Origin: Candidatus Bathyarchaeia archaeon
GTDB lineage: Bacteria > Patescibacteriota > Microgenomatia > PFEM01 > JAFGMK01
DNA length: 64,000 nt
Reading direction: 5' to 3'
NCBI GenBank assembly: GCA_035529595.1
Contig: DATKWK010000023.1
Coordinates: forward strand, 142,961-206,960
How positions within the stretch are numbered: the first letter of the stretch is position 1; every line of letters begins with the position of its first letter. Positions 1 through 64,000 of the stretch are shown here, piece after piece. The translations under genes were made by a program, and so were the position numbers. The notes beneath the pieces were generated by a model, which did no database searches, was not told the origin of the DNA, and saw only the letters and a list, made by a program, of their open reading frames with translations.

Positions 1-1
1 T

Positions 2-145
2 CTCAAGTTGAGAAAACTGAATCAGTGGCAGGAAGCCGACCAGGTGAGGAAAGAAATTGAAGAAGAGGGGTTTGTGATCGAGGATACGACCGGCGGTTAT
101 TGGTTGAAACCAATCAAGACGAAAATTATCCATTTAAAAAAATGA
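2..145 (+). CDS. cysS: Partial CDS: C-terminal end of a class I aminoacyl-tRNA synthetase, CysRS-like
   Basis: Frame 2 from the window edge reads ...ADQVRKEIEEEGFVIEDTTGGYWLKP*. This matches the conserved CysRS C-terminal motif (ADxIRDxLxxxGIxLEDTxxG). The TGA stop overlaps the next ATG as ATGA at 142-145. Confidence 0.45.
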   Translation, partial: LKLRKLNQWQEADQVRKEIEEEGFVIEDTTGGYWLKPIKTKIIHLKK

Positions 146-852
146 CCCGATTGGAGAAAATATTTATTATCTTAGTTATTCTATTGATTTTGGTTTTTAT
201 AAATCTTCTGGTTCTGGATTACCGAATTTTTCTAAGTCAAGAAAAGAGAGATTTTTTTGTTTCGCCACCGACTGACATATCGCCAATAGGGGCTTTTATT
301 ACTCCGGCTCAATCTCAATACGATTTCGAGGATAACCAGAACTGTGATTTGGGATGCCAAGTCAGGATTTCAGAAGAAGTTGCCCAAGCAATCGCGACTA
401 TTTCCGGTCGAAATCAACCGGCCGAGTTGTCAGTGAGAGAAACGGCCAAAGAAATCCCGACCTCAGTAGCCGTCCCGACTTTGACCGCCAAAACCAATTA
501 TCTGCCTTTGGGAAGCGGTTCTTCCACTATAATTCAGGATTGGACGGATGTTGCCGGTTCCGATTTTGTTTTCAATCTGGCTGACTATGGCGATCAGGCT
601 TATGCTTTTTGGCAGATAAATATCAGAGCCCAGCATGCTAATAGTCGCTGTTATGCCCGTATTTATGATGTTACTAATAAAAGAGCGGTTGATTTTTCCG
701 AGCGCTCAACCGATCAAACCTCTTATTCGCTTCAGGAGAGCGCCCGGCTAATGATTTGGGCGGGGAAAAATACTTATCGCCTACAAAGCAAATCACTAAA
801 TGGAATTAGCTGTTATTTGGAAGCACCGCGATTAATAGTGGTTAGTCACTGA
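142..852 (+). CDS. Hypothetical membrane-anchored/secreted protein
   Basis: ORF starts MTRLEKIFIILVILLILVFINLLVL, with an N-terminal TM/signal anchor. The ATG at 142 overlaps the upstream stop (ATGA), so it is preferred over the track start at 100. Confidence 0.5.
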   Translation: MTRLEKIFIILVILLILVFINLLVLDYRIFLSQEKRDFFVSPPTDISPIGAFITPAQSQYDFEDNQNCDLGCQVRISEEVAQAIATISGRNQPAELSVRETAKEIPTSVAVPTLTAKTNYLPLGSGSSTIIQDWTDVAGSDFVFNLADYGDQAYAFWQINIRAQHANSRCYARIYDVTNKRAVDFSERSTDQTSYSLQESARLMIWAGKNTYRLQSKSLNGISCYLEAPRLIVVSH

Positions 853-894
853 TAGATTGACAAAATAATATTGTTGACATAGGATGAAGGTAAT

Positions 895-1398
895 ATGGAT
901 AAAATCAAACTTTTCGGGCTGCTGCTAGTCCTCTTAGCAATTCCGGCCGGTGTTTATTTAGTCAGAAGTTCCCGTTCTACCCGGGTGGAAACCCGGGCTG
1001 CCCGAATCGAGGAAGCTTTGATTTTTACCATGCCGGCCGAATTTTATTTAAAACTGGGAGAAACGGCGGATGTTGCGGTAAAAATTGACACCGGAAAAGA
1101 AACGGTGACCGGTGTTAAAATCGTTTTAGATTTTGACCCTGACTTACTGGTACTGGCTGGCGATATAAAGGCGGGGCCGGCTTTTGATGAGTTTGTCGCC
1201 GGAGAAGACTTTGGACAAATAGTTTTAAAGGGAAAGGGACAGTTAATCGGGCAGGGAACAATTGCCACTTTGTCCTTTAAGTCAATTGAAATAGGGGAGA
1301 CCGATCTTAAAGTTAATTCTTCTTCTCTTGTTTGGGATAAATCGGAAAAAAACAATCTTTTCCGTAAAGGGGTCGGCAGCCGTATTCTGATTGAGTGA
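895..1398 (+). CDS. Hypothetical secreted protein, cohesin/Ig-like beta-sandwich candidate
   Basis: N-terminal signal/TM (LFGLLLVLLAIPAGVYLV). The remainder resembles cohesin-like domains (VKIDTGKETVTGVKIVLDFDPDLLVL...TIATLSFKSIEIGETDLKV). Confidence 0.45.
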   Translation: MDKIKLFGLLLVLLAIPAGVYLVRSSRSTRVETRAARIEEALIFTMPAEFYLKLGETADVAVKIDTGKETVTGVKIVLDFDPDLLVLAGDIKAGPAFDEFVAGEDFGQIVLKGKGQLIGQGTIATLSFKSIEIGETDLKVNSSSLVWDKSEKNNLFRKGVGSRILIE

Positions 1399-1412
1399 AC
1401 CAGATTAAACTT

Positions 1413-2744
1413 TTACTCCTCTATTTCCGGTTCCGGCAGGGTCTCTTCAACTTCAAAGAATTCAGGGGCGGTTATTCTCCTGGCAATTTCTTTGTAGAGC
1501 TCAACTAACTCATTTTTATCATTAGTTTCATAATAGAAATCCGGTCCATTTGAGATTTGCTGTAGCGTTTTCCGGCCTAAGGCCATGGTTGAACAGATGC
1601 ATTTTCCACCAGTACAATTGTCAGAACAGGAGCTGTCGCAATCTGTCTGACAGAAACTGGTACATTTACTACAATTGCAATCGGAATCGCTAACATTATT
1701 AAAGAAAATTGAAAAAATCGTATAGTCTCTCGGGTTTTCTTCACTAGGTATTGATTCTAATTTTGCGATAGTAGCTTGGTTTATAGCATCGTTGGTATTA
1801 CAGGTCCCAACCGGAAGGTTAGCTAAAGATGGGGAGTGGAAAGGGTCAAATAGAGGCAAATACACATTATCAATTTCCAAATTCATACAAGGGTTTCCGC
1901 CAGTACTGGTACAACTGACAGTAGCCGGTTGGTTGGCGATGCCGTCAGATAGAATGATAATTATCTTCTTTGTTTCTTCATCGACCTTGGTATCAAGTTC
2001 ATTTCTTGCAAGAATAAGTGCGTTTGCGGTGTTAGTATCGCCTTCGGCTTCAAGAGGTGTAATCGCATTTTTGATGTCAGAATAGGTTAATGTCAGCGGG
2101 GTAGTCACAGTCGAATCTGTCGAAAAGGTTACGGCACCAACCCGGTCTCTGCTCGGATCCAAATATTCAAGAAATTTAATTGAAGAAAATTGAGCTCTTT
2201 CCAGCGGCAGATCGATTTCTCTGGTCGCCGCACAATCAGTATCAACTTCCGGATCATGATCAACATTAAGATCAGGCCAACAATGACTATGGACAGTCTG
2301 ATCATTGCCGCCGTCATTCATACTGCCTGAGCGGTCGATGATCAGCATGACGTCAAGTGGCGGTCTGATCTGGCTGCGCTTGAAATTGGCCACCAACTTT
2401 CTTTTAACTCCTTTGATGGTGGCGGTGATTTCAATCCGGACTCCTTCGGGGGTTAGGCTGATAATTCGCCTGATTCTGGTGTCAACTTCCGGACCGCCCA
2501 GGTTATAATCGGTTTCATCAAAAGCGCTTGGCCAGTCGGAATCATCCCGTAAATGCTGGATGGTCTCGTATAAAGCGCCCTCGGCCGCAAAAAACGCGGT
2601 TTGGCTGTATCGAACTTGGGAGGCCCTTCGGGCTGCCAATATAGAATTGAGTTGCAGAGCAAGGACGATTAACGCCAGAAGAGAGGCGATGACAAAGACT
2701 AACAGTAAGTTTGCGATGCCTGTTTGAGTTTTTGATTTTTCCAT
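1413..2744 (-). CDS. Type IV pilus minor component: PilX-N-like hydrophobic N-terminus plus von Willebrand factor A domain plus Cys-rich C-terminus (tip adhesin candidate)
   Basis: N-terminus QTGIANLLLVFVIASLLALIVLAL...QTAFFAAEGALYE matches the PilX_N pattern (AFxAAEAGL). DVMLIIDRSGSM is a vWA MIDAS DxSxS motif. It is the last gene of the operon carrying three prepilins. Confidence 0.7.
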   Translation of the reverse strand: MEKSKTQTGIANLLLVFVIASLLALIVLALQLNSILAARRASQVRYSQTAFFAAEGALYETIQHLRDDSDWPSAFDETDYNLGGPEVDTRIRRIISLTPEGVRIEITATIKGVKRKLVANFKRSQIRPPLDVMLIIDRSGSMNDGGNDQTVHSHCWPDLNVDHDPEVDTDCAATREIDLPLERAQFSSIKFLEYLDPSRDRVGAVTFSTDSTVTTPLTLTYSDIKNAITPLEAEGDTNTANALILARNELDTKVDEETKKIIIILSDGIANQPATVSCTSTGGNPCMNLEIDNVYLPLFDPFHSPSLANLPVGTCNTNDAINQATIAKLESIPSEENPRDYTIFSIFFNNVSDSDCNCSKCTSFCQTDCDSSCSDNCTGGKCICSTMALGRKTLQQISNGPDFYYETNDKNELVELYKEIARRITAPEFFEVEETLPEPEIEE

Positions 2745-2752
2745 TTTTTGCT

Positions 2753-3298
2753 TTAAATAGACTGAAATTTCATCTTTCGCAGGGAAATCGTTGTCTGGTG
2801 GGCCGATGATATTTTCGGTTCTGAACCCAGATATTCAAGTTCAAGACTGATGCTTAAACACTGGACCGGCGTCTCGTCGCTGGCATCAGGCGTCTCCGAG
2901 GCAAGATTTTGAATCTCAAATCCGACTACTTTAATATCCGGACCGGAAAGAGGAGCATTATCTTTAAAAAATTGGCCATTTTCAACTTCAAAGACACGAT
3001 AGACAGTTATTGGCTCGTCGTATTCGTCAATTTGTGTTTGCTCAAGCGTCAAACTATCGAGCAGACCGTTATCACCGATTACTGCCTGATCGCTCCAATG
3101 GATTTCCTGCGTCAGTTCGTTTAAGACATAGGTTGTTGTTTCCTGAAGGGCATTTAGTTTTCGGGAAGTTGACCGGGATTTAAAGAAACTATTCAAGGCC
3201 GAAAAAAGCAGGACAATAAATATTCCCATGACACCCATAAAGATGATTATCTCTATCAGGCTAAAACCTCGCGATTTTGTAACTGCTTTTTTTGGCAT
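2753..3298 (-). CDS. Prepilin-type minor pilin/pseudopilin
   Basis: N-terminal KSRGFSLIEIIIFMGVMGIFIVLL is a class III signal-peptide motif (G|FxxxE plus hydrophobic helix). Confidence 0.75.
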   Translation of the reverse strand: MPKKAVTKSRGFSLIEIIIFMGVMGIFIVLLFSALNSFFKSRSTSRKLNALQETTTYVLNELTQEIHWSDQAVIGDNGLLDSLTLEQTQIDEYDEPITVYRVFEVENGQFFKDNAPLSGPDIKVVGFEIQNLASETPDASDETPVQCLSISLELEYLGSEPKISSAHQTTISLRKMKFQSI

Positions 3299-3807
3299 CA
3301 GATATCAGTCAGTTTAAAATTAATAAGATAAGTAAAAATTTTGACATCTTGAGTTTTTCCTTGATCATTCCAGTTAACCGTAACTGTTATCTTGAGAGTA
3401 TTAGAATCAATAATAGCACCGTTTTTATCAATATCTAAAGTGTCGTTGTCTCGACGAGCTTTTTCAAAAGCAATCTGGCGAGAAAACTTACCGGCAATCG
3501 GCAGCTCGATACCGGTCATTAATGATAGAGGCTCAGTTAACGTGGGATGATAAACCTGGCCATTATCGGCATAGTCAGCCACAAAAGTATCCCAAGCTTG
3601 TGTATCTTCAAGATTAATAATTATATTATAAGCAATTTCGAGCGCTTCCCGGGCATATTGAGCGGCTTGGATCTGGTGCCGATATCTGACTTGGGCGAAA
3701 GTTAAATTAGCCAGCGAAGAGACGAAAGGCGAAATGATTAAAGCAAAAATCGCGGTGGCGATCAGAAGCTCAATTAGAGTTTGGCCTTTGGCAGCTTTCT
3801 GTTTCAT
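3298..3807 (-). CDS. Prepilin-type minor pilin/pseudopilin
   Basis: N-terminal KGQTLIELLIATAIFALIISPF prepilin-like cleavage/methylation motif. The start overlaps the downstream gene. Confidence 0.7.
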   Translation of the reverse strand: MKQKAAKGQTLIELLIATAIFALIISPFVSSLANLTFAQVRYRHQIQAAQYAREALEIAYNIIINLEDTQAWDTFVADYADNGQVYHPTLTEPLSLMTGIELPIAGKFSRQIAFEKARRDNDTLDIDKNGAIIDSNTLKITVTVNWNDQGKTQDVKIFTYLINFKLTDI

Positions 3808-3811
3808 ACTA

Positions 3812-4282
3812 TTATTTTTTACTAGGATTAGTTCCCGCGATTAAACCACCCTGAGTGACCGTTATTTCACATCTGAACCGGCGCGACTCCAGGGTTAAGT
3901 TCAAATTAATATTGGGGGTACCGGTTACTTTAGAAAAAATAATTTCGGACTCGCCTCCGGTTGAGACAATATCAATATCCGGATGCAAATGGTAAGTTTC
4001 GGTGTTTGTCTCGGGGTCGGTATTTAAAGCATAGGTGTCGGGAGGCAAGAAACTGATTTTGTAAGCATAACCTCCGTAGGCAGCCATCGCTTTTTGCTGG
4101 GCCAATTTTAAATTATTGATGACCTTCTCTTGTTCGGTTTGTAAAATTAATTTTTCTTTGGCTCCGAGTAGATAGGGTGTAGATAAGCCTAAGAAAATAC
4201 CCAGGATCACAACGACCAAAATGGCCTCAATAAAAGTAAAGCCCTTATTTTTTGAGATGAAGACGGGGGCAGTTCTATTCAT
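3812..4282 (-). CDS. Prepilin-type minor pilin/pseudopilin (FimT/GspH-like)
   Basis: N-terminal KNKGFTFIEAILVVVILGIFLGL prepilin motif. It is the first gene of the minus-strand minor-pilin operon. Confidence 0.75.
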   Translation of the reverse strand: MNRTAPVFISKNKGFTFIEAILVVVILGIFLGLSTPYLLGAKEKLILQTEQEKVINNLKLAQQKAMAAYGGYAYKISFLPPDTYALNTDPETNTETYHLHPDIDIVSTGGESEIIFSKVTGTPNINLNLTLESRRFRCEITVTQGGLIAGTNPSKK

Positions 4283-4369
4283 TCTTATTAAATACTAGCC
4301 TAACTTGTTTAAACCTTCAAGTCCTAAACAAATTAAGCTAAAATAAGGGTCGGATTCTTAAGCAGGATT

Positions 4370-4702
4370 ATGACTTACGAACAAACATGGCGAGCAGTTA
4401 AAAAGATTCCAGCTGGAAAGGTAACTACCTACGGAGAAATTGCCCGGTTTCTAAATATTAAAGATGAGCGTATTGTCGGTTGGGCGCTTCATGCCAATAA
4501 AGATGCTGCCATTCCTTGCCATCGGGTGGTTAAAGCCGACGGTTCGCTGGCGGAAAATTATGCCTTCGGCGGGTGGCGGGAACAGAAAAGAAAACTGCTT
4601 AAAGAAGGCGTTAAATTTATCAGTTCTACCAAAGCTGATCTTTCAGCTTCTTTTTTCTATTTTAATCCCGAAACGGAAATCCCAACGATTCGGGATAGAT
4701 AG
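4370..4702 (+). CDS. MGMT-family DNA-binding domain protein (Ogt C-terminal-domain-like, active-site PCHRV retained)
   Basis: TYGEIARFL...IPCHRVVKADGSL matches the O6-alkylguanine-DNA alkyltransferase HTH region and PCHRV active-site motif. At 110 aa it is only the C-terminal domain. Confidence 0.7.
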   Translation: MTYEQTWRAVKKIPAGKVTTYGEIARFLNIKDERIVGWALHANKDAAIPCHRVVKADGSLAENYAFGGWREQKRKLLKEGVKFISSTKADLSASFFYFNPETEIPTIRDR

Positions 4703-4804
4703 TTTCAAGTTCTTTTGGGAGAGAGCTCTACTTTTAAAAGAGCACAAATTTTCAAAAAAGGAAAAGCCGAGGGCTTTCAATCCTCGGCGCTTTACTTTTG
4801 ACCT

Positions 4805-5737
4805 ATGAGGGAAAGACAAGAAAGTTGCCAGTCTTATTATTGGGGGGAGTTATTTAGTGTTTTGGAAGCGCAACAGTCAGCGGGAGAACTTTATTTGCCA
4901 CAGGGAATAGAACAGGTTAGGCTTAAAGGGGATCAGGCAGTTGTTTTGGTTCTTTCAGGCGGCGGCGCTTTGGCGCCGATCCATATTGGCGTTTGGGGAG
5001 CTTTTTTGGAAAATGGCATTCCGGTTGATTTAGTTGTCGGTACCAGTGCCGGTTCGATCGGAGCGATGGTCGTCTCACGGGTGCATAATTTAAGTCAGTG
5101 GCTGATGGCCAAAGACTGGGGAGAAACAATCGGTTGGAAAGACATAAGCCGATCGGCCATACTTCCGCAAGGCGGTTTATTTAGTTTTGAGCCTCTTAAA
5201 GACTATATTAACGATCGTCTGAAATGGGTTAAAAATAATGATCCTGATTACTCGCCCTTGCCAACAGTTTTAGTTGCCACCGAAACTACCCCCGGAAGGA
5301 AAGGAAATTTGTTTTTGGTTTGGCAACCTCCGCCGGACGGAACTTTAGGCCGGGTTATTTGGGCTTCCTGTGCGGTTCCTCTTGCAATTGAACCTTGCTG
5401 GATTGACGGCCGCCGTCTTTGCGACGGAGGCGCCGTTTTTGGCGGTAATGAACCGGTCGGTGTTGCCCGATTTCTTGCTCCCGATGCCTTGGTGATCAGT
5501 GTCAGGCTTTATGACTTTTGGCCGCTAAATTCCCCGGTTGAACCTGATTTCAGAATCGAGCCTTGTCGCGACGTGAGGAATCATCTTTATGATCAGGCTT
5601 TTTTTGATCCCGCAGATGTTCAAAGAGGCTATTTAGCCGGATTAGAAAATATTGAGGCGATCGAAGCTCTTATGGCTGCAAGAGGAATTTCTCCGGTTGT
5701 TTATCAGGGTTTTACAGAGACCGGCGGACTTGACTAA
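4805..5737 (+). CDS. Patatin-like phospholipase
   Basis: Oxyanion hole GGGALAPIHIG, nucleophile elbow GTSAGS (GxSxG) and a later DGG (CDGGAVFGG). Confidence 0.8.
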   Translation: MRERQESCQSYYWGELFSVLEAQQSAGELYLPQGIEQVRLKGDQAVVLVLSGGGALAPIHIGVWGAFLENGIPVDLVVGTSAGSIGAMVVSRVHNLSQWLMAKDWGETIGWKDISRSAILPQGGLFSFEPLKDYINDRLKWVKNNDPDYSPLPTVLVATETTPGRKGNLFLVWQPPPDGTLGRVIWASCAVPLAIEPCWIDGRRLCDGGAVFGGNEPVGVARFLAPDALVISVRLYDFWPLNSPVEPDFRIEPCRDVRNHLYDQAFFDPADVQRGYLAGLENIEAIEALMAARGISPVVYQGFTETGGLD

Positions 5738-5826
5738 TTACTTCAATTAACCAGATAATTTTTTTTAAATCTGTTTTTTAAACCAGACAGCGATCCAAAA
5801 ATTAATCTTATAGTATAATTAGAAGG

Positions 5827-6458
5827 ATGAAGGAAAAAACAGCTTCTTGGGAAGAACTGAAGCCTCTCTTTAGGCGAAGTTTAAAAGACGTTATATTCAG
5901 CGACTACTTAGAAACTTTAAGTTATATCAGGGAGTTGTATATTCCGGGGTATTCTTCTCTTGAGCTTAAAGATTTTTCCGAGGCTTTGGTATGGGCGACA
6001 GAAAACCTAGGAGCTTTTCAGGCAGCAGGTTTTATCGGTCCGGGGTTAACTATTTTACCAAAGATGGTCCAAATTCACGAATCTTGTATAAGTTTTTTAT
6101 CAATATATCAAGAAGAATTGTCAGGATGCCGACCAACCAAGTCAATTTACCGGTCGCTTTTATGCCAACCTCTCAAGAATGGCAAGTGGACATTTTGGCG
6201 CAAACTAAGTCGATTTTTGACAATATCCAAGAATTACACCAAAAATCCAAAAAATTAGTCGCTTCAGATTTTGAATTGGTAGACCTGGATCGCCGTTCAA
6301 CCACCAGGACTTTAGCTATAATCCAGACCGCGTTTTCTTCTGGCTGGGGCCGGTTTAGAGCGGAGGCAAGCGACCTCTTAACGGGACAATTATTTTTACA
6401 CTATATAAGTGCCTTGAAGTATCGATCAAGAATCTTATTCAAAAAACCCTTAGAATGA
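5827..6458 (+). pseudogene. Hypothetical protein split by a 1-nt frameshift in a T6 homopolymer (6093-6098); genuine pseudogene or homopolymer sequencing error
   Basis: Track ORFs 5827..6258 and 5991..6458 overlap. The N-part of the first and the C-part of the second look protein-like, and their opposite parts look like junk. Inserting one T in the run at 6093-6098 fuses them (...HESCISFFINISRRIVRM...). Confidence 0.4.
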
Positions 6459-6641
6459 TATAAGTTGATGCTTTAGGACGTCACTCTTAGGGTGTAAAAG
6501 TACACCTTCTTATCCGGGTTTTGCTGATCCGGTCAATTATTTTTATCATCTGCTTGGCATCTTTATCAAGAATTCTTCAGTTTTTTCTCTAATACGGTTC
6601 TGATAAGGTATAATACCCGTTTAAGCAGATTTTAAATAAGC

Positions 6642-6779
6642 TACGAGTTTCGTACTTTAATTTAAACCAGCCTATTTGTCATCCTGGAGGGTCGATACTT
6701 CGACCCGATAGGATCTCAAAACAAAAAAAGAGATTCTATCGCTGACGCTCCAGAATGACAGACAACTGCGAAACTCGTG
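6642..6779. mobile_element. 138-bp MITE-like structured element in the ABC-F 5' leader
   Basis: Terminal inverted repeats CTACGAGTTTCG (6642-6653) and CGAAACTCGTG (6769-6779), flanked by TAAG on both sides (6638-6641, 6780-6783). Nested internal stems: 6677-6689 with 6748-6760; hairpin GGGTCGA-tact-TCGACCC at 6689-6706; 6706-6717 with 6730-6741. The paralogous leader at 22297-22322 has the same flanks with a single TAAG and no element. Confidence 0.5.
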
Positions 6780-6792
6780 TAAGCGCACAATT

Positions 6793-8274
6793 ATGATTAT
6801 CGTCAAAGACTTATTTTTTTCTTTCGGCGAGAAACCTCTTTTTTGCGGGGTAGATTTTATTGTGGGAAAAGGACAAAAAGTAGGTTTGGTCGGCCCGAAT
6901 GGTTCAGGAAAAACGACGCTTTTTAGGCTTCTTAGCAGAAAAGAGATGCCGGATGGAGGAACTGTTGAGACTGTTGGTGAGGTCGTTTTAGTCCCGCAGG
7001 AAATTAAATACGATCAGGAAATGGAAGAAAGCCGTTCAATAAGAAAATACCTGGACAAAAACGACGAACATAAAGATTTTGAGCTTTTAAGACTACTCCA
7101 TTCTCTTGATCTTGATGATTTGGATCTAAAATCTTCAGCTTGGCGTTTAAGCGGTGGACAAAAGACAAAAATGGCTTTGGCTAAAGCTTTACTTGACGAG
7201 CCCGATATTCTACTACTTGACGAACCAACCAATTTTATGGATTTCAAGGGAAAAAGGTGGGTGATGAATTTTTTAAGTAAATATCCCAAAACGTTAGTTT
7301 TGGTTTCTCATGATCTCAAGTTGCTGGACGAAGCGATTGACCGGGTTTTATATATCAATCCTCAAACTCATAAGATCGAGGAGTATAAAGGAAATTACTC
7401 AAAGTTTATCAATCTTAAAGAAGAAAAAGAGGCATTGTTAAAAAGGCAGATAACGGCTGAGCAAAAACACATAAAAAGGTTGGAGGAGAGTTTAAAGATA
7501 CTTTATCGATATACTTCCAAAAAAGGAGTAAGGGCCAGAGTTATGCTGCAAAGAAGAATTGCCAGATTAAAGGAATCACTGCCTGACTTACCGCTAGAAG
7601 TCAGACGAATTAAAGTAAAATTGCCAACTCCTTTACCAACCGGAGAGCTGCCGATCCGTGCGGCCAGTATCAGTAAATCATTTGGTAAGAATGAGGTTTT
7701 TAAAAATATTAACTTTTCGGTCATGAAAGGAGAAAGGGTGGCTTTAATCGGGCCAAACGGTGTTGGCAAAAGCACTTTGATAAAAATTCTTGTCGGTGTT
7801 TTAAAGTCGGATAGGGGAAAAGTTACCAAAAACGATAACTTAAAAATCGGCTACTATTCGCAGGAGTTTGAAACTCTCGATCCGGAAAAGACACTGCTTC
7901 AGACAATTAGAAACGGATGCCATCAGGCAGAAGCATTTGCCCGGCCTTTTTTAGGACGGTTTAACTTCTTAAAAACTAAAGTATTTCAAAAAGTGAAATA
8001 TCTATCGGGTGGGGAAAAAACCCGTTTAGCAATTGCTCTGCTGGCCGGACAGGATTTTAACCTGCTTGTTCTGGACGAACCGACAACTTACCTAGATCCG
8101 CTCTCCCAAAGAATTATTTTAAATACTTTAAAAGAATACCGGGGAACGATGATTATCGTTAGCCATACCCGGGAATTTATTTCCGAGCTAAAACCAAACC
8201 GGGCTTTCTTGATGCCGGAAAATAAAATGGTTTTCTGGTCGGATGAGCTATTAGAGAAAGTAGCTGAAGTATAA
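6793..8274 (+). CDS. ABC-F family ATPase (two ABC domains, no TMD; EttA/ARE-like translation factor)
   Basis: Walker A GPNGSGKTT and GPNGVGKST. Two signature motifs LSGGQKTK and LSGGEKTR. Walker B LLLDEPTN and LVLDEPTT. Tandem nucleotide-binding domains with a linker. Confidence 0.85.
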   Translation: MIIVKDLFFSFGEKPLFCGVDFIVGKGQKVGLVGPNGSGKTTLFRLLSRKEMPDGGTVETVGEVVLVPQEIKYDQEMEESRSIRKYLDKNDEHKDFELLRLLHSLDLDDLDLKSSAWRLSGGQKTKMALAKALLDEPDILLLDEPTNFMDFKGKRWVMNFLSKYPKTLVLVSHDLKLLDEAIDRVLYINPQTHKIEEYKGNYSKFINLKEEKEALLKRQITAEQKHIKRLEESLKILYRYTSKKGVRARVMLQRRIARLKESLPDLPLEVRRIKVKLPTPLPTGELPIRAASISKSFGKNEVFKNINFSVMKGERVALIGPNGVGKSTLIKILVGVLKSDRGKVTKNDNLKIGYYSQEFETLDPEKTLLQTIRNGCHQAEAFARPFLGRFNFLKTKVFQKVKYLSGGEKTRLAIALLAGQDFNLLVLDEPTTYLDPLSQRIILNTLKEYRGTMIIVSHTREFISELKPNRAFLMPENKMVFWSDELLEKVAEV

Positions 8275-8301
8275 AACAAAACTGGCAAGCAGGAACTGTA
8301 A

Positions 8302-8796
8302 ATGAGAAAATTAAAAGATCTAAATGAGTTAAAAATAATCTCTCAAGACTTAAAAAGGAAAGGGAAAAGAATTGGCATTATCAGCGGTTGTTTTGAAATC
8401 ATCCACGCTGACTTTATCAGGTTGTTTCGCTTTGCCAAAAAACATGTTGATATCCTTGTTATTGGCTTGAATAGTGATCGAAATGTCAAACTTGCTAAAG
8501 GCGATAACCGGCCCGTTTTTAACTTTTTACAGAGAACAAAGGTTTTATCAGAGCTCGGTACAGTTGATTATATTTTTAAGATTGAAGATATTATTGAGAT
8601 CTCCCCGGAAGAGATTAATCGAATATATCGGAAGATCTATCTGGCGGTAAAGCCGGATTATATTATTACCAACGGAAAAGTTGATAAATACCTGGCAGAT
8701 AAAAAAAGGGCGATTGAAGGAAGCGATATTAAGATACTAAAGATAAGCAATAACAAACAGCCGATTTTAATTGATAAAATAATCGGCGGCAGATGA
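8302..8796 (+). CDS. Cytidylyl/adenylyltransferase-like protein (RfaE domain II / TagD-like fold) with degenerate HxGH motif
   Basis: GKRIGIISGCFEIIHADFIRL...VIGLNSD...KGDNRPV resembles the nucleotidyltransferase (GxFDxxHxGH) family, but the second His is replaced (HADF). Confidence 0.5.
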   Translation: MRKLKDLNELKIISQDLKRKGKRIGIISGCFEIIHADFIRLFRFAKKHVDILVIGLNSDRNVKLAKGDNRPVFNFLQRTKVLSELGTVDYIFKIEDIIEISPEEINRIYRKIYLAVKPDYIITNGKVDKYLADKKRAIEGSDIKILKISNNKQPILIDKIIGGR

Positions 8797-8829
8797 AGCC
8801 AATTTAAATAATGCCCAAGGGGGATTTGT

Positions 8830-9444
8830 TTATCGGATTGGTTCTAATATTTTATTACCGTATTTTTTTAAACAGTACCTTGTAGGAGCGGTTAATTTTT
8901 TCCGGAGTGCCTCGTTAATATTCATCCAAGTATGGCGGCGGCCTTCTTCCCGATCCGTTTTAATTTCAGGTTTTCCCGACAATGTTAAGATATAAAAATG
9001 ATGTCTATGACAGTCGGCGCCTCGGCGGCAGAGATCACCAACGATATCTTCTGTTGAGAAAAAAATAAGCTTATGAGTTCTGATTCCGGCTTCTTCGAAC
9101 AATTCTCTTCTGGCTGCATACTCGGGAGTTTCTTTCTCTTCGATATGTCCCGACGGGACAGTAAATCCATAGGGGTAAATTGTCCTTTCAACGAAGAGAA
9201 TTTTCTCATCCGATCGAATCACAAAAACACTGGCGCTCTCATGCCAGTATTCGCCTGTTTTCTGGTCAATCCACCATTTAAGAGCCGGGTCGATATCAAT
9301 TAAACGGTCGAAAGTTTTACCGCAACTATGGCATTTGTATAATCTTTTTTTATCTGCTATGACATCATGTATATTTTCCGAATAACAGTTTTGGCAATAA
9401 CGGTGTCTTTTATTGTCAGTCGGTAAAGGGAAAGTTATTTTCAT
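8830..9444 (-). CDS. nudC: NUDIX hydrolase with N-terminal zinc ribbon (NudC-like NADH pyrophosphatase/decapping candidate)
   Basis: CQNC...CHSCGKTF is a CxxC-x17-CxxC zinc ribbon. Nudix box GHIEEKETPEYAARRELFEEAGI (GX5EX7REUXEEXGU). Confidence 0.7.
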   Translation of the reverse strand: MKITFPLPTDNKRHRYCQNCYSENIHDVIADKKRLYKCHSCGKTFDRLIDIDPALKWWIDQKTGEYWHESASVFVIRSDEKILFVERTIYPYGFTVPSGHIEEKETPEYAARRELFEEAGIRTHKLIFFSTEDIVGDLCRRGADCHRHHFYILTLSGKPEIKTDREEGRRHTWMNINEALRKKLTAPTRYCLKKYGNKILEPIR

Positions 9445-9492
9445 AAATCTAATATTAGCAGAGAGATCGGAGTTTATTCAAGTCCTGCTATA

Positions 9493-10737
9493 ATGATTAA
9501 TAGGATGAAACAGAAAGTAACCGCTTGCAGTATACTTGCTTTATCTTTTTTGCTGATCGTTGTTGCATTAATTCAGAATTCAAATCAAAAATCGGTTTTA
9601 AGACCGGTAGTTAATAAAGAAGAGCCGACTCAAGTATCTAAGACCACCCCCACCCCTGAAGAAAAGATTCCCGCCATAATCAGTATGGTTGGTGAATTAG
9701 ATCCGTCCGGAAAATTTGCCGCGGAAATGAGTTATTTAAAAGCCTACAACGAATCAGTACCCCGTCTGTATTTAAATATTTTTGCTAGGAAACAGTTTGA
9801 GGATGCTGTTATACCTCTGGTGACCGGTTCCAACTTAAGTAGCCTGTGGTCGGTTGTTTTAGGAGATGAAAGCCAAGCTTATCTTCGGGTTTTGAACAAA
9901 TATTTTCATTATGATTCTTCCTACCGGATTAAAGGTATCCATTCTAATCATTATCATAATTTTTATGAGTGGTCGAATAAAGGAACTATATTGGCTTTTC
10001 TTCTTCCTGACGAAATTATCATGCTTTCGTTTGATTACTTGTCGGATGGTAAGTATTTTTATGAAATAAATTCGTCTAAAGAGACTGTCGTTGATTACAA
10101 AACTGCTCTTAAGGTTAAAGATTACCAGGAAATTGAAATTCCAAACATGAATTGGGAGGATCTAGCTTATAATTTTTCGATGTTTTTTTCCGGAGATGAT
10201 CGGTATCTTTACGTAATTCAGGGCGAATCTGTCTTTTTCCGTTATGATACTTTAAGAGATAAAGTTGAAGATTTAATAATTCCGGGAAAAGAAAGAGCGG
10301 CAGAATATCTCGAAATTTATCCTGTTCCCGGAAGTCCGGGGTATTCATATTGGGTCCACGGCCATTACCAAAAAAATAGCTCAGTTGTCACAAGTGACGG
10401 GACAACTGAAAAGGAATTTTCAATTCCTGATAGTAAAGGTATTGATGGTTTAGGTAAAATCCTTTTTTCTCCCGGACGTGATAAGGTTTGTCTGGAGTGG
10501 GGGGCATCAGGATATTGGGGTTATGTTGTTTATGAGTTTCCTCCTGGGCGGCTGCTCGATAGCGGCCAACAATATTCTTACTGTCGAAGGTGGCTTGATG
10601 ATAATAGACTGGTAATTATTGAAGACCCCTATCACGAAGTCGGTAGTTATTGGTTTGAACTAAATGTGGCAACCGGAGAAAAAAAGCTGCTGGATGAAGT
10701 TGGCAAAGAACACGGAGGTCTCAATCAGGCTTTATAG
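9493..10737 (+). CDS. Hypothetical secreted protein
   Basis: N-terminal signal/TM (ACSILALSFLLIVVALI). No recognisable catalytic motif, Trp/Tyr-rich, possibly beta-propeller-like. Confidence 0.5.
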   Translation: MINRMKQKVTACSILALSFLLIVVALIQNSNQKSVLRPVVNKEEPTQVSKTTPTPEEKIPAIISMVGELDPSGKFAAEMSYLKAYNESVPRLYLNIFARKQFEDAVIPLVTGSNLSSLWSVVLGDESQAYLRVLNKYFHYDSSYRIKGIHSNHYHNFYEWSNKGTILAFLLPDEIIMLSFDYLSDGKYFYEINSSKETVVDYKTALKVKDYQEIEIPNMNWEDLAYNFSMFFSGDDRYLYVIQGESVFFRYDTLRDKVEDLIIPGKERAAEYLEIYPVPGSPGYSYWVHGHYQKNSSVVTSDGTTEKEFSIPDSKGIDGLGKILFSPGRDKVCLEWGASGYWGYVVYEFPPGRLLDSGQQYSYCRRWLDDNRLVIIEDPYHEVGSYWFELNVATGEKKLLDEVGKEHGGLNQAL

Positions 10738-11148
10738 GTTTTTTAAAATCGTTATGAATTATAACTAGAATTAAATTAGCAGATTTCGTAATAAGGGGAA
10801 ATTAAATGCAAAAAAATCAGCAAGAGAATAAAGAAAGAGAGGAAGTCGAAAAGTTTAGACCTGAGCTTCTTGCAGCGCTCCATTGACTCAACATCATTAT
10901 CAAAACCCGTTTGTCCGTGAATGGAGTCTAGCCCTTGGTTGTACCCTTTTTTTTGGTGAGTTAATGATTGCACTTTTGGGATTTTGGTGCTTTAGTGCGG
11001 TCGGTTTTTATCAATCAGACTCCTTACGAACTCGGAATTTTTCAGAAAGTTCTGGGAGAGAGTGCATTCGATGATCAGGAAAAATGCTTTTCATCTGTGT
11101 TCAAGTATATCTTTTCCTGTCCAGAATTTGTATAATCGAGGTGTAAAT

Positions 11149-11550
11149 ATGAAATCAAGAATTGGACATATTTATATTTACGCTTCGGATTTAGAAAAGA
11201 GTTATCAGTTCTATAAAAAATTTCTGGGGTATTTGGACTATCGGCAAAACTTTAAGTCGAAGAAATTTTTTGCTTTCATCAAAGACGGCACCAGTATTTT
11301 TTTTGAGCAAGCTCCGAAAGATCACTTAAATGACGGTTACCATCGTCGGAGAATTGGTTTAAATCATTTAGCCTTTCGGGTTGATTCAAAAGAAGAAGTT
11401 GACCGGTTTAATAACGATTTTCTTAATGCTAATGACATAAAAACTCTTTACAATACCCCAAAGCCCTTTCCGAAATACGAGAAAGGCTATTATGCTGTTT
11501 ACTTCGAAGATCCGGACAGAATTAAACTGGAAGTTGTGTATTATCCCTAA
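11149..11550 (+). CDS. VOC (glyoxalase/bleomycin-resistance/dioxygenase) family protein
   Basis: MKSRIGHIYIYASDLEKSYQFYKKFLGY...LNHLAFRV matches the VOC fold pattern. A GAGGTG Shine-Dalgarno sits 8 nt upstream of the ATG at 11149, so the track start at 11062 is probably too long. Confidence 0.65.
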   Translation: MKSRIGHIYIYASDLEKSYQFYKKFLGYLDYRQNFKSKKFFAFIKDGTSIFFEQAPKDHLNDGYHRRRIGLNHLAFRVDSKEEVDRFNNDFLNANDIKTLYNTPKPFPKYEKGYYAVYFEDPDRIKLEVVYYP

Positions 11551-11561
11551 CTTTAAAACCC

Positions 11562-12188
11562 GTGTTAGATATCCCTGTTATGTCAGCTCCCAAAAATGCG
11601 TGTGCCTTAGCTTGCTATAGCATGACGGCAAAATATTTCTTTTCGGAAACCACTTTTGATCAAATTTTAAAGATTTCCGACTGGTCACCAAATTATGTGG
11701 CTTGGCCTTTTAAGTTTTGGAAGTGGATTATGGACCAGGGAATTAAAATTACAGATTTTGACCTGATTGACTATAAAAGGTGGCTAAATAAAGGTGTATC
11801 TGCTTTAAAATCTTCTTTAACGGAAAAAGAATTTGACTGGCTTAGGAAAAATTCCCAAGACCTTTCAATAATCGGTAAAGATCTAAAAAAGGTTGTGGAA
11901 CATCGCAATTTTACTCATAGAAGGGGAAAACCAAAATTTAGCGATTTAAAAAGTGCGGTTAAGAAAAAAAGTGTTTGTGAGGTAGTGCTGGACTCACGGA
12001 CATTAGATAAGAAAGAAGGATTTTCTTTGCATCGGGTAGTAGTAACAGGTATAAATAAGAATAAAGTTACTTTCCATGACCCGAGAGGAAATAAAACTAT
12101 AGCCGGAAGAACTGAAAGCCTTAGTCATTTTAAGAGAGCTTGGTTAGTTGCCGTATCAGATCCGGAATTATGTATTTATTCAAAATAG
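11562..12188 (+). CDS. C39-like (papain-fold) cysteine peptidase family protein
   Basis: N-terminal Cys motif NACALACYSM and C-terminal His/Asp region FSLHRVVVTGINKNKVTFHDP, typical of peptidase_C39-like domains. The true start may be M at 11580. Confidence 0.5.
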   Translation: MLDIPVMSAPKNACALACYSMTAKYFFSETTFDQILKISDWSPNYVAWPFKFWKWIMDQGIKITDFDLIDYKRWLNKGVSALKSSLTEKEFDWLRKNSQDLSIIGKDLKKVVEHRNFTHRRGKPKFSDLKSAVKKKSVCEVVLDSRTLDKKEGFSLHRVVVTGINKNKVTFHDPRGNKTIAGRTESLSHFKRAWLVAVSDPELCIYSK

Positions 12189-12230
12189 TATTTCGATTAT
12201 AATTATTGGTAAGGCTTACCACAAAAATAT

Positions 12231-13118
12231 ATGGGAAATATTCCTACAATAAGATTACTTTCAGGTAGAGAAATACCCAAATTAGGACTTGGGACTTGGG
12301 GTATTGGCGGAGGACCGACCAGGAACCAGAACAATGACGATAAAGGACAGATTAAAAGCATAAAGTATGCGATCGATAATGGTTTTACGTTTATTCGTAC
12401 CGCTCATAATTATGCAGAAGGCTATTGTGAGGAGTTAGTTGGAAAGGCAATTGAGGGTTATGCGCGTAAGAAACTATTCCTTGTTTCCTGTGCCAATCAA
12501 AAATTTGCGCTAGATAAGAAATCGATTATAGAAGTGGCGAAAGGCAGTTTAAAGAACTTAAAGATTGATTACTTTGACGTTTACCTAATTGGCGCTATTA
12601 ATCCGGAAACTTCTGTAAAATCAATTTTGGACGGCTTAGTTTATCTTAAAGAACATGGTTTGGCAAAGGACATCGGTGTTTCAAATTACAGATTGCCCGA
12701 ACTTAAGGCTTCGATTGAATATTTGGGCAAGAAAATTGTCTATAGTGAAATGCATTACAATCTTATTATCCGTGAACCAGAAATTGGCGGAACCTTAGAC
12801 TATTGTCAGCGAAAGGGAATTATTCTTAGCGCCTACCGACCATTGCAACTTGGTCAGCTTTCCAAACCCGGAATTGTGATTCTTGACCAGCTATCCAAAA
12901 AGTACAATAAATCCCAAGCTCAAATAGCTCTTAAGTGGTTGATCCAAAAAGAAGGAGTGATAACTATAACCAAGACAACAAATACCAAACATATCAGGGA
13001 AGATTTAGATGTTTTTGATTGGAATTTGGAAAAAGAGGATGTTGAGAAATTGGATAAAAATTTTCCAATTCAAGTACGCATCAGTGACTGTTCAGAGCCA
13101 AGACAGTTTAAATTTTAA
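12231..13118 (+). CDS. Aldo/keto reductase family oxidoreductase
   Basis: LGLGTWGIGG plus the AKR fold pattern (IDTAHNYAEG-like FIRTAHNYAEG). Confidence 0.8.
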   Translation: MGNIPTIRLLSGREIPKLGLGTWGIGGGPTRNQNNDDKGQIKSIKYAIDNGFTFIRTAHNYAEGYCEELVGKAIEGYARKKLFLVSCANQKFALDKKSIIEVAKGSLKNLKIDYFDVYLIGAINPETSVKSILDGLVYLKEHGLAKDIGVSNYRLPELKASIEYLGKKIVYSEMHYNLIIREPEIGGTLDYCQRKGIILSAYRPLQLGQLSKPGIVILDQLSKKYNKSQAQIALKWLIQKEGVITITKTTNTKHIREDLDVFDWNLEKEDVEKLDKNFPIQVRISDCSEPRQFKF

Positions 13119-13228
13119 TTTTATAGGTTATCGAAGGAAATAAATTAAATTTTACTTCATCATTCCGATTTAGCGGAAAACTAATGTATTAAGTGATTCA
13201 ATTCTTCTTTAAAAATTAAATTTACCCC

Positions 13229-13258
13229 TTGACAGGGTATATAAAAAGTATATACTTT
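13229..13258 (+). promoter_or_regulatory. Promoter/operator of the TA operon: TTGACA -35 (13229-13234) plus a perfect 14-bp palindrome AAAGTATATACTTT (13245-13258) over the -10 region
   Basis: The palindrome is seen directly in the sequence. RHH antitoxins autoregulate via palindromic operators. The ATG at 13265 implies a very short or leaderless 5' end. Confidence 0.5.
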
Positions 13259-13264
13259 CTATAT

Positions 13265-13555
13265 ATGAACACTGCAGTAATAAATATTAAGGTCGAGCCG
13301 AAATTAAAGGAAAAAGCGCAAGAAGTAGCGTCTGATTTGGGTTTTAGCCTAAGTTCCTTGATTAATGGTTATTTAAGGCAGTTAATAATTACTAAAACTA
13401 TTCATTTCAGTCTTCAGGATGAAGAGCCGAGCGAGTATTTAATTAAAGCGCTTCATGAATCTGAAGAACAAAGAAAAAGGGGACAGTTTAAGTCTTTTAA
13501 TAGCGCCGACGAAGCTCTGGGCTTTATCGATAAGATGATTGATGAAAAACGTTAG
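13265..13555 (+). CDS. Type II antitoxin, DinJ/RelB (ribbon-helix-helix) family
   Basis: MNTAVINIKVEPKLKEKAQEVASDLGFSLSSLINGYL is a DinJ-like RHH N-terminus. It overlaps the downstream toxin gene by 17 nt. Confidence 0.7.
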   Translation: MNTAVINIKVEPKLKEKAQEVASDLGFSLSSLINGYLRQLIITKTIHFSLQDEEPSEYLIKALHESEEQRKRGQFKSFNSADEALGFIDKMIDEKR

Positions 13556-13814
13556 AATTGATTATTCAAATCGGTTCATAAAATCCCTGAAAAAATCTCC
13601 TCGAAAAATAGAAATTGCTTTTAGAAGCCGGTTGGAATTGTATTTAACTGATCGGTACCATCCGTTACTGAATAATCATTCCTTAACGGGAAAGTATCAA
13701 GAATATCGAAGTATCAATGTTACTGGCGATTGGCGAGCCATTTTCCGAGAATTAAATGGGGGAGAAATAATCTATTTTGATTTTATTGGCACTCACAGCC
13801 AGTTATATAAGTAA
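13539..13814 (+). CDS. Type II toxin, YafQ/RelE family mRNA interferase
   Basis: The 91-aa protein has ...HPLLNNHSLTGKYQEYRSINVTGDWRAIFRE...IIYFDFIGTHSQLY, typical of YafQ/RelE. It is paired with the upstream DinJ-like gene. Confidence 0.7.
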   Translation: MMKNVRIDYSNRFIKSLKKSPRKIEIAFRSRLELYLTDRYHPLLNNHSLTGKYQEYRSINVTGDWRAIFRELNGGEIIYFDFIGTHSQLYK

Positions 13815-13908
13815 GGGTATTAGGATAACTTGGGAAAATAATTACTCCCGCTTTTCTATTGTTAGTTGTCTAGTTTATCATTAAATTTCCTGGTAAAATT
13901 AGCTCATA

Positions 13909-14730
13909 ATGAAAAAGACGATTAAGCAAATTTATTCCGAAATGGTTCAAAACGAATGGAGAAGGTTAGTAAAAGATTCTTATCATAGATTGGAGTTTGA
14001 AACCACGCTCTATTTTCTAAAAAAATATTTACCCCAAAAGGGTTTTATTCTTGACGCCGGTGGTGGGCCCGGAAGATACACGATTGAACTGGCTAAAAAA
14101 GGTTACCAGATGGTTTTAGTTGATTTGACTCCGGAACTCCTTGAAAAAGCCAGGAAAGAAATAAAGAAAGCCGGAGTTAAGAGAAACGTTAAAGCGATAG
14201 CAGAAGGAGATATCACTAATTTAGCGGATTTTAAAGATGACACTTTTGATGCCGTTTTGTGCTTAGGAGCGCCACTATCTCACGTTTCCACCGAGGAAAA
14301 ACGGAGTCAGGCAGTATCAGAGTTAGTAAGGGTTGCTAAGTCAAAAGCCCCCGTATTTATATCGGTCATTGGGCGGTTGGGAGTAGTTTCGGCCTGTGCT
14401 AGATATTGGGTTAACGAGATTGGGATGACTAAACATTTTCGGGAGATATGGAAAGGGGGAAATGACAATATTTGGAAAAAAGGATCTTATGCTCATATGT
14501 TTTTGCCGGAGGAACTAGACAGACTGGTAACCGAAAATGGAGCAGAAATAATTGAAAGGGTTGGGCTTGAAGGTTTGGTGTCAGTTTTAAGAAAAGAAAT
14601 CAATAAAATCGCCAGAAGTAATCCTCTTGCTTGGAAAAATTGGCAAGAATCACATTATAAACTTTGTACCCACCCAGCAGTTTATGCTACCAGTAGTCAC
14701 ATGCTGATTATCGGGAAAAAAAATGCCTAG
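13909..14730 (+). CDS. Class I SAM-dependent methyltransferase
   Basis: Motif I LDAGGGPGRYT and motif II VLVDLTPELL. Confidence 0.75.
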   Translation: MKKTIKQIYSEMVQNEWRRLVKDSYHRLEFETTLYFLKKYLPQKGFILDAGGGPGRYTIELAKKGYQMVLVDLTPELLEKARKEIKKAGVKRNVKAIAEGDITNLADFKDDTFDAVLCLGAPLSHVSTEEKRSQAVSELVRVAKSKAPVFISVIGRLGVVSACARYWVNEIGMTKHFREIWKGGNDNIWKKGSYAHMFLPEELDRLVTENGAEIIERVGLEGLVSVLRKEINKIARSNPLAWKNWQESHYKLCTHPAVYATSSHMLIIGKKNA

Positions 14731-14819
14731 TTGTGGGATAAAACAGACGCAATCCCGTTTTTAAACTTCAAGTTTGATCTTATATTTCCAAGCCCAAGAA
14801 AAATAGGGAAGTAGACAAA

Positions 14820-15425
14820 TTATTTTCTGGAATGTTGAATAAGCTCCTTTAAGTTTTCAATATCGTTGTCATGCTTTGTTGATTTTTCTTTAATCTCTTC
14901 GATCTCCTTAGACTCTTGTTTATTAAGTGGAATGTCGTTTTTAATTAGATAACAGATTAGAAAGAAGCCTATGGCGATTATGCTCAGTAAGCTCAAGACG
15001 GGAAGAATTGCCGAAATAACGACTTCTCTAAAGTTTCCACTCTTTAAGTTTATGATCAGGTGAAGCATAAAAAGAAAACCCACCATACAAAGAAAAATTA
15101 GAAAGGTAAATATTGCCGCATTGGCGAGTGATGTTATCTTGCTGAAAATTTGGATCTCAATTGAAACAAAGGTAAAGAGAGCAACAAATACCCCAAGGAT
15201 TTCGGTATATCTGGGAAGACTGTCTCTTACCGCTTCTTTAGCGGCTTCTTTAGCGACTTCTGTTGCGACTTCTTTGGCGGCTTCTTTTGCAGGGCCTGCA
15301 TCTTGTGCCGCAGATGAGGTTTCTTGTGCTGCTATAGAAATTTGTTGGACAGTTGGAGCGGGGTTTATTGTCGTTGGGCGGTTTGTTAGGGGAGTTTGCA
15401 AACGTTGTTTTTCTGCCCTTGGCAT
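14820..15425 (-). CDS. Hypothetical membrane protein with an AKEAAKEV-type repeat segment
   Basis: Repeat AKEAAKEVATEVAKEAAKEAV followed by 3-4 TM helices. It is translationally coupled to the upstream ORF (15426..15857). Confidence 0.45.
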   Translation of the reverse strand: MPRAEKQRLQTPLTNRPTTINPAPTVQQISIAAQETSSAAQDAGPAKEAAKEVATEVAKEAAKEAVRDSLPRYTEILGVFVALFTFVSIEIQIFSKITSLANAAIFTFLIFLCMVGFLFMLHLIINLKSGNFREVVISAILPVLSLLSIIAIGFFLICYLIKNDIPLNKQESKEIEEIKEKSTKHDNDIENLKELIQHSRK

Positions 15426-15857
15426 TTAATTCCCTTCCAGTTTGACTTCGAAAGATTCTTCTTCTTTGGCTTTTTCGCCATCCATATAAACTTGAATTTT
15501 ATAAGTTTCTTCTTTATCAAACTTCAGACCCCTAAAGTTGCTAATGTATTGGAGAGATTTGGTTTTTCCTCGTTTAGAAATCAGTTCTTTCTCTGGAGTT
15601 TTAGCAATTTCATTTCCAGTTTTCTCTTCAGTTATTATCAACTTTTGTTTATGTACACTTTCCTTATCGTCTTTTTGTTCAAACTCCCACTTGGTAACAA
15701 TGCTCATTTTGGGATGTATGGCGGGGAAACCGGGAGTTTTAATGACGTCGAATGTTTGAATAATATATAGGCCGCCCGCAGTATCAGTAAATGCGTTATC
15801 GCAGATAATGATGAACTTTAATTTCATGAGTTTAATGATAACACTTTGCGGTTTCAA
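15426..15857 (-). CDS. Hypothetical protein
   Basis: The 143-aa ORF shares a boundary with the downstream membrane protein. No recognisable motif. Confidence 0.4.
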   Translation of the reverse strand: MKPQSVIIKLMKLKFIIICDNAFTDTAGGLYIIQTFDVIKTPGFPAIHPKMSIVTKWEFEQKDDKESVHKQKLIITEEKTGNEIAKTPEKELISKRGKTKSLQYISNFRGLKFDKEETYKIQVYMDGEKAKEEESFEVKLEGN

Positions 15858-16043
15858 GAATCAAATGCCTTGGATTGAAGTTGAATATAGTTTTTCATCA
15901 CTCTTTGGGTGTAGAATATCTTTATGGCGCTTTCAGTCGGGATTCGCTTTTCAGCGCCTCATAATTTGACTTCTATTTCAAATTAACATCCCTGAAGAAA
16001 TAAAGTAATAATTTAAAAGCGACAATTAGGAAGAATTAATGAG

Positions 16044-18011
16044 TTAAAGATGAGGTTTTTTAGGTAAATATTCAAATACCTTGGTTTTTCCTTCAGTGAA
16101 CACTTCTTTTAAATAAGGATAATTAATTTTTTCGATTGTAAGAATAAAACGGACATTGGTTTTTTGCAAATTTTCTTCAGTTATATTAGTTAAAAAGATA
16201 GTTCGACCGAAGGCGGGGTTGATTATATCGGGGAATTGCATCTTTGCTATAAATTCATTGTAACTAGTTAGATGGACAGGATGGTAGCCATTAGGTGTTG
16301 TGAAACCGTAAACCATATTGACATTAACCGGAAAAACTTCTTGGTGGACGCTTAACATTTTTTGGTTGTTCATAAGTTTATCTTTGAGAAAAAGAGTGGT
16401 AGCTGTTTCAGGAAAAATTAAGTCAGGAGGTATAAAAGAATTAAACTTTTTTCCTTGATAAACCAAACTGGTGGTGTTTAGGATAATTAAAATCCAGACT
16501 AATAATTTATAATGCCAAATTAGGTATAACAAAAGAGTAATTACGCTAAGACCAGTCAATATTCCCGGGATAACTGTGTTTCGAAAAGCAATCATTCTTT
16601 GGGTGGGGTTGTCAATACCAACTAATAAATAAACAGAAAGAATTGATATGCTTAAAAAGCAAATCAATAAAAGCTTTTTCGGTTTATATTTATTATTAAC
16701 AATATTAGCTAAACCGTAACTGGAGAGAAAAGAGATGGCGACAACTGTTAGAGATAAAATTCTAGCCGGAATTAAAGACGAAAAAACAGGAATATTATAT
16801 TTGTAGAGAAATCGAGAAAAGGGCGTATCTAAAGACAAAATAAGGGAAATTAGCAAAACGGCTAGAAAAAAACGAGTCAAACGGTCTTTTAAGGAGACAA
16901 AAAAAATCAATATAATTGAAAGACAACCGCAATAAATAACAAACTCGTAATAATGATAACGGCTACCGAACCAATTCATTGTCACAGGACTACCAAAAAA
17001 ATCAGGAGCAATTGATGTTAGTATTAACTTTGGTTGAATCAAGTAAGCAGTAACGTTTTCGTCAAGTCCGATTCCTTTCCAGCGAGCGGTTAGCGGTAGT
17101 AATTTCAACCAAGGAATAAGTTGAGGCAGCGATAATATTATAAACAAACATAAGGACAAAAAAGGAAAGATTATTTTTTTTTGTTTATTTTTGACCACAA
17201 ATAAATAGAATCCAACTGCTAAAATAAGGTGATAAGCAAAAAACTGGACGAATCCGGCAAAGAAACTCATTGTTAAAGAAAAAGCTAGCAATAATAGAGA
17301 GAGTATTGGTTTTTTCTCCATTTTATTTAAGGCGAAAAGTGATAACGGAATCCACAAAAGTGTATGCATTGCTGTTCCAAATTCGACCTGGTTGAAATAG
17401 TAAGAATTGAAAGCAAATATCAAAGATCCAAAACACGAAACGGGTTTTGTAACATGAACCGATCGTAGAAATATATAAAAAAATAACCCAGCTAAAATCG
17501 GTTGGATCATGATGTAAATCGACCAAGCGGAAGAAAAATTGTTGGTTAACCAGAAAACTAAATTTAAAGGATAAAGCGCCCCAGAATGTCCGTCGGCAAG
17601 CAACGGGGTGCCTGAGAATATATATTGATTTATATTAGGTAACCGACCTTGCTTTAATTGCTTAATGATTTCTTGTTTAAATGGATAATATTGAGTTAAA
17701 GCGTCTGACAGTTCTATATTTTTAACCGGATAACCGGTTATTTTGTTCATCCAGACAACATCTTTCCACGGGTGATAATTGCCCAACAAGATATCTCCGG
17801 GAAAAGGAACCTGACCTTTAATAATTAATGGCCAGAAAGTGGTGAGTGTTGTTAAAAGTAAGAGAACAACTAATCCTAAATGCTCCTTTATTCTAATAAC
17901 GAATTTCATTAACTGATTATATATATTTTGGATATAATTAGTATATAAACATATCGATAGGGATAGTGGGAACGCAAAACTGCCCTTTGGGATTATTGCT
18001 TGTATCCCCAA
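16044..18011 (-). CDS. Large polytopic membrane protein, YfhO/ArnT-like glycosyltransferase-fold candidate
   Basis: At least 12 predicted TM segments. The N-terminal region FPGDILLGNYHPWKD resembles YfhO-family proteins. The true start may be M at 17909. Confidence 0.4.
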   Translation of the reverse strand: MGIQAIIPKGSFAFPLSLSICLYTNYIQNIYNQLMKFVIRIKEHLGLVVLLLLTTLTTFWPLIIKGQVPFPGDILLGNYHPWKDVVWMNKITGYPVKNIELSDALTQYYPFKQEIIKQLKQGRLPNINQYIFSGTPLLADGHSGALYPLNLVFWLTNNFSSAWSIYIMIQPILAGLFFYIFLRSVHVTKPVSCFGSLIFAFNSYYFNQVEFGTAMHTLLWIPLSLFALNKMEKKPILSLLLLAFSLTMSFFAGFVQFFAYHLILAVGFYLFVVKNKQKKIIFPFLSLCLFIILSLPQLIPWLKLLPLTARWKGIGLDENVTAYLIQPKLILTSIAPDFFGSPVTMNWFGSRYHYYEFVIYCGCLSIILIFFVSLKDRLTRFFLAVLLISLILSLDTPFSRFLYKYNIPVFSSLIPARILSLTVVAISFLSSYGLANIVNNKYKPKKLLLICFLSISILSVYLLVGIDNPTQRMIAFRNTVIPGILTGLSVITLLLYLIWHYKLLVWILIILNTTSLVYQGKKFNSFIPPDLIFPETATTLFLKDKLMNNQKMLSVHQEVFPVNVNMVYGFTTPNGYHPVHLTSYNEFIAKMQFPDIINPAFGRTIFLTNITEENLQKTNVRFILTIEKINYPYLKEVFTEGKTKVFEYLPKKPHL

Positions 18012-18146
18012 AACCTAAGAAGGGGAGAATTATTACCAAAAGAGATGAATTTAGAAGAATTGTTAAATCTGAAGCTCCTTTTATACCTAGATAATTTATG
18101 TGATATTTTTTAACATAAAGGTAGCTTTATTGTTATAATTTGTCCA

Positions 18147-19058
18147 ATGGGGATAGAAAAAGTCTTGGAAAATTTAGAAGAGCTTTTTAGCCGATGGGGA
18201 GTCGCCAGCTGCGATTGGGTATTTACTGCAGAATATGCTCTCAAACTTTTGGGGTATGACGTGTTGGTAAGAGAGGGGCATCTAACTATTCAGGTTAACA
18301 AGACGAAAATTCCTTGGAAAATTGGAGAAGCGCTTGAAACTCATCCCTCTGTAAATACAAAATTTTCCAAGGAATACTTGCGGTTTCAAGAAAAAACCGG
18401 TTTTGAATTTGATATGGCTCCGGTATCCTCCGAAGATTTCAAAAGAAAAGCCAAATACACTGTTTTATACACTCTTCCTAATGGAAGACAGATACGGGTA
18501 CAAACCCCCGAAGGTGGGTTGGAGGAGTTAGAAATTATACTTGCTTCATGTACCGATGAGGGCTGGGGAGCCGAAAAAGGTTTTAGAATTATGGCTTGCG
18601 TTGAAGATGAGTTGAAGGCATTGTTAAAGAAAGGAGAAATCAAGCTGGCAAAAAAGTATGAGATGTTGATTAAGAAATATAGCCGTTTTAGAAAGGCAAA
18701 GAAATTAAATGTTTCCAAAGATTTTACAAAAATAAGGGAATTCACCGGCATAGTGGCATCTAAGGGTAAGGTGAAGGGAATAGCGAACGTTATCCTTAAT
18801 CCTGAAATAACAAAGAAATTTGAGAAAGGCGAGATATTAGTTACAACCATGACTTCGCCAAAATTTACTATCTTTTATAAGAAGACCTCTGCAATTGTTA
18901 CGGACGGTGGTGGGGCACTTTGTCATGCGGCCATTGTGGCGCGAGAGATGAAAATTCCTTGTATCGTTGGCACGAAAATTGCAACCAAGGTCTTGAAAGA
19001 CGGTGATTATGTAGAGTTTGATGCGATCACGGGCACGGTAAGGAAAACGGAGAAGTGA
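18147..19058 (+). CDS. PEP-utilising-enzyme mobile (phosphohistidine swivel) domain protein with unknown N-terminal domain
   Basis: C-terminal TDGGGALCHAAIVAREMKIPCIVG matches the PEP-utilizers His domain (TDxGGxxSHAAIxARExGIPxVVG). A -35/-10 promoter (TTAACA 18108-18113 / TATAAT 18132-18137) lies upstream. Confidence 0.65.
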   Translation: MGIEKVLENLEELFSRWGVASCDWVFTAEYALKLLGYDVLVREGHLTIQVNKTKIPWKIGEALETHPSVNTKFSKEYLRFQEKTGFEFDMAPVSSEDFKRKAKYTVLYTLPNGRQIRVQTPEGGLEELEIILASCTDEGWGAEKGFRIMACVEDELKALLKKGEIKLAKKYEMLIKKYSRFRKAKKLNVSKDFTKIREFTGIVASKGKVKGIANVILNPEITKKFEKGEILVTTMTSPKFTIFYKKTSAIVTDGGGALCHAAIVAREMKIPCIVGTKIATKVLKDGDYVEFDAITGTVRKTEK

Positions 19059-19098
19059 GAAATTATTAAATTTTTTTTGAAAAAGACAATAGAAGGAA

Positions 19099-19926
19099 AT
19101 GATCCAAGAAGATCTGACAAGTAGTCAGAATGAGCCAGAAGGCGTTTTAGATGTGAAGCCTACTAATCTGCAAGAATTATTATCTAGGGGTATTATGCGA
19201 AATACAGAGGGCGCTGATTTTAGAGACACCTCAATAATTGTTTTAAGACACGCTGACGAAAGAGAAGATAGTGAGGGACGAACGATAGGAATATCGGATG
19301 AAGGAAATGCTCAAATAAGTTCTGCCGTTGGTGGAGTCGCTGCTGCATTAAGAAAGGTGGGGACTGACATTATAATAAAATTTTATTCAAGTCCTAATAA
19401 ATGGGCTGAAGTTACAGCTGGACATATGATTGAGGAGATCGAAGGCGGAATAGAAAATGGTAGTTGGCCCAGAAACGTTCGCTTGTTAAGTATCCCTGGT
19501 TCGAGACAAAAACCAAGAAAAAGACAGAAAGTCACAAGGGATATTCTCGTTGACAGGAGTGATGTAAAGAGTATTTTGGCTGAAAGAGAAAGTAGAAGAA
19601 AAGCTGGTGAAGGAGTTGAATTTAGTACTGTTCTAATTGAAAAGGACAGGCGAGGCGAATTGCAACCAGGGACCGAGGGAAGAGAATTGGTAGTCAGACG
19701 ATTGACTGAAGTTGTCGGGCGTTTACAAAAGATTAACGAAAGAATTCTCGATAAAGGTGAAAAACTGCTTTTAATACTTATTACACATAATATTTATTTT
19801 GAAGCATTTTTAGGCGAGAAAGCCGAAGGTTGTCAGGGCGTACGAATAGATTTACCTCTTAAGGCTGAGGAGAAACTAGTTCTTGTGGGTGCAAATAATA
19901 GCAGAGAGCTGGATTGGCAGGTTTGA
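19099..19926 (+). CDS. Histidine-phosphatase-fold protein (SixA/PGM branch-like, divergent)
   Basis: IIVLRHADE (RHG-like), SSPNKWAEVTA (SPxxRAxxT-like) and LILITHN (second catalytic His region). Sits 40 nt downstream of the PEP-domain gene. Confidence 0.4.
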   Translation: MIQEDLTSSQNEPEGVLDVKPTNLQELLSRGIMRNTEGADFRDTSIIVLRHADEREDSEGRTIGISDEGNAQISSAVGGVAAALRKVGTDIIIKFYSSPNKWAEVTAGHMIEEIEGGIENGSWPRNVRLLSIPGSRQKPRKRQKVTRDILVDRSDVKSILAERESRRKAGEGVEFSTVLIEKDRRGELQPGTEGRELVVRRLTEVVGRLQKINERILDKGEKLLLILITHNIYFEAFLGEKAEGCQGVRIDLPLKAEEKLVLVGANNSRELDWQV

Positions 19927-19972
19927 AATTTAGATTAAATCTGATTGTGGACTTTTACAATGGTAATCTCAT

Positions 19973-20491
19973 TTACTTTCCAAGGTGCGTTGGGGTGAAA
20001 CTGAAAGGCAAAAGAATCTTCAGCGAGGTTACAGCCAGAGGCCTGCCTTCGGGATCGACATCAATTACTAAGGCATTATCGCAATGTTCCACAGTTTCCT
20101 GTCGACAAGCACCGCAAGGAGCTGACTCTCCAGAATGGCAAACAACTAGGGCGACAACGAACTGGCGTCCATTTCCTGCTTCACCTTCGTTTATGGCTGT
20201 ATTGATAGCATTACTTTCCGCGTGTCCAGTTTGTGAATAACTCACCACTTCCGTATTCGCGCCTGCGTATATTTCTCCAGAAGAACAAAGAACGGCTGCG
20301 CCGACGGGGTAGCCAGAGTAAGGAACGTAAGCATTAGACCTAACTTCTACAGCCGCAGCAATAAGTTCCAGTAGTTTTTCTTCTCCAATCCTTTCAATCT
20401 CCGATGCTATCCACAAACGCTCTGTGTCGATTTCATCTGGGGACGGAACCTTAATTGCATCTCGAATATTTGTTAGAGACTCTATTCCCAT
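19973..20491 (-). CDS. cdd: Cytidine/deoxycytidylate deaminase family protein (small, tetrameric-Cdd-like)
   Basis: Zinc-binding HAE (GHAESNAI) and PCGACRQ motifs. LLPFSF C-terminal region. The locus looks G/C-richer than its surroundings. Confidence 0.7.
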   Translation of the reverse strand: MGIESLTNIRDAIKVPSPDEIDTERLWIASEIERIGEEKLLELIAAAVEVRSNAYVPYSGYPVGAAVLCSSGEIYAGANTEVVSYSQTGHAESNAINTAINEGEAGNGRQFVVALVVCHSGESAPCGACRQETVEHCDNALVIDVDPEGRPLAVTSLKILLPFSFTPTHLGK

Positions 20492-20556
20492 GTTTAACGC
20501 AGTACGATAATAATCATTATAAAGTTAGCTGACTTAACGGATTATATCATTATCTT

Positions 20557-21357
20557 CTATTCTATTGGGAGGTAGATTTCAAAAAATTGTAGCGTTATGT
20601 CTTGGTTCACCTCTCTATAAATCTCAAAATCTGGTATATCCTTTTTTATCTTGAGGTTGTTTAGTTTACAGTACTTTTCAAGCTCCTTCCAGAATAATGA
20701 AAGCAAACTGCCCGAGCCATTGTGGGTATAAGTTATCACCTTACCTGGGTTATATTCCATATGCTTAACTACGTCTTTATACTGTTCTTTCACTCTCATG
20801 GCTTCATTTGCTAGGACGCCTACCTTAATTCTACTTTGTTTAGGCTGATAGGTAGGGTCTTCAAATAAAGCAAGAGTTGTAAAGCTGCTACCCTTATTCT
20901 CAAACATATCTGAAAGCTCTTGACAATATTCACCAATTTTTGCATAAGGGCCTTCTTTATCTGTGTAATAGACTCCAAAAGGGGACAGAATCTTGATTTT
21001 TGGGTCAACCATGGTTCCATTTGTCTTTAAATTATTTAAAAATTTTTCAAGATTCCTTAAGTTAAACTGAAGTTCATCTATCTGTTTCTTAATGAGAGCC
21101 TTTTTGTCATTAAATAATTCAGGAAGGCTACCCCTTCGTTTCAAATAGAGTTTAATCTCATCCAAAGATACACCAAAAGTAGTTAGGAGAAGGATCATCT
21201 GATAATCAAGAACCTGTTGTTCTTTATAGTAGCGATACTTCTTACTATTTATCCGAACAGGCTTCAAGACGCCTTTTTCACCATAGAAAAGAATCGTCCT
21301 TTTGGTGGTATTGGCTAACTTGGCAAATTCTCCGGTGGTGATATAATCGTTTTTCAT
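20557..21357 (-). CDS. MerR-family transcriptional regulator with C-terminal effector-binding domain (BmrR/TipA-like)
   Basis: N-terminal HTH YITTGEFAKLANTTKRTILFYGEKGVLKPVRINSKKYRYYKEQQVLDYQMILLL. Start chosen at 21357 (MKNDY), not the track start at 21420. Confidence 0.7.
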   Translation of the reverse strand: MKNDYITTGEFAKLANTTKRTILFYGEKGVLKPVRINSKKYRYYKEQQVLDYQMILLLTTFGVSLDEIKLYLKRRGSLPELFNDKKALIKKQIDELQFNLRNLEKFLNNLKTNGTMVDPKIKILSPFGVYYTDKEGPYAKIGEYCQELSDMFENKGSSFTTLALFEDPTYQPKQSRIKVGVLANEAMRVKEQYKDVVKHMEYNPGKVITYTHNGSGSLLSLFWKELEKYCKLNNLKIKKDIPDFEIYREVNQDITLQFFEIYLPIE

Positions 21358-21365
21358 ATTGTCTA

Positions 21366-21396
21366 TTGACAATGACGTTACGTTATAGTTTATTAT
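21366..21396 (+). promoter_or_regulatory. MerR-type promoter with 19-bp spacer: TTGACA (21366-21371), 19 nt, TATTAT (21391-21396), driving the SDR gene
   Basis: The spacer length is read directly. A 19-bp spacing is the hallmark of MerR-regulated promoters, and the regulator is divergently transcribed. Confidence 0.55.
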
Positions 21397-21437
21397 CCGC
21401 TGAGAATGAAGAATTGTCAATTAAAAAGGAGGTAAAA

Positions 21438-22235
21438 ATGAAAAAAAGAAATAAAGTAGCTTTAGTTACTGGTGGAGCTTTAGGATTTAAGGATGGTGGG
21501 CCGTCGATTGGTGGAGCAATTACTATCAGATTAGCCAAAGATGGTTATAACGTAGTCGTCTTGGATTCTTGCTCGATGGGAGAAAAAACGATTGAGGTCA
21601 TTAAGAATAATGGCGGTGAAGGAGTTTTTGTAGCTGGAGATGTTGGTACCACAGTTGATATTAAGATGGCAATTGAGATAGCCAAAAAGAATTTCGGTGG
21701 CTTAAATTGCCTGGTTAATTGTGCGGCTCGTTATACTTCTGGTATGGCCAAAAATGTGGTTGAAATCTCAGAAGACGAATGGGAGAAAACCCTTCGCGTT
21801 AATCTGGGCGGCTATTTTCGGACTGCCAAATACGCAATTCCGGTGCTGCTTAAATCCGGCGGAGGAACGATTATAAATATCTCCTCTAATGCCGCTTTTA
21901 CTGCTCTGCCAGATTTTAGTATCTACTCGGTTTCGAAAGCGGCAATTAATGGCTTAACCAGATCTTTGGCAGTTGATTTTGCGCCCAAGATAAGAACTAA
22001 CGCGATTTGCCCGGGTTTTGTCAGAATAGCTAATTCGCAGAATAATCGAGGTCGAAAAGAATTGGAAGAATGGTATAACAGAATTGCTAAGCGCTACCCA
22101 ATGAAGCGAGTTTGTGAAGTCGAAGAAATTGCCAGCGTTGCTTCTTTTTTAGCAAGCGATGAGTCGTTCTATATTAACGGAACTACAATTGTCGTTGATG
22201 GTGGTTATTTGGCCGCCGACAGTCATGAATTCTGA
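21438..22235 (+). CDS. Short-chain dehydrogenase/reductase (SDR)
   Basis: VALVTGGALG Rossmann motif, NAAF and YSVSK (YxxxK) catalytic motif. A strong RBS AAAGGAGG sits 8 nt upstream of the ATG at 21438. Confidence 0.8.
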   Translation: MKKRNKVALVTGGALGFKDGGPSIGGAITIRLAKDGYNVVVLDSCSMGEKTIEVIKNNGGEGVFVAGDVGTTVDIKMAIEIAKKNFGGLNCLVNCAARYTSGMAKNVVEISEDEWEKTLRVNLGGYFRTAKYAIPVLLKSGGGTIINISSNAAFTALPDFSIYSVSKAAINGLTRSLAVDFAPKIRTNAICPGFVRIANSQNNRGRKELEEWYNRIAKRYPMKRVCEVEEIASVASFLASDESFYINGTTIVVDGGYLAADSHEF

Positions 22236-22322
22236 TTCTACATAAAGAGCGGAATGTCGTCATACCGACACCGGATTATGCCCTTTTTGAAGTTTAGGCA
22301 GATTTTAAATAAGTGCCTAACT

Positions 22323-22406
22323 ATGATTAAAGTCAAAGATTTATTTTTTTCTTTTGCGGAAAAAGCTTTTACTTTAGAATTGCTGAAAAAAGTAGCTGAG
22401 GTATAA
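22323..22406 (+). pseudogene. Remnant of a second ABC-F paralog: first about 17 codons fused directly to last about 8 codons (internal deletion of about 1.4 kb)
   Basis: ATGATTAAAGTCAAAGATTTATTTTTTTCTTTTGCGGAAAAAGC parallels the start of the 6793 gene. ...TTGCTGAAAAAAGTAGCTGAGGTATAA parallels its last codons (LLEKVAEV*). The upstream leader GCAGATTTTAAATAAG is also shared. Confidence 0.65.
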
Positions 22407-22483
22407 AGCTGCTTCAGTCTGGTTGAGAAAAGTGTTATTAACAACTTTAAGAATTTTTAGCTGACCAAGAGATTAAAAAGAAA

Positions 22484-22876
22484 ATGGATTTGCTGATTAA
22501 GGTTGGTTCGGATTATTTGGAAGTCGGACAGACACTTGATACTTTGTCCGGCGGTGAATCGCAAAGATTAAAATTGGCCAGCCGATTGCAGCGACAGGGC
22601 GAGTTTTATATTTTGGATGAACCGACTTCCGGCTTACATTTTGCCGATATTGAAAAATTATTGACCTTGTTTAACCGATTAGTTGATAACGGTAATACCG
22701 TCTTGATTGTGGAACATAATCTTGACGTGATTTAAAATGCCGATTGGCTAATTGATTTAGGACCGGAAGGAGGAGTAAATGGAGGCAGGCTTATCGCTCA
22801 GGGAACACCGGAAGATGTTAGCAAAGTAGCCGATTCTTATACCGGTCAATACTTAAATGAAACAGCTGGAAATTAA
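22484..22876 (+). pseudogene. uvrA: uvrA C-terminal fragment (about 130 aa) with in-frame TAA at 22733-22735
   Basis: [16 protein letters not shown]...[19 protein letters not shown]...[26 protein letters not shown]...GTPEDV reproduces the UvrA second ABC signature/Walker B/H-loop and C-terminus. There is no upstream approximately 800-aa portion. The stop replaces a conserved Lys. Confidence 0.7.
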
Positions 22877-22877
22877 G

Positions 22878-23443
22878 ATGCATAAAAAAATTGCTAAAAA
22901 GATCTATCTTTTGTTGGAGTTACTGGCCAAAGGCGGTAGTTCAGTGATTCTCAAAAGTAAACAAGAATATGAAATTATGACTTTAGACTTAACCACATTG
23001 GTTTTTGTTACCCGGTTTCTTCTTTGAAAAAAGAGAAAGATGAAATTACCCTTGAAGCGCGTCAAAAAGCCCTTGCTTTATATCAGCTAGACTCGAATAA
23101 TAATACTCCCTGGTGGTTTATCGGAGATATTACCAATTGGCGCGATTCCATGCTTGAAGCCTTGCCGGTTGAAGGGAAAATCGAGGACCGGGAAAAAGGC
23201 TATTGGTTGCCCCATATTCATTTTGATTTTGATACTAATTTAGTTTATGAAGATATTGAGCAAATTAGCCATCGGATTTTTAAAGGGACAAGAAAATTAA
23301 CGCCTTTGGTTTACGACGGTTTTGTTACTCAAGCCAGGTTGTGGCAAGGCGTTATTAGCGGTGTTAATATCCATTTGGATTTAGGCACGGCAGCCAGAAA
23401 CACCAGGTATGTTAGAAAGGTAATGCTAACCAAAATTAAGTAG
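22878..23443 (+). pseudogene. Hypothetical gene split by a 1-nt frameshift at a T/A homopolymer junction (about 23019-23031)
   Basis: ORF 22878..23027 (MHKKIAKKIYLLLELLAKGG...) and ORF 23024..23443 are in adjacent frames. Adding one T to CTTCTTTG fuses them (...FLLLKKEKDEI...). Function unknown. Confidence 0.35.
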
Positions 23444-23581
23444 TATTCTACGAATATCGTTTTATAATTTAGGTTTGGTTTCTTACTAACAGATTTAAGG
23501 AATGAGATAATTACTTTATAAAAAATTTCGGGTTTAGCATATCTGAAGTTTGAATTTTAACAAAAATGTTAAAATACGCTC

Positions 23582-24652
23582 ATGAGTCTTTCTGTCGGGA
23601 TAGTCGGGCTGCCGAATGCAGGTAAGTCGACTCTTTTTAATGCTCTGTTGGGGTGTCAGATTGCCGAAGTAGCCGAACGTCCCTTTACCACGATTGAGCC
23701 AAATACGGGCGTGGTTGTCATCCCTGACTCGCGTCTTGAAAGGTTAGGACAGTTGATTAAGCCCGAAAAGTTAGTGTCGGCAACTATCAAATTTATCGAT
23801 ATTGCCGGTCTAGTCAAGGGTGCTCATAAGGGAGAGGGTTTAGGTAATCAGTTTCTATCCCAGATACGATTCTGTGATGCAATTCTTCATCTGGTACGGG
23901 CCTTTTCTAATCCACGCGTTGTCCGTCCCGAAGAAAGTCTTAATCCGCTGGCGGATGCCGAAATCGTTAATTTGGAAATGGCCTTGGCTGATTTGGAAAT
24001 CGTCGAGCGAAGTTTGATCGAAGCTAAAAAAAAAGCCCGGGTTAACTCGGACATGGCAGCGTTGGTCGGGGTTCTTGAAAAAATTAAAGCCGCACTCGGT
24101 AAAGACCAGGTAACTATCAGAACTCAGTTGACAGATGAAGAAAAAGAAATAATCAAGGAGCTTAATTTGCTGACCTTAAAGCCAATGATTTATATTTTAA
24201 ATGTTGATGAGTCCGGCCGGGGGCAGGATAAGAATCTGCCTTCATCTTTTCCAGTATTAGAAATTTGTGCTGCTTTGCAAGCTGAATTAACCGGTCTTGA
24301 AAATAGTGAGAGGCAAGAATTTGCAGGTGAATTTGGTTTAGAAGAGGGAGCTTTAAACCAGCTGATAAAAGAGGCCTATCAATTGTTGGATTTGATTACT
24401 TTTTACACTATTAAGGGTGGTAAAGAAGTTCATGCTTGGCCGATTAGAAAAGGCACCAAGGCTGTTGTCGCCGCCGGGCAGGTTCATACTGACATGGCCC
24501 GAGGCTTTATCAAAGCGGAGGTTATCAATGTCGATCAATTATTATCAATCGGTAGTTGGCAAAGGAGCAAAGAATTAGGAAAACTGCAACTGCAAGGTAA
24601 AGATTACAAAGTTACCGATGGCGATGTAGTCGAATTTAAGTTCTCCAATTGA
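23582..24652 (+). CDS. ychF: Ribosome-binding ATPase YchF (Obg-like GTPase family)
   Basis: GIVGLPNAGKSTLFNALL G1 motif, NxxE-type G4 region and C-terminal TGS domain (...VHTDMARGFIKAEV...). Confidence 0.85.
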   Translation: MSLSVGIVGLPNAGKSTLFNALLGCQIAEVAERPFTTIEPNTGVVVIPDSRLERLGQLIKPEKLVSATIKFIDIAGLVKGAHKGEGLGNQFLSQIRFCDAILHLVRAFSNPRVVRPEESLNPLADAEIVNLEMALADLEIVERSLIEAKKKARVNSDMAALVGVLEKIKAALGKDQVTIRTQLTDEEKEIIKELNLLTLKPMIYILNVDESGRGQDKNLPSSFPVLEICAALQAELTGLENSERQEFAGEFGLEEGALNQLIKEAYQLLDLITFYTIKGGKEVHAWPIRKGTKAVVAAGQVHTDMARGFIKAEVINVDQLLSIGSWQRSKELGKLQLQGKDYKVTDGDVVEFKFSN

Positions 24653-24755
24653 GCTCTTTTTCGTATTTTACTTTTGTAAGCTTTGTGCTATACTCTAAAC
24701 AGTATTATCAAAGCTAAATTTAATAAATTTGGTTGTAAAAGTTAATTGAATTCAA

Positions 24756-25055
24756 ATGAAAACCTACGAATTGGTTTTGGTTTTTAACCCGGAGATAGGG
24801 GAAGACAAAATCAAACAAAATTTAGAATCGATCAATAAGACCATTGCTTCTTTGAAGGGCGAAGTAAAAAAAACAGTTGCTTGGGGGAGACGGGAATTGG
24901 CTTATTCCATCAAGAAAATTAATCAGGGAAGCTATTTTTTATTGGTTATAAACCTTCCTCCTGACGCTCCTCGCGAGATCGGAAAGAAATTAAAACTCAA
25001 CAGTGATCTGATTCGTTATTTACTCGTCAGTTGTAAAGACTTGATAGGAGGTTAA
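24756..25055 (+). CDS. rpsF: 30S ribosomal protein S6
   Basis: MKTYELVLVFNPEIGEDK...; the canonical rpsF-ssb-rpsR context. Confidence 0.85.
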   Translation: MKTYELVLVFNPEIGEDKIKQNLESINKTIASLKGEVKKTVAWGRRELAYSIKKINQGSYFLLVINLPPDAPREIGKKLKLNSDLIRYLLVSCKDLIGG

Positions 25056-25056
25056 A

Positions 25057-25641
25057 ATGGCGTCGCGTTCACTCAATCGGGTTCAGTTGATCGGGAATTT
25101 AACGCGGGATCCGGAACTTCGGTATACTCCGCAGGGGACGGCAGTTTGCACTTTTAGTTTAGCGACTAATCGAGGCTGGGTAACCGAAGGCGGTGAGAAA
25201 AAAGAGGAAACCGAGTTCCATCGGGTTGTCGCCTGGAATAAGCTGGCCGAAATTTGCGCTCAGTTTCTTTCTAAAGGTAGAAAGGTTTTTGCCGAAGGTC
25301 GTTTGCAAACACGGCAATGGACTACTCAGGATGGTTCTCCGCGACAGACAACAGAAATAGTTATTAGTGAAATGATTATTTTAGATCCAAGAAGAAAGGA
25401 ACGGGAATTGTCGGAAGATGTCTCTGTTTCTGCGCCCGAAGAGTTTCCTGTCGAATCCGGAAAAGAAGATATATCAAGGGCCGGTAAAGTCAGCAAAGGA
25501 AAAACGAGTTCTCCGCAAGTTTCCGAGCCGGTCAATGAAAAAAAGAAAAAAACAGGCGATAAAAAAGCCGCTAAAGAAGAGGGTGAACCGGAGCAGAAAG
25601 AAGATAAGGAGGCAGTCAGTGAAGACGATATTCCTTTTTAA
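25057..25641 (+). CDS. ssb: Single-stranded DNA-binding protein
   Basis: OB-fold N-terminus LNRVQLIGNLTRDPELRYTPQGTAVCTFSLATN and acidic C-terminal tail ...EDDIPF. Confidence 0.9.
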   Translation: MASRSLNRVQLIGNLTRDPELRYTPQGTAVCTFSLATNRGWVTEGGEKKEETEFHRVVAWNKLAEICAQFLSKGRKVFAEGRLQTRQWTTQDGSPRQTTEIVISEMIILDPRRKERELSEDVSVSAPEEFPVESGKEDISRAGKVSKGKTSSPQVSEPVNEKKKKTGDKKAAKEEGEPEQKEDKEAVSEDDIPF

Positions 25642-25656
25642 CCTTTTAATTGAAAA

Positions 25657-25899
25657 ATGATTAGAGCTCGAAATAGAAAAAAAGACTACCAAATTAACGA
25701 GTGCGCTTTTTGCAGTAATAAGATTGAACCTGACTATAAGGAGGCCGAGGTTTTGGGACGTTTCTTAACGGATCGAGGCAATATAATCTCTAGATCACGA
25801 AGCGGTACCTGTTCCCGGCATCAGCGGTATTTGGTGCAACAAATTAAAAGAGCACGTCATTTAGCTCTTCTTCCATTTTTGGCAAGAGTAAAAAAATAA
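25657..25899 (+). CDS. rpsR: 30S ribosomal protein S18
   Basis: ...RFLTDRGNIISRSRSGTCSRHQRYLVQQIKRARHLALLPF is a typical S18. Confidence 0.85.
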   Translation: MIRARNRKKDYQINECAFCSNKIEPDYKEAEVLGRFLTDRGNIISRSRSGTCSRHQRYLVQQIKRARHLALLPFLARVKK

Positions 25900-25905
25900 T
25901 TCCTT

Positions 25906-26730
25906 ATGGCTGCCCAAACTTTTTTTAAGAAAACTTCCTACGAATTACCCGTTGCCCTTTGGGGAAAGGTAAATTGGCGGGTAAAAAAGGATCAGTCAGT
26001 TTCCGAAGATGAAATAATTGCCAAGATTGATGAGGTGGCAAAAGAAAAAGTCGATCTGGCGAGAGTCTTTGGAATTAAGGGGAAAAAGTGTCTTAATTTG
26101 TTAGTTAAAAAGTTGGGAGAAGACGTTAATAAGGGAGAGCTGATTGCCCAAAAAAAATCAATTTTCGGATCAAAAAAAGTTTATTCTCCGATTAAAGGAA
26201 AGCTCGAATCTTTGAGCGAAGATGGACAGTTACAGATTGTCTTTTCTTCCGGGAAGGAAATAACGACCGATTTTGCCGGCAAGATAAATAAAAGTACTGA
26301 TAAGGAAATAATAATTTCATTTGAGGCTTTGGAGGCGATAGGAATTTGGGGAATCGGAAATAGAATCAGCGGTCAATTGAAGTTAATTGAAGCTGATTTA
26401 GGTAAGGAGGATGTTTTTTCGATCAAAACCGATGCTTTGGAAAGAATTTTGCTGATTAAAGGAAAAATTAGCAGAGCGTTTTGGTTTAAGGCTCTTAGTC
26501 TGGGAGCGTCGGGTGTCGTCTGCGGCAACCTTTCGAAAGGAGGATTTCGGAAACTTCTCCTTCAGCAACAATCCATAATTGAAAAGAGCCGGAAACCCAC
26601 TGTTTTTCCCTCCTTGATAGTGATGAGTAATCAAGAGATTGAAGATGCTATCTGGCAGGAATTTAAAAAGTTAGCAGGAAAAAAGGTTTTAGTAGAAGGT
26701 GAAAAATCTCGTTTGGTGATACCGATATGA
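25906..26730 (+). CDS. Hypothetical protein (occupies the position usually held by rplI)
   Basis: The 274-aa protein has no L9 signature and no recognisable motif. Confidence 0.45.
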   Translation: MAAQTFFKKTSYELPVALWGKVNWRVKKDQSVSEDEIIAKIDEVAKEKVDLARVFGIKGKKCLNLLVKKLGEDVNKGELIAQKKSIFGSKKVYSPIKGKLESLSEDGQLQIVFSSGKEITTDFAGKINKSTDKEIIISFEALEAIGIWGIGNRISGQLKLIEADLGKEDVFSIKTDALERILLIKGKISRAFWFKALSLGASGVVCGNLSKGGFRKLLLQQQSIIEKSRKPTVFPSLIVMSNQEIEDAIWQEFKKLAGKKVLVEGEKSRLVIPI

Positions 26731-27971
26731 GGATAACACTTAAACAAATCCGTAAAGCTACTTTTTTGCTGGCATTATTACTTTTAGCCGGTGGCGTCGG
26801 TTATTGGTTTGGTCAGAGCCGACAAATTTTTCAAAACGGGGATACTAAGATTCAAATAATCCGCCAGACGCCTGTTGATAAACCAACGGTTAAATTTGAT
26901 CTTTTTTGGAATGTTTGGGATCAACTTGGAGCTTCCTTTATCGATAAAGAGAAAGTTAATCCGGTAGAAATGGTTTATGGAGCAATTAGAGGAATGGTTG
27001 CTTCCCTTGGGGATCCATACACTGTTTTTTTAACTCCCGAGGAAAATTTACGGACACAAGAGGATTTGGCCGGATCATTTGGCGGTGTTGGGATTCAACT
27101 CGGTTATATTGACGATAGTTTGGCAGTAATTGCTCCTTTAAAAGATTCACCGGCAGAACAGAGCGGTGTTAGAGCTGGTGACTTGATACTGGAGATTGAC
27201 GGCAAGGGCACCGGTGAAATGACTTTACCTCAGGCTGTTGATTTAATCAGAGGACCAAAAGGCAGTAAGGTAGTCTTAAAGCTTTTTCGAAGCGAGACCT
27301 CTCTTGAAGTAGAGATAGTACGCGATACGATTACAGTCAAAAGTGTCGAAGTTGAATTCCTAGATAATTGGTGTGGCAAAGCCGATTCTTGCCCATTAGT
27401 AGCCGACTTGCAGTTAACCCGTTTTGGCGATTTAACCAATGCTGAGTGGGTAGAGGCAGTCAGGGAGATTGAAAACAATTGTCTCCTTCAACAAAAATCT
27501 TGTTTAGGCGTCGTATTTGACCTGAGAAACAACCCAGGCGGCTATTTAACCAGTTCAGTATTTATTGCTTCCGAATTCATTTCCTCAGGAACTGTAGTCC
27601 AGCAGGAAACAGCTGATGGCAAACGGCAAAGTTACTCGGTTGACCGCCCTGGAAAACTCTTAGAGATACCGCTGGTCGTTTTAGTTAATAAAGGTAGCGC
27701 CTCAGCTTCAGAAATCGTTGCCGGTTGTTTGAAAGAGTACCAGCGAGCCAAAATTATCGGTGAAACTACTTTTGGAAAAGGAACTATTCAAGAAGCTCAA
27801 GATTTTTCTGGAGGAGCTGGGCTTCACATAACAACCGCCCGCTGGTTGCTTCCCAATGGCCAGTCAATTGACGGAAAAGGTTTAGTGCCGGATGTTGAGA
27901 TAGCTTATGAGCCGGAAAGTGAAGATGATTTGCAGCTTAAAAAGGCGATTGAAGTTTTGTCTGCTTTATAG
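26727..27971 (+). CDS. ctpA: C-terminal processing peptidase, S41 family (CtpA/Prc-like)
   Basis: N-terminal TM, PDZ region and catalytic VLVNKGSASASEIVAG (S41 Ser ... Lys dyad region). Confidence 0.8.
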   Translation: MRITLKQIRKATFLLALLLLAGGVGYWFGQSRQIFQNGDTKIQIIRQTPVDKPTVKFDLFWNVWDQLGASFIDKEKVNPVEMVYGAIRGMVASLGDPYTVFLTPEENLRTQEDLAGSFGGVGIQLGYIDDSLAVIAPLKDSPAEQSGVRAGDLILEIDGKGTGEMTLPQAVDLIRGPKGSKVVLKLFRSETSLEVEIVRDTITVKSVEVEFLDNWCGKADSCPLVADLQLTRFGDLTNAEWVEAVREIENNCLLQQKSCLGVVFDLRNNPGGYLTSSVFIASEFISSGTVVQQETADGKRQSYSVDRPGKLLEIPLVVLVNKGSASASEIVAGCLKEYQRAKIIGETTFGKGTIQEAQDFSGGAGLHITTARWLLPNGQSIDGKGLVPDVEIAYEPESEDDLQLKKAIEVLSAL

Positions 27972-28003
27972 TATATTTCTTTACTTAGCTTTTAAGGACT
28001 AAG

Positions 28004-29188
28004 ATGACCAATAAAAATTCCAATCGGTATGCAACCAGATTCTTTGTTCTCACCGGGGTAATATTAATTACCAGTCTTCTTATTTTGGCCGGTGCGAGTT
28101 TAGATCGGCTATACGGCCTATCTTTTTTGGATAAATTGCTACTTCGAGTTCAGCCTTTAGGCAAAACCGTTGTTAGCCAACGGCTGGTTTATGAAGAATC
28201 CCGAGTTATCGAAGCCGTCGAAGGAGTTGGTCCTTCGGTGGTGACTGTAAATATCTCGAAAAAACAAATCATTAATCCTTTCGGTTTTGATGTTGGACCT
28301 TTTGGGTTGTTTGGACCTTCTCTTGGCGGCAGGGAAGAAAAGATTGAGCAGGGTATCGGCAGCGGTTTTGTTATCGCTAAGGATGGTTTGGTGGTTACTA
28401 ATCGCCATGTCGTTGATGACCGTGAAGCTACTTATAAAATTGTTACTACTAATGATAAGACATATGAAGTAAAGAATATCTACCGTGATCCGGTTAATGA
28501 TTTAGCGATATTAAAGATTGATGCTGACGACTTAAAACCAGTTGAATTGGGAGATTCTTCCAATCTTAAAGTCGGCCAGTTTGTAATTGCCATCGGAACA
28601 GCTTTAGGCGAATTCCGTAATACGGTTACAACCGGCGTTATATCCGGTCTTGGCCGAGGTATTACTGCCAGTTCGCCCTTTGAGGGTTACGCGGAGAGGA
28701 TTGACGATGTCATTCAAACTGATGCCGCTATTAACCCCGGTAATTCCGGTGGGCCTTTGCTTAATAGCGCTGGTCAGGTGATTGGCGTTAGTGTCGCCGT
28801 GGCGGCGCAGGGCGAAAATATCGGATTTGCCCTACCAATTAATATTGTTAAGGAGAGTTTACAGAATTTTAATCAAACAGGTAAATTTAGTCGGCCGTAT
28901 TTGGGAGTAAGTTACCGGATGATTGATCGCGATTTGGCGATTATGAATGAGGTGCCTCAGGGAGCTTATATTGTTGAGGTAATTGAAAACTCTCCGGCTG
29001 AAAAAGCGGGGCTTGAGGCTGGTGATATCTTAACCAGGATGGGTGGCCAGCTAATCAATGAAGAGGGTGGCGGATTGGCCAAAATAATTAATCAAAAAAA
29101 GGTGGGAGATCGGATAAAGGTCATTTTTTGGCGTGACGGAAAAGAGCGTGAAACTGAGGTGGTTCTGGAAGAGTTTGATAATGAATAA
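28004..29188 (+). CDS. htrA: HtrA/DegP-family serine protease with C-terminal PDZ
   Basis: TNRHVV (His), DLAILKID (Asp), GNSGGPLLN (Ser), then a PDZ. Confidence 0.85.
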   Translation: MTNKNSNRYATRFFVLTGVILITSLLILAGASLDRLYGLSFLDKLLLRVQPLGKTVVSQRLVYEESRVIEAVEGVGPSVVTVNISKKQIINPFGFDVGPFGLFGPSLGGREEKIEQGIGSGFVIAKDGLVVTNRHVVDDREATYKIVTTNDKTYEVKNIYRDPVNDLAILKIDADDLKPVELGDSSNLKVGQFVIAIGTALGEFRNTVTTGVISGLGRGITASSPFEGYAERIDDVIQTDAAINPGNSGGPLLNSAGQVIGVSVAVAAQGENIGFALPINIVKESLQNFNQTGKFSRPYLGVSYRMIDRDLAIMNEVPQGAYIVEVIENSPAEKAGLEAGDILTRMGGQLINEEGGGLAKIINQKKVGDRIKVIFWRDGKERETEVVLEEFDNE

Positions 29189-29216
29189 AACCGAAGTACT
29201 ATTAATCCCCGAAGCT

Positions 29217-29903
29217 TTATCGGGAAAAGGCTGTGAAGATTTTGTCTAGATTGCCATCCAAGATTGTCTCCAGGTTGTACCACGATTTACCGAGGCGATG
29301 ATCAGTTACCCGGCTTTGCGGAAAATTATAGGTTCTTATTTTTTCGCAACGCATCCCGCGGCCGACAGCGGAGCGTCGTAAGTTAGTAAGTTGCGATTGT
29401 CTTTTTTCTTCTTCCTTTTCCCAGAGTTTAGCTCGGAGCAGCTCTAGAGCTATCTTTCGATTTTGCTCCTGAAGTCTCTCCCGTTCGCAGGTAACTACCA
29501 GTCCTGTTGGTTTATGAATTAACCTAACGGCGGTAGAGACTTTTTGCACATTTTGCCCGCCTTGGGAAGAAGCCCGGTAAAATTGCCAATCCAAATCAAT
29601 GTTATTAATTTTGATATCCGCTTCCGGAATGATCGGCAACACGGCTACGGTAGCAGTAGAGGTATGAATTCGTCCGTATCTTTCAGTGGCGGGAACCCGC
29701 TGGACTCGGTGGACACCGGCTTCGTGTTTAAGCAGGTTATAAACTTCCGGACCACTTATACGTAAAACTTGGTCGTTGATTAGATTTGTCTTCCAACCTG
29801 TCTTTTGGGCAAACTTTAAATACATGCGCAATAAGTCAGCAGCCCAAATTTTAGCTTCATCGCCACCAGCAGCGGCTCTAATTTCAATTAGACAATTGTT
29901 CAT
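29217..29903 (-). CDS. prfA: Peptide chain release factor 1 lacking N-terminal domain 1
   Basis: PAT tripeptide (RVQRVPATERYGRIHTS) identifies RF1. GGQ motif SSQGGQNVQK. The protein begins at the domain-2 start (IEIRAAAGGDEA). Only 13 nt separate it from the upstream rpmE stop. Confidence 0.8.
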   Translation of the reverse strand: MNNCLIEIRAAAGGDEAKIWAADLLRMYLKFAQKTGWKTNLINDQVLRISGPEVYNLLKHEAGVHRVQRVPATERYGRIHTSTATVAVLPIIPEADIKINNIDLDWQFYRASSQGGQNVQKVSTAVRLIHKPTGLVVTCERERLQEQNRKIALELLRAKLWEKEEEKRQSQLTNLRRSAVGRGMRCEKIRTYNFPQSRVTDHRLGKSWYNLETILDGNLDKIFTAFSR

Positions 29904-29916
29904 GAATAAGTGGTTA

Positions 29917-30237
29917 TTAGCGGGCTGGTTTTTTAAGCATCTCTTTCAAGGTTTTCGACTTCTCATCTCCTACTTTTTCTTCCGTCTTTCTTTTTTGCTG
30001 TCTTCTTACTTTCTTTTTAACAAAGATGCTTTTTTGTGCTTTCTGGCGTTGGGTCAAGAACCGGTCAACTCTTCCCAAAGTATCTACAAATTTCATTTCC
30101 CCCGTAAAAAAAGGATGACAGGCACAACAGATATCAACCTGAATTTCCGGTTTGGTCGAACCGGTGGTAAACTGAGCGCCACAAGCACAAGTTACTTTAG
30201 CGTTGGGGTGGTATTTCGGATGGATATCTTTTTTCAT
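29917..30237 (-). CDS. rpmE: 50S ribosomal protein L31 with Lys/Arg-rich C-terminal extension
   Basis: [46 protein letters not shown], then an approximately 40-aa basic tail. Confidence 0.85.
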
Positions 30238-30259
30238 CAGTGCTTATTTTATCACGGAT

Positions 30260-31222
30260 TTAATTCGATCGCAAATCCTCAAAATATAATTCTTTCTTTT
30301 CTTTTCTAAATTCGGTTAAGAAAATGCCAATAGCGATTAAGAAAGCGCCAATTAAAAAGCCGGCGGTAACTTCTTCCTTAAGCCAAAAAAAGGCAAGAGG
30401 CGCGGCAAAAATCGGCTGCAGGTAAGTGAATAAGGTAGCTTCAGAAGCTTCAATCAGAGAAATACCCCAATTGTAAGTCGTATAAGCAATTACTGAGGAA
30501 AACAGACTCATATAAAGAATACCTGGAATTGCTTTTGGATGAATTTCGAAGAAAAGACTGGTCGGTAAAGAAACACTTCTTTGCCAATTGATTAAATCCA
30601 GGCGTTGATAAAGAAACAAAAAAGGCAGAATTAAGAGACCGGAAAAGAAAGTAATTGAAGTCAATATTAATGGTGAGAACCTAGAGGAGCTCTTTTTGAC
30701 CATGATAGAATAGGCAGCCCAGGCGATATTAGAAAAAAAAACTAAAAGATTACCGACCAAATGCTGGCGGGCCAAAAAATTACCCTGGACTAATGGTTGA
30801 AGCACCGTTATTAAAGTTCCCAGCATCGCGATCAGTAAACCAACTTTTTCCTGCACTGTGACCCGTTCTTTAAGGAAAGTTGCTCCGGCGATAACAATAA
30901 GAATTGGCGCCATGGCAACGATAATAGACGCATCGAGGGAAGTTGTTTTATCCGCGCCCCAAAAGATGAGAAGAAGCGTTACTGGACCACCAAGGATGCC
31001 GATTATTGTCAGTTTAATTAATTGAATTGAAGAAAACCTTACCTTTTTAATTGCCATAATGAATGGAATCAGAAAAATAAGGCAGACAATGGTAAACCGG
31101 TAAAATAGAAAACTCACTGGATCGATATAGGAGAGAGTATATTTAACGATTGGAGCGGCAAAACCCCATAATATGGCGGTAAGAATTAATAAGAAATAAG
31201 AAATTAATCGATTTCTTGCCAT
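30260..31222 (-). CDS. EamA/DMT-family transporter
   Basis: About 10 TM segments in two EamA-like halves. Confidence 0.7.
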   Translation of the reverse strand: MARNRLISYFLLILTAILWGFAAPIVKYTLSYIDPVSFLFYRFTIVCLIFLIPFIMAIKKVRFSSIQLIKLTIIGILGGPVTLLLIFWGADKTTSLDASIIVAMAPILIVIAGATFLKERVTVQEKVGLLIAMLGTLITVLQPLVQGNFLARQHLVGNLLVFFSNIAWAAYSIMVKKSSSRFSPLILTSITFFSGLLILPFLFLYQRLDLINWQRSVSLPTSLFFEIHPKAIPGILYMSLFSSVIAYTTYNWGISLIEASEATLFTYLQPIFAAPLAFFWLKEEVTAGFLIGAFLIAIGIFLTEFRKEKKELYFEDLRSN

Positions 31223-31320
31223 TCGAACTTCGTAATTTCTAATAGTTTAATTATTTAAAGCGTATTTTATATGACAAATATGGCATAGTCTATAGCGTTG
31301 TGATATTGGTAGAAGGGATA

Positions 31321-32547
31321 CTAAATAATATTTTTTATTTCTGAAATTAATTGCGCTTCCGGTATTGTTCTTTGATTTTTATTTTGCAGATTCTTTAAAG
31401 TAACGCAGCCTTTTTTTATTTCATCCGGGCCGATGATTAACGCTAGAGGAATTCCTTTCCGGTCAGCATATTTAAGTTGTTTGTCAAGCTTATCTTGAGG
31501 ACTACTGTAAGTATCTGTACTTATTTTTGACAGTCTTAACCTGGCGGCAACCTTCAGGGAGTAGGGCAGGGCTTCTTTACCTAATATCGCTACCAGAACT
31601 TGAGTTTCCGTTTTTATTTTAGGAAATAAGTCAAATTGGTCCATTGCCACAATCGTCCTGTCAAAACCGATGGAAAAGCCGACACCAGGAACTTTTTCTT
31701 TGGAAAATCGAGAAACTAAACTATCATATCTTTCGCAACCGGCAACAGAGCCGGCCTCAAATTCAGAAATTATTATTTCCCAAATAGTGCCAGTTGAGTA
31801 TGAAAATGAACGAGCCAATGTAGGTTTAAACTGGTAATTTTCTTCCATGTCATAGTTGTTAAGATACTTGAATATTTGTTTAAGGTTATCATTTGGCGTG
31901 TTATTTTTAACCTGATCAAGTAGTCTGATAGCTTCTTTTTTTGACAGACCTTTTTTAATCAATTCCTCGATAACACCTTTTTCACCAATTTTCTCAAGCT
32001 TATCAATTGAGGTAATCATTTGGTAGGGAATATCTTTATATAAAGCCCGATCATTAATGATGGCAATCGGTTTCTCAAAACCTAAATTCTTAAAGATATC
32101 AATGCTCAAGGCAACCGTTTCCGCATCGGCTTCGGGATTATCCAAGCCAAAAATATCGGCATCGCACTGGAGAAATTCGCGATATCTTCCTTTTTGCGGT
32201 TTTTCTGCCCGCCAAACAGTTTGAATTTGATACCTTTTAAAAGGTAAGAGGATTTTATCAGGATATTGGGCAATAACTCTGCAAGTTGGAACAGTCTGGT
32301 CGTAACGTAAGGCCACTTGACGCCCGCCTTCGTCAGTAAATTTATAAAAAAGTTTTTCGTCTTCGCCGATATTGCCGGTAAAAACAGACAGATATTCAAT
32401 TGCCGGTGTCTCTATCGGTTCATAACCCCAAAGCTTGAATGTTTTTCTGATAATATCAATGGCGTACTGCCTTTTTCTGGCTTCTTCGGGTAAAAAATCC
32501 CGAAAGCCTTTAAGAATTTGAGGCTTAATCAAATTTTGGTTTTTCAT
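31321..32547 (-). CDS. hisS: Histidyl-tRNA synthetase
   Basis: N-terminal PQILKGFRDFLPEEARKRQYAIDIIRKTFKLWGYEPIETPAIEYL, class II motifs and C-terminal anticodon-binding domain. Confidence 0.9.
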   Translation of the reverse strand: MKNQNLIKPQILKGFRDFLPEEARKRQYAIDIIRKTFKLWGYEPIETPAIEYLSVFTGNIGEDEKLFYKFTDEGGRQVALRYDQTVPTCRVIAQYPDKILLPFKRYQIQTVWRAEKPQKGRYREFLQCDADIFGLDNPEADAETVALSIDIFKNLGFEKPIAIINDRALYKDIPYQMITSIDKLEKIGEKGVIEELIKKGLSKKEAIRLLDQVKNNTPNDNLKQIFKYLNNYDMEENYQFKPTLARSFSYSTGTIWEIIISEFEAGSVAGCERYDSLVSRFSKEKVPGVGFSIGFDRTIVAMDQFDLFPKIKTETQVLVAILGKEALPYSLKVAARLRLSKISTDTYSSPQDKLDKQLKYADRKGIPLALIIGPDEIKKGCVTLKNLQNKNQRTIPEAQLISEIKNII

Positions 32548-32578
32548 AGTTTTCTATCTAAGAATGATAGCATTTATT

Positions 32579-33700
32579 TTAATTTTGTACCATCTGCTCT
32601 ATTAAACGTCTAAAAATATTTTTGGTAATCCGGATGCTTTCTGTATCAACCCATTCGTCAACTGAATGGCCGAAACCCGTTGGTCCGAAACTAATCGCCG
32701 GCACATTCCAAGCTTGATAGATTAAAGCCGATTCATAAAAACCGCCCTTGCCTAAATCTTTTCTGAACTTGACCTTTTTAGAGATAGCTCTTGTAAACTT
32801 TATAAATTCTTTTAACGTACGCTTCTGGATTAGATAAGGTTGATAGTTTAATTTAATCTTTCTCTCGCTTAGAGTAGCCTTTCTTTCTTTGGCAATGGTT
32901 TCTATTTGATTAAGTACTTTTTCCGCCGAAGCTTTGGGATTAGCCGGTCTAATATCCAAGATAAATTTTGCTATATTTGGAACAGAATTAGATTGAACTT
33001 CTATACTTCCATTATTGTTCAAGCCACCATAAAGATAACCAAGATTAGCAGTTGTTTTTCCCAATTCTCGTAAATCGTTTTTCTTAATCTTGTTTTTTAG
33101 AATTTTAAAAATTTCTACTGCTTCGCAAACAGCATTGATTCCCGTTTCCGGTTGGGAGGCATGACTGCTTTTACCAAGAATGGTAAGCTCTATTTCTATT
33201 AAACCGCGGCAGCCGTTGGTGATTTCCAGATTAGTTGGTTCCGGACAAATAACCAGTTCTGGTTTTAAGAGGTAAGTAGATAATATTTTCTTAATGCCCT
33301 TGAAATAATATTCCTCATCGCAATCAAAAATTAGGGTCAGTCCTTTTGTTTTTTTTATTTCGGAAACAGCTGAAAGGAGAGAGGCAATTCCGGCCTTCAT
33401 ATCAGCTGCTCCTAGACCGTAAAGTTTGCCGTCTTTAATTATTGGCGTAAGCATGCTCTCTTTTTTTCCGGATGGCCTAATGGTATCCATGTGGCAAACA
33501 AAAACCACTTTGGCTGGCCAGCCGTCGGTGGCAATCAAGTTATATCTGTTATTTTCAACCTTTTGTCTTTTTATTTTTAGCCATGAACAATATTTCTCTA
33601 GAAATCGATAGAGCCATTTTTGGATTGCCTGCTCATTGGTTTCTTCATTAACATACGATGGGATTCGGACTAGTTCTTGGGTAATCTTTATTTCATTCAT
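32579..33700 (-). CDS. M20-family metallopeptidase/deacylase (ArgE/DapE-like)
   Basis: VFVCHMDTI (metal-binding His/Asp) and GAADMKAGIASLL. Its ATG overlaps the stop of the upstream gene (ATGAATGA). Confidence 0.75.
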   Translation of the reverse strand: MNEIKITQELVRIPSYVNEETNEQAIQKWLYRFLEKYCSWLKIKRQKVENNRYNLIATDGWPAKVVFVCHMDTIRPSGKKESMLTPIIKDGKLYGLGAADMKAGIASLLSAVSEIKKTKGLTLIFDCDEEYYFKGIKKILSTYLLKPELVICPEPTNLEITNGCRGLIEIELTILGKSSHASQPETGINAVCEAVEIFKILKNKIKKNDLRELGKTTANLGYLYGGLNNNGSIEVQSNSVPNIAKFILDIRPANPKASAEKVLNQIETIAKERKATLSERKIKLNYQPYLIQKRTLKEFIKFTRAISKKVKFRKDLGKGGFYESALIYQAWNVPAISFGPTGFGHSVDEWVDTESIRITKNIFRRLIEQMVQN

Positions 33701-35180
33701 TTTGCTTCCTGGCGGCTAATAATTGTCCGGGCGAAAAGGGAATCTCGGGATAAGCCTCCCATTCATTTAATAAGGTCAAAAGAAGCTTTCCTGTTAGTTG
33801 ATGAGTAATAACCAAGGTTTGGTCAAGATCGGTTTCGCTTATAAATGAGACCAACCGAGACCTTATTTCTTCCCAGCTTTCTCCGCTTCCTCCATATCTT
33901 AGAGTGGGGTCGGATCTCATTTGTTTGATAGTTTGAATTCGTTCAGGAAGATTTTCTGGCCTCCGATTCCATTCTCCTTCAGCGGCGTCTTTTAGTCTTT
34001 TGTCTCTCCTGATTGTTACTCTCAACTGCTCGGCAATGATTTCGGACATTTCCCGAGTCCTTCTAAAAGGAGAGGTAATAATTTGCCTTACCCTGTAACC
34101 TGCTTGTTTGATTTCTGTGGCAGCTGCTATTGCCTGAGTTTTTCCGGTTTCGGTTAGTCCTTGACCAGGAGAGTAAGAATCAACTAAACCTAGAACATTT
34201 GCCTGGCTTTGACCATGTCTTAATATTAAGCATTCAGGTGTAGTCTTGATTTCTTGAGAAGGATTTAGCTCGATGGTCATTTTTCTGGCAATAATCTTAT
34301 CAAGTGAAGTTAGAGCAGTCGGAACTTCGCTTACAAAAATAGCCCGGTAGTCTTTTTCTGGATCGAAAAGAGGATTAAAATAAGTGGCAATTTTGATTGT
34401 TCCTCCAAGGGCAGTTTGAGGATTATCATCTATCCCGGCAAAAAGAGGCCAATTTTTGGCTTCCCTAACCACGCGAGTGGCAACAAAATCACAGCCCTTT
34501 TGTTGGCAAGCTTGAAAAAATTCTCTCATCAGTAAGAGTCCCAAACTCTTTCCTTGCCAATCTTGGGCAACGCCGACGCCGTCATAATAGGCGCATTTTC
34601 CTGGTAAATTCACCACAAGTTCTTGACCTTCTTTGGTCAGTTCAAACCGGTCGTTTTGATCAGTGCCTACGACACCAGGGGCAAACTTATTTCTGATTAG
34701 ACTCTCCATCCCGTTTTCGGCCTCCAGGCCATAGCCAATAGCGTAACCGATTAGATCAGAAAAAGGCTGGAGAGAAAGTGGGTTGGCCAAAAGAATGAAA
34801 ATCCGGTCAGGTGGTGGCTGATTGATACTCAGATATCTAGTCACTTCGTCGGCGACTACTGCGGAGGTATACCTGGCTGATTTATCTTTTAATTGATTTA
34901 AACGGTTATAAGGTGGAGATTCTTGAAAGAGGGGAATAAGAAGCTGAGCGCCGTAGTTGGTGATTAGTCGTTGAATCAGGGGGTTATCTGTGTCTGTAGG
35001 AAAGAAAACCCCGTCGGTTAATCGATAAACTTCCATAGGTAATATCCCACCCCGTTGAGTACGGGCATTTAACTCAAGCCGGCAGTTTCCAATTCTGGTT
35101 TCCAAGGAGAGATTGGCTATTTTATCTCTTTCTTCTGCTGACACCTTAGCTCCTTTCGATGGAATCAACGATCGTGGCAT
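33693..35180 (-). CDS. Fusion protein: GNAT-like acetyltransferase region plus C-terminal histidine-phosphatase (PGM-family) domain
   Basis: QGKSLGLLLMREFFQACQQKGCDFVATRV (GNAT motif A-like Q/RxxGxG/A). C-terminal ILRHGQSQAN, ITSPFRRTREMSE and VITHQL (RHG / second His of the histidine phosphatase fold). Confidence 0.5.
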   Translation of the reverse strand: MPRSLIPSKGAKVSAEERDKIANLSLETRIGNCRLELNARTQRGGILPMEVYRLTDGVFFPTDTDNPLIQRLITNYGAQLLIPLFQESPPYNRLNQLKDKSARYTSAVVADEVTRYLSINQPPPDRIFILLANPLSLQPFSDLIGYAIGYGLEAENGMESLIRNKFAPGVVGTDQNDRFELTKEGQELVVNLPGKCAYYDGVGVAQDWQGKSLGLLLMREFFQACQQKGCDFVATRVVREAKNWPLFAGIDDNPQTALGGTIKIATYFNPLFDPEKDYRAIFVSEVPTALTSLDKIIARKMTIELNPSQEIKTTPECLILRHGQSQANVLGLVDSYSPGQGLTETGKTQAIAAATEIKQAGYRVRQIITSPFRRTREMSEIIAEQLRVTIRRDKRLKDAAEGEWNRRPENLPERIQTIKQMRSDPTLRYGGSGESWEEIRSRLVSFISETDLDQTLVITHQLTGKLLLTLLNEWEAYPEIPFSPGQLLAARKQNE

Positions 35181-36369
35181 AGCAATTAAATTTCTCCAAC
35201 ATTAGTTTAGTTATTTGAACCATTTTTTGAGCGATTTTTTTCTGTTTTTTTTTATCTTGGCTGAACTCGATAAGCTTTGAGATATAGAAAGGATCATCGT
35301 AGGCAATCGGAAAACAGGTTCCTAGCTTTTGGGCTTGTTCAAGACCCTGATCTTCGTTCATGAAGCCTGTTGGAACGATACTGGTGACAAAAGGTTTAGC
35401 GATAAGATATAACTCCGCACTATTATCACACAGGCTAGCTCGGCAAATGTTGATATCAGCGGCCTTTTTTAAAAGGAGATCAATCTCAAGATCAACAAAA
35501 GGGGAGGGGCGACTGAAAGCCCTCACTTTTTGGCATTGGTCCAAAACCGGCTGGGCCATTTTTTGAACTCCTTCAAGCATATAGACGAGACTTTTACCTT
35601 TAAAATTTGTTTCTAGGCCAGCGATCAATCGGGTGATAAAGCTTAAAGTTTGTCCTTGGCCTTTGCTAGAAAGAAAGCCGTTTTGACTCCGACCGTATTC
35701 GTCTTGATAGTTGCGATTATTGGGACAAATATTGAAAGGGTTAACGTACTCATCGTTAATGTTAAGAAAGACTAAAAGATCGTATTGAAGATTTTTTATT
35801 TCGGGATAGTAGGGAAATAGTTTTTGACGAGCTTTTTTAATTGACATTTTTCTAATTTCCTTAACTGTTTTGAGTTGTCGTTGAGGATAAGGCTGAGCGC
35901 AGACCGCAATATTGCTCATCTCTTTGACTTTAGAATATTTAAGAGGGAAAGGAGTAAGGATGATATAAGAATTGGCTTTTTGGTAGACTTCGCCGATGTA
36001 GCGGCTGGGGAATTTTTCGAAGCTTAAAGGAGTGGAATATTCGCAAATAGCATAGGGAATTCCTTTTCTGAAGGCATAATAAGAGCCGTAGGTTCTGGGG
36101 CTAAAAGAGATCAAGTAATCAAAACTAATTTGAGAAAGGATTTTTTCGCACTTTAGATAAATTGCTTGATCTGATTCGGCTGGTTTTCTTTGAATGACAA
36201 GATTGGGTCTCAAGTTGAGGTCATTTAGTTTATACATATAGAGAGATTCGGAGGCAATGATTGGTTGATAACCGGACTCCTTTAAGCCCTGATAGAGCCA
36301 GAAAATAGTTTTTGAACTGCCGCGGCCACCCACAAAACCAGTAAAAAAGAGAATTTTTTTCTTGTTCAT
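35146..36369 (-). CDS. GT-B-fold glycosyltransferase-like protein (MGT/MurG-like pattern)
   Basis: N-terminal ILFFTGFVGGRGSS and C-terminal PFVTSIVPTGFMNEDQGLEQAQKLGTCF resemble the GT1/GT28 donor-binding region. Confidence 0.4.
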   Translation of the reverse strand: MNKKKILFFTGFVGGRGSSKTIFWLYQGLKESGYQPIIASESLYMYKLNDLNLRPNLVIQRKPAESDQAIYLKCEKILSQISFDYLISFSPRTYGSYYAFRKGIPYAICEYSTPLSFEKFPSRYIGEVYQKANSYIILTPFPLKYSKVKEMSNIAVCAQPYPQRQLKTVKEIRKMSIKKARQKLFPYYPEIKNLQYDLLVFLNINDEYVNPFNICPNNRNYQDEYGRSQNGFLSSKGQGQTLSFITRLIAGLETNFKGKSLVYMLEGVQKMAQPVLDQCQKVRAFSRPSPFVDLEIDLLLKKAADINICRASLCDNSAELYLIAKPFVTSIVPTGFMNEDQGLEQAQKLGTCFPIAYDDPFYISKLIEFSQDKKKQKKIAQKMVQITKLMLEKFNCYATIVDSIERS

Positions 36370-37916
36370 CTTTCTCCTTTTGTGTTGAAACCAGCTAAAT
36401 AATTTAAAACGTTAAAAAAGTTTCTTCCTGGATCTTGGTAGGTCATTTGAAAAATTTCACTAGCTTTCTGGCAGGATTGGCGAGCATATCTCGGATCCTG
36501 GATCATCCAGGCGATCACTTTAGCTAGAAGTGGAGGAGGGTCATTATAGCGGAAATTCCATTGAGTGGAAAATTCGTTGATGACTGAATCAATCGTATCT
36601 ACACCCATGTAACCAAACCCAGGAATAGTAAATAAAATTTGGGGAATGTCTGGAAGAATGGCCACTTCAGCTGAAGCGTTGGTTTCGGAGGTGCGGTTAA
36701 TAATTAATTGGCTTAGTTTATAAACAGCCAGGAGAACTGTTTGGGGAAGTTCAGGTTTGGGAACAATTAATATCCCTGACGTGGTTGGGTTTTGGTCAGG
36801 AGTAAATACCCCTTCGATTTTTTTTGATAATAGAAATTCAATAGCTTCGGCAGGTAAGACCAAGTTAATGGACCGACCAATTTGTCTTGAGGCCTCCAGG
36901 ACCCCCAGGGCTAAAGTCTGGGTGCCGGCCAGAATGCTTTGGAATTGCTCTGGGGTTAACCATTTACCGACGTTTTCTTGATTCCAATAATCGCCACAGG
37001 CAGGGCAAACAACATTAGGATTGCCATTGCTCAAGATATCAAGGCCGTAGGCTTGGATTAGTCTTCTCGCCTCTGAGACAGTAAGACCTTTATAGAAGTC
37101 TTGAAGTCGCTGAATGTAATCAGGGGTGAAGTTTTGAGCAACCGTTAGGCGTTTGAGCCCTGGGTAGGCTTGGAGACGATCGGCCTCGGCCGTAGGGGGA
37201 CATGGTAGCCAGTTGACACAAGCGGCAAAGGTTTCCAAGCCTTGATTGGGCAGGCCGGCATAGGCAGGGGGAAAGAATCGATCAAGAGGACGGCCGTTGA
37301 TATCTAAGTTCCAAGAGGGATTATCATAGTCGGGGACACAGCTGTCTTGATAGACAAATCTTCCTGCAAGCTCTGGACAGTTAAGTTCACGCTTAATTCT
37401 TAAAATTGCCTTTGCAGCTGCGAGGGGTGATTGGGCGGTATAGCCAGTGGCCAGATAGAAAATACGCTCAATTTTTTGCTCTGCCAGTTGTTTGGTGGCT
37501 TGATAAACAGCTGTCTCGATTGGTTGGAAACTAGCGGGGATTGAATTATCAGTCGGTTCTCCGATTTCTATATTAGGGGTAGTTACCAGATAGCCGGTAA
37601 GTTCTGGAACGACAAAACGAGGAACCGTTAAACTTCTTGAAACTCTTAAAAGAGGGATCATCTGGATTTGGGCGGTTTGCTCGGCCCAAGCGGAATTATT
37701 TATTGCCCAGGTAGTTGGTCCACCACCGGCACAAGTGGCTGGATTTATTTCAACAATTGCCTGAGCTGGTTTTCCGCGGATGCCTCTAGGGTATTGGCCT
37801 TCGGCAATGTCGTTAGGATTAATTAACTCTGGCCGAGGACACTGCTTGCTTGCTGCATAGTCAATAATCTCTCTAATTTCTCTTACTTGTTCATTATTTG
37901 GTAGTCTTTCGGTCAT
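36366..37916 (-). CDS. Hypothetical 516-aa protein, first gene of the G/C-richer cassette
   Basis: No recognisable motif apart from a CPACGDYW Cys pair. It overlaps the next gene by 4 nt. Confidence 0.45.
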   Translation of the reverse strand: MTERLPNNEQVREIREIIDYAASKQCPRPELINPNDIAEGQYPRGIRGKPAQAIVEINPATCAGGGPTTWAINNSAWAEQTAQIQMIPLLRVSRSLTVPRFVVPELTGYLVTTPNIEIGEPTDNSIPASFQPIETAVYQATKQLAEQKIERIFYLATGYTAQSPLAAAKAILRIKRELNCPELAGRFVYQDSCVPDYDNPSWNLDINGRPLDRFFPPAYAGLPNQGLETFAACVNWLPCPPTAEADRLQAYPGLKRLTVAQNFTPDYIQRLQDFYKGLTVSEARRLIQAYGLDILSNGNPNVVCPACGDYWNQENVGKWLTPEQFQSILAGTQTLALGVLEASRQIGRSINLVLPAEAIEFLLSKKIEGVFTPDQNPTTSGILIVPKPELPQTVLLAVYKLSQLIINRTSETNASAEVAILPDIPQILFTIPGFGYMGVDTIDSVINEFSTQWNFRYNDPPPLLAKVIAWMIQDPRYARQSCQKASEIFQMTYQDPGRNFFNVLNYLAGFNTKGER

Positions 37917-37957
37917 ATTTTTCCTTTCTGATCGGCAGTTGAAATTTTTTAACCATT

Positions 37958-37980
37958 AAAAAACCCCGCCTAAAGCGGGG
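37958..37980 (-). terminator. Rho-independent terminator (minus strand): CCCCGC-ctaaa-GCGGGG stem followed by U6
   Basis: Hairpin 37964-37980 with an A6 tract (plus strand) at 37958-37963. It is part of a larger three-hairpin dyad region (37958..38040) between the YerC-like gene and the cassette. Confidence 0.6.
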
Positions 37981-38142
37981 TAAAGAACAGACTTCAAGGT
38001 TTTTTATTACCAAAAACCTTTACCCCGCTTGGCGGGGTGATGATGATTGGCTGGGTTAATGTTATTCATTTTCATATTCAATTTAAAACATGTTACCGTA
38101 GTAATACGATACTATATCACAAAAAATAAATTTGTCAATAGA

Positions 38143-38448
38143 TCATTTTTTAGAAGAATCAGAAAGACGGTTGAGGATTAGTTTGTAACCTCCCAAGCCA
38201 TGCCTAAGCCAATGAGCCACCCGGGTAACCGTAGTAGTTGAAACTTTACAATGTTTGGCGATTTTTTCATAAGAAAACTTCCTTTGGTGTAAAAGTTTAG
38301 CGATTTGAAATCGGGAAGAAGAATCGTCAATTTCTTTAATGGTTAAAAGATCCCGAAAAAAAAGACAGGCTTCGCTTAAATTTTTCAAATTTAAGATTGC
38401 CTCAAATAATTCTTTCGTTTCTTTTGAAGGATAGCGTTTTTCTTTCAC
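38143..38448 (-). CDS. TrpR-like YerC/YecD-family DNA-binding protein
   Basis: The 101-aa protein has ...YEKIAKHCKVSTTTVTRVAHWLRHG, the HTH of the YerC/YecD family. Confidence 0.6.
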   Translation of the reverse strand: MKEKRYPSKETKELFEAILNLKNLSEACLFFRDLLTIKEIDDSSSRFQIAKLLHQRKFSYEKIAKHCKVSTTTVTRVAHWLRHGLGGYKLILNRLSDSSKK

Positions 38449-38485
38449 TGACTTCTTAACTTAAACTTAGCACGCGAATACGTGA

Positions 38486-39223
38486 TTAGTCAATTGCTTT
38501 CTCTTCCGGAGTAGGGGAGATTTCTTTAGTCGTTAAGAGAAAGACAAGTTTAGCTTCAATCTTTTCATCGTTAATCAGGCCAGTAACTACTACTAAGTCA
38601 TTTTCCTCAAGCATCTCTTTTCCAATGGTTTCATTTTTCTCGTTTACCTTCTGGACTATTTGGCTATTTTTTGACCAATTGACTTGCCATTCTTCATTTC
38701 TTTGGAGTGTTTGTAAAATGAAGCCTGTTTTTTCAATTTGAGTAATTTGTCCTATAACTGCAATCCGGTTTTCTTGTTTTGGTTTGTCGGCAATAACTAC
38801 TCTTTTAGTCAGAAGCTTTTCCGGAGTGTCACTATAGCCCATAGTGATTATAAAGCTGCCGATCTCTAAATCTTCAAAAACAAGTTTCTTTTTATTCTGA
38901 TCAACAATTAAAGTTTCGCTGTCAACAGTCGCAGTTCTTTTGCCTTGGAAGGTTTGAAGAACAATGGTTTGATTAAAAAGGTCGGTTACTTCCCCGAAAA
39001 AAGCCTTTTTCTTGTCCTGCAGCGGTTCAGTTTCAGCTTTTATCTTTTCCTGGACTTCCTTTCGTATTTGTTCTGAAATTGGGTCCTTGGTAGGCTCAGG
39101 CGACTCATTTTGGTTAGTCGGCAGTGTTCCTACCTGGGCTGCCGCTCGTTCGGCGGGCCACATAACAAGTAATAATAAACAGCATAAAATCAAATATTTA
39201 TATTTGAAAATTTGTTGTTTCAT
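38486..39223 (-). CDS. Hypothetical secreted protein
   Basis: Signal peptide LILCCLLLLVMWPAERAAAQ. Confidence 0.45.
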   Translation of the reverse strand: MKQQIFKYKYLILCCLLLLVMWPAERAAAQVGTLPTNQNESPEPTKDPISEQIRKEVQEKIKAETEPLQDKKKAFFGEVTDLFNQTIVLQTFQGKRTATVDSETLIVDQNKKKLVFEDLEIGSFIITMGYSDTPEKLLTKRVVIADKPKQENRIAVIGQITQIEKTGFILQTLQRNEEWQVNWSKNSQIVQKVNEKNETIGKEMLEENDLVVVTGLINDEKIEAKLVFLLTTKEISPTPEEKAID

Positions 39224-39654
39224 ATTTCTGCAGTTGAATAAACTACGTTTATAGTTTTTTCTACTTCGTTGCCTTTTTGATCAAAGGCTTTAACAATAAT
39301 TTCGTTGGCGCCACCATTTAAGGTTATTGTGGTTTCAAAATTACCATCCTGATTGGCTTCAAGGATCCTTTCTCCGTCTTCGTAAAAGATAACGACAATT
39401 GCCTCAGGTAAAGTAGTACCGCGGAGGTTAATTTCCTCTTCTTTGATAATTGAGTTTTCTTCGGGATAGCTAATCTCCAAAGTTAGAGCCGGAGGGGTTG
39501 GTGTGGGAGTATTTTGAGGAGTTGGCGTTGCTACTAGAATGACAGTTGGGATGGGTTTTTCTTGGAGCGATCGATTGGCCGACCAAATGCCAAAGGTAAT
39601 GATCAATCCTAAGCCGAAACCAAGCACTATGGCGATAATAACTTCTTTTCGCAT
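39220..39654 (-). CDS. Hypothetical secreted/membrane-anchored protein (Ig-like)
   Basis: N-terminal TM, Pro/Thr linker PTPQNTPTPTPP and a beta-rich C-terminus. Confidence 0.45.
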   Translation of the reverse strand: MRKEVIIAIVLGFGLGLIITFGIWSANRSLQEKPIPTVILVATPTPQNTPTPTPPALTLEISYPEENSIIKEEEINLRGTTLPEAIVVIFYEDGERILEANQDGNFETTITLNGGANEIIVKAFDQKGNEVEKTINVVYSTAEI

Positions 39655-39818
39655 CGTTTTAGACTAGATAAAAAAACCATTTAAGAGATTTTTCCGTACT
39701 ATAGCTGAAAATTTGCTTCTTGTCAAGGCAATTGGGGTAAAAAAAGGTGCTTGCCTAAACTTGATAACTTGATTATACTTTAGACTGATGCGACCATTAG
39801 TTCAAAGGGAGGTTATAA

Positions 39819-40472
39819 ATGGAAATCAGTTATCTGGGTCATTCGAGTTTCAGGATAAGGACTAAAAAAGCGATAATGGTTACTGATCCTTACGATCCGG
39901 CTACGGGATTGATTATGCCCAAGGTCCAAGCCGATATTATCATTATTAGTCATTCTCATCACGATCACAATTATGTTGAGGCGATAGCAGGAACCGAAGG
40001 CCATCCGGAGCCTTTTATTATTACCGGCCCTGGCGAATACGAAGTAAGTCAGGTATTTATTTTAGGAATGCCTACCTTTCATGATAGTGTTAAAGGTGAA
40101 AAAAGGGGCAAAAACACGATTTATCTGATTCTGGCCGATGGATTAAGAATTTGTCATTTAGGCGATTTAGGTCATCTTCTTACCGATAAACAGCTTGAAG
40201 AACTTGGCGATATTGATGTGCTATTTATTCCAGTGGGAGGGAAATATACTTTGGGGCCTCAGAAGGCAACCGAAGTTATTAATCAAGTCGAGCCTAAGAT
40301 CGTAATTCCGATGCATTATCAAGTACCAAGTCTTAAGATGGATTTGGCGCCGGTTGAAAAATTTATCAATGAGTTAGGACTCGAAATAAAGCAACCAGTT
40401 AATAAACTTTCTCTCAAAGCGGGATATTTACCGGAAGAACGAGAAATAGTAGTTATGGAAAGTAAGATCTAA
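39819..40472 (+). CDS. MBL-fold metallo-hydrolase
   Basis: HSHHDH metal-binding motif (IIIISHSHHDHNY). Confidence 0.75.
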   Translation: MEISYLGHSSFRIRTKKAIMVTDPYDPATGLIMPKVQADIIIISHSHHDHNYVEAIAGTEGHPEPFIITGPGEYEVSQVFILGMPTFHDSVKGEKRGKNTIYLILADGLRICHLGDLGHLLTDKQLEELGDIDVLFIPVGGKYTLGPQKATEVINQVEPKIVIPMHYQVPSLKMDLAPVEKFINELGLEIKQPVNKLSLKAGYLPEEREIVVMESKI

Positions 40473-40533
40473 CAATTGAAGCTCAAATCGGTTTTCTGGC
40501 CTGTTTGTGCTTTTGATGGTTGGTTAATAAACT

Positions 40534-41847
40534 TTGGCTAATATTAAAATTCCCCCACATAACTTAGAGACAGAACAATCAATTTTAGGCGCGATTCTGA
40601 TTGATAAAGACGCGATTGTTTCTGTGGCTGAATTTTTGCGTCCCCAACACTTCTATAGCGAATCGCATCAAGTTATCTTTGAGGCAGCACTGGACCTCTA
40701 CGAAGAAAGAAAACCGATTGATATTGTCACTTTGTCTGAAAAGCTTAGAAAGAAGAGGAATTTAACTAAAATCGGGGGTCGGTCTTATCTGGCAGAGCTT
40801 GCAGAAAAAGTACCGACTGCGGCTAATATTGAAAGCTATGGAAAGATCGTCAAAGACGATTACATTAAAAGAGCGTTAATTTCAACCGCGGGAGAAATTG
40901 CCGAACGTGCTTTTGATGAGTCTTCAGAGGCGGATCAGGTAATGGATCTGGCAGAGCAGGCAATATTTTCTCTTTCCCAAAGGCATATGAGGCAGGCGTT
41001 TATTGCGGTAAAGGAAGCGCTGGCTGATTCCTTTGATCGGCTGGATGAGCTTCATAAGAAAGCCGGCGGCCTCCGGGGAATTCCTACCGGGTTTAAAGAT
41101 TTGGACGATACCTTAGCCGGTTTTCAGCCCTCAAATTTAATAATTCTTGCTGCCAGGCCAGGAATAGGAAAGACAGCTTTAGTCCTGAATATGGCTCAAC
41201 ATATCGCGGTTAACGAGCAGATACCAGTTGGCTTTTTTTCATTGGAGATGAGTAAAGAGGAGCTAGTTGACCGACTCCTAATAGGGCAGGCTGACATTGA
41301 TGCTTGGCGTTTAAAAACTGGTCGTTTGGAGGAGGAAGACTTTACTAAGCTTTCAGAGGCAATGGGAGTTTTGGCAGAAAGCCCTCTTTTTGTAGACGAT
41401 ACGCCGGCACTCTCGGTATTGGAAATGAGAACTAAGGCGAGACGTCTCGTCGCTGAGCACAATGCTAAATTTATAATCGTTGATTATTTGCAGTTAGCGC
41501 GAAGCCGTTCTCTTGAAAACCGAGTGCAGGAAGTTTCCGAAATCTCTCAAGGTTTGAAAAATTTGGCGCGCGAACTTAAAATTCCGGTGTTGGCTTGTTC
41601 GCAGCTTTCACGCGCAGTCGAACAGCGCGGATCTAAAAAACCACAATTGGCAGACCTACGCGAATCGGGAGCCATCGAACAAGATGCAGATGTAGTTATG
41701 TTTCTCTGGCGGTCGGATGAGGAGGTGCCCGAGAGTATGCAGCTTTCGATTTCCAAACACAGAAACGGCCCCTTAAGGGAAATTAATCTTTATTGGAAAG
41801 GGGATCGGATTCGCTTCTTTGGGGTGGAGAAGAGAAAAGAAAAGTAG
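40534..41847 (+). CDS. dnaB: Replicative DNA helicase DnaB
   Basis: N-terminal PPHNLETEQSILGAILID and Walker A AARPGIGKTALVLNMA. Normal length, no intein. Confidence 0.9.
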   Translation: MANIKIPPHNLETEQSILGAILIDKDAIVSVAEFLRPQHFYSESHQVIFEAALDLYEERKPIDIVTLSEKLRKKRNLTKIGGRSYLAELAEKVPTAANIESYGKIVKDDYIKRALISTAGEIAERAFDESSEADQVMDLAEQAIFSLSQRHMRQAFIAVKEALADSFDRLDELHKKAGGLRGIPTGFKDLDDTLAGFQPSNLIILAARPGIGKTALVLNMAQHIAVNEQIPVGFFSLEMSKEELVDRLLIGQADIDAWRLKTGRLEEEDFTKLSEAMGVLAESPLFVDDTPALSVLEMRTKARRLVAEHNAKFIIVDYLQLARSRSLENRVQEVSEISQGLKNLARELKIPVLACSQLSRAVEQRGSKKPQLADLRESGAIEQDADVVMFLWRSDEEVPESMQLSISKHRNGPLREINLYWKGDRIRFFGVEKRKEK

Positions 41848-41869
41848 CTTCTGAAGCTGATGATATTAA

Positions 41870-41878
41870 TGCTATAAT
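41870..41878 (+). promoter_or_regulatory. Extended -10 element TGcTATAAT directly upstream of the tRNA-Leu
   Basis: TGCTATAAT ends 12 nt before tRNA position 1. No strong -35. Confidence 0.4.
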
Positions 41879-41889
41879 CGGGCTGATTT

Positions 41890-41975
41890 GCCGGGGTGCT
41901 GGAATCGGTAGACAGGCTGGTCTCAAAAACCAGTGGTCCGAAAAGACCGTGCGGGTTCGAGTCCCGCCCTCGGCA
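41890..41975 (+). tRNA. tRNA-Leu (anticodon CAA), class II with long variable arm; CCA not encoded
   Basis: Folded manually. Acceptor GCCGGGG/CCTCGGC (one G-U). D-stem CTG/CAG with a GG-containing loop. Anticodon stem CTGGT/ACCAG with loop CTCAAAA. Variable arm GGTC-cgaaaa-GACC. T-arm GCGGG-TTCGAGT-CCCGC. Discriminator A. Confidence 0.85.
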
Positions 41976-42004
41976 CTAAGAGAAGCGTTGTCTAAGGTAA
42001 AAAA

Positions 42005-42958
42005 ATGACCGAAGAATCACTAAATAGAGAAATACAAAGGCAGCATTTGGATGAATTATGCCGGTTCATTAATCAATCAAACGAGCAAATTGAACAGGCC
42101 GGTTATACAGAAACAATTGCTTCCCAGGTTGATAATTATATGTTTGATTCTGATCTACCCGAAGGCACAGCGAGATTTGATGCCTTGTTAGCAACATATA
42201 GACAGAGGGCTAATGCTGGTTATAAATACGAAGTGTTTGAGATAACAATTAATGAAGAAAGGGGACAAAACGAACAATTGTTTTGGAGACGATTTGCGGA
42301 AAGTGTTGGTATGCCACTAGAAGAACTAACTAGAAAATCTTATTTATACAATGATGTACAACTTTATTTTGATCGAAACCCAGCAAACAGGATAATTTTT
42401 TTAAGAGGAGTCCATTATTTATCGGGTCAACTTCAGGCCGAGTTAAGGACAGTAATTGATGCCCCGTCTTTTAATAGAGATGCCTTAGCAAGATATTTCG
42501 CTTTAGGATCAGGACAGATTTTACATAGTCTCGATTGGCAGGGTTCGCCTTTTTGGAATGTTTTCGTCAAAGAGGAAGAAGGGAGAAGTGGTATGTTCAA
42601 AAGAGAAGTTAGTAATGAGGTTATTGCTGCTTTTCGCAGAGCAATAAATGATTTAAGGACCGCTGATTCTGCGACAGTAGCTTTACCCTCGGGGAGAGGA
42701 AAGACAACTTTTGTAGACTACCTCTTACGTCGGCATTTATCTTCTGATGTTATTTATATAAGCATGCAGGGGATAGTGGACGAGACTGGGCAAGCAGTTG
42801 ATGAAGAAAAACTAAGACATCTGCCAAGCAATAGAGAGGCAGGGATAGTTTTTATAGATGAAGCACAGCTTTTAGCGGACCGACAAAAAGATGAGCTTAG
42901 GTCACGTTTTGGTAAAGTGACCTTCTTGGAAACTACTGATTTCAGGTCGATAAAATAA
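42005..42958 (+). CDS. Hypothetical protein with C-terminal minimal P-loop NTPase module
   Basis: Walker A LPSGRGKTTF and Walker B IVFIDEAQLL (hhhhDEaQ, as in the AAA_14/archaeal-ATPase style). The protein ends about 35 aa after Walker B. The 200-aa N-terminal domain is unknown. It lies immediately 3' of the tRNA-Leu. Confidence 0.5.
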   Translation: MTEESLNREIQRQHLDELCRFINQSNEQIEQAGYTETIASQVDNYMFDSDLPEGTARFDALLATYRQRANAGYKYEVFEITINEERGQNEQLFWRRFAESVGMPLEELTRKSYLYNDVQLYFDRNPANRIIFLRGVHYLSGQLQAELRTVIDAPSFNRDALARYFALGSGQILHSLDWQGSPFWNVFVKEEEGRSGMFKREVSNEVIAAFRRAINDLRTADSATVALPSGRGKTTFVDYLLRRHLSSDVIYISMQGIVDETGQAVDEEKLRHLPSNREAGIVFIDEAQLLADRQKDELRSRFGKVTFLETTDFRSIK

Positions 42959-42967
42959 TATCTTGTT

Positions 42968-43408
42968 TTAAAATAAGACTAAAAAAATGATGAGACTGAC
43001 AAGTATAACCTGTGGTAGCAAACCCCAAAAAATGCTCGGACTGTTCCGGTGGACGACTTTACTGTGAAAGTAATTCAATTTAGGAAAAAGGTTCAAGTCC
43101 AAAAAGATCATCGGTACCTCCAGAAAATCAGGAAGAAGACTCACTCCGACGCCATGCCAGAGAAGAGGGGAGAATTTCTTTCTGAATTGAAAAAGATAAA
43201 AGACGCTGATAAGAGTCGCAATTCCATCCGCAAGAGCCAACAAAAATATTTTAAGATGGCTTTGCTGTTTAATGTTATACCCGAGATCCCAGTGAGGAAT
43301 AAAATCGCTTAAATAATGACTAATAAGGACCAGGGGTAAAGAAAATAGAGGATTTTTTATTTTCGTGACCAGGATAGCTCCGGTTAAACTATGAGTAGTC
43401 AAAAGCAT
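42968..43408 (-). CDS. Hypothetical small membrane protein
   Basis: 4-5 TM segments, no motif. Confidence 0.4.
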   Translation of the reverse strand: MLLTTHSLTGAILVTKIKNPLFSLPLVLISHYLSDFIPHWDLGYNIKQQSHLKIFLLALADGIATLISVFYLFQFRKKFSPLLWHGVGVSLLPDFLEVPMIFLDLNLFPKLNYFHSKVVHRNSPSIFWGLLPQVILVSLIIFLVLF

Positions 43409-43473
43409 AGACTTAATGATATTAAAAAGAACATCTCTTTTAAAGGGAGAAAATTTGTAGTATCATTTTCTTT

Positions 43474-44322
43474 ATGTTACCGATTCTTTTTAAAATAGGC
43501 GAATTTAGTTTTTCTTCGCTCGGTTTATCGTTAGCCCTGGCCTTTTTAGTCTGTTTTTTTATCATCTGGCGCCGGCTAAGAGAAGCTAATCTTAATGAAG
43601 AAAAAATCGTTGACGCTTTTCTTTTTTCAGTTATCGGTGCAATTATTATGTCACGAGCTTTCTATATCCTTCTTAGCTGGCCAACTTTTAAATTTAACTT
43701 GATTAAATGGTTATATTTTAATTACTTCCCCGGTTTTACATTTACAGGCGCTTTAGTAGGTTTTTTGCTTAGTTTCTATTTCTTCTCTCGTAGGCAGAAG
43801 TGGAATTTTTACAAAGTTGCCGATGAACTCATTTTTGGCTTACTTCCTTTCGCCATGGTAACGGAACTGGGTATTTTCCTTGATGGCAGCGATCTAGGCG
43901 CAGAAACTGGTATGCCCTGGGGTCTTTTCTTCCCGGGGGACATGGTTAGACGCCATCCGGTGAGCCTTTTTAAGTCGCTTTTATTTCTTTCCCTTTGGGT
44001 TTATTTCCTCAGGATTGAGAGAATCTGGCGTAGTTGGAATTGGTACCGGAGTCATAAGGAAGGTTTCATCTTGATTAATTTTGTCATTTTTACTTCCGTC
44101 TTTAAATTAGCGCTTGCTTTTTTAAAACCAATTGGCTTATACTCGGTTTTGGTAGAGAAGGTTGGCAGTTTGTCCCTTCTGGTGATGGGAATTATTTGGC
44201 TTTATATGCGTTCGGGAAGAGACATTAGCGAGGATTTAGGCTTCACCAAAAAAATATCAATTCTTAAAGATAGATTTAAGAATAGAAAGGAAAATATCCA
44301 TGGAAAAAACAAAGGTAGTTAA
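43474..44322 (+). CDS. lgt: Prolipoprotein diacylglyceryl transferase-like (Lgt-like, divergent)
   Basis: Lgt-like topology and a HPVSLFKS segment aligned to the Lgt HPxQLYE signature. The His of the FHGG region is not conserved. Confidence 0.45.
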   Translation: MLPILFKIGEFSFSSLGLSLALAFLVCFFIIWRRLREANLNEEKIVDAFLFSVIGAIIMSRAFYILLSWPTFKFNLIKWLYFNYFPGFTFTGALVGFLLSFYFFSRRQKWNFYKVADELIFGLLPFAMVTELGIFLDGSDLGAETGMPWGLFFPGDMVRRHPVSLFKSLLFLSLWVYFLRIERIWRSWNWYRSHKEGFILINFVIFTSVFKLALAFLKPIGLYSVLVEKVGSLSLLVMGIIWLYMRSGRDISEDLGFTKKISILKDRFKNRKENIHGKNKGS

Positions 44323-44677
44323 ATTTCCGATGACAATATTGGGACCGATTAGGGATTTTTTGTCCAGGAAAGAAAAAAAACTTATTAAAAGGAAAAAAAC
44401 TTTAACAAAAGAAGATCCGTTTACCGATGTTTCAAGATTGGCCGACAACGCCGCTCCAGATACCGAAGCAGCTGAACAGACCAGTCATGCGCGTGTTTCA
44501 GCTATGAAAAGAGAGTTAGATCGAAACCTGATTCAGGTCAGAAAGGCCTTAACTCGTCTGAAATTAGGTAAATACGGTATTTGTGAGAAGTGCGGCCAGA
44601 TGATCGATACCGAAAGATTAATGATCCGTCCGGAAGCGACGACTTGCGTTAAGTGCGAAACGAAAAAAGAAGCTTAA
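44300..44677 (+). CDS. DksA/TraR-family C4 zinc-finger protein
   Basis: C-terminal CEKCGQMIDTERLMIRPEATTCVKC with four Cys. Confidence 0.7.
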   Translation: MEKTKVVKFPMTILGPIRDFLSRKEKKLIKRKKTLTKEDPFTDVSRLADNAAPDTEAAEQTSHARVSAMKRELDRNLIQVRKALTRLKLGKYGICEKCGQMIDTERLMIRPEATTCVKCETKKEA

Positions 44678-44695
44678 AAGGAGTTTGGATCGGAA

Positions 44696-45454
44696 GTGAT
44701 ACGGCTGGCCCTTCAAATTACTCCCAAAATTATTTACGAAGACGATTTTCTTCTTATCGTCGATAAACCATCGAATTTAATAGTTAATCGGTTCGGTAGT
44801 GTCCAAACCGGGAATCTTCAAGATTGGATAGAAAAGAGAGTTAAATTAGTAAGCCAAAATCAGAGGACCGGTTTTATGAGAAGAAGTGGCTTGGTTCACC
44901 GTCTAGATAAAGAAACATCCGGCTTGGTAATTGTTGCCAAGAGAGAGGAGGCATTTACGGATCTTCAGTCTCAGTTTAAAAAGAGGACTGTCCAAAAAGA
45001 ATACTTAGCTCTTGTTCATGGAATCCCTGATCCGCCGAAAGGTCAGATTATTCTTCCAATTGCCAGAAACCCTGTTAATAGGCACAGATTTGGTGTTTTT
45101 CTCAATGGAAGAGAAGCCGAAACTAATTATCAAAGCACGAAAAATTATGTTATGAAATTTGGCCGTCAGACAAGGTATTACTCTTTATTGAAGCTTTATC
45201 CAAAAACTGGTCGAACGCACCAACTGCGTGTCCATTTAAAATTCGCAAACTATCCTATTGTCGCGGATTCTCTCTATGCTGGCCGGAAAACTTATCGCGA
45301 AGATAAACGCTGGTGTCCTCGGCTTTTCTTACACGCCAGTCGGATTTCTTTCATTCATCCTAAAGATAGACAAGCAATGACCTTTTCTGATCCGACCCCA
45401 TCTGATCTAGCTAACGCTTTAGAAAAATTAGAAGTACTCAAAAAAAGTTTTTAA
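44696..45454 (+). CDS. RluA-family pseudouridine synthase
   Basis: Catalytic motif LVHRLDKETSGLVIVAK and RTHQLRVHL. Confidence 0.8.
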   Translation: MIRLALQITPKIIYEDDFLLIVDKPSNLIVNRFGSVQTGNLQDWIEKRVKLVSQNQRTGFMRRSGLVHRLDKETSGLVIVAKREEAFTDLQSQFKKRTVQKEYLALVHGIPDPPKGQIILPIARNPVNRHRFGVFLNGREAETNYQSTKNYVMKFGRQTRYYSLLKLYPKTGRTHQLRVHLKFANYPIVADSLYAGRKTYREDKRWCPRLFLHASRISFIHPKDRQAMTFSDPTPSDLANALEKLEVLKKSF

Positions 45455-45465
45455 GGACATGTTTA

Positions 45466-46449
45466 ATGGGAACAGGTTACTCATATCAAAGAACAAAAAA
45501 AAAGAGGCAGGAAAAACAAAGGCGGGATTTGGTTTATGTGATTGGCATGTTATTGGTTCTGATCGCCTTAATCGGTTCCGGGTTTAGGCTGTATAAATTT
45601 TTCACCACTCGTCAATTACCGAGAAAGGGACAGATTATTATCGGTTTTGAGAGTTTGCCCTTGGCTATCGTTTCATTTGTACCTAGCCAGAAGACACTCG
45701 TTTTTCTTCTCATTCCTGAAAGAACTTTAATAGACGCCGTTCACGGTTACGGCCAGTATCGGGTTGAGGCTTTTAACGAATTAGAAAGAATAAATGAAGA
45801 GTCTTTTCTTTTATCAGAAAGTCTGATCTATCAACTTGGTCTGCCGATTGACGGTTGGGTAAAAAGTGCTCCACCTTTGCCGGCACAACTGGCGGCACGT
45901 GAACTTAAAAAATGGTATCGCCGGGCAATTTGGACGGCTTTCAAAAAGGAGTCTGAAACCAATTTGGCAGCTTTCGACTTAGCCAAAATCTGGTGGTTTG
46001 TTTATGCCGTTAGAAACGCTGATGTGAAAGTCATTTCTTTGGAACAGGAAAAAAGCTTGGATGAAGCTATTTTCCCTGACGGCAGTCTTTTCTATAAAGT
46101 TGATCAGGAAAAAGGTGATTTACTACTCAAAAAATACTTTATCGATGATGAAATTAAGAAAGAAAAACTAACGATCGGTGTTGCCAACGCAACGAATTCC
46201 CCTGGTTTAGCCAAAAAAATTGGTCGGATAATTAATAACTTCGGAGGCACGCTAGTTAAATTAGGAGACTGGTCGCAAAATTTGAATGGATGTGAAATTA
46301 GAGTTAAATCAACAAACGGGGGTTATACTTCTGAAAAACTAGCGCGCGTTTTGGATTGTCCTATCAGAGAAGGGGATTTCGGATCTTTTATGGTTGATGT
46401 TTTGGTTGTTGTCGGCCAGGATTTTTGTGAGAAGGTTAGCTGTGAATAA
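45466..46449 (+). CDS. LytR-CpsA-Psr (LCP)-like protein with LytR_C-type C-terminal domain
   Basis: N-terminal TM. The C-terminus KLTIGVANATNSPGLAKKIGRIINNFGG resembles the LytR C-terminal domain. The core LCP motifs are divergent. Confidence 0.45.
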   Translation: MGTGYSYQRTKKKRQEKQRRDLVYVIGMLLVLIALIGSGFRLYKFFTTRQLPRKGQIIIGFESLPLAIVSFVPSQKTLVFLLIPERTLIDAVHGYGQYRVEAFNELERINEESFLLSESLIYQLGLPIDGWVKSAPPLPAQLAARELKKWYRRAIWTAFKKESETNLAAFDLAKIWWFVYAVRNADVKVISLEQEKSLDEAIFPDGSLFYKVDQEKGDLLLKKYFIDDEIKKEKLTIGVANATNSPGLAKKIGRIINNFGGTLVKLGDWSQNLNGCEIRVKSTNGGYTSEKLARVLDCPIREGDFGSFMVDVLVVVGQDFCEKVSCE

Positions 46450-46461
46450 AAGTAGCCTTTT

Positions 46462-47193
46462 TTACCTCCAGTCCTGTTGATCCTCTTCTGTCGGCTCCTC
46501 TTCGCCGGTCGGTGTCATTTCCGGTCTTTCTTCGTAGATTTTTTTCGGAGAAAGATAGGGGCTGTAATCTACTCCCAAGGTAGGGAAGGAAGTAACATCT
46601 TTATATTTTTTACCTCTTCTTAATTCTCTAATAAAGATCTGTAAATTATCCTTATCAACTCCTTTAATCCAGGCTCTGTATTTGTTACCGCCTTTGATGA
46701 GTCTCAGAAGCCGAAAGGAGACGTCATCAGGCAAAGTACCAAGATAGCGGTTATTATCACTCCGCACTGAGATAAATCTTTTTTTTACATCCAGCTTAAC
46801 TAATTCACCGCAGGATAGGTTGGCTAAAGTTTTGGGAGAAGCAAGTCTGACAAGAGAGATAACTTTGGTTTTACCTGCTTCTTCAAGAAAAAGTGAAGAC
46901 ACCTTTTTAAGGGGGATTTTACGGATCGGTTGCTTTTCCTGAATAATCGTTAGTCTTGCCAGGTTTTTGTTGGCGATCAAATTATATTTATCAAAAGTTA
47001 GAACCCGTTTATAAGTAGTTTTTGCCTGTTTGATTTTGCCTACTTCAGCGTAGGCCCAAGCCAGTCGGTTTAAAGCACTGATATTCTTAGGACTTAGCCG
47101 TATAATTGCTTGATTATACCTTATTGCTTGTTGCCAATCTTCACAACCAGCAGCCCTGATTGCTTCTTTTTCTAATGTTTCGGCCGTTTTCAT
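46462..47193 (-). CDS. TPR-repeat protein with acidic C-terminal tail
   Basis: TPR-like helices (AWAYAEVGKIKQAKTTYKRVL...) and a C-terminal EEEPTEEDQQDW. Confidence 0.6.
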   Translation of the reverse strand: MKTAETLEKEAIRAAGCEDWQQAIRYNQAIIRLSPKNISALNRLAWAYAEVGKIKQAKTTYKRVLTFDKYNLIANKNLARLTIIQEKQPIRKIPLKKVSSLFLEEAGKTKVISLVRLASPKTLANLSCGELVKLDVKKRFISVRSDNNRYLGTLPDDVSFRLLRLIKGGNKYRAWIKGVDKDNLQIFIRELRRGKKYKDVTSFPTLGVDYSPYLSPKKIYEERPEMTPTGEEEPTEEDQQDWR

Positions 47194-47291
47194 TAAGGCA
47201 TAACATATAATTTTGGACTGGGCTTGTCAAGCATAGAATTGTAAAACAGCTGCTGACTTATGCTAAAATAGCTCTTAGGAGGTGTTAGTTT

Positions 47292-48029
47292 ATGTCAGGT
47301 CATTCAAAATGGAGTACAATAAAGCATCAAAAAGAAGCGCAGGATCAAAAGCGGGGGTTGGTTTTTACCAAATTGAGTCGGGCAATTGCCATTGCCGTTC
47401 GCAAGGGGGGCTCTCCTGATCCAGAGACGAATTTTATTCTCCGGTTGGCAATCGAAAAAGCAAGGTCGGCCAATATGCCGAAGGAAAATATTAAAAAGGC
47501 AATCGAACGGGGTAGCGGTGGAGGAGAAGGAACCGTACAAATCTTGAAGGAGGCTGTTTATGAGGGGTTTGGCCCGGAGCAAGTAGGAATAATCATCGAG
47601 ACCTTAACCGACAATACGAATCGAACTGTTTCCGAATTAAAGAAAATATTCGAAACAAAAGGGGGGAGTCTGGCATCTCCCGGTTCCGTTGCCTATTTAT
47701 TTAATAAAGCTGGTTTTCTAATTGTTGAAAAAGTAGGTAATTCTGAAAATCAGCTGTTAAAGCTGATTGATCTGGGAGCCGAAGACGTAGAGGAAATTCA
47801 AAACGGAATTGGGGTATATGTCCAACCAGATCAGTTGGCTCATTTTAAAGAGATGCTCGTCAATTCCGGCTTTAAGGTAAGGGAAATGGAGATGGTAATG
47901 AGACCAAAAGCTCCGATTGTAATTAAGGATAAAAAGGTGTCAGAAAAACTTCTGGCTTTGATGGATGCCCTAAACGAGCACGATAACGTTCAAAAAGTTT
48001 GGGTGAATTTCAATATTGGTATTGGTTAG
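47292..48029 (+). CDS. yebC: YebC/PmpR-family transcriptional regulator
   Basis: MSGHSKWSTIKHQKEAQDQKRGLVFTKLSRAI... Confidence 0.85.
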   Translation: MSGHSKWSTIKHQKEAQDQKRGLVFTKLSRAIAIAVRKGGSPDPETNFILRLAIEKARSANMPKENIKKAIERGSGGGEGTVQILKEAVYEGFGPEQVGIIIETLTDNTNRTVSELKKIFETKGGSLASPGSVAYLFNKAGFLIVEKVGNSENQLLKLIDLGAEDVEEIQNGIGVYVQPDQLAHFKEMLVNSGFKVREMEMVMRPKAPIVIKDKKVSEKLLALMDALNEHDNVQKVWVNFNIGIG

Positions 48030-48065
48030 TAATAAGATCTTGGGGGCAGTCGTAAGATAGGATAA

Positions 48066-48845
48066 TTGGATTCTATGTCGAAAAGAAAAAAAATTATCGC
48101 TACGTCTTTGCTGTTGTCGATAGGTCTAGTTCTTATTCAGACGCGGATTATTCACCAGCGTTACTTGGCAATTCTGATTTTGAGTATATTAAGTTGGCTC
48201 CTCTCGGCTTGGACTCTCAGAGAAGGGTTGAAAGGGATTGGCTGGTTAACTGTTCTTATGCTTCCCTGTCTTTTTACGGCTAGTATAGGCTTGTTTTATT
48301 TTCTTTTACCGGCTCAGTTGGTGGCCCGGATTCCCATTATTATTCTTTATGCTCTGGGGATATATATTCTTTTACTAACCGAGAACATTTTTTCAATCGC
48401 CAGCTTTCGCAATATTCAACTGCTCCGTTCTGCTCAGGCTACTGGTTTTCTTCTGACTCTAATTACCGCGTTTTTCCTATTCGATACTGCTTTTTCTTTC
48501 AGACTTGATCCATGGGCAAACTTTATCGTAATATTAATCATCACTTTTTTTCTAGCACTGCAAGCTCTCTGGTCGGTTAGTCTTGAGGGAAAGGTTACTT
48601 TTAAATTAATTTATACCAGTTTAGTGGCTGCTCTAGTTTTGAGTGAAATTGGCCTGGTAGTTTCTTTCTGGCCGATGGCAATTCCTACCAGTTCGCTCTT
48701 CCTGATTACTGTTTTATATATTCTTCTTGGTTTAATCCAAAGCAAGTTTCAGGAAAAGCTCTTTAGAAATACAGTTAAAGAATATCTTTACGTTGGCATG
48801 GCGGTCTTTGTAATGGTTTGTTTAACTACTAAATGGGGCGGCTAA
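48066..48845 (+). CDS. Hypothetical polytopic membrane protein
   Basis: About 7 TM segments, no motif. Confidence 0.45.
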   Translation: MDSMSKRKKIIATSLLLSIGLVLIQTRIIHQRYLAILILSILSWLLSAWTLREGLKGIGWLTVLMLPCLFTASIGLFYFLLPAQLVARIPIIILYALGIYILLLTENIFSIASFRNIQLLRSAQATGFLLTLITAFFLFDTAFSFRLDPWANFIVILIITFFLALQALWSVSLEGKVTFKLIYTSLVAALVLSEIGLVVSFWPMAIPTSSLFLITVLYILLGLIQSKFQEKLFRNTVKEYLYVGMAVFVMVCLTTKWGG

Positions 48846-49945
48846 AAAAAGATAAAGGAGGCGAAGAGAAGGGGAGTAGCTAGTGTTATCCTATAATATA
48901 TTCTATTATATCTTTTCACGAACCCAATCCATAGTTTTCACGAACAGCAGATTAAAGGCAAGACCGCCAGAAGATATTTGACCATGGGCATGTAGCTAAC
49001 TTAAGATAAAATCAATATAAAAGCACTCATATTTATTAAGCCTCCTCTCTTCAAGCGGAGGTATCCAAAATCGATATAAAATTAATATTAAATTAGCCTC
49101 ATAATATTACAAGATTGCCCAATCATAGCCCCTTTTTCGTGATATATATTGATATAGTTTAAGAAAAGCTTGTGGAAAAGTAAATGCCGCTTGAAAAGAA
49201 CTTACCTGATTAAAACAAAGAACTAGTTTGCAGACAGTCATGCTATTATGTTTTCTTTTTAAGAAATGGTCCCTATTTCTCCGGACATAGCTTTCTGGTA
49301 AATTTTTAAATAAGACACCAGCTAACCTTTAACACCATGTCGTACAATGTAACTTTTGCGACGTTGGTAGAAAGTAATTGTCGGGGAGGGACTTTTTAGA
49401 AATTTATTATAAAATAAATTGAACAAAATAAAATCTAGAAATAGATAATACTGAATAAGCTTTTGATAAAGATTTCTCTATTATGTGAACATCTTATGAT
49501 TATAATAATAATTACTTTTTAGGCAGACGATACTTCTCCGTTCTTTGTCGGTATCCCCTGGTAATTTTTTGGTTAATCAATGACAATTTTTTATGTTTGT
49601 GTCAATTAATATGATCACTTAATCGGGTAGACTCCTAAACAGGCTTTAAAATGGCTCTAGGCGGCTCGTTCTATTTAAAAGTGATATGGGTTTAAAAAAG
49701 TTTATTTATTTACCGCCATTTTATCCTTTATTACTTATGTCGCACAATATTGACATTAAAATTGTTTTAGATTATGATGTTTATGTAATAAGCAAGACGG
49801 ATGTAAATCATATTTAACCACGGATATTAAATTACAATTAATATATTATGGTTGGAAAGAGTTTATCCTAACATGAAAATTATAGGCCTATTCCCCTACT
49901 TCACTATAGGATTAATTCGGGACCAGAAAAGAAATTTCTTCTTCG

Positions 49946-50899
49946 ATGAAAGAAAAAAAAGACTTGAATCAATTAATTGAAGAGTTCTTGGAACACTTGG
50001 AAGTTGAAAAAAACGCTTCTAGGCTGACAATTAGAAATTATCGCCACTATCTTGGTCGTCTTTTAACTTGGATTGGAAAGAATTTTCCCGGAACTCAAAT
50101 CGATCAGCTTGATCTGGAAATAATTCAGAAATATAGGGTATATTTAGCCCGATATATAGGCAAAAATGGCGAAAGCTTGGCGCTTGTCACTCAGGGCTAT
50201 CATGTGATAGCTTTGCGCTCTTTTCTTAAGTGGCTTCTTAAAAATGATTATAAGACGCTTACTCCAGAGAAAATAGACTTACCTAAGACGCGTTCTAGGT
50301 CATTAAAGTTCTTAACTTTGGAGCAAATCGAAAGCTTACTGGCTCAACCTGCAATCTCGACTATTCGCGGCTTAAGAAATAAGGCAATCTTGGAAATAAT
50401 GTTTTCTACAGGACTACGGGTGTCTGAGGTGGTTAGACTTGACCGTGATCAAGTGAACCTAAAGACACGGGAATTTGGAATAGTCGGTAAGGGCGGCAAG
50501 GCGCGCGTGGTTTTTTTATCTTACCGGGTTGTCAAGTGGCTGACTCGATATCTATCTCAAAGGAAAGACGATTTGAAGCCATTATTTATTAATCACCAAA
50601 AAAAATATGAGGTTGATAAGATTGCCGATCGAAAAACTGATAAGAACGTCAGACTAGGCGTTAGATCGATCCAGCGGTTGGTCAAAAGATATGCTAGGAA
50701 AGCTAAGCTGCCGATTGAAGTAACCCCTCATGTTATCCGTCACTCTTTTGCTACCGATCTGCTTATAGCTGGCGCAGATCTAAGATCGGTTCAAGAGATG
50801 CTTGGACACCAAAATATATCTACGACTCAAATTTATACCCACGTTACTAATCGGCAACTTCGCCAGGTCCACGATGCGTTTCACCGAAAAGGCAGTTAG
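49946..50899 (+). CDS. Tyrosine recombinase, XerC/XerD family
   Basis: Catalytic R (GLRVSE), HxxR (HVIRHSFAT) and Y (TTQIYTHV). A promoter-like TTGACA-17-TATGAT sits at 49752-49780. Confidence 0.85.
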   Translation: MKEKKDLNQLIEEFLEHLEVEKNASRLTIRNYRHYLGRLLTWIGKNFPGTQIDQLDLEIIQKYRVYLARYIGKNGESLALVTQGYHVIALRSFLKWLLKNDYKTLTPEKIDLPKTRSRSLKFLTLEQIESLLAQPAISTIRGLRNKAILEIMFSTGLRVSEVVRLDRDQVNLKTREFGIVGKGGKARVVFLSYRVVKWLTRYLSQRKDDLKPLFINHQKKYEVDKIADRKTDKNVRLGVRSIQRLVKRYARKAKLPIEVTPHVIRHSFATDLLIAGADLRSVQEMLGHQNISTTQIYTHVTNRQLRQVHDAFHRKGS

Positions 50900-51252
50900 C
50901 GCAGGATCGAAGCCTCCGCTGTCTATATGGCTTCGAGCCCAAATAATTTTAGGATCGCCATTTTCTGACAGAAAACCGTTTCGGTTAAGGGGAATTTCTT
51001 GGGGAGAAAACCTATAAAAGCGTAACAAAAAATCGGTTTGATAAAGATGGTGCTCGCGTACCAAAGAACTTGCCGGTCTTTGCGCCAATGGCGTATCGGG
51101 TACCGGCCGAAAAGCAGAATAAAAAATTCTTTTCAAGCCGAAATTTTTCGGTAAAGGTTCACAGCTTAATATTACCCGAATAAATACCGAAGTGTCAAGT
51201 AAGTCTTAAAACCGATATTCTTAGCTTTCTATCGATAATTCCTTATCTGTCT

Positions 51253-53832
51253 TTATAGACAAGTGGCGGCGGCAACAGTGTCTTCAGCTTTAGAGAAGCG
51301 CATCAGAATGACTCCCTGAGTGTCACGTCCCAATCGAGGGATATTTTTAACGGGAAGCTTAATTACTTGGGCCTTTTTACTAGTTAGAATTAACTGTCTT
51401 GAATGTTGGGTTACCAACTGAGCAAGAACTACTTTGCCGGTTTTATCGGTGATATTGGCAACCTTTACTCCGACACCGCCGCGTTTTTGAATCGGGTACT
51501 GGGATAAGGGCGTTCTTTTACCCAAACCTCTTTCACTAACCGTGAGGATATCGCGGAAGTATTTCCGTCGACGATCTTTGGGTTTTTTGGCTTCGGCGGA
51601 AAAAGTCTCCATGCTGACGACGTAATCATTTTTCTTCAGACGAATACCTTTTACTCCCATGGTGTCTCTTCCCATCGGTCGGGCGTCACTCTCCTTAAAG
51701 CGGATTGACTTACCGTCATACGAAACAAGAAGTATATAGTCTTGGCCACTGGTTGCTTTAGCCCAGCAAAGCTGATCGTTTTCCCGTAGTTTAATTGCAA
51801 TCAGACCGGAAGAACGAATATGGGCAAAACTATCAATCGGAGTCTTTTTTACTATACCCTTGTGAGTAGCCGTGAAGATATATTTCTTCTGACTATTCTT
51901 AGTTAAAGGCAATACTGTCTGAATCAGTTCCCCCTGATCGATATTGATAAGATTAATGATCGCATGACCCTTAGCTTGACGGATGCCTTCGGCAATTTCC
52001 CAGGCAGGTAGAGTAAAAACCCGTCCGTGGTTGGTAAAGAAAAGGATCAAATCGTGAGTATTGCAGGTTAAGAAGTGAGCAATTTCATCCGCTTCTTTAG
52101 TGGTCATGCCGGTAACTCCCTTGCCTCCTCTTCTCTGGCTTCGATAGGTATTGACCGGTAATCTTTTTATATAACCGGTTTTAGTGATCGTAATCAGGCA
52201 TTCCTCGGCGGGGACTAGGTCTTCTTCGGAGAAATTCTCAATTTTCTGAGGAAAAACCAGTGTTTTTCGCTCATCGCCATAAGTTTTCTTAATTTCTTCA
52301 AGCTCTTGAAAGATAACTTCTAGTATTTTTTCCGGATGAACCAAGAGAGTGGTAAGACGATCAATGAGTTTCTTAACTTCCTCGTATTCATCCTCGATTT
52401 TCTTTCTTTCCAGCGCTGCCAACCTTCTCAGTTGCATTTCAAGAATCGCCTCGGCCTGAATCTCAGTCAGGGAGAATTTCTTCATTAAGTTTAAGCGGGC
52501 AGCATCGGCGTCGCGAGACTTCTTAATGGTTTCGATTACCTCATCTAAATTATCAAGAGCGATTTTTAACCCTTCCAAGATATGAGCCCGTTTCTTGGCG
52601 GCTCGGAGATCAAAAAAAGTCCGCTTGGTGATCACTTGTTGACGGTGATGAATAAACTCCATCAAAATCTGTCTCAGCGTCAGGAGACGGGGAACACCAT
52701 TGACCAAGGCAACTATATTAGCCGGATAAGTAATTTGCAGTTGGGTATGTTTATAAAGTTTGTTGATGATTACTTTAGGCTTGGCAATCTTTTTTAATTC
52801 AAGCACGATTCGCAAACCGCGGCGATCTGATTCATCTCTCAAATCGGCAATACCCTTGATTTTCTTATCCTTGATTAAAGAGGCAATCTTGGTAATCAGG
52901 ATTGCTTTGTTAACCTGATACGGAATCTCTGAAATAATGATATCCAGTCTATCTTTATTTGTTTCTTCAATTGAGGTTTTACCGCGGGTTAAGATTCTTC
53001 CCTTACCGGTTGTATAGGTTCTGGTGATTTCTTCTTGATCATAAATTAAGCCGCCGGTTGGGAAGTCAGGGCCTTTGATAAATTTTATCAGGTCTTCAGT
53101 TACAGCTTCGGTTTCAAAGGCCGGAGGGCGTGGTGGTCTGAGATTTTTCTTCCCGGATAAGAGATCAATTTTTTCGATTTCGAATTTTTCCTCACCAGCC
53201 GAGACAATAACCCGACCCTTTTTGATCATGAAGTGAAGGGCGTCAATGACTTCCACCAGATTATGAGGGGGAATTTTGGTAGCCATGCCCACAGCAATTC
53301 CATCCGATCCCATCAGTAAGAGATTAGGTATTTTGGCGGGTAACCATACGGGCTCTTTCAGGCTTCCGTCAAAATTATCCCGGAATTCGACTGTTTCTTT
53401 ATCCAAATCGGACAGCAGCTCATCACTAATCTTAGCCATTTTAGCCTCGGTGTAACGCATAGCTGCCGGAGGATCATCATCAATCGAACCGAAGTTACCT
53501 TGACCGATAACGAGCGGATAGCGCATGGAGAAGTCTTGTGCCAGTCGAACCAGAGCCTGATAAATCGGTCCATCACCATGGGGGTGGTACTTACCCATTG
53601 TTTCGCCAACGATCTTGGCTGACTTTGCGAACTTGCTCTTATGGGTTAGTCCCATTTCTTTCATGGCAAACAGTATGCGGCGGTGGACTGGCTTTAGGCC
53701 ATCGCGAACGTCGGGTAAGGCACGGGAGACAATCACGCTCATCGCATAGTCCAGATAGGACTTTTTCATTTCACGGGTAATTTCTGCCGGAATGATTTTG
53801 CCAATTTGGCCCATAGATTTTGCTAAAAACAA
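51253..53832 (-). CDS. gyrA: DNA gyrase subunit A
   Basis: N-terminal ...[30 protein letters not shown], active-site region ...[10 protein letters not shown] and C-terminal beta-pinwheel repeats. Confidence 0.95.
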
Positions 53833-53848
53833 ATAGCGCCGGTTAGGC

Positions 53849-54337
53849 TTAACCTTTAGCCGCTCTCTCTAAGCCTTTATTAATTTCTCTTTCTGCCTCT
53901 TGCCGGGAGCGCCAATTTTTAAGTTTGACCCATTTATTTTTTTCCAGGTCCTTGTAGTGCTCAAAAAAGTTTTTTACCTTTTCCTTGGTACTGTCGTCAA
54001 GATCGTCGATGTTTTGGATTTTGCCTAAGAGCGGATCGACTTTAATATCAGGAACCATCAAAATTTTTGTATCAATCCCCTCCTCATCTTCCATTTCCAA
54101 TAATCCTATGACTTGGCAGCTCATTAGGCAACCCGGATAAACTGATTTAGAAGCGAGAACAACCGCATCCAGCGGGTCTTTATCTTCCCCAATTGTTCCG
54201 GGAATAAAGCCGTAGTTGAAGGGAAAATACATTGCTCCGTGTAAAAAACGGTCGACTCGCAATTGTTTGGCTTTTTTATCGAATTCATATTTAACTAAGC
54301 CGCCTTTGGATATTTCAATAAAAATATCGAGTTTCAT
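53849..54337 (-). CDS. ppa: Inorganic pyrophosphatase (family I)
   Basis: EISKGGLVKYEFD...DPLDAVVL core motifs. Sits between gyrB and gyrA. Confidence 0.85.
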   Translation of the reverse strand: MKLDIFIEISKGGLVKYEFDKKAKQLRVDRFLHGAMYFPFNYGFIPGTIGEDKDPLDAVVLASKSVYPGCLMSCQVIGLLEMEDEEGIDTKILMVPDIKVDPLLGKIQNIDDLDDSTKEKVKNFFEHYKDLEKNKWVKLKNWRSRQEAEREINKGLERAAKG

Positions 54338-54355
54338 ATGTGCCTCCTTGATTTG

Positions 54356-56329
<1,974 letters not shown>

Positions 56330-56417
56330 TTATTTAATGCCTGCGTGCAAAAAAGGAACGCAAAAAGAAACGGCTATAGTATTTATAGCCTCGTAATGGC
56401 ATTATATCGGGTTATCA

Positions 56418-56435
56418 TGACAGTTGCAACTGTCA
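56418..56435. promoter_or_regulatory. Perfect 18-bp palindrome TGACAGTTGCAACTGTCA in the gyrB upstream region
   Basis: Read directly. It lies about 90 nt upstream of the gyrB start. A second 7-bp-stem hairpin GGCTATA-gtatt-TATAGCC is at 56372-56390. Confidence 0.4.
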
Positions 56436-56506
56436 ATTCGGTCGGGGTGTTTTAAGGCCGTTTTTGTCGGCGCACAAATTTCTTACCCGGTCAATTTAAT
56501 TTAGCA

Positions 56507-57238
56507 TCATGCATTTTCAATAGTCGGGTAGGCAATAAGTAGGTTTTCGATGAGTAATTTCGGGTTGACATGGTTGTTTAAATATTGCCGAGCTCTCTGC
56601 AGTAAATTAATGATTTTTATTATTTCGTGGAACTTAAGATTCGCAAACGGAAGCATTTGTTTGTCGGTCAATATCCGCTGACGGATTATTTGACGCCAAA
56701 CATGAAGTTGAATATCAACAAAGCCGATTGCTGTTTCCTTTGATTTAGCGATTTTTTCGGCATACAAAAGTCTTCTGCCCGGTCTCATTTCCAAAATCAT
56801 CTTGGTGACCTCGAATTGTTTTTCGATCTCCCCTGCCCCGTAGACGGAGCCGGACTCGACAGGTAATTTAATAATCTCGCAGCGGGAATTGATCGTTTTT
56901 AGAAGTAGATCCTGGTTACGGTTAGTTAAAATTATAATCGAGCTGGCTGGTGGTTCCTCTAGAGTTTTTAAAAGCGCATTTTGAGCGGCGATGGTCAATT
57001 TTTCTGCGTTAATTATCAAGGCGAATTTATGTTTAAGCTGGAAGGGCTTCAGTTGAAGCTGTTTTTTGAGTTGGCGAACCTGGGATATTTTTATCGAATC
57101 AGTTTCCTGGAGAAGAAAAATGTCCGGGTTTTGGAATTGGTCATTGAAGTCCTTATCTTCAATTTTTCTAATAAGGTCAGTAGCTCTTTTTAATCGGATC
57201 TGATCGTTGCCGCCGGTAATCAAAAATGAATGACTCAT
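56507..57238 (-). CDS. holB: DNA polymerase III delta-prime subunit-like
   Basis: ALLKTLEEPP hallmark and AAA+-like fold with a degenerate Walker A (FLITGGNDQ). Confidence 0.7.
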   Translation of the reverse strand: MSHSFLITGGNDQIRLKRATDLIRKIEDKDFNDQFQNPDIFLLQETDSIKISQVRQLKKQLQLKPFQLKHKFALIINAEKLTIAAQNALLKTLEEPPASSIIILTNRNQDLLLKTINSRCEIIKLPVESGSVYGAGEIEKQFEVTKMILEMRPGRRLLYAEKIAKSKETAIGFVDIQLHVWRQIIRQRILTDKQMLPFANLKFHEIIKIINLLQRARQYLNNHVNPKLLIENLLIAYPTIENA

Positions 57239-57324
57239 GATCAGCTTTGGTGATTATTGTTATTTTTTTTCAATTTCAACTCTCATTGACATTTTACCAC
57301 AGGAGAGGTTAAGATGAATTAGGA

Positions 57325-59061
57325 ATGAATAAACTGCCCACACAGGCTGCTCATAATATTTATACTTCTCTTGAGGACGTGTTAGTCGCCCATCAAGTAT
57401 TGACGCGTGAAGAAATTAATGGGATTAAGCTTGAAAGTGTATCTACGGGGAAAAGTGTCGAAGAAATTGTCACCGAGAGAAAACTAGTTAATCCGGAGGA
57501 ATTAGCCAAAGCCCAAAGCGCTTTTTACAATATTGCCTACATTAATTTAAGCGAGGTCGGAGTTTCGCCGACCGCCCTTAATTTAATTCCCCGGCCAGTG
57601 GCGGAAAACTTTACTCTTGTTCCCTTTGAATACAATCCTTCATCTAATGAACTGTCGGTGGCGATGGCAGAGCCTCTTGATCTCAATGCCATCAAGTTCA
57701 TCGAAAAGAAATCACGGGCGAAAATCATTCCCTATATGGCGACAACTGAGGCGATCCGAAAGGCAATCGAGGAAAGATATGCTCAAAGTTTAGCTACGGA
57801 AGTAAAAGCGGCTTTGAAACGATCAAGCCTCGGAGCCGAAAAAGAGGCAGAAGCGATTGATATTTCTCAGCTAGGTAACATCATCCGGGAGGCGCCGATT
57901 GCTAAAATTGTAGCCACGGTTTTAGAATTTGCAGTTAAATCAAGAGCCTCAGATGTTCATATTGAACCTCAGGAAGAAAAGACGCGCGTGCGTTATCGAA
58001 TTGACGGTATTCTTCATGAGAAACTGGTTTTACCCAGAAGTCTTCATGAAGCAATGGTCTCACGGATAAAAATTCTGTCAGAGATGAAAATTGATGAAAA
58101 GAGAATCCCTCAGGACGGTCGGTTTACTTTTAAAGTAGATAGCCGGATAGTTGATCTTCGTGTTTCTTGTCTACCGACAGTCCATGGAGAGAAGATTGTG
58201 ATGAGGTTACTTAAAAAAGGTGGTGGGGTTATTGATTTACCGGAATTGGGCTTAAGAGGACGGGCTCTGAAGAATTTAGAAGACGCGATTTTGAGACCTC
58301 ACGGAATAATTGTTGTCTGCGGTCCTACTGGTTCAGGGAAAACAACTACTTTGTATTCGGTTATTTCACGGATAAACTCAAGTCGGGTCAATATCTTAAC
58401 TTTAGAAGATCCGGTTGAGTATGAAATTCCGGGAGTTAATCAGGTTCAAGTTAATCGGGCCGCCGGTTTAAGTTTTGCTTCGGGTTTGCGGAGCTTTCTG
58501 CGCCAAGATCCGAATGTTATTATGGTCGGTGAAATTCGCGATGAAGAAACGACGGAGTTAGCTGTGCAGGCAGCTTTAACCGGACACTTAGTCTTTTCAA
58601 CTCTGCATACCAGCAACGCTTCGGGTGCATTACCTCGGCTTCTCGATTTAGGCGGCGAACCGTTTTTACTGGCCTCCTCAATTACCTGTATCTTAGGCCA
58701 AAGAGTTGGCCGTCGGATTTGTATCGATTGTAAAGAGACATATGACGCTTCAGCTGAAGTAGTGGCCAACATTAGGAGCGTTTTAGGCAGCTTATATAAA
58801 GGAGGCAATAAACTTAAGCTCTATCGGGGTAAGGGCTGTCCGGTTTGCAATAACACCGGCTATATGGAAAGAGTCGGTATTTTTGAAGTTTTGCCGGTCT
58901 CGGAAAAAATAGGCCGCCTGATTTTGGAGAGGGCTTCGGCGGCGGAGATAGAAAAACAAGCTGTGGAAGAAGGAATGATTACCATGAAACAGGATGGCTA
59001 CTTGAAAGTCATCGAAGGACTTTCTACCATGGAGGAGATTCTTCGGGTAGCCGAAGCGTAA
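57325..59061 (+). CDS. pilB: Type IV pilus assembly ATPase PilB (GspE family)
   Basis: N-terminal GSPII_E_N-like repeats, Walker A VCGPTGSGKTTT, a tetracysteine motif (CIDCKETY...CPVCNNTGY) and His-box. Confidence 0.85.
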   Translation: MNKLPTQAAHNIYTSLEDVLVAHQVLTREEINGIKLESVSTGKSVEEIVTERKLVNPEELAKAQSAFYNIAYINLSEVGVSPTALNLIPRPVAENFTLVPFEYNPSSNELSVAMAEPLDLNAIKFIEKKSRAKIIPYMATTEAIRKAIEERYAQSLATEVKAALKRSSLGAEKEAEAIDISQLGNIIREAPIAKIVATVLEFAVKSRASDVHIEPQEEKTRVRYRIDGILHEKLVLPRSLHEAMVSRIKILSEMKIDEKRIPQDGRFTFKVDSRIVDLRVSCLPTVHGEKIVMRLLKKGGGVIDLPELGLRGRALKNLEDAILRPHGIIVVCGPTGSGKTTTLYSVISRINSSRVNILTLEDPVEYEIPGVNQVQVNRAAGLSFASGLRSFLRQDPNVIMVGEIRDEETTELAVQAALTGHLVFSTLHTSNASGALPRLLDLGGEPFLLASSITCILGQRVGRRICIDCKETYDASAEVVANIRSVLGSLYKGGNKLKLYRGKGCPVCNNTGYMERVGIFEVLPVSEKIGRLILERASAAEIEKQAVEEGMITMKQDGYLKVIEGLSTMEEILRVAEA

Positions 59062-59100
59062 GTTAAGATTAATAATCTTAGTCTTAGAAAAGGAGTATTT

Positions 59101-60162
59101 ATGACGGCTGAAGAGCTGCTAGAAATTGCTTATAAAGAAAAAGCCTCAGATTTGCACTTGATAGTTGGCGTACCGCCGATTTTAAGAATTGAGGGCTTGA
59201 TTATTTCGGTTTCCAATGAGGAGCCTCTGACAGCGGAACGAAGTAAAGATTTAGTCTTTTCTCTTCTGGCGGAGGAACAGAAGGAAACCTTTCTGGTAAA
59301 TAAAGAGATTGACTTTTCCGTTACTTATCAAGATCTGGCCCGTTTTCGGGTCAATGCTTACTACGAGAGAGGCCATATTTCGGCTTCCCTGAGATTGATT
59401 CCCAATAAAATTCCTACGATTGATGAGCTAATGTTACCTTCAATTTGCCACGAATTTGCCAAACTGAAACAAGGTTTTGTTTTGATTACCGGGCCGACCG
59501 GGCACGGAAAGTCAACAACGCTGGCGGCGATCATTCAGGAGGTTAATGAAACTCGGCGAGAGCATATCGTAACTATCGAAGACCCGATTGAATATGTCCA
59601 TCCTCACAGTAAGTCGATAATCACCCAAAGGGAATTGCGGGCAGACACCCATTCCTGGGAAATTGCGCTTCGATCTGTTTTAAGAGAAGATCCCAATATC
59701 GTTTTAATTGGTGAAATGCGGGATTACGAGACTATTTCGGCGGCTTTGACCATTGCCGAGACCGGGCATTTAGTTTTTGCTACTCTTCATACGAATTCAG
59801 CTGCGCAAACAATTGATAGAATTGTAGACGTGTTTCCACCCCACCAACAGCAACAAGTGAAAACTCAACTTTCCTTTACCCTAGAGGCAATTCTTTCCCA
59901 GCGCTTGGTGCCTTCTTTAGAGAAGAGAAGAATTGTCGCCAGCGAAATCTTGATTGCCAACCCGGCTGTTAGAAACTCTATTCGGGAGGGGCAAACCCAC
60001 TTGATTGATAACGTTATCCAAACATCGGCTGAACTAGGAATGCTTTCCTTGGAAAATGACTTGGCCAGATTGGTTAAAGAAGGAAAGATCAGCTACGAGC
60101 AGGCAAAAGCATTTGCCATCAGGCCGGAAGAATTAACCCGGCGGATTGGACGGGTTCGGTAA
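59101..60162 (+). CDS. pilT: Type IV pilus retraction ATPase PilT
   Basis: About 350 aa, Walker A GPTGHGKSTT and the PilT-type signature ASDLHL...RxR. Confidence 0.85.
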   Translation: MTAEELLEIAYKEKASDLHLIVGVPPILRIEGLIISVSNEEPLTAERSKDLVFSLLAEEQKETFLVNKEIDFSVTYQDLARFRVNAYYERGHISASLRLIPNKIPTIDELMLPSICHEFAKLKQGFVLITGPTGHGKSTTLAAIIQEVNETRREHIVTIEDPIEYVHPHSKSIITQRELRADTHSWEIALRSVLREDPNIVLIGEMRDYETISAALTIAETGHLVFATLHTNSAAQTIDRIVDVFPPHQQQQVKTQLSFTLEAILSQRLVPSLEKRRIVASEILIANPAVRNSIREGQTHLIDNVIQTSAELGMLSLENDLARLVKEGKISYEQAKAFAIRPEELTRRIGRVR

Positions 60163-60182
60163 TTTAATTTACAGACTGATTT

Positions 60183-61391
60183 ATGCTCAAATTTAATTAC
60201 TATGTCAAGGACAAACAGGGAAATCCCAAAAAAGGGATCGTCGAGGCGATAGGTCAGACCCAAGCGGCACAGATCTTGAGGGAACGGGGTTTAATCGTAA
60301 TTTCCCTGCAAACAAGAACCGAAGGTATAATTTCCTTCTTCAAGAGAAAATTTTTAAGCCGGGTCGGGCTTAATGAAGTCGTTAATTTTACCCGTCAACT
60401 GTCGACGATGATTAATGCCGGTTTAGTGATTACTGATGCCTTAACGATTCTTAGAACGCAAACGGAAAACCTTAACATGGCTTCAATAATCGACTCGATT
60501 CAAAAAGATATCGAAGGCGGGAGTAGTTTTTCTAAGGCGCTCGAAAAAAACCCAGCGATTTTTGATCCGGTATATGTCGCTTTGGTTCGGGCCGGAGAAA
60601 CAGCCGGTGTTCTTGATAAAATCCTGAATCGATTAGCCGATAACTTAGAAAAAAGGCGTGAATTTGTCAATAAAATAAAAAGCGCTATGGTTTATCCTAT
60701 AATCATCGTTGGTGGTATGGTGGTCGTTGGCGCCATCATGATGATTTTTGTGATCCCCAAACTGTTGGATCTTTATCAGGAGTTTGAGGCCAATCTACCG
60801 CTGGCGACGATTATTTTAATGTCACTTTCTAATTTCTTAAGCAAATTCTGGTGGTTAGTAATAATTGTTATCCTTGCTGTTGTCTGGCTAATTAAAGCGG
60901 TGGCGAAAACTGAAGCCGGCAAGTTGAAAATCGATGCGTTTTTTTTCTCATTGCCAGTGGTTGGCCGTATGAGAAAAGCGATGATGTTAACCGAGTTTAC
61001 CAGGACCTTAGGGCTCTTAATCGGCAGCGGGGTTCTGGTAGTAGACGCTTTAAATGTCTCATTAGGAGCGATGACGAGTGCTTTATATCGGAAATCGATC
61101 AGCGACGCATCAAGCGATGTTGAAAAAGGCACTGCTTTAGCTGTTTCCTTAGCCCGAACCGAGGTTTTTCCTCCCCTTTTACCGCAGATGATTTCAGTTG
61201 GTGAGGAAACAGGCAAGCTGGATGAAGTCCTTTTAAAAATTGCCGGTTACTTTGAGGGGGAAACGGAGATGGCTATCTCTGGTCTGACAACGGCGATCGA
61301 ACCGTTAGTGATGATTATTCTTGGTTTGGGTGTCGGTTTCCTGATTGTGGCGGTTATCATGCCGATTTACAATCTGACCAGTCAGTTTTAA
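60183..61391 (+). CDS. pilC: Type IV pilus platform protein PilC (GspF family)
   Basis: Two T2SSF-type repeats with 3 TM segments. Confidence 0.85.
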   Translation: MLKFNYYVKDKQGNPKKGIVEAIGQTQAAQILRERGLIVISLQTRTEGIISFFKRKFLSRVGLNEVVNFTRQLSTMINAGLVITDALTILRTQTENLNMASIIDSIQKDIEGGSSFSKALEKNPAIFDPVYVALVRAGETAGVLDKILNRLADNLEKRREFVNKIKSAMVYPIIIVGGMVVVGAIMMIFVIPKLLDLYQEFEANLPLATIILMSLSNFLSKFWWLVIIVILAVVWLIKAVAKTEAGKLKIDAFFFSLPVVGRMRKAMMLTEFTRTLGLLIGSGVLVVDALNVSLGAMTSALYRKSISDASSDVEKGTALAVSLARTEVFPPLLPQMISVGEETGKLDEVLLKIAGYFEGETEMAISGLTTAIEPLVMIILGLGVGFLIVAVIMPIYNLTSQF

Positions 61392-61503
61392 ATATCCAAG
61401 CGGTTCTACCCTTGACAAATGATTTCTAAGTATGAAATGATTGGTTATAAATCATTGGCTTCTTTCTTTATTGTCTAACTGAAAGGAGGTGACAAGAAGG
61501 AAA

Positions 61504-62031
61504 ATGCGAAAAACAACAGGTTTTACTTTAATTGAGATGTTGATTGTTATTGCTGTCATCGGTATTCTGGCGGTGGCAGTTTTGTCGGCGATTAACCCGA
61601 TCGAGCAGATGAGAAAAGCCCGGGATACCCGGCGCCGGAGTAATGCAGCCGAACTATTAAATGCCCTGGAGAGGTATTATGCAACTAATGAAGATTATGG
61701 TACGGCTTATATCGTGGGTGATGGAGCTGATTGTGCAACCGCGATTGCAGAAGGAAATCAAGTAAGTGGCGCAGATGACTTGGTTGATTTGATTTCTTCC
61801 AACGAACTAAAGTCAGAATTCGAAGACAGAATCGATACTGCTGGCGATGAACTATATAGTGCGATCGACGAAGTCGGCGGAACTGATTTAGTGACAGTTT
61901 GCTATCAGATTGAGTCAATGGCGAATATAACAAAATATGGTGAAGGACCAGCTCCTAATTGCTGCATCGAGGGAGGAGCTGCCTGTGCCGGTGATGGAAC
62001 AGCCGTAACTTACGTTTGTTTACCCGAATGA
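61504..62031 (+). CDS. pilA: Type IV (major) pilin
   Basis: MRKTTG|FTLIEMLIVIAVIGILAV prepilin signal. Strong RBS AAGGAGG upstream. Cys-rich C-terminal region. The track start at 61489 is probably too long. Confidence 0.8.
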   Translation: MRKTTGFTLIEMLIVIAVIGILAVAVLSAINPIEQMRKARDTRRRSNAAELLNALERYYATNEDYGTAYIVGDGADCATAIAEGNQVSGADDLVDLISSNELKSEFEDRIDTAGDELYSAIDEVGGTDLVTVCYQIESMANITKYGEGPAPNCCIEGGAACAGDGTAVTYVCLPE

Positions 62032-62061
62032 TGTCGGATAATTCCGGTTCTTCAAGCTAAA

Positions 62062-62089
62062 ATGGGATTTTGCGATCGCAAAATCCCAT
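62062..62089 (+). terminator. Perfect 28-bp palindrome ATGGGATTTTGCGA|TCGCAAAATCCCAT between pilA and pilD (terminator/attenuator candidate)
   Basis: Read directly. Follows the pilin stop by about 30 nt. The downstream U-tract is weak (cttatta). Confidence 0.45.
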
Positions 62090-62109
62090 CTTATTATGGA
62101 AGGAAAAAA

Positions 62110-62921
62110 TGGATAGTTTCTTTGGTCTTTTTCTTTTCCTTTTAAGTTTAGCCGTCGGCAGTTTTTTGAATGTGGTTGTCTACCGGTTAAATAACCCTGA
62201 CTCGGTTCCGAATCGAAAGAGAAAAGATTCCGGGATTTTTTTCCTTCTGGGTGGTCGATCTTTTTGCGATAAATGTCGGCATCAGTTAAGCTGGTCAGAT
62301 AATATTCCCCTGATTTCTTTTATCGTTTTAAAAAGGAAATGTCGTTATTGCCGAAAGCCGATTTCTTGGCAGTATCCCCTGGTGGAATTGGCTACCGCTG
62401 TTTGGTCGATTATTATTTATAACTGGGTAAAACTGAAATTTGGGATTAATCTACCCGTTCTCGGTTATTATTTATTTATCAGCTATTGCCTGATTGCCCT
62501 TTTCGTTTCTGACCTCCTTTACCAGACGCTTCCCGACCCAGTCTCTTACTTGGCAATTTTAATTACCGGGGTTCATCAATTGATTAACTGGCACTTAGCT
62601 TCTCTTTTGGCGACTCTCGGGGCCGCTGCCTTCTTTTTATTTCTGCACGTGGTTACTAAAGGTAAGGGCATGGCAATTGGCGATGCCAAGCTGGTTTTTC
62701 TTTTGGGCCTATTCTTGGGTTGGCCGGTCTTAGCCATCGGACTCTATCTGGCTTTCTTGACAGGGGCAGTCATCGGAGTCATACTCATTTTAGCCGGCCG
62801 GGCAAAGTTGGGTAAGCCGATACCTTTCGGGCCTTTTTTGATCGCTAGTGCCTGGTTGGCGTTATTTACTGCCAAGGAGATTATCGCCCTTTACTTGTCC
62901 GGTTTTTGGCTCAAGACATGA
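62110..62921 (+). CDS. pilD: Prepilin peptidase PilD (A24 family)
   Basis: CDKC...CRYC zinc-binding tetracysteine, catalytic-Asp-containing GMAIGDAKLVF. Start chosen at MDSFFGLFLFLL. Confidence 0.85.
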
Positions 62922-63418
62922 TGATCAAAAAATCTGTCAGATTGACAAGGAGCGAGATAGTTACCATCATTCTGACATTGATTATGGTGACGGCGGTTTC
63001 GTGGTTCAATTTGGAAAAAAGCCGCCGGCTTCAGCGAGACTTAAGTCGTAAAACCGATCTTGATCGAATAATCAAAGCTATGGGGTATTATTATCAGGTT
63101 TATAATTCATATCCTGCAAGTTCGGATAATTACAAAATCTCAGCTTGCGGCTCCGAGGGTAAAAGCGAATGTATTGCGAATCAGAAGTGGGAAGACGGGG
63201 AGGTTATTTATCTTGATTATTTACCGGTAGATCCCAAGACCTTCATTGATTCCCGTTGGCCGGATTACGGTTATCGGGCGGAGGCTACGGGCAGTTCGTT
63301 TTGGCTTTGGGCGTATCTGGAGAACGGAGAGGATTCAGATATTATTTCCGCTCAAGAGAAATGTCCCGGGAATTGGCAGAAAAACCAGTATGTTGTCTGT
63401 AAAACCGCAACCCAGTAA
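62906..63418 (+). CDS. Pilin-like protein with non-canonical leader
   Basis: Hydrophobic N-terminal helix SEIVTIILTLIMVTAV plus pilin-type alpha1 region (...DLDRIIKAMGYYYQVYNSYP) like the neighbouring pilins. Lacks a clear G|FxxxE. Confidence 0.5.
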   Translation: MAQDMMIKKSVRLTRSEIVTIILTLIMVTAVSWFNLEKSRRLQRDLSRKTDLDRIIKAMGYYYQVYNSYPASSDNYKISACGSEGKSECIANQKWEDGEVIYLDYLPVDPKTFIDSRWPDYGYRAEATGSSFWLWAYLENGEDSDIISAQEKCPGNWQKNQYVVCKTATQ

Positions 63419-63451
63419 TTTGCTTTAGTAAGCAAATTTGCTATAGTTAAA

Positions 63452-63967
63452 ATGATGGATAAAAATACATCCCTAAATAAATATTCGCGCTGGCAGGGAT
63501 TTTCAATGGTTGAATTGCTGATTGCGAGCTTCATTCTGGTTATTCTTATGGGTGCGGCAATGACTTTTATCAATCCCTCGACCCAACTTAAAAAAGCCCG
63601 GGATACAAAACGAAAACAGCATCTTAACCAGTATCGTATTGCGCTCGAGACTTACTCAGCGGCAAATAATAGTACTTATCCTATTCATGAGACCGCTGTC
63701 AGAGCCGACAGTCTGCCTGCAGAAGACGATCTCTGCGACGATTTGACCGGTCGATCTCCTCAGGTGGATTTCATAGAATCTTGCCCCGGCGACCCTCTTA
63801 ATACTTCCCCGTACCAGTACTCTTATCAATCCGATGAAAGCGGTTACGAAATGGCTCTTTATGCGAGATTGGAAATCGGAAACTATTGGGCTGTCTGTGG
63901 GAATGGTCAAACCGGTGAAGTCGGCGATTTGGTCGCTGTTTTAGTTTATTGTAGTCTGTCCGGTTAA
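63452..63967 (+). CDS. Type IV pilin
   Basis: Prepilin signal ...RWQG|FSMVELLIASFILVIL with an 18-aa leader, pilin alpha1 region ...LNQYRIALETYSAANNSTYP and C-terminal Cys. Confidence 0.75.
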   Translation: MMDKNTSLNKYSRWQGFSMVELLIASFILVILMGAAMTFINPSTQLKKARDTKRKQHLNQYRIALETYSAANNSTYPIHETAVRADSLPAEDDLCDDLTGRSPQVDFIESCPGDPLNTSPYQYSYQSDESGYEMALYARLEIGNYWAVCGNGQTGEVGDLVAVLVYCSLSG

Positions 63968-64000
63968 GGGGGTTTATTTCATATGGACAATTTAAAAAAC

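Follow-up and report, generated by a model that had tools for sequence, protein, structure and literature searches.

What is the strongly folded 138-bp block that separates an ABC-F gene from its own leader: a regulatory device of that gene, or DNA that arrived from elsewhere? An initial annotation of the window (the whole 64-kb stretch of DNA analyzed here) had described it as a MITE-like mobile insertion that might also act as an attenuator-like regulator. We conclude that positions 6642-6779 are very probably a MITE, a non-coding and non-autonomous DNA transposon of a family with IS701/ISAba11-type ends, which inserted in the ABC-F leader and whose fold and upstream open reading frame (uORF) are not an evolved attenuator.

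The intact ABC-F gene (6793..8274, + strand) encodes a 493-aa protein of the ribosomal-protection-like subfamily (396.9 bits for NCBIfam NF000355, cut-off 380), with its nearest homologs among proteins of Patescibacteria MAGs (60-68% identity). A second locus (22323..22407, + strand) translates as approximately the first 20 codons of an ABC-F gene fused to the final 6 codons and the stop. By blastn, the leaders of the two loci are identical at 21/22 positions, positions 6780-6840 match 22310-22370 with 79% identity over 61 nt from the leader end into the coding sequence, and the final 19 nt of the gene (8257-8275) match 22389-22407 with 95% identity. Because the matches fall at the leader, the start and the gene end, we regard the second locus as a true ABC-F remnant, its 5′ end joined to its 3′ end.

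The shared leader GCAGATTTTAAATAAG (6625..6640, + strand) recurs at 22298-22313 in the paralogous remnant. There it belongs to an uninterrupted site (22298..22322, + strand) in which GCAGATTTTAAATAAG is followed by TGCCTAACT and then by the ATG, with a single TAAGT as opposed to the TAAGC-element-TAAGC of the filled site. The extra 138 nt (6642-6779) are present at the first ABC-F locus only; with this block set aside, the ABC-F start (ATGATTA...) lies 9 nt after the shared site in both loci (ATG 6793 and ATG 22323). The initial annotation saw here a filled and an empty site within one window. The uninterrupted leader stands, but the "empty" site belongs to a paralog whose adjoining coding sequence has diverged by ~20%, and it is not an allele of the filled one. 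Since the site is paralogous, precise loss of the block from the remnant is a formal alternative. The predicted allelic empty site joins ...AAATAAGC directly to GCACAATTATG (junctions 6641/6642 and 6779/6780); its exact 27-mer had no match in JGI metagenomes, where the filled site is also missing, and this collection seems not to contain the organism.

The paralogous and diverged state of the empty site would suit a model with no insertion at all, in which the block is an ancestral cis-regulatory ABC-F leader (riboswitch or attenuator) that was precisely deleted from the remnant, an event that could also run via short direct repeats. The position in the 5′ UTR and the very stable fold fit this model as well. 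Against it, the three closest ABC-F orthologs (L002, L003 and L004; 65-68% identical) have pre-gene gaps of 7, 61 and 91 nt and contain no element, the outcome of a comparison of orthologous leaders that the annotation had suggested. For the block, an uninterrupted paralogous leader is thus found together with orthologs that lack the insertion.

Within the window the MITE (6642..6779, 138 bp, non-coding, no strand assigned) is a single copy. A family nhmmer profile matched 6642-6779 at E = 2e-17 with no other match in the window, and blastn-short and single-sequence nhmmer likewise revealed no further copy across the 64 kb. A 27-nt match at 20121-20147, considered as a second copy, is coding sequence without end repeats and was taken as chance. 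The element is bounded by a 5-bp target-site duplication, TAAGC, whose left copy (6637..6641) has the offset and length found in 21/39 family copies and is matched by the right copy (6780..6784). The direct repeat of the initial annotation is therefore present, extended from the 4-bp TAAG to 5 bp and with TAAGT as its counterpart in the paralog. The terminal inverted repeats, described earlier as near-perfect over 11-12 bp, are also present and span 13 nt at each end, the ends being conserved across the 39 family copies: TACGAGTTTCGTA on the left (6642..6654; family consensus CACGAGTTTCGCA) and TGCGAAACTCGTG on the right (6767..6779) are complementary at 11/13 positions, both exceptions being T opposite G. 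A local hairpin, TACGA-gtt-TCGTA, can be seen in the window copy as proposed, but it needs two copy-specific T's that depart from the consensus CACGAGTTTCGCA.

The interior is organized around two conserved core arms, TGTCATCCTGGAG (6677..6689, with the pentamer ATCCT at 6681-6685) and CTCCAGAATGACA (6748..6760, with the pentamer AGAAT at 6752-6756), which pair with one another in the minimum-energy fold; the ATGACA motif of the second arm holds the uORF ATG. Enclosed by these arms are a variable hairpin module, GGGTCGA-tact-TCGACCC (6689..6706), replaced by different short hairpins in other copies, and a central hairpin with an A-rich loop, GATAGGATCTC / GAGATTCTATC (6707..6740; pentamers AGGAT at 6710-6714 and ATTCT at 6733-6737). 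The only ORFs that touch the element are a 13-codon ORF on the + strand and a 44-aa ORF on the − strand that crosses it. It contains no transposase gene and, at 138 bp, lies below the ~600 bp that bounds a MITE in size. Its right end is 13 nt upstream of the ABC-F ATG at 6793, as first described.

RNAfold reproduces the nested stems that had been listed for the block. The plus strand folded as RNA has a minimum free energy of −59.1 kcal/mol, compared with −31.5 ± 3.8 kcal/mol for shuffled sequences (z = −7.3; 0/200 shuffles as good), whereas the minus strand as RNA reaches z = −6.6 and the 138-bp block folded as DNA z = −7.6. The secondary structure of the block is real, yet it is strand-symmetric, a property that counts against an ancestral regulatory leader. 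Rfam 15 at gathering score identified nothing in the window except one tRNA, and at E <= 10 the region 6500-6900 gave only a spurious lncRNA match ending at 6636, upstream of the element; even at this permissive threshold an Rfam family for such a leader is absent.

To define the family, we searched 185,579 species genomes (one genome per species) for the end pattern ACGAGTTTCG-N100-130-CGAAACTCGT. The scan yielded 67 loci, 39 of which share, in both orientations, the architecture end-repeat ... TGTCATYCYG ... GRATCT ... AGATYC ... CRGRATGACA ... end-repeat. We estimate that ~17-30 matches to the end pattern are expected by chance, which fits the ~30 unrelated matches. Exact 5-bp direct repeats lie just outside Y-ACGAG...CTCGT-R in 21 of the 39 copies, where ~0.04 are expected by chance, and 7 further copies have a 5-bp flanking repeat with one mismatch. 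Other offsets and lengths give at most one duplication each, save for a 3-bp stretch contained in these 5 bp. The search of related genomes for the inverted-repeat motif and its duplications, which the initial annotation had put forward as a check, thus bears out its reading of a mobile insertion: copies of the end motif occupy numerous unrelated sites, and the exact duplications share one offset and one length. Homologous copies are thus inserted in dozens of unrelated places, in either orientation and with site-specific 5-bp duplications, and none is near an ABC-F gene; this makes an ancestral leader barely credible as the origin of the block.

The MAGs that host the family belong to Curtiss-, Gottesman-, Levy- and Roizmanbacteria, WWE3 and other Patescibacteria, so that the family is spread through this group, in Microgenomates lineages and in WWE3. 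Several MAGs hold multiple copies (JBBTXS01, at least 13 that are near-identical; CAZAJT01, 7; JACPEV01, 5), and a Saccharibacteria MAG has a copy with the same ends and a different interior. At L013 and L082, a related copy is found in a MAG that carries the same wrong "Bathyarchaeia" label. A spread of the MITE into Gammaproteobacteria was considered and rejected, the FtsH of CAZAJT01 being 75-82% identical to Roizmanbacteria proteins; this check of Gammaproteobacteria labels covers CAZAJT01 alone and leaves aside the other records labeled Gammaproteobacteria or Pseudomonadales (L007, L017, L023, L026, L039 and L071). A subfamily pattern matched only 5 loci in the JGI metagenomes, including two duplicates of known loci, and the viral contigs scanned gave one chance match and no family member. 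The window copy is ~70-73% identical to its nearest copies in other Patescibacteria; given this distance, it may be an old insertion that is no longer active. The literature searched contained no paper with the end motif and none on MITEs in Patescibacteria. The repeat family seems undescribed so far, and is of an ordinary type judging by its ends and 5-bp duplication.

Which transposase could mobilize such ends? The MITE ends (consensus CACGAGTTTCGCACTTT, 13-17 bp) match the ends of insertion sequences (ISs) of ~1.06 kb at up to 17/17 positions. Full-length examples are a 1064-bp IS on a Piscirickettsia salmonis plasmid (L073, 771-1834; ends CACGAGTTTCGCACTTTGA, duplication CTGGA) and a 1069-bp metagenomic IS (L077, 2425-3493; ends CACGAGTTACGCACTTT, duplication GTAGA); truncated copies with the same end occur in Arsenophonus (L049) and Ca. 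Megaera (L072). The left end of the MITE copy at L013 is identical to the P. salmonis IS end (17/17), and over the first 17 nt both ends of the window element agree at 15/17 positions with the consensus of the insertion-sequence ends. The transposases of these ISs score 368 bits against NCBIfam NF049921 (IS701 family; cut-off 250), and that of ISAba11 scores 394 bits. ISAba11 on plasmid pAB3 (L074, 875-1975) has related ends, TAGGACTTACGCA, which agree at 10-12/17 positions, and a 5-bp duplication, CATAT. ISAba11 is reportedly, in work by Rieck and colleagues from 2012, an element that typically makes a 5-bp direct repeat. It has been placed in an emerging IS701-related family with 13-bp inverted repeats (PMC7519801). 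Because classical IS701 members are 1.4-1.55 kb long and make 4-bp duplications (PMC2266710), we relate the MITE to the ISAba11-type branch only.

The ISs and the MITE were found in different hosts. The full-length ISs found to have such ends all come from Proteobacteria or from unassigned short metagenomic contigs, the names in the transposase clusters are those of Proteobacteria only (Piscirickettsia, Caedimonas and Fukatsuia), and the two longer IS-bearing contigs looked non-CPR or unassignable. A tblastn search with four transposases revealed no IS701-type transposase gene in the 64-kb window or in ~0.5 Mb of copy-bearing Patescibacteria loci. Long-range pairs of end repeats in the loci examined proved to be adjacent MITE copies or solo ends flanking ordinary genes, with the exception of Arsenophonus L049, where the end-repeat pair led to a transposase. 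Beyond ~17-19 nt, nothing in the insertion-sequence ends corresponds to the MITE interior (the TGTCAT core and the hairpin units). Judged by its sequence, the element has IS ends yet is no simple internal-deletion derivative of the ISs seen.

The interior was also compared between copies. In the closest subfamily the minimum-energy stems are invariant and no compensatory changes were found. Across the family, the interior consists of paired internal hairpin units whose stem pentamers covary (56/62 pair perfectly in a local scheme, with five pair types), and GC-rich mini-hairpins in the loops of these units are swapped between copies. A plain deletion-derivative model leaves this covarying paired-hairpin interior unexplained. 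The interior might instead be a selected structural module, for example one that binds a host or transposon protein or acts as a stabilizer or insulator at the RNA level; Patescibacteria would then have distributed it over their small genomes on IS701/ISAba11-type ends. We consider this doubtful but keep it open because the stem pentamers covary and the mini-hairpins swap between copies. If true, the copy in the ABC-F 5′ UTR would have rewired the expression of a ribosome-protection factor.

The same features (two inverted hairpin units, covarying stem pentamers with 56/62 perfect pairs of five types, and swappable GC-rich mini-hairpins) bring the interior closer to hairpin-recognized elements than to a typical IS deletion derivative. 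They would agree with a hairpin repeat whose movement depends on a REP/RAYT-like or IS200/IS605-like single-strand transposase or nuclease, or with a small structured RNA gene that spreads in another manner, the shared ends then being coincidental. To our knowledge, REP/RAYT and IS200/IS605-type elements have neither target duplications nor terminal inverted repeats, and the element in the window has both. Its relatives carry exact 5-bp duplications around 13-17-bp inverted ends identical to those of DDE-type IS701-family ISs with the same duplication length, and an unsystematic look beside the copies brought up no tnpA, tnpB or RAYT-like gene. We regard movement of this kind as highly improbable.

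Family membership, absence from the orthologs and the paralog, mobility as read from target duplications and many insertion sites, and ends and duplication length that match IS701/ISAba11-type ISs are all apparent in the sequence comparisons, and the MITE was probably moved in trans by a transposase of this type. An IS701/ISAba11-type DDE transposase, supplied in trans, would bind both element ends, excise the element and reinsert it at a staggered 5-bp cut, whose repair would leave the TAAGC duplication. In the proposed sequence of events, one of two ABC-F paralogs received the element in its short leader, with 13 nt left between the insertion and the start codon. The other paralog, later reduced to a remnant, would have retained the uninterrupted site.

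We then ask what the insertion means for the ABC-F transcript. A terminator-like hairpin at 6514-6532 ends the upstream unit, and another terminator-like site lies within the ABC-F gene (6834-6851). A + strand consensus promoter scan found no full −35/−10 pair; the sequence TATAAT at 6609..6614 (+ strand) is a possible −10 box of the ABC-F promoter. If it is used, transcription would start near 6621 and the entire element would lie within the 5′ UTR. We infer that the ABC-F mRNA includes the element and that any effect on expression would be tolerated.

The uORF reported by the initial annotation is present. The 13-codon ORF MTDNCETRVSAQL (6755..6796, + strand) begins in the ATGACA motif, crosses the right end repeat and closes with a TGA that overlaps the ABC-F ATG as ATGA. 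The family-wide motifs GAATGACA and TGCGAAACTCGTG supply its ATG and keep its frame open across the end repeat, and the peptide CETRV is the translated end repeat, the same string appearing in repeat-crossing ORFs of Arsenophonus. The closing TGA sits in the flank outside the element, so the overlap with ABC-F is owed to the insertion site, not to the family. The uORF ATG lies within a stem and has no Shine-Dalgarno sequence in front of it. We judge the uORF to be a by-product of the insertion; the inverted-repeat design of the element and its landing place account for it, as they do for the strong fold and the ATGA overlap.

A MITE origin could be combined with later co-option, in which the structured 5′ UTR and the uORF now tune ABC-F translation, for example through ribosome traffic on the uORF, in the manner of the antibiotic-sensing leaders that precede resistance ABC-F genes. 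Ribosomal-protection-like ABC-F genes are often controlled by leader-peptide attenuation. This gene is intact and of that type, the element separates the only TATAAT-like box (6609-6614) from the ATG, the stable outer stem would keep the 5′ UTR compact, and the uORF stop overlaps the gene start. However, the uORF ATG and frame are family-wide sequence features, the ATG is base-paired and has no Shine-Dalgarno sequence, the stretch 6620-6792 has no terminator-like hairpin, short unstructured leaders suffice for the orthologs and the paralog, and the window copy is indistinguishable from neutral insertions elsewhere, in a family whose other copies are never associated with an ABC-F gene. Co-option therefore appears unlikely. 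The suggestion of an attenuator-like regulator is unsupported on these points, namely the origin of the uORF in family motifs, the lack of a terminator in 6620-6792 and of an Rfam match, and the absence of ABC-F genes near other copies.

The reduced genomes of candidate-phyla-radiation bacteria are usually thought to be poor in mobile DNA. Interpreted as a MITE, the locus offers a self-contained example of recent-style transposon activity in these bacteria. With its ends, core motifs and 5-bp duplication as defining features, the family can be masked by annotators and need not be miscalled as a riboswitch or leader. It is tied to the ISAba11-type branch of IS701, otherwise seen in Acinetobacter and intracellular Proteobacteria, which raises the question of where the transposase is located in Patescibacteria. 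For the ABC-F gene of the window it serves as a warning, as the structured 5′ UTR and the uORF are imported and do not represent an evolved antibiotic-sensing leader.

Compared with known systems, the locus resembles the leader-peptide attenuators of the antibiotic-resistance ABC-F genes vmlR, msr, vga and lsa, and the uup RNA motif (which we take to be included in Rfam), in its 5′ UTR position, short ORF and stable stems. It differs from them in lacking a terminator/anti-terminator pair, conservation in orthologs and an Rfam match, and its family occupies sites unrelated to ABC-F. With ISAba11-type ISs (ISAba11 of Acinetobacter and its 1.06-kb relatives in P. salmonis, Arsenophonus, Ca. Megaera and Caedimonas) the MITE shares its terminal repeats and a 5-bp duplication (CTGGA, GTAGA and CATAT in the ISs). 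Unlike these ISs, it has no transposase gene, is 138 bp instead of ~1.06-1.1 kb long, has a dissimilar interior and is hosted by Patescibacteria, in whose sequence examined here no such IS occurs. Bacterial MITEs, such as the Correia elements of Neisseria, RUP of Streptococcus and MITEAba12 of Acinetobacter, are often intergenic, may reach 5′ UTRs and form stable hairpins. Like such elements in general, the block is short and non-coding, with terminal inverted repeats, a target-site duplication and ends shared with an autonomous IS, and its family is multicopy in related genomes; it differs in belonging to another sequence family, in having a partner of IS701/ISAba11 type and not of IS5, IS30 or IS630 type, and in an interior built from two covarying hairpin units.

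The 138-bp block at 6642-6779, ahead of the intact ABC-F gene (6793-8274, 493 aa, start ATGATTATCGTCAAAGA), belongs to a family of transposable repeats, and its insertion site is TAAGC in one ABC-F leader. The observation is confirmed, and the element is of a known kind, a MITE. The 16-mer GCAGATTTTAAATAAG occurs at two sites in the window, 6625-6640 and 22298-22313. At the second site the leader is uninterrupted and runs through nine bases into ATGATTAAAGTCAAAGA; at the intact locus the block, present only there as the initial annotation had described, comes first and is followed by nine similar bases and ATGATTATCGTCAAAGA. The shared leader and first codons noted there were recovered by blastn, with the remnant matching the intact copy at 21/22 positions in the leader, at 79% over 61 nt from the last leader bases to about codon 16, and at 95% over the final 19 nt of the gene. 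As leader, 5′ end and 3′ end are all kept at the second locus (22298-22407, comprising the leader, some 20 codons from the start of the gene and the final 6 with the stop), we read it from the alignments as a true ABC-F remnant from which almost the entire gene was deleted. It lies in a small graveyard of gene fragments (22292-22880); next on its 3′ side, at about 22460-22880, comes the C-terminal part of a UvrA-like gene, interrupted by an in-frame stop. At the orthologous locus L003, ABC-F is followed by a 417-aa gene and then YchF. In the window, YchF (23582-24652) has the remnant upstream of it instead of the intact gene, so the intact copy with the MITE may be the one that moved.

The intact ABC-F protein passes the ribosomal-protection-like model NCBIfam NF000355 (396.9 bits, cut-off 380). 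The window is part of a 275-kb metagenomic contig. Close homologs of the ABC-F protein all come from Patescibacteria MAGs (Microgenomates, Woese-, Davies- and Levybacteria), contradicting the label 'Candidatus Bathyarchaeia' that the protein (P0001) carries in one source.

A scan covering a single genome for each prokaryotic species for two 10-nt end motifs spaced 100-130 nt apart returned 67 loci. About 30 are unrelated sequences, including tandem CGAAACT repeats in Alcanivorax, which roughly fits the 17-30 chance matches calculated. The other 39 share one architecture, found in both orientations: end repeat, spacer, TGTCATYCYG, short hairpin and GRATCT, then an AT-rich centre, AGATYC, another short hairpin, CRGRATGACA, spacer and end repeat. 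Their hosts are Curtiss-, Gottesman-, Levy- and Roizmanbacteria, WWE3 and further Patescibacteria MAGs; at least 13 near-identical copies lie in a single MAG. Seven copies lie in CAZAJT01, a MAG labelled 'Gammaproteobacteria' (uncultured Gammaproteobacteria binchicken_co251_706); we rejected this host assignment, as its FtsH shares 75-82% identity with Roizmanbacteria proteins and marks a mislabelled CPR genome (one such record checked). Public labels are wrong on some MITE-bearing MAGs, namely CAZAJT01 (L008, L015, L018, L045, L047, L055, L056) and DATKWX01 (L013).

With the element limits set at Y-ACGAG...CTCGT-R, 21 of the 39 copies carry identical 5-bp flanks on both sides (about 0.04 expected by chance), and 7 more differ by one base. 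The flanks vary between sites (e.g. ACAAT, TATCG, AGAAT, GATGG). Other offsets and lengths gave at most one match each among the 39 copies, except for a 3-bp window that falls within those 5 bp. The proposal of a mobile MITE-like insertion is thus upheld by further copies of the inverted-repeat motif with flanking duplications, these being 5 bp long. The window copy obeys the same rule: the flanking direct repeat is present on both sides, as proposed, and its length is the five bases TAAGC (6637-6641, 6780-6784) rather than TAAG. Its nearest relatives (L081, L013, L066) are about 70-73% identical, and a family-profile nhmmer search of the window found the element as a single copy (E = 2e-17). 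A 27-nt stretch at 20121-20147, 89% identical to 6741-6767 of the element, was judged a chance match because it lies inside coding sequence with no end repeats nearby. In the searchable literature we found no paper with the end motif or on MITEs in Patescibacteria, and the family appears undescribed.

The element is not tied to ABC-F. The three closest ABC-F orthologs (65-68% identical) lie 7, 61 and 91 nt from their upstream genes, and the element is absent from these gaps; tblastn found no ABC-F gene near any other family copy. If TATAAT at 6609-6614 is the promoter, the element would be transcribed within a 5′ UTR of roughly 170 nt, which would have been roughly 30 nt before insertion. The initial annotation saw here a possible attenuator and a uORF whose stop overlaps the ABC-F start as ATGA. 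The uORF and overlap are present, but a regulatory role for them found no support. The uORF ATG is that of the family-wide GAATGACA motif, is base-paired in the predicted fold and lacks a Shine-Dalgarno sequence. Its peptide CETRV is the translated end repeat, which is free of stop codons in all forward frames, and the same string occurs in Arsenophonus ORFs running across the repeat. The ATGA overlap depends on the flank, and so by sequence is an accident of the insertion site. No terminator-like hairpin lies between the putative promoter and the ABC-F ATG, and no Rfam family matches the element. Co-option for ABC-F expression is thus improbable and the regulatory reading unsupported; the insertion was probably tolerated, not adaptive.

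TACGAGTTTCGTA and TGCGAAACTCGTG form the ends of the block, and RNAfold reproduced the nested stems claimed for it: an outer stem, a second stem TGTCATCCTGGAG / CTCCAGAATGACA, and 7-bp and 11-bp hairpins. Its minimum free energy is -59.1 kcal/mol; shuffled sequences reach -31.5 +/- 3.8, which puts the block at z = -7.3. Folded as the opposite strand (z = -6.6) or as DNA (z = -7.6), the block behaves alike, and the predicted structure is therefore a property of inverted-repeat DNA, not of one transcript. The core of 32 distinct copies holds four pentamers in the order ATYCY, RGRAT, ATYCY, RGRAT (6681-6685, 6710-6714, 6733-6737 and 6752-6756 in the window copy). Local pairing of the first with the second and the third with the fourth is perfect in 56/62 cases, with five pair types, and the long-range pairing seen in the minimum-energy fold of the window copy in only 13/62, counts that shared ancestry among copies inflates, making the covariation a lead rather than a result. 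The inserts between pentamers are short GC-rich hairpins that differ or are swapped between copies. Given this local pairing, the interior seems to consist of two inverted units kept as hairpins. Known insertion sequences hold nothing like it beyond their first 17-19 nt, and a simple deletion-derivative model does not predict paired hairpin units.

Elements of similar size with CACGAGTTTCGC ends and unrelated interiors were found at L006, L044, L060, L067 (Collierbacteria), L033 and L043, with exact 5-bp duplications in L033 (Gottesmanbacteria, GTGTC) and L043 (Saccharibacteria, TTAAT). Several CPR MITE families thus seem to use a common set of ends for transposase recognition. In L049, from Arsenophonus triatominarum, a 130-bp element with the same ends lies at 2053-2182, and at 6973-7795 an IS701/ISAba11-type insertion sequence is truncated at 7605/7606 by a 190-bp same-end element; so in a proteobacterial symbiont, too, these ends flank short non-coding elements.

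L049 was a chance-looking scan match in which the end repeat lies beside a truncated transposase ORF, assigned to the IS701 family (NCBIfam NF049921, E = 2e-69). Full-length relatives bear this link out. A 1064-bp element on a Piscirickettsia salmonis plasmid (L073, 771-1834) has ends CACGAGTTTCGCACTTTGA and TCAAAGTGCGAAAGTCGTG and CTGGA flanks on both sides. The 22-mer AATCTACTGCTCACACTGTGAG also occurs on both its sides (741-770 and 1840-1861; 8 nt upstream, 5 nt downstream), and this element may sit within a local repeat or tandem arrangement, with the CTGGA duplication still there. A metagenomic insertion sequence of 1069 bp (L077, 2425-3493) has ends CACGAGTTACGCACTTT and GTAGA flanks; its 323-aa transposase passes NF049921 (368 bits, cut-off 250), as does that of ISAba11 (394 bits). 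At its left end, MITE copy L013 matches the P. salmonis end in 17 of 17 positions, and both ends of the window copy match the consensus at 15/17. In the window and in roughly 0.5 Mb of Patescibacteria sequence surrounding other copies, tblastn detected no transposase of this kind, and the named homologs are all proteobacterial, from the intracellular or symbiotic Piscirickettsia, Caedimonas, Fukatsuia, Arsenophonus and Megaera. Metagenomes contain the 323-aa transposase in great numbers (4,401 clusters at E <= 1e-20), mostly on contigs of about 1.06-1.2 kb that stand alone, the pattern to be expected of a high-copy repeat that breaks assemblies. A DDE transposase of ISAba11 type, supplied in trans, probably moved the element, the negative tblastn result being the weak point of this reading.

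By sequence comparison, the element shares its ends and the length of its duplication with IS701 elements of the ISAba11 type, a link that is new as far as we can tell. Rieck and co-workers reportedly described in 2012 a 5-bp repeat as typical of the ISAba11 group. On plasmid pAB3, the ends of ISAba11 (TAGGACTTACGCA) are related to these, and its duplication, CATAT, is 5 bp long like the element's. PMC7519801 places ISAba11 in an emerging family that is related to IS701 and has inverted repeats of 13 bp. Classical IS701 elements are 1.4-1.55 kb long with 4-bp duplications (2008 IS4/IS701 survey, PMC2266710) and so differ from the matching insertion sequences of about 1.06 kb with 5-bp duplications; it is thus the ISAba11-type branch to which the element is related.

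What the first reader, a model, noticed from the sequence alone, without database searches (positions are those of the whole stretch)
18100..19930. Phosphohistidine-carrier (PEP-utilising swivel domain) protein paired with a SixA-like histidine-phosphatase-fold protein
The 303-aa protein carries only the mobile His domain of PEP synthase / PPDK / rifampin-phosphotransferase-type enzymes (TDGGGALCHAAIVAREMKIPCIVG) on an unknown 200-aa N-terminal domain. No ATP-grasp or PEP-binding TIM barrel is present. Forty nt downstream lies a protein with a divergent histidine-phosphatase fold (LRHADE ... SSPNKWAEVTA ... ITHN). Its closest pattern is SixA, a phosphohistidine phosphatase. A stand-alone phospho-His carrier followed by a putative phospho-His phosphatase looks like a minimal phosphorelay/dephosphorylation module of unknown target. 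The pair has its own promoter (TTAACA/TATAAT) and is followed by a convergent, G/C-richer cytidine-deaminase gene.
Basis: inference. Interest (0 to 1): 0.6.

Follow-up and report, generated by a model that had tools for sequence, protein, structure and literature searches.

The report
Phospho-histidine carrier with dedicated phosphatase partner
A small bacterial operon pairs a protein that carries phosphate on a mobile histidine domain with a very divergent histidine-phosphatase-fold protein; relatives of that phosphatase sit next to such a carrier gene in every genome fragment examined, which points to an undescribed two-protein phosphate hand-over module whose target is unknown.

Summary
Window 18147-19058 (+) encodes a 303-aa protein. 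It has a conserved N-terminal domain of about 180 aa with no detectable family, plus a C-terminal PEP-utilizers swivel domain (PF00391, E 4e-24, invariant His260). Forty nt downstream, 19099-19926 (+) encodes a 275-aa protein with no direct Pfam or NCBIfam hit. Profile methods place it in the histidine phosphatase superfamily, branch 1. R50, H51 and H230 are conserved, but the second pocket Arg is replaced by W102.

Protein 1 is not a fragment of PEP synthase. It belongs to a family of about 50 proteins of about 300 aa, mostly Patescibacteria/Woesebacteria, often found inside envelope-glycan gene clusters.

Protein 2's family is very rare, with about 10 clusters among 1.8 billion representatives. 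In 8 of 8 contexts it lies within -14 to +63 nt of a swivel-domain gene. This holds down to 23% identity, in either gene order, and with either fused or stand-alone swivel proteins. The reverse is not true: only 4 of 9 protein-1 lineages carry it, and others have an HD-like or NUDIX gene in that position, or nothing.

The best reading is direct phosphoryl exchange between the swivel His and the phosphatase His, most likely SixA-style dephosphorylation. Specific SixA membership is not supported, and the phosphoryl donor and final substrate remain unknown.

The parts
18110..18139 (+). Sigma-70-like promoter TTAACA - 18 nt - (TG)TATAAT. It ends 7 nt before the ATG, so the transcript is probably leaderless or nearly so.
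   Evidence: 11 of 12 matches, best site in the region; sequence.
18147..19058 (+). Protein 1, 303 aa: N-terminal domain, helical linker and C-terminal swivel phospho-His domain.
18147..18686 (+). N-terminal domain (aa 1-180). An alpha/beta core (aa 1-120) is followed by three helices. W24, Y37 and W57 are invariant; R42, H45 and K54 are nearly invariant. No sequence family was found, only a weak structural resemblance to the TM1012 nucleotidyltransferase-like fold.
   Evidence: AF2 pLDDT 84-97; conservation; no Pfam or PDB sequence hit; Foldseek 2ewr/2fcl probability 0.97, E 4e-3.
18738..19055 (+). PEP-utilizers swivel (mobile phospho-His) domain, aa 198-303.
   Evidence: PF00391 E 4e-24; Foldseek hits to rifampin phosphotransferase 5fbt at E 1.5e-11, plus PPDK, enzyme I and the pyruvate kinase C-terminal domain.
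18924..18926 (+). Codon of His260, the predicted phosphoryl-carrying histidine in the motif GGxLCHAAIxARE.
   Evidence: Invariant in 40 of 40 family members; position confirmed.
19099..19926 (+). Protein 2, 275 aa: a divergent member of the histidine phosphatase superfamily, branch 1, with an insert or cap region at about aa 130-200.
19246..19251 (+). Codons of R50-H51, the RH(G/A) motif. H51 is the predicted phospho-accepting nucleophile.
   Evidence: Invariant across the 10-sequence family alignment; aligned to RHG of Pfam-positive relatives.
19402..19404 (+). Codon of W102, at the position of the phosphate-pocket Arg in SSPxxRAxxTA. The Arg is lost here.
   Evidence: The residue is W, Q, Y or W in the four lineages paired with fused protein-1-type partners, and R in the six more distant relatives (stand-alone swivel partner seen for three of them).
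19786..19788 (+). Codon of H230 (motif ITHN), the second conserved pocket histidine.
   Evidence: Invariant; aligned to TH(E/G) of His_Phos_1 relatives.

Best explanation
The two genes form one operon and encode a phospho-histidine hand-over pair.

Shown. Protein 1 is a soluble protein of a conserved N-terminal domain plus a dikinase-type swivel domain with an intact, invariant carrier histidine (His260). Protein 2 is a divergent branch-1 histidine phosphatase that keeps the nucleophile pair R50/H51 and the second histidine H230. Members of protein 2's family are always encoded immediately next to a swivel-domain gene.

Inferred. The swivel His260 is loaded with phosphate by a donor module encoded elsewhere, most simply a separately encoded ATP-grasp component as in two-component dikinases. 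It normally delivers the phosphate to a substrate bound by the N-terminal domain, probably something in envelope-glycan metabolism. Protein 2 docks on the swivel domain, takes the phosphoryl group from His260 onto its own His51 and hydrolyses it. This is the His-to-His mechanism shown for SixA acting on NPr, and it would reset or throttle the carrier.

The loss of the pocket Arg (W102) in the lineages paired with protein-1-type partners would reflect a pocket remodelled for a protein-bound phospho-histidine rather than a small phosphomonoester.
For: Tight linkage in 8 of 8 contexts of the protein-2 family: window, L001/L020, L004/L005, L014-16, L012, L017, L021 and L013. Gaps range from -14 to +63 nt. 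Identity to protein 2 falls to 23-34%. Both gene orders occur.

The only constant neighbour is the swivel domain. The accompanying domain varies: fused N-terminal domain in the window, L001, L004 and L014; stand-alone swivel of 107-124 aa plus an unrelated 372-aa protein in L012 and L017. This argues that the phosphatase recognises the swivel rather than a particular small-molecule product.

H260 is invariant. R50, H51 and H230 are invariant.

Membership in the histidine phosphatase superfamily rests.

Precedent: SixA, also His_Phos_1, dephosphorylates NPr through a SixA-His~P intermediate (PMC7948535), and it also acts on Ndk (PMC12934123) and PfkA (PMC11974560).

Loss of the pocket Arg correlates with the fused partner type, 4 of 4 against 0 of 6.
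Against: There is no biochemical evidence and no usable structure of protein 2 (AF2 pLDDT 38), so docking could not be tested.

The phosphate pocket lacks one of its two arginines, and the acid/base residue could not be assigned, so protein 2 might be catalytically weak or inactive.

Five of nine protein-1 lineages lack protein 2. In two of them an HD-like gene (L002, Pfam E 0.004) or a NUDIX gene (L018, E 1.6e-11) overlaps the swivel gene in the same position. This fits a small-molecule phosphohydrolase role at least as well.

No phosphoryl donor domain (PPDK_N or PEP-utilizers_C) was seen in any neighbourhood, so it is not even shown that His260 becomes phosphorylated.
Confidence: 0.4

Rival explanations
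1. Pathway coupling through a small molecule. Protein 1, with an unseen ATP-binding partner, phosphorylates a metabolite or glycan intermediate. Protein 2 is an ordinary phosphomonoesterase that later removes that phosphate, or hydrolyses a by-product. The two proteins would never exchange phosphate directly.
For: In other lineages the position next to the protein-1 gene holds unrelated phosphohydrolases: HD-like in L002/L003 and NUDIX in L018, with NUDIX also next to the pair in L014. The triad loci carry further phosphoesterases: a canonical His_Phos_1 in L012 and Exo_endo_phos in L017. Many family members sit in clusters of the form GT4-GT2-GT4-[swivel]-GT4-ManC-Bac_transf-DUF4012 or in PMT_2 clusters. 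In the Hpe pathway a swivel dikinase step is followed by dephosphorylation (PMC12167813). Most His_Phos_1 members act on small phosphoesters.
Against: The phosphatase family follows the swivel domain even where the presumed substrate-binding partner changes completely, from the N-terminal domain to the 372-aa protein (hhalign probability 0.2%). That is unexpected if specificity were for the product. The pocket Arg that binds small phosphomonoesters is lost in the window's lineage. HD-like and NUDIX are not shown to be functional substitutes, and in L014 NUDIX co-occurs with the phosphatase.
Confidence: 0.27
2. Reverse relay. Protein 2 is the phosphoryl donor station. It forms His51~P from a phospho-donor metabolite, as cofactor-dependent phosphoglycerate mutase does from 2,3-BPG, and passes it to swivel His260. 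The swivel then phosphorylates a substrate on the N-terminal domain. This would be a dikinase-like system without an ATP-grasp.
For: No ATP-grasp or PEP-binding domain lies in any of the neighbourhoods. The phosphatase-fold gene is the constant partner of the swivel. His-to-His transfer involving this fold is chemically established (PMC7948535). HpeH alone catalyses phosphotransfer between phospho-substrate and substrate through its swivel (PMC12167813).
Against: Transfer from a stabilised active-site phospho-His to an exposed carrier His is energetically unfavourable unless the donor is high-energy. More than half of the protein-1 lineages work without protein 2, so another donor must exist anyway. 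There is no precedent.
Confidence: 0.12
3. Protein 2 is a catalytically dead pseudo-phosphatase that binds the swivel domain, phosphorylated or not, as a regulator or chaperone.
For: The pocket Arg is replaced by W, Q or Y in the paired subclade, and no acid/base residue can be assigned. The sequence evolves fast: 29% identity where the partner keeps 48%.
Against: R50, H51 and H230 are invariant over the whole family, down to 23% identity, which indicates retained chemistry.
Confidence: 0.1
4. There is no functional link. The adjacency is inherited by descent in a small clade, or protein 1 is a fragment of a normal PEP synthase.
For: All loci come from related uncultured lineages, and the number of independent contexts is small.
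Against: Adjacency survives divergence to 23-34% identity, inversion of gene order and a change of swivel architecture. Protein 1 has about 50 full-length homologs of the same length, found on contigs up to 847 kb.
Confidence: 0.04

Closest known systems
SixA with NPr (also ArcB HPt, Ndk, PfkA): a bacterial phospho-histidine phosphatase and its phospho-carrier targets
   Same: A branch-1 histidine-phosphatase-fold enzyme with an RH nucleophile acts on a protein phospho-histidine by His-to-His transfer followed by hydrolysis (PMC7948535, PMC6282199, PMC12934123). NPr lies in a relay that begins with a swivel-domain enzyme (EI-Ntr).
   Different: Protein 2 does not match the sixA model. It is 275 aa rather than about 160 aa, has a large insert and lacks one pocket Arg. 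The proposed target is the swivel domain itself, not an HPr/HPt-type carrier. SixA is not operon-linked to its targets in this obligatory way. The activity is not shown here.
Two-component small-molecule dikinases (HpeHI, CreHI, phenylphosphate synthase PpsAB) and their fused relative, rifampin phosphotransferase
   Same: One polypeptide consists of a substrate-binding domain followed by a C-terminal swivel His domain and lacks the ATP-grasp, which is a separate protein (PMC12167813, PMC4844700). RPH is the best structural match of protein 1's swivel.
   Different: Protein 1's N-terminal domain (180 aa) is unrelated to the rifampin-binding domain by sequence. No ATP-grasp gene is adjacent in any locus. 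The conserved neighbour is a phosphatase-fold protein instead. The 485-aa and 307-aa paralogs in L008 and L018 do resemble the C-terminal half of RPH, but protein 1 does not.
Histidine phosphatase superfamily branch 1 (dPGM, PhoE, Shb17/YKR043C, Sts, PspA)
   Same: RH(G) nucleophile motif, the SSPxxxAxxTA helix and a C-terminal TH motif. The profile hits solved members 3eoz, 5zkk, 3f3k, 3f2i and 3d4i.
   Different: Protein 2 falls below Pfam detection on its own. The Arg of SSPxxRA is W102. The insert is highly charged. The family is strictly linked to swivel genes.
C-terminal PEP-utilizers domain of Geobacillus and Staphylococcus pyruvate kinase
   Same: A swivel domain attached to a non-dikinase body, with no ATP-grasp or PEP barrel of its own (Foldseek 2e28 and 3t05).
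   Different: There the domain is appended to a complete enzyme and its phospho-carrier role is doubtful. Here the carrier His motif is invariant and the body is an unknown 180-aa domain.

Membership tests
PEP-utilizers mobile (swivel) domain, PF00391 | Match to the family model above the curated threshold | tested here: met
   84.4 bits against a cutoff of 23.1, E 4e-24, aa 225-296 covering the full model 1-72.
PEP-utilizers mobile (swivel) domain, PF00391 | Catalytic His in the T/SxxGGxxxH...AR motif | tested here: met
   TDGGGALCH260AAIVARE. G255, G256, H260, A261 and R266 are invariant in 40 sequences.
PEP-utilizers mobile (swivel) domain, PF00391 | Swivel beta-barrel/alpha fold | tested here: met
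   AF2 pLDDT about 90. Foldseek hits RPH 5fbt at E 1.5e-11 and 5hv2 with rmsd 1.0 A over 104 columns, plus PPDK, enzyme I and 2fm4.
Complete dikinase (PEP synthase / PPDK / RPH) | N-terminal ATP-grasp (PPDK_N) in the same protein or an adjacent gene | tested here: not met
   No PF01326 in protein 1 or in any called gene of the neighbourhoods. The rest of the 847-kb contig could not be searched.
Complete dikinase (PEP synthase / PPDK / RPH) | Second substrate domain (PEP/pyruvate TIM barrel or rifampin-binding domain) | tested here: not met
   NCBIfam matches to PEPS, RPH and PigC models cover only aa 170-300 of protein 1. The N-terminal domain has no hit.
Histidine phosphatase superfamily, branch 1 (PF00300) | Statistically supported homology to family members | tested here: met
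   There is no direct Pfam hit. However, the protein-2 profile finds P0123 (6e-28), P0124 (8e-25) and P0127/128/130/131 (about 1e-4) among 1.8 billion proteins. P0123, P0124, P0127, P0128, P0130 and P0131 pass the PF00300 threshold. hhalign gives 99.1% over 211 columns. The family profile hits solved PGM-family proteins at 1.9e-7.
Histidine phosphatase superfamily, branch 1 (PF00300) | RHG motif with the nucleophilic His | tested here: met
   R50-H51-A52. R and H are invariant in the 10-sequence alignment.
Histidine phosphatase superfamily, branch 1 (PF00300) | Second pocket Arg (SSPxxRA; R62 of E. coli dPGM, numbering from my own knowledge) | tested here: not met
   W102 in the window, Q, Y and W in the three other lineages with fused partners, and R in the six more distant relatives.
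Histidine phosphatase superfamily, branch 1 (PF00300) | Second pocket His near the C-terminus | tested here: met
   H230 in ITHN, invariant.
Histidine phosphatase superfamily, branch 1 (PF00300) | Acidic proton donor after strand 3 | tested here: inconclusive
   No consistently conserved Glu or Asp could be assigned in the alignment.
Histidine phosphatase superfamily, branch 1 (PF00300) | Alpha/beta fold confirmed by structure | tested here: inconclusive
   The AF2 model from a 2-sequence alignment has pLDDT 38 and its fold search is meaningless. Only the predicted order of strands and helices is compatible.
SixA (TIGR00249) | Match to the SixA equivalog model; compact protein of about 160 aa | tested here: not met
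   No NCBIfam hit at E <= 0.1. The protein is 275 aa with an insert of about 70 aa. The SixA-like Alr0221 (3f2i) is only the fifth-best solved match of the family profile.
SixA (TIGR00249) | Phospho-histidine protein phosphatase activity through an enzyme His~P intermediate | not testable with these tools
   This needs biochemistry. The precedent is described in PMC7948535.
Nucleotidyltransferase (pol-beta-like) fold, for the N-terminal domain of protein 1 | Structural match and the GS / DxD / D carboxylate triad | tested here: not met
   There is only a weak Foldseek match to TM1012 (2ewr/2fcl, E 4e-3 to 8e-3, rmsd about 10 A). The strand that would carry DxD reads GH45-L-T/N-I, and no conserved carboxylate triad exists.

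The most novel reading that the evidence does not exclude
The histidine-phosphatase-fold protein and the swivel domain together form a previously unknown His-to-His phosphorelay, built from dikinase and phosphoglycerate-mutase-family parts. The phosphatase-fold protein would be a dedicated docking station that loads or unloads the swivel carrier, replacing the ATP-grasp or water half-reaction of a dikinase. Reduced-genome Patescibacteria would use this relay to phosphorylate or remodel an envelope glycan or another substrate without a classical kinase.
Probability: 0.15. Interest if true: 0.8.

Novelty: new variant of a known kind. Interest (0 to 1): 0.55.

Why it matters
Only a handful of phospho-histidine phosphatases are known, and none is known to act on the swivel domain of the PEP-utilising/dikinase family. 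A phosphatase-fold family whose members are always encoded beside a swivel carrier would give a genetically defined enzyme-target pair for phospho-histidine biology that can be tested in vitro.

It would also flag a whole class of proteins with a swivel domain but no ATP-grasp in Patescibacteria and DPANN archaea whose phosphoryl source and substrates are unknown. Many of the family members lie inside envelope-glycan clusters, so the work could uncover a new phosphorylation step in the cell-surface chemistry of these uncultured, host-dependent bacteria.

If protein 2 proves to be an ordinary metabolite phosphatase instead, the finding reduces to an unannotated pathway pair of modest interest.

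Tried and rejected
It gave pLDDT 38, and Foldseek on it returned only noise. The structural test of the His/Arg constellation and any docking therefore failed.

3. Word-index homology searches for protein 2 found only itself and P0122, even when an alignment was used as the query. The exhaustive HMMER search was needed.

4. The profile of the close protein-2 subclade against PDB sequences gave no phosphatase hit. Only the extended family profile did.

5. The N-terminal domain profile gave nothing meaningful against PDB sequences or Pfam.

6. The 372-aa third gene of the triad loci has no Pfam, NCBIfam or PDB hit and is not related to protein 1's N-terminal domain. The idea that it is a divergent ATP-grasp could not be tested.

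7. PADLOC defence models gave no hit for any component, so a defence-system reading was dropped.

With narrower ones it returned few loci. L019 (Terriglobia, 28% identity over 83 aa) was not confirmed by the domain HMM and was discarded as spurious.

9. The NUDIX genes of L014 and L018 are not detectably orthologous, and no homolog of the HD-like or NUDIX partners lies next to the pair in the window.

10. The 655-aa membrane protein upstream could not be tied to GT-C glycosyltransferases. The glycan-cluster context is therefore not shown for the window's own copy.

11. Literature searches found no description of a swivel plus histidine-phosphatase pair.
Full report
**1. What is in the sequence**

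Two co-directional ORFs occupy the flagged interval: 18147-19058 (+), 303 aa, called protein 1 here, and 19099-19926 (+), 275 aa, called protein 2. They are separated by 40 nt. The swivel histidine is His260. In protein 2, LRHADE starts at aa 49, SSPNKWAEVTA at aa 97 and ITHN at aa 228. The best promoter-like site of the region, TTAACA-18 nt-(TG)TATAAT, lies at 18110-18139 and ends only 7 nt before the ATG. The convergent downstream gene 19973-20491 (-) is a cytidine deaminase, with GC 0.47 against 0.40 for the pair. Neither protein has a hydrophobic segment.

**2. Protein 1**

Pfam finds only the PEP-utilizers mobile domain (PF00391, aa 225-296, E 4e-24). NCBIfam models of PEP synthase, rifampin phosphotransferase, PigC/RedH and PRK08296 match only aa 170-300. 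The first 200 residues have no Pfam hit even at E 1.

The protein is not a broken PEP synthase. It has about 50 full-length homologs of 296-326 aa at 31-79% identity, on contigs up to 847 kb, from Woesebacteria and other Patescibacteria. In a 40-sequence alignment the carrier motif GGxLCH260AAIxARE is invariant. The N-terminal domain has its own invariant residues (W24, Y37, W57) and nearly invariant ones (R42, H45, K54, P56, P67).

AlphaFold2 with this alignment gives a confident model (mean pLDDT 91, pTM 0.79). It shows an alpha/beta core at aa 1-120, three long helices at aa 121-177, a disordered linker at aa 185-190 and the swivel domain at aa 198-301. Foldseek against the PDB is dominated by the swivel. 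The top hit is rifampin phosphotransferase 5fbt (E 1.5e-11), and 5hv2 aligns with rmsd 1.0 A over 104 columns. The C-terminal domain of pyruvate kinase, PPDK and enzyme I follow. The only hit attributable to the N-terminal domain is the TM1012 'putative nucleotidyltransferase' (2ewr/2fcl, E 4e-3 to 8e-3, rmsd about 10 A). That resemblance is weak, and the carboxylate triad of nucleotidyltransferases is absent. Profiles of the N-terminal domain find nothing in PDB sequences or Pfam. The N-terminal domain is therefore a new sequence family of unknown function.

**3. Protein 2**

On its own it has no Pfam or NCBIfam hit at E <= 0.1, and this includes the sixA model. A word-index search finds only itself and one homolog at 65% identity, P0122. 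A 49%-identical homolog appeared through gene neighbourhood (L004).

An exhaustive HMMER search of 1.84 billion cluster representatives with the two-sequence profile found ten proteins with E <= 0.001. Besides P0122 itself these are P0123 (6e-28), P0124 (8e-25), P0125 (a fragment), P0126 (3e-19), four proteins at about 1e-4, and P0129, a repetitive 548-aa protein that looks spurious. P0123, P0124, P0127, P0128, P0130 and P0131 pass Pfam's threshold for His_Phos_1. A profile-profile comparison of the close subclade with the four distant Pfam-positive proteins gives 99.1% probability over 211 columns, with RH, SSP..A..TA and TH in register. The 10-sequence family profile hits solved PGM-family proteins: 3eoz at 1.9e-7, then 5zkk, YKR043C, Alr0221, Sts-2 and PspA.

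Protein 2 is therefore a very divergent branch-1 histidine phosphatase. R50, H51 and H230 are invariant across the family. The Arg of the SSPxxRA motif is a phosphate-pocket residue (R62 of E. coli dPGM, from my own knowledge). It is W102 in the window, Q, Y and W in the three other lineages whose partner is a fused protein-1-type protein, and R in the six more distant relatives. Three of those six (P0123, P0127, P0130) are seen next to a stand-alone swivel, P0124's partner is truncated by the contig end, and P0128 and P0131 have no context data. No proton-donor residue could be assigned.

Its fold search is noise. Structural confirmation and docking remain undone. 'SixA-like' is not supported as membership. 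It remains a hypothesis about how the protein works.

**4. Co-conservation, seen from protein 2**

Every family member for which context could be retrieved lies beside a swivel-domain gene.

- Window: swivel first, then the phosphatase, gap 40 nt.
- L001 and L020: same order, 4-nt overlap.
- L004 (GCA_964593425.1) and L005: the phosphatase is upstream, gap 1 nt. In L005 it is split into two ORFs.
- L014-16 (P0126, 29% identity): the phosphatase is upstream and overlaps by 14 nt a 297-aa true member of the protein-1 family, 48% identical in the N-terminal domain.
- L012 (P0123), L017 (P0130) and L021 (P0127): the phosphatase is followed after 6-8 nt by a stand-alone swivel protein of 107-124 aa and then a third gene.
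- L013 (P0124): the truncated upstream gene ends in a swivel domain.

That makes 8 of 8 contexts, with both gene orders and two swivel architectures, at identities down to 23%. The third gene of L012 and L017 (372-373 aa) has no detectable family and is unrelated to protein 1's N-terminal domain. The only constant partner of this phosphatase family is thus the swivel domain itself.

**5. Co-conservation, seen from protein 1**

Nine lineages of the protein-1 family were examined.

- Four have the phosphatase: the window, L001/L020, L004/L005 and L014-16.
- L002/L003 (79% identical protein 1) has instead a 237-aa HD-like protein overlapping by 13 nt (Pfam HD E 0.004, below threshold).
- L018 has a NUDIX gene overlapping by 14 nt (E 1.6e-11).
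- L006/L007, L008/L009 and L010/L011 have no such partner.

L014 also has a NUDIX gene just upstream of the phosphatase. The neighbouring position is therefore filled by three unrelated phosphohydrolase superfamilies, or left empty.

Many family members lie in an envelope-glycan cluster of the form Wzy_C-PMT_2-GT4-GT2-GT4-[swivel]-GT4-ManC-Bac_transf-DUF4012 (L004, L008, L010/L011, L018) or next to GT2/GtrA and PMT-type genes (L006, L014). The window's own copy is not in a recognisable glycan cluster. Its divergent upstream neighbour is a 655-aa protein with at least 9 TM segments and no detectable family. The wider flanks share the DUF6941 ... YchF-S6-SSB-S18-CtpA-HtrA synteny with L002.

L008 and L018 carry extra swivel paralogs of 307 and 485 aa that resemble the C-terminal half of RPH-like dikinases. 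No gene with an ATP-grasp (PPDK_N) or a PEP-binding barrel was recorded in any neighbourhood.

**6. Mechanism**

Shown: an intact swivel carrier on a novel domain; a histidine-phosphatase-fold protein with its nucleophile retained; operonic, obligatory linkage of the latter to swivel genes.

Inferred: direct phosphoryl exchange between His260 and His51. The argument for direct interaction is that the phosphatase family follows the swivel while the presumed substrate-binding partner changes. In addition, its small-molecule phosphate pocket is remodelled (Arg to W, Q or Y) exactly where the partner is the fused protein.

The most likely direction is carrier to phosphatase to water, as shown for SixA with NPr through a SixA-His~P intermediate (PMC7948535), and later for Ndk (PMC12934123) and PfkA (PMC11974560). 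I give this 0.40.

The main rival, at 0.27, is indirect coupling through a phosphorylated small molecule. It is favoured by the HD-like and NUDIX genes in the same position, by the extra phosphoesterases in the triad loci, and by the precedent of dikinase-then-dephosphorylation pathways (PMC12167813). A reverse relay in which protein 2 loads the swivel (0.12), a pseudo-enzyme regulator (0.10) and no functional link (0.04) are the remaining options.

The source of phosphate for His260 is unknown. The simplest assumption is a separately encoded ATP-grasp component, as in HpeHI, CreHI and PpsAB (PMC12167813), but none lies nearby.

**7. Comparison with known systems, and novelty**

Architecturally, protein 1 is closest to the HpeH/CreH/PpsA type component of two-component dikinases (substrate domain plus C-terminal swivel, ATP-grasp in trans), but it has an unrelated, much smaller substrate domain. 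Functionally, the pair is closest to SixA with its phospho-carrier targets, but protein 2 is not a SixA and the target would be a swivel domain.

No PADLOC defence model matches. No paper describing a swivel plus histidine-phosphatase pair was found.

I classify the finding as a new variant of a known kind: a rare, clade-restricted phospho-histidine carrier and phosphatase-fold module. Its function is only inferred. Interest is 0.55.

**8. Organism**

NCBI names the source contig 'Candidatus Bathyarchaeia archaeon'. However, the window encodes gyrase A and B, a type II/IV secretion ATPase, CtpA, HtrA, SSB and YchF, has a sigma-70-like promoter, and is syntenic with Woesebacteria-type contigs. 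It is a bacterium of the Patescibacteria, and the label is probably a binning or classification error.

Noticed in passing
window 33693-35180 (-), with 35146-36369 (-) and 36366-37916 (-): A 495-aa protein has a canonical His_Phos_1 domain at aa 318-474 (Pfam E 4.5e-22; best NCBIfam match is archaeal dPGM) fused to an N-terminal part of about 300 aa with no hit. The two genes upstream of it in the same orientation (407 and 516 aa) have no Pfam hit either. This is a second, unrelated histidine-phosphatase gene in the window.
   Followed up: partly
whole window (source contig of 846,852 bp): NCBI labels the contig 'Candidatus Bathyarchaeia archaeon'. The gene content (gyrA/gyrB, T2SSE ATPase, CtpA, HtrA, SSB, YchF), the promoter type and the synteny with Woesebacteria contigs are bacterial (Patescibacteria-like). 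The taxonomic label is probably wrong.
   Followed up: partly
window 18110-18147: The -10 element of the strong promoter-like site ends 7 nt before the start codon of protein 1, which leaves no room for a Shine-Dalgarno sequence. The transcript is possibly leaderless.
   Followed up: no
window 22484-22735 (+): An isolated 83-aa ORF carries an ABC signature/Walker B region of the UvrA type ([12 protein letters not shown]...[10 protein letters not shown]). It looks like a gene remnant.
   Followed up: no
window 16044-18011 (-): A 655-aa membrane protein with at least 9 predicted TM segments, divergently transcribed from the pair, has no Pfam, NCBIfam or PDB sequence match. Its shape is compatible with a GT-C-type glycosyltransferase, but this is not shown.
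   Followed up: partly
L008/L009 3750-7356 and L018 6554-8912: Swivel-domain paralogs occur in tandem inside one glycan cluster: 307, 298 and 485 aa in L008, and 485 and 303 aa in L018. The 307-aa and 485-aa proteins resemble the C-terminal half of rifampin-phosphotransferase-like dikinases, yet no ATP-grasp is nearby.
   Followed up: partly
L012 1191-4095; L017 742-3863; L021 267-2150: A three-gene module recurs: a histidine phosphatase, a stand-alone swivel of 107-124 aa and a third gene. In L012 and L017 the third gene encodes homologous 372-373-aa proteins of unknown family; the truncated third gene of L021 is not clearly related to them. The module is preceded by further phosphoesterases, a canonical His_Phos_1 in L012 and Exo_endo_phos in L017.
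   Followed up: partly
L005 830-1643 (GCA_001791965.1) versus L004 4187-4999 (GCA_964593425.1): The protein-2 homolog is split into 130-aa and 71-aa ORFs in the older Woesebacteria RBG_13_36_22 assembly but is intact in the related newer genome. This is either an assembly frameshift or a pseudogene.
   Followed up: no
L002 5906-6619 and L018 8899-9456: In lineages without protein 2, an HD-like gene (weak, Pfam E 0.004) or a NUDIX gene (E 1.6e-11) overlaps the 3' end of the protein-1 homolog by 13-14 nt. This suggests interchangeable phosphohydrolase partners.
   Followed up: partly
window 8830-9444 (-): A NUDIX hydrolase (E 1.8e-19) has an N-terminal zinc-ribbon-like segment. It lies 9 kb from the pair and has no detectable relation to the NUDIX partners seen in L014 and L018.
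   Followed up: no

Follow-up and report, generated by a model that had tools for sequence, protein, structure and literature searches.

Do the broken genes between a short-chain dehydrogenase (SDR) gene and ychF in this genome record the loss of nucleotide excision repair, or the loss of accessory functions? The window, i.e., the whole 64-kb stretch of DNA analysed here, is ~92% covered by ORFs and has just one long non-coding gap besides the 1.35 kb that separate the stop codon of the SDR gene (22235) from ychF (23582). Three broken gene remnants adjoin each other in this stretch, at 22323-22406, 22451-22876, and 22982-23443, and Rfam and tRNA scans revealed nothing relevant to the region. 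A preliminary description of the DNA had reported three adjacent decayed genes, and this holds: 27 of 493 codons are left of an ABC-F gene, 142 of 748 of a UvrA-like gene (with an in-frame TAA), and 139-152 of ~250 residues of a third gene, ORF3. All three remnants are shorter than all of their homologs and have a premature stop or lack a start, as pseudogenes do. Very probably, the 1.35-kb stretch preserves what is left of the effector genes in an accessory operon under MerR control.

Identity of the UvrA-like fragment

The preliminary description took 22484-22876 for the last ~130 aa of UvrA. This stretch is indeed a UvrA-type C-terminus (NF001503 profile positions 813-940 of 943, E 1e-56), but homology starts further upstream, at ~22451, and the gene is not canonical uvrA. 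In tblastn, the remnant (22451..22876, +) aligns in a single frame and at 75% identity with residues 608-742 of the intact 748-aa gene of a related locus (L085); two further stops occur just upstream of ~22451, where homology has already faded. The remnant keeps its own stop codon, and the start codon, the Walker A motif, and the N-terminal 607 residues are gone. The upstream part was correctly noted as absent; however, since the parent gene is 748 aa, ~607 residues are missing and not the ~800 first estimated. As also described, an in-frame TAA (22733..22735, +) replaces the conserved Lys of EHNLDVIK, a residue present in all homologs. Over its 142 codons, the fragment contains one stop and not a single frameshift; given this good preservation, it may have been inactivated recently or might conceivably retain some residual use.

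On the strength of this fragment, nucleotide excision repair had been described as being lost in the act, i.e., the fragment was taken for the 3' end of the canonical uvrA of this genome, undergoing decay. Compatible with this reading, the fragment alone scores 193 bits against NF001503 and 173 bits against TIGR00630 (E 1e-50), both UvrA equivalog models, and matches canonical UvrA structures, and no further UvrA-like sequence was found in the window. However, since the window represents 64 kb of an 846,852-bp contig, the absence of another uvrA from it means little. Moreover, relatives have an intact UvrA-like gene of 743-748 aa, without the UvrB-binding domain, between ychF and the same MerR/GyrI-like regulator. 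The cassette of L085 is intact, with merR (265 aa) divergent from the UvrA-like gene (748 aa), which is followed by an ORF3 homolog (250 aa). On a 341-kb contig (L126), merR, the intact UvrA-like gene, ychF, S6, SSB, S18, an S41 peptidase, HtrA, RF, EamA, and HisRS occur in the order of the window, and the other flank, with a PEP-utilizer gene, is syntenic as well. The fragment in the window is likewise flanked by the paralog's regulator and its partner gene.

The linker between GGE and DEP, which runs from the signature to Walker B of the second ATPase domain, also argues against canonical uvrA. It measures 19 residues in the window, unlike the 22 of class I UvrA; a 19-residue linker occurs in 58 sequences, among them every cassette-linked paralog examined, whereas 146 further UvrA sequences have 22 residues. 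The latter group takes in UvrA of CPR (Candidate Phyla Radiation) bacteria; for L008, L009, L038, L046, and L047, the CPR genes whose length or linker was checked, the figure is again 22. In a neighbor-joining tree, the fragment nests inside the paralog clade, and its terminal branch is among the longest there, which fits relaxed constraint. Because of the two-sided synteny, the phylogeny, and the diagnostic 3-residue linker deletion, we regard the fragment as orthologous to the MerR-linked UvrA paralog that lacks the UvrB-binding domain; that it is a relic of canonical uvrA appears highly improbable. Since it is the tail of an accessory UvrA-like paralog, it carries no information on UvrABC excision repair, whose status in this genome is left untouched. 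This correction averts a wrong trait call, the loss of excision repair in a reduced genome, made from a paralog's tail: a C-terminal UvrA match alone cannot tell class I from class II, whereas synteny and the 19- vs. 22-residue linker can.

The synteny comparison that had been proposed to see whether an intact uvrA occupies this position in relatives did find an intact gene there, but that gene is the paralog. Among 80 merR-anchored loci, the UvrA-like gene was intact and full-length in 37, undisrupted up to the contig end in 25, scored as disrupted in 2 (clearly in L155, doubtfully in L136), and absent from 5, i.e., 62 of the 69 informative related loci show no disruption of the gene, either over its full length or up to the contig end. 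Given this conservation and the ORF coverage of the window, the ongoing genome reduction originally proposed was too broad a description; the locus is a local loss of accessory genes inside an otherwise densely coding window. Recurrent fragmentation of the paralog in CPR, suggested by the 31 best protein hits all being 120-220 aa, was rejected on the basis of this census (37 intact vs. 2 disrupted), as the short hits result from contig ends and from ranking among near-equal scores.

The intact paralog has the architecture of class II UvrA as defined previously (PMC9328131; PMC10192343), i.e., of UvrA proteins without a UvrB-binding domain, the kind that includes Ecm16, DrrC, and UvrA2. The UvrB-binding domain with Zn module 1 (~140 aa after residue 118) is missing, as judged on orthologs at the same locus, this region being deleted in the window: the paralogs of L085 and L001 skip NF001503 profile positions ~119-264, and L085 residues 120-746 cover profile positions 265-941. 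Pairs of Cys motifs lie on either side of L085 residues ~133-256. Canonical UvrA of CPR and of one Firmicute (L008, L046, L057) carries an additional segment of 138-147 aa with flanking CxxC motifs, which matched nothing in the window and nothing in 83 cassette loci. With a score of 824, the intact ortholog stays below the NF001503 cutoff of 1147, but its score of 799.7 for the looser TIGR00630 exceeds that model's cutoff of 729.8. UvrA-like proteins without the UvrB-binding domain do not function with UvrB (PMC10192343), and Ecm16 acts independently of excision-repair proteins and does not complement uvrA (PMC9328131; PMC10192343).

Like Ecm16 (S. lasalocidi), DrrC (S. peucetius), and UvrA2 (D. 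radiodurans), the intact ortholog has two ABC ATPase domains, a CxxC-flanked insertion domain, and a C-terminal Zn module, and the window fragment aligns with Ecm16 (7SH1) without the 3-residue linker gap needed against class I structures. However, the ortholog is shorter (748 aa vs. 812-842 aa) and by score nearer to class I than to Ecm16 or UvrA2; in a PDB search, L085 matched class I 2R6F at 678 bits, Ecm16 7SH1 at 580, and D. radiodurans UvrA2 2VF7 at 519, and did not group with the characterised class IIa members. It is also found under a MerR/GyrI-like regulator in small CPR-type genomes, outside a biosynthetic cluster, and the window keeps only its last 142 codons, interrupted by a stop codon. 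A Chitinophaga protein without the UvrB-binding-domain segment is 45% identical to the paralog. The paralog may constitute a separate UvrA subclass.

The ABC-F relic and the third gene

The first of the three remnants (22323..22406, +) is a relic of 27 codons that reads MIKVKDLFFSFAEKAFTLELLKKVAEV followed by a stop, with the N-terminal 16 codons of an ABC-F gene joined to its C-terminal 9-12 codons. An intact paralog in the window (6793..8274, +), which scores 396.9 against NF000355, a ribosomal-protection-like ABC-F model with a cutoff of 380, served as the reference. The N-terminal 16 aa of the relic are 75% identical to this protein (E 3e-4) and the C-terminal 9-12 aa also match; in the DNA, 22310-22370 matches 6780-6840 (79%, E 2.6e-8) and 22389-22407 matches 8257-8275. 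The earlier view of an ABC-F paralog with its ends joined and ~1.4 kb deleted is thereby borne out. Promoter and leader persist in part (22270..22322, +): 22292-22313 equals 6619-6640 at 21 of 22 bases, right behind the TATAAT at 6608 of the intact leader, and a leader segment of ~140 nt has been lost between two TAAG repeats. Compared with antibiotic-resistance-type ABC-F ribosomal protection proteins, of which the intact paralog passes the model, the relic retains the termini and parts of the leader but neither of the two ATPase domains that, with their linker, characterise such proteins, and it is a dead gene. An alternative assignment of its beginning (MIKVKDL...) to the N-terminus of the UvrA-like protein was rejected, as the paralogs begin MNTIAIHGARENNLKN or MDSIYIKGAKENNLKN and the ABC-F match is far stronger.

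Of ORF3, which belongs to an uncharacterised family of 225-256 aa, the C-terminal ~60% (residues 97-250) is preserved at 22982..23443 (+), with 58% identity to residues 97-248 of the L085 homolog. This gene had been described as split by a 1-nt homopolymer indel, which can be ruled out because the conserved motif FRLNHIGFCYP, read from 22982, lies upstream of both homopolymer runs and is already in the downstream frame; rather, ~60 codons of the 5' part have been lost, and with them the N-terminal domain. The downstream frame is closed upstream of 22982 by a TGA at 22970, and the sole remaining start is a TTG at 23024, behind the RLNH motif. A possible start and the first ~20 codons occupy 22878..22981 (+), one base after the UvrA-like stop and in a frame that differs from the rest of ORF3. 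The L085 homolog starts 10 nt past the UvrA-like stop, and on this positional basis 22878..22981 may be the leftover N-terminus, its similarity to ORF3 being weak (alignment score 32, E 2.3). Elsewhere in the family, 75 of 76 members are 205-256 aa and one is 169 aa, compared with 139-152 alignable residues in the window.

The ORF3 family (77 clusters) has no Pfam match, with VOC Pfam models matching 0 of 73 members at E ≤ 1, and no NCBIfam model matches it. An AF2 model of an intact homolog (P0124), built on 73 sequences, reached a pLDDT of 95.9 and a pTM of 0.92, superseding a first model from 4 sequences (pLDDT 66, no significant fold hits). When this model was compared to the PDB with Foldseek, all 23 hits at E ≤ 0.001 belonged to the VOC superfamily (best E 5e-5). 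The intact homolog is predicted from these matches to have a VOC (glyoxalase/bleomycin-resistance) fold of paired beta-alpha-beta-beta-beta modules, and the window copy is without its N-terminal third. Matches to VOC proteins (methylmalonyl-CoA epimerase, glyoxalase I, extradiol dioxygenases, and bleomycin/fosfomycin resistance proteins) extend over ~150 columns (E 5e-5 to 2e-3, probability up to 1.00); the family differs in having an extra N-terminal domain of ~95 aa, and TM-scores are modest (0.5-0.62 on target). ORF3 homologs have been recovered from metagenomes only, the one named member being from Patescibacteria.

The regulator, its promoter, and the SDR gene

On the other side of the SDR gene, a MerR-family regulator with a GyrI-like effector domain is intact (20557..21357, -; 266 aa from an ATG at 21357; Pfam MerR_1 1.8e-13, GyrI-like 8e-8). 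It is 73% identical to the L085 regulator over its full length and has no stops. A MerR-type promoter (21367..21397, +), consisting of TTGACA, the 19-bp spacer ATGACGTTACGTTATAGTT, and TATTAT, points away from merR and now stands in front of the SDR gene; the spacer includes an imperfect palindrome. MerR regulators activate promoters with 19-20 bp spacers (PMC8113463), and the locus has the full set of features of a drug-sensing MerR system, i.e., an HTH and an effector domain in the regulator, a spacer of this length, and a palindromic operator. The promoter aligns with intergenic regions of relatives, and the pattern TTGACW-N3-ACGTWRCGT-N7-TATTAT was found in 42 of 166 loci (including L004, the window's own sequence), every one a merR-linked cassette locus; where checked, it adjoins merR on the strand facing away from it. 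A promoter scan placed merR's own promoter at 21420-21392 (-).

The first gene behind the MerR-type promoter encodes an intact SDR (21438..22235, +; adh_short_C2 1.4e-59, profile 7-235 of 236), is preceded by AAGGAGG, and matches NCBIfam SDR models. An SDR gene between merR and the UvrA-like gene is absent in all 37 intact related loci, and neither SDR nor ABC-F genes were found in the related cassette loci except for a merR-SDR pair in L151, whose SDR is 59% identical and which has the same operator. As in multidrug-sensing MerR proteins with GyrI-like domains (BmrR, EcmrR, and BrlR types), the regulator combines an N-terminal MerR HTH with a C-terminal GyrI-like ligand domain, and the promoter it targets is divergent and has a palindrome within its 19-bp spacer (PMC8113463). 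Here, however, the genes putatively controlled encode a UvrA-like ATPase, a VOC-fold protein, or an SDR, and not an efflux pump.

How the operon may have been lost

The ancestral locus, which survives intact in relatives, would have consisted of a MerR/GyrI-like regulator divergent from a UvrA-like ATPase of 743-748 aa without the UvrB-binding domain, to which some lineages add a 250-aa VOC-fold protein, under a promoter with a palindrome in its 19-bp spacer. In this genome, regulator and promoter have survived and now drive the SDR gene; the ABC-F paralog downstream of the SDR gene is reduced to its two ends, the UvrA-like gene lacks its first 607 codons and has acquired a nonsense codon, and the VOC-fold gene lacks ~60 codons near its 5' end, its putative start being stranded in another frame. 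We infer that recombination brought the SDR and ABC-F segment into the operon and thereby eliminated 1.8 kb from the 5' end of the UvrA-like gene. The order of these events is conjecture because a relative with the order SDR, ABC-F, UvrA-like was not found among the related loci.

A possible, though on balance unlikely, variant is that the SDR segment was swapped in by a one-step recombination between two paralogous MerR operons (SDR and ABC-F vs. UvrA-like and ORF3), with a crossover at the shared operator, deletion of the 5' 1.8 kb, and only minor later lesions, in place of gradual decay. In 37 relatives, the UvrA-like gene starts at exactly the position taken here by the SDR gene, behind the same promoter and at a distance of 80 nt from the start of merR; the L151 pair provides a precedent, and UvrA-like homology begins at most ~45 nt past the stop of the ABC-F relic. 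The proposed donor (merR, SDR, intact ABC-F), however, was not recovered among the relatives, and since the ABC-F relic and ORF3 each have internal deletions of their own, several events would be needed even so. Such a replacement refines the loss of the MerR-controlled effector genes rather than competing with it.

Two further readings would spare the remnants. The source is a metagenome-assembled genome, single-base errors happen, and one substitution turns AAA into TAA; on this view, the genes are intact, and the in-frame stop and the shifted frames are assembly or sequencing errors. This is scarcely credible, as the missing 607 (UvrA-like), ~465 (ABC-F), and ~60 (ORF3) codons cannot come from base-calling. 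The Logan assembly of SRR8554511 is 100% identical across 21 kb including the remnant region, and JGI, NCBI, and ENA assemblies all contain ORF3 in the same truncated form of 139 aa; these assemblies may share reads, and the TAA by itself is not independently proven, but the remnants are not an assembly artefact. Alternatively, the remnants might be kept for small functional products, such as an ABC signature fragment of 83 aa, half a VOC protein of 139 aa, or a peptide of 27 aa. Gene callers annotate the 83-aa and 139-aa ORFs, the UvrA-like fragment has kept its reading frame, and all lie downstream of an active-looking promoter, with no terminator-like site found by the scan between the SDR gene and the remnants. 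However, the 83-aa ORF lacks Walker A and stops short of the D-loop and H-loop region, the 139-aa ORF begins past the invariant RLNH strand and is shorter than any other family member, and the long branch of the fragment fits relaxed constraint. We regard this reading as very unlikely and the remnants as presumably non-functional.

By analogy with Ecm16 and DrrC, drug-sensing MerR regulators, and VOC drug-binding proteins, the intact operon would be an inducible defence against DNA-binding toxins. More tentatively, and with rather less than even confidence, we suggest that the intact locus represents a widespread, undescribed inducible defence module of Patescibacteria/CPR against DNA-binding natural products, in which a MerR/GyrI-like sensor and its conserved operator with a 19-bp spacer accompany a compact UvrA-like ATPase (748 aa) devoid of the UvrB-binding domain and, in part of the lineages, a novel family that has a predicted VOC fold but no Pfam model; within this module there may be a subclass of UvrA whose loss of the UvrB-binding domain was independent of that in Ecm16 and UvrA2. 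If so, the window would record one lineage dropping the module and keeping its sensor to control an SDR gene. The by-product of the analysis is a conserved three-part CPR-type locus (a drug-type MerR sensor, a UvrA-like ATPase built like class II proteins, and an unannotated family that is predicted to have a VOC fold), which, with its recognisable promoter/operator, is a testable candidate for antibiotic defence in not-yet-cultured organisms. The decayed copy in the window is itself ordinary. As in the deletion-biased pseudogene decay of small-genome bacteria, internal deletions spare the gene ends, a nonsense mutation and missing starts occur, and the genes affected are non-essential; it differs in that the decay is local, the surroundings are densely coding, and the UvrA-like gene is intact in most relatives.

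Gene remnants between the SDR gene and ychF

No intact gene lies in the window between 22235, where the SDR gene stops, and 23582, where ychF begins. The first remnant is a short ORF (22323-22406) encoding MIKVKDLFFSFAEKAFTLELLKKVAEV*, exactly as read in the preliminary description, and its identification there as an internally deleted ABC-F paralog was borne out by comparison with an intact ABC-F gene at 6793-8274 (493 aa; 396.9 bits against a cutoff of 380 for the NCBIfam ribosomal-protection-like ABC-F model). The relic matches the first 16 residues (75%) and the last 9-12 residues of the intact protein, and matches were also found in the DNA, pairing 22310-22370 with 6780-6840 (79%, E 2.6e-8), 22389-22407 with 8257-8275, and 22292-22313 with 6619-6640, the last lying just 3' of a TATAAT box and ~170 nt before the intact gene. 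Since both termini and leader DNA match the 6793-8274 unit, these alignments indicate that the relic is the descendant of an entire paralogous transcription unit. The leader of that unit has been shortened by ~140 nt, between two TAAG repeats, and its coding region by ~1.4 kb. The leader of the intact gene (6608-6792) extends ~170 nt after the TATAAT and contains a GC-rich hairpin (GGGTCGA...TCGACCC) reminiscent of the attenuators that precede resistance-type ABC-F genes.

The second remnant (22451-22876, + strand) encodes, in the frame from 22484, the UvrA-type C-terminus with an in-frame stop (TAA, 22733-22735) that had been noted previously. It aligns with the final 130 positions both in UvrA equivalog models and in every solved UvrA structure, and its 31 closest database relatives (69-80% identity) have a shorter linker in common.

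The third remnant (22982-23443, + strand) belongs to a stretch, 22878 to 23443, that holds two overlapping ORFs in different frames. The proposed single homopolymer indel is not supported, because the invariant RLNH(I/V)GF strand is coded from 22985 in the downstream frame and thus begins before the T5 and A6 runs, where any 1-nt slip would have to fall. That frame is closed by a TGA at 22970. Since only 36 codons separate the ATG at 22878 from the motif, vs. ~97 in homologs, ~60 codons are missing, and what start is left lies in another frame; N-terminal similarity to homologs is weak. A profile search returned 77 clusters of this family, none with a Pfam domain or an informative name. Members are 205-256 aa long (mostly 225-256 aa) except for two, i.e., one of 169 aa and the window's 139-aa ORF, the shortest of all. 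An AlphaFold model of an intact homolog (73-sequence alignment) had a pLDDT of 95.9 and a pTM of 0.92, and its best PDB matches (E 5e-5 to 2e-3) were all of the VOC superfamily, including methylmalonyl-CoA epimerase, glyoxalase I, extradiol dioxygenases, and bleomycin- and fosfomycin-resistance-type proteins. The family is confidently predicted to have a VOC fold with an additional N-terminal domain. A separate, conventional gene of the Glyoxalase/bleomycin-resistance family (Pfam PF00903, 3.7e-9) lies at 11062-11550.

Across 21,071 bases that include this region, the window shows no difference from a Logan assembly of SRR8554511, and the same 139-aa ORF occurs in JGI (847 kb), NCBI TPA (275 kb), and ENA contigs. 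The size of the losses and the agreement of the assemblies rule out assembly error as the source of the large deletions; the single-base TAA is less secure, as agreeing assemblies may have common reads.

Parent of the UvrA-like fragment

In a related locus (L085), a 265-aa MerR/GyrI-like gene and a UvrA-like gene of 748 aa are transcribed divergently, and a 250-aa gene follows the latter 10 nt on. The window's regulator (20557-21357, - strand) is intact and 73% identical to its L085 counterpart over the full length, while the UvrA-like fragment matches the 748-aa protein at residues 608-742 (75%) and the third remnant matches the 250-aa protein at residues 97-248 (58%). In L098 (113-814), L132 (9189-9911), and L136 (1377-2054), more distant members of the VOC-fold family (33-35% identity) separate merR from the UvrA-like gene, so that, with L085 (9900-10652), the family occurs on one side of that gene or the other depending on lineage; its recurrence in these cassettes supports a functional link.

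A metagenome scan was anchored on the regulator and hence blind to the state of its neighbor. In the 80 loci returned, the adjoining UvrA-like gene was uninterrupted (743-786 codons) in 37, undisrupted until it ran off the contig in 25, absent in 5, and uninformative in 11; only two were scored as disrupted (L155 clearly, L136 doubtfully). The 341-kb contig L126 keeps the window's gene order on both sides of the cassette (merR, intact UvrA-like gene, ychF, S6, SSB, S18, S41 peptidase, HtrA, RF, EamA, HisRS), with a PEP-utilizer gene beyond merR. The synteny check suggested earlier thus shows that relatives do carry an intact gene at this site, but it is the paralog and not uvrA.

This distinction tells against the earlier proposal that the locus had caught the loss of excision repair in the act. 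On the UvrA profile, the 748-aa protein covers positions 1 to ~118 and 265-941, skipping the UvrB-binding-domain segment, and it falls below the NF001503 cutoff (824 vs. 1147). Canonical UvrA genes of two CPR (Candidate Phyla Radiation) bacteria (L008, L046) and a Firmicute (L057) have 943-965 codons and, exactly where the paralog skips, a segment of 138-147 aa with CxxC motifs at both ends, for which no counterpart was found in the window or the cassette loci. The GGE-to-DEP linker of the window has 19 residues, a length seen in 58 sequences that include all cassette-linked paralogs examined; it is 22 residues long in 146 other UvrA sequences, CPR bacteria among them. A neighbor-joining tree placed the window fragment, on one of the longer terminal branches, deep within the cassette clade and separated from canonical UvrA by a long branch. 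Synteny, linker, and tree all identify the parent gene as a paralog without a UvrB-binding domain, and the relic neither supports nor refutes the loss of excision repair. Proteins with this architecture, such as Ecm16 and UvrA2, are described as missing the UvrB-binding domain that all UvrA proteins have; Ecm16 works without UvrA, UvrB, UvrC, and UvrD and cannot complement a uvrA mutant (PMC9328131, PMC10192343). Since class I structures score higher by sequence against the CPR paralog than Ecm16 or UvrA2 do, we describe it as class II by architecture only and do not claim class IIa membership. A Bacteroidetes UvrA-like gene (Chitinophaga filiformis, L012 6144-8366), 45% identical to the CPR paralog, also has the 19-residue linker and aligns in one block without the UvrB-binding-domain segment, which extends this architecture outside CPR.

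The surviving regulator and its promoter

The divergent intergenic region of the window aligns with those of relatives and contains a MerR-type promoter (21367-21397, + strand) composed of TTGACA, ATGACGTTACGTTATAGTT (19 bp, an imperfect palindrome), and TATTAT, followed by AAGGAGG and the SDR start at 21438. The pattern TTGACW-N3-ACGTWRCGT-N7-TATTAT, with its palindromic 19-bp spacer, was found in 42 of 166 loci, which span diverged metagenomic lineages and, besides the window, lie among L087-L166 and L001. All 42 are merR-linked cassette loci (the window itself counts as one), and at the loci checked the pattern adjoins merR, on the strand that points away from that gene. Promoters of precisely this kind, having spacers of 19-20 bp, are activated by MerR regulators (PMC8113463). 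In the window, a drug-type sensor and its promoter thus appear to control the SDR gene, which now sits in the usual slot of the UvrA-like gene. In L151, merR is likewise paired with an SDR gene and the operator is the same, which makes recombination of one MerR operon with a paralogous one a plausible, albeit unproven, route to this arrangement. In L103 (6751-8593), a close regulator ortholog with 66% identity to the window's MerR is divergent from the gene of a predicted membrane protein, on inspection of its sequence a putative cation-diffusion-facilitator transporter, and not from a UvrA-like gene. The sensor appears to have been re-used with different effectors.

Extent of decay and role of the intact cassette

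Copies of the UvrA-like gene have been broken independently in four other loci: by two frameshifts and a stop in L001 (5369-8447), where merR is also full of stops, by one frameshift near residue 590 in L086 (1843-4070) and near residue 565 in L155 (3-2137), and by an internal deletion of residues 154-516 in an Amesbacteria genome (L003, 146-1262). The three adjacent decayed genes had been taken as a sign of ongoing genome reduction; all three are decayed, but with ORFs covering ~92% of the window the picture is one of an accessory module lost sporadically, without general erosion. One further long gap (48846-49915; 1.07 kb, AT-rich with GC ~0.30) immediately precedes a tyrosine recombinase gene (49946-50899). 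It has no ORF of at least 45 aa, no Rfam match, and only trivial tandem repeats, and may represent a scar left by integration, an RNA not yet recognised, or a further site of decay.

By analogy, these genes together suggest an inducible defence against small molecules that bind DNA or are toxic in other ways, in which a GyrI-domain MerR sensor would act with a UvrA-like ATPase that does not depend on UvrB, a protein of VOC fold and, in the present genome, a former ribosomal-protection-type ABC-F. The decayed locus is in itself ordinary; what offers a lead, of modest interest, is the intact cassette of relatives. Few homologs of the cassette genes are named; those that are belong to Roizmanbacteria, Amesbacteria, Dojkabacteria, and unclassified Patescibacteria. 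The window codes for gyrase A and B of bacterial type, S6-SSB-S18, a type IV pilus ATPase, and DUF5656 (e.g., 23582-24652, 54356-56326). NCBI lists the source MAG as 'Candidatus Bathyarchaeia archaeon' (HUW21703.1, HUW21735.1), but this taxonomic label is probably wrong and the organism a CPR bacterium.
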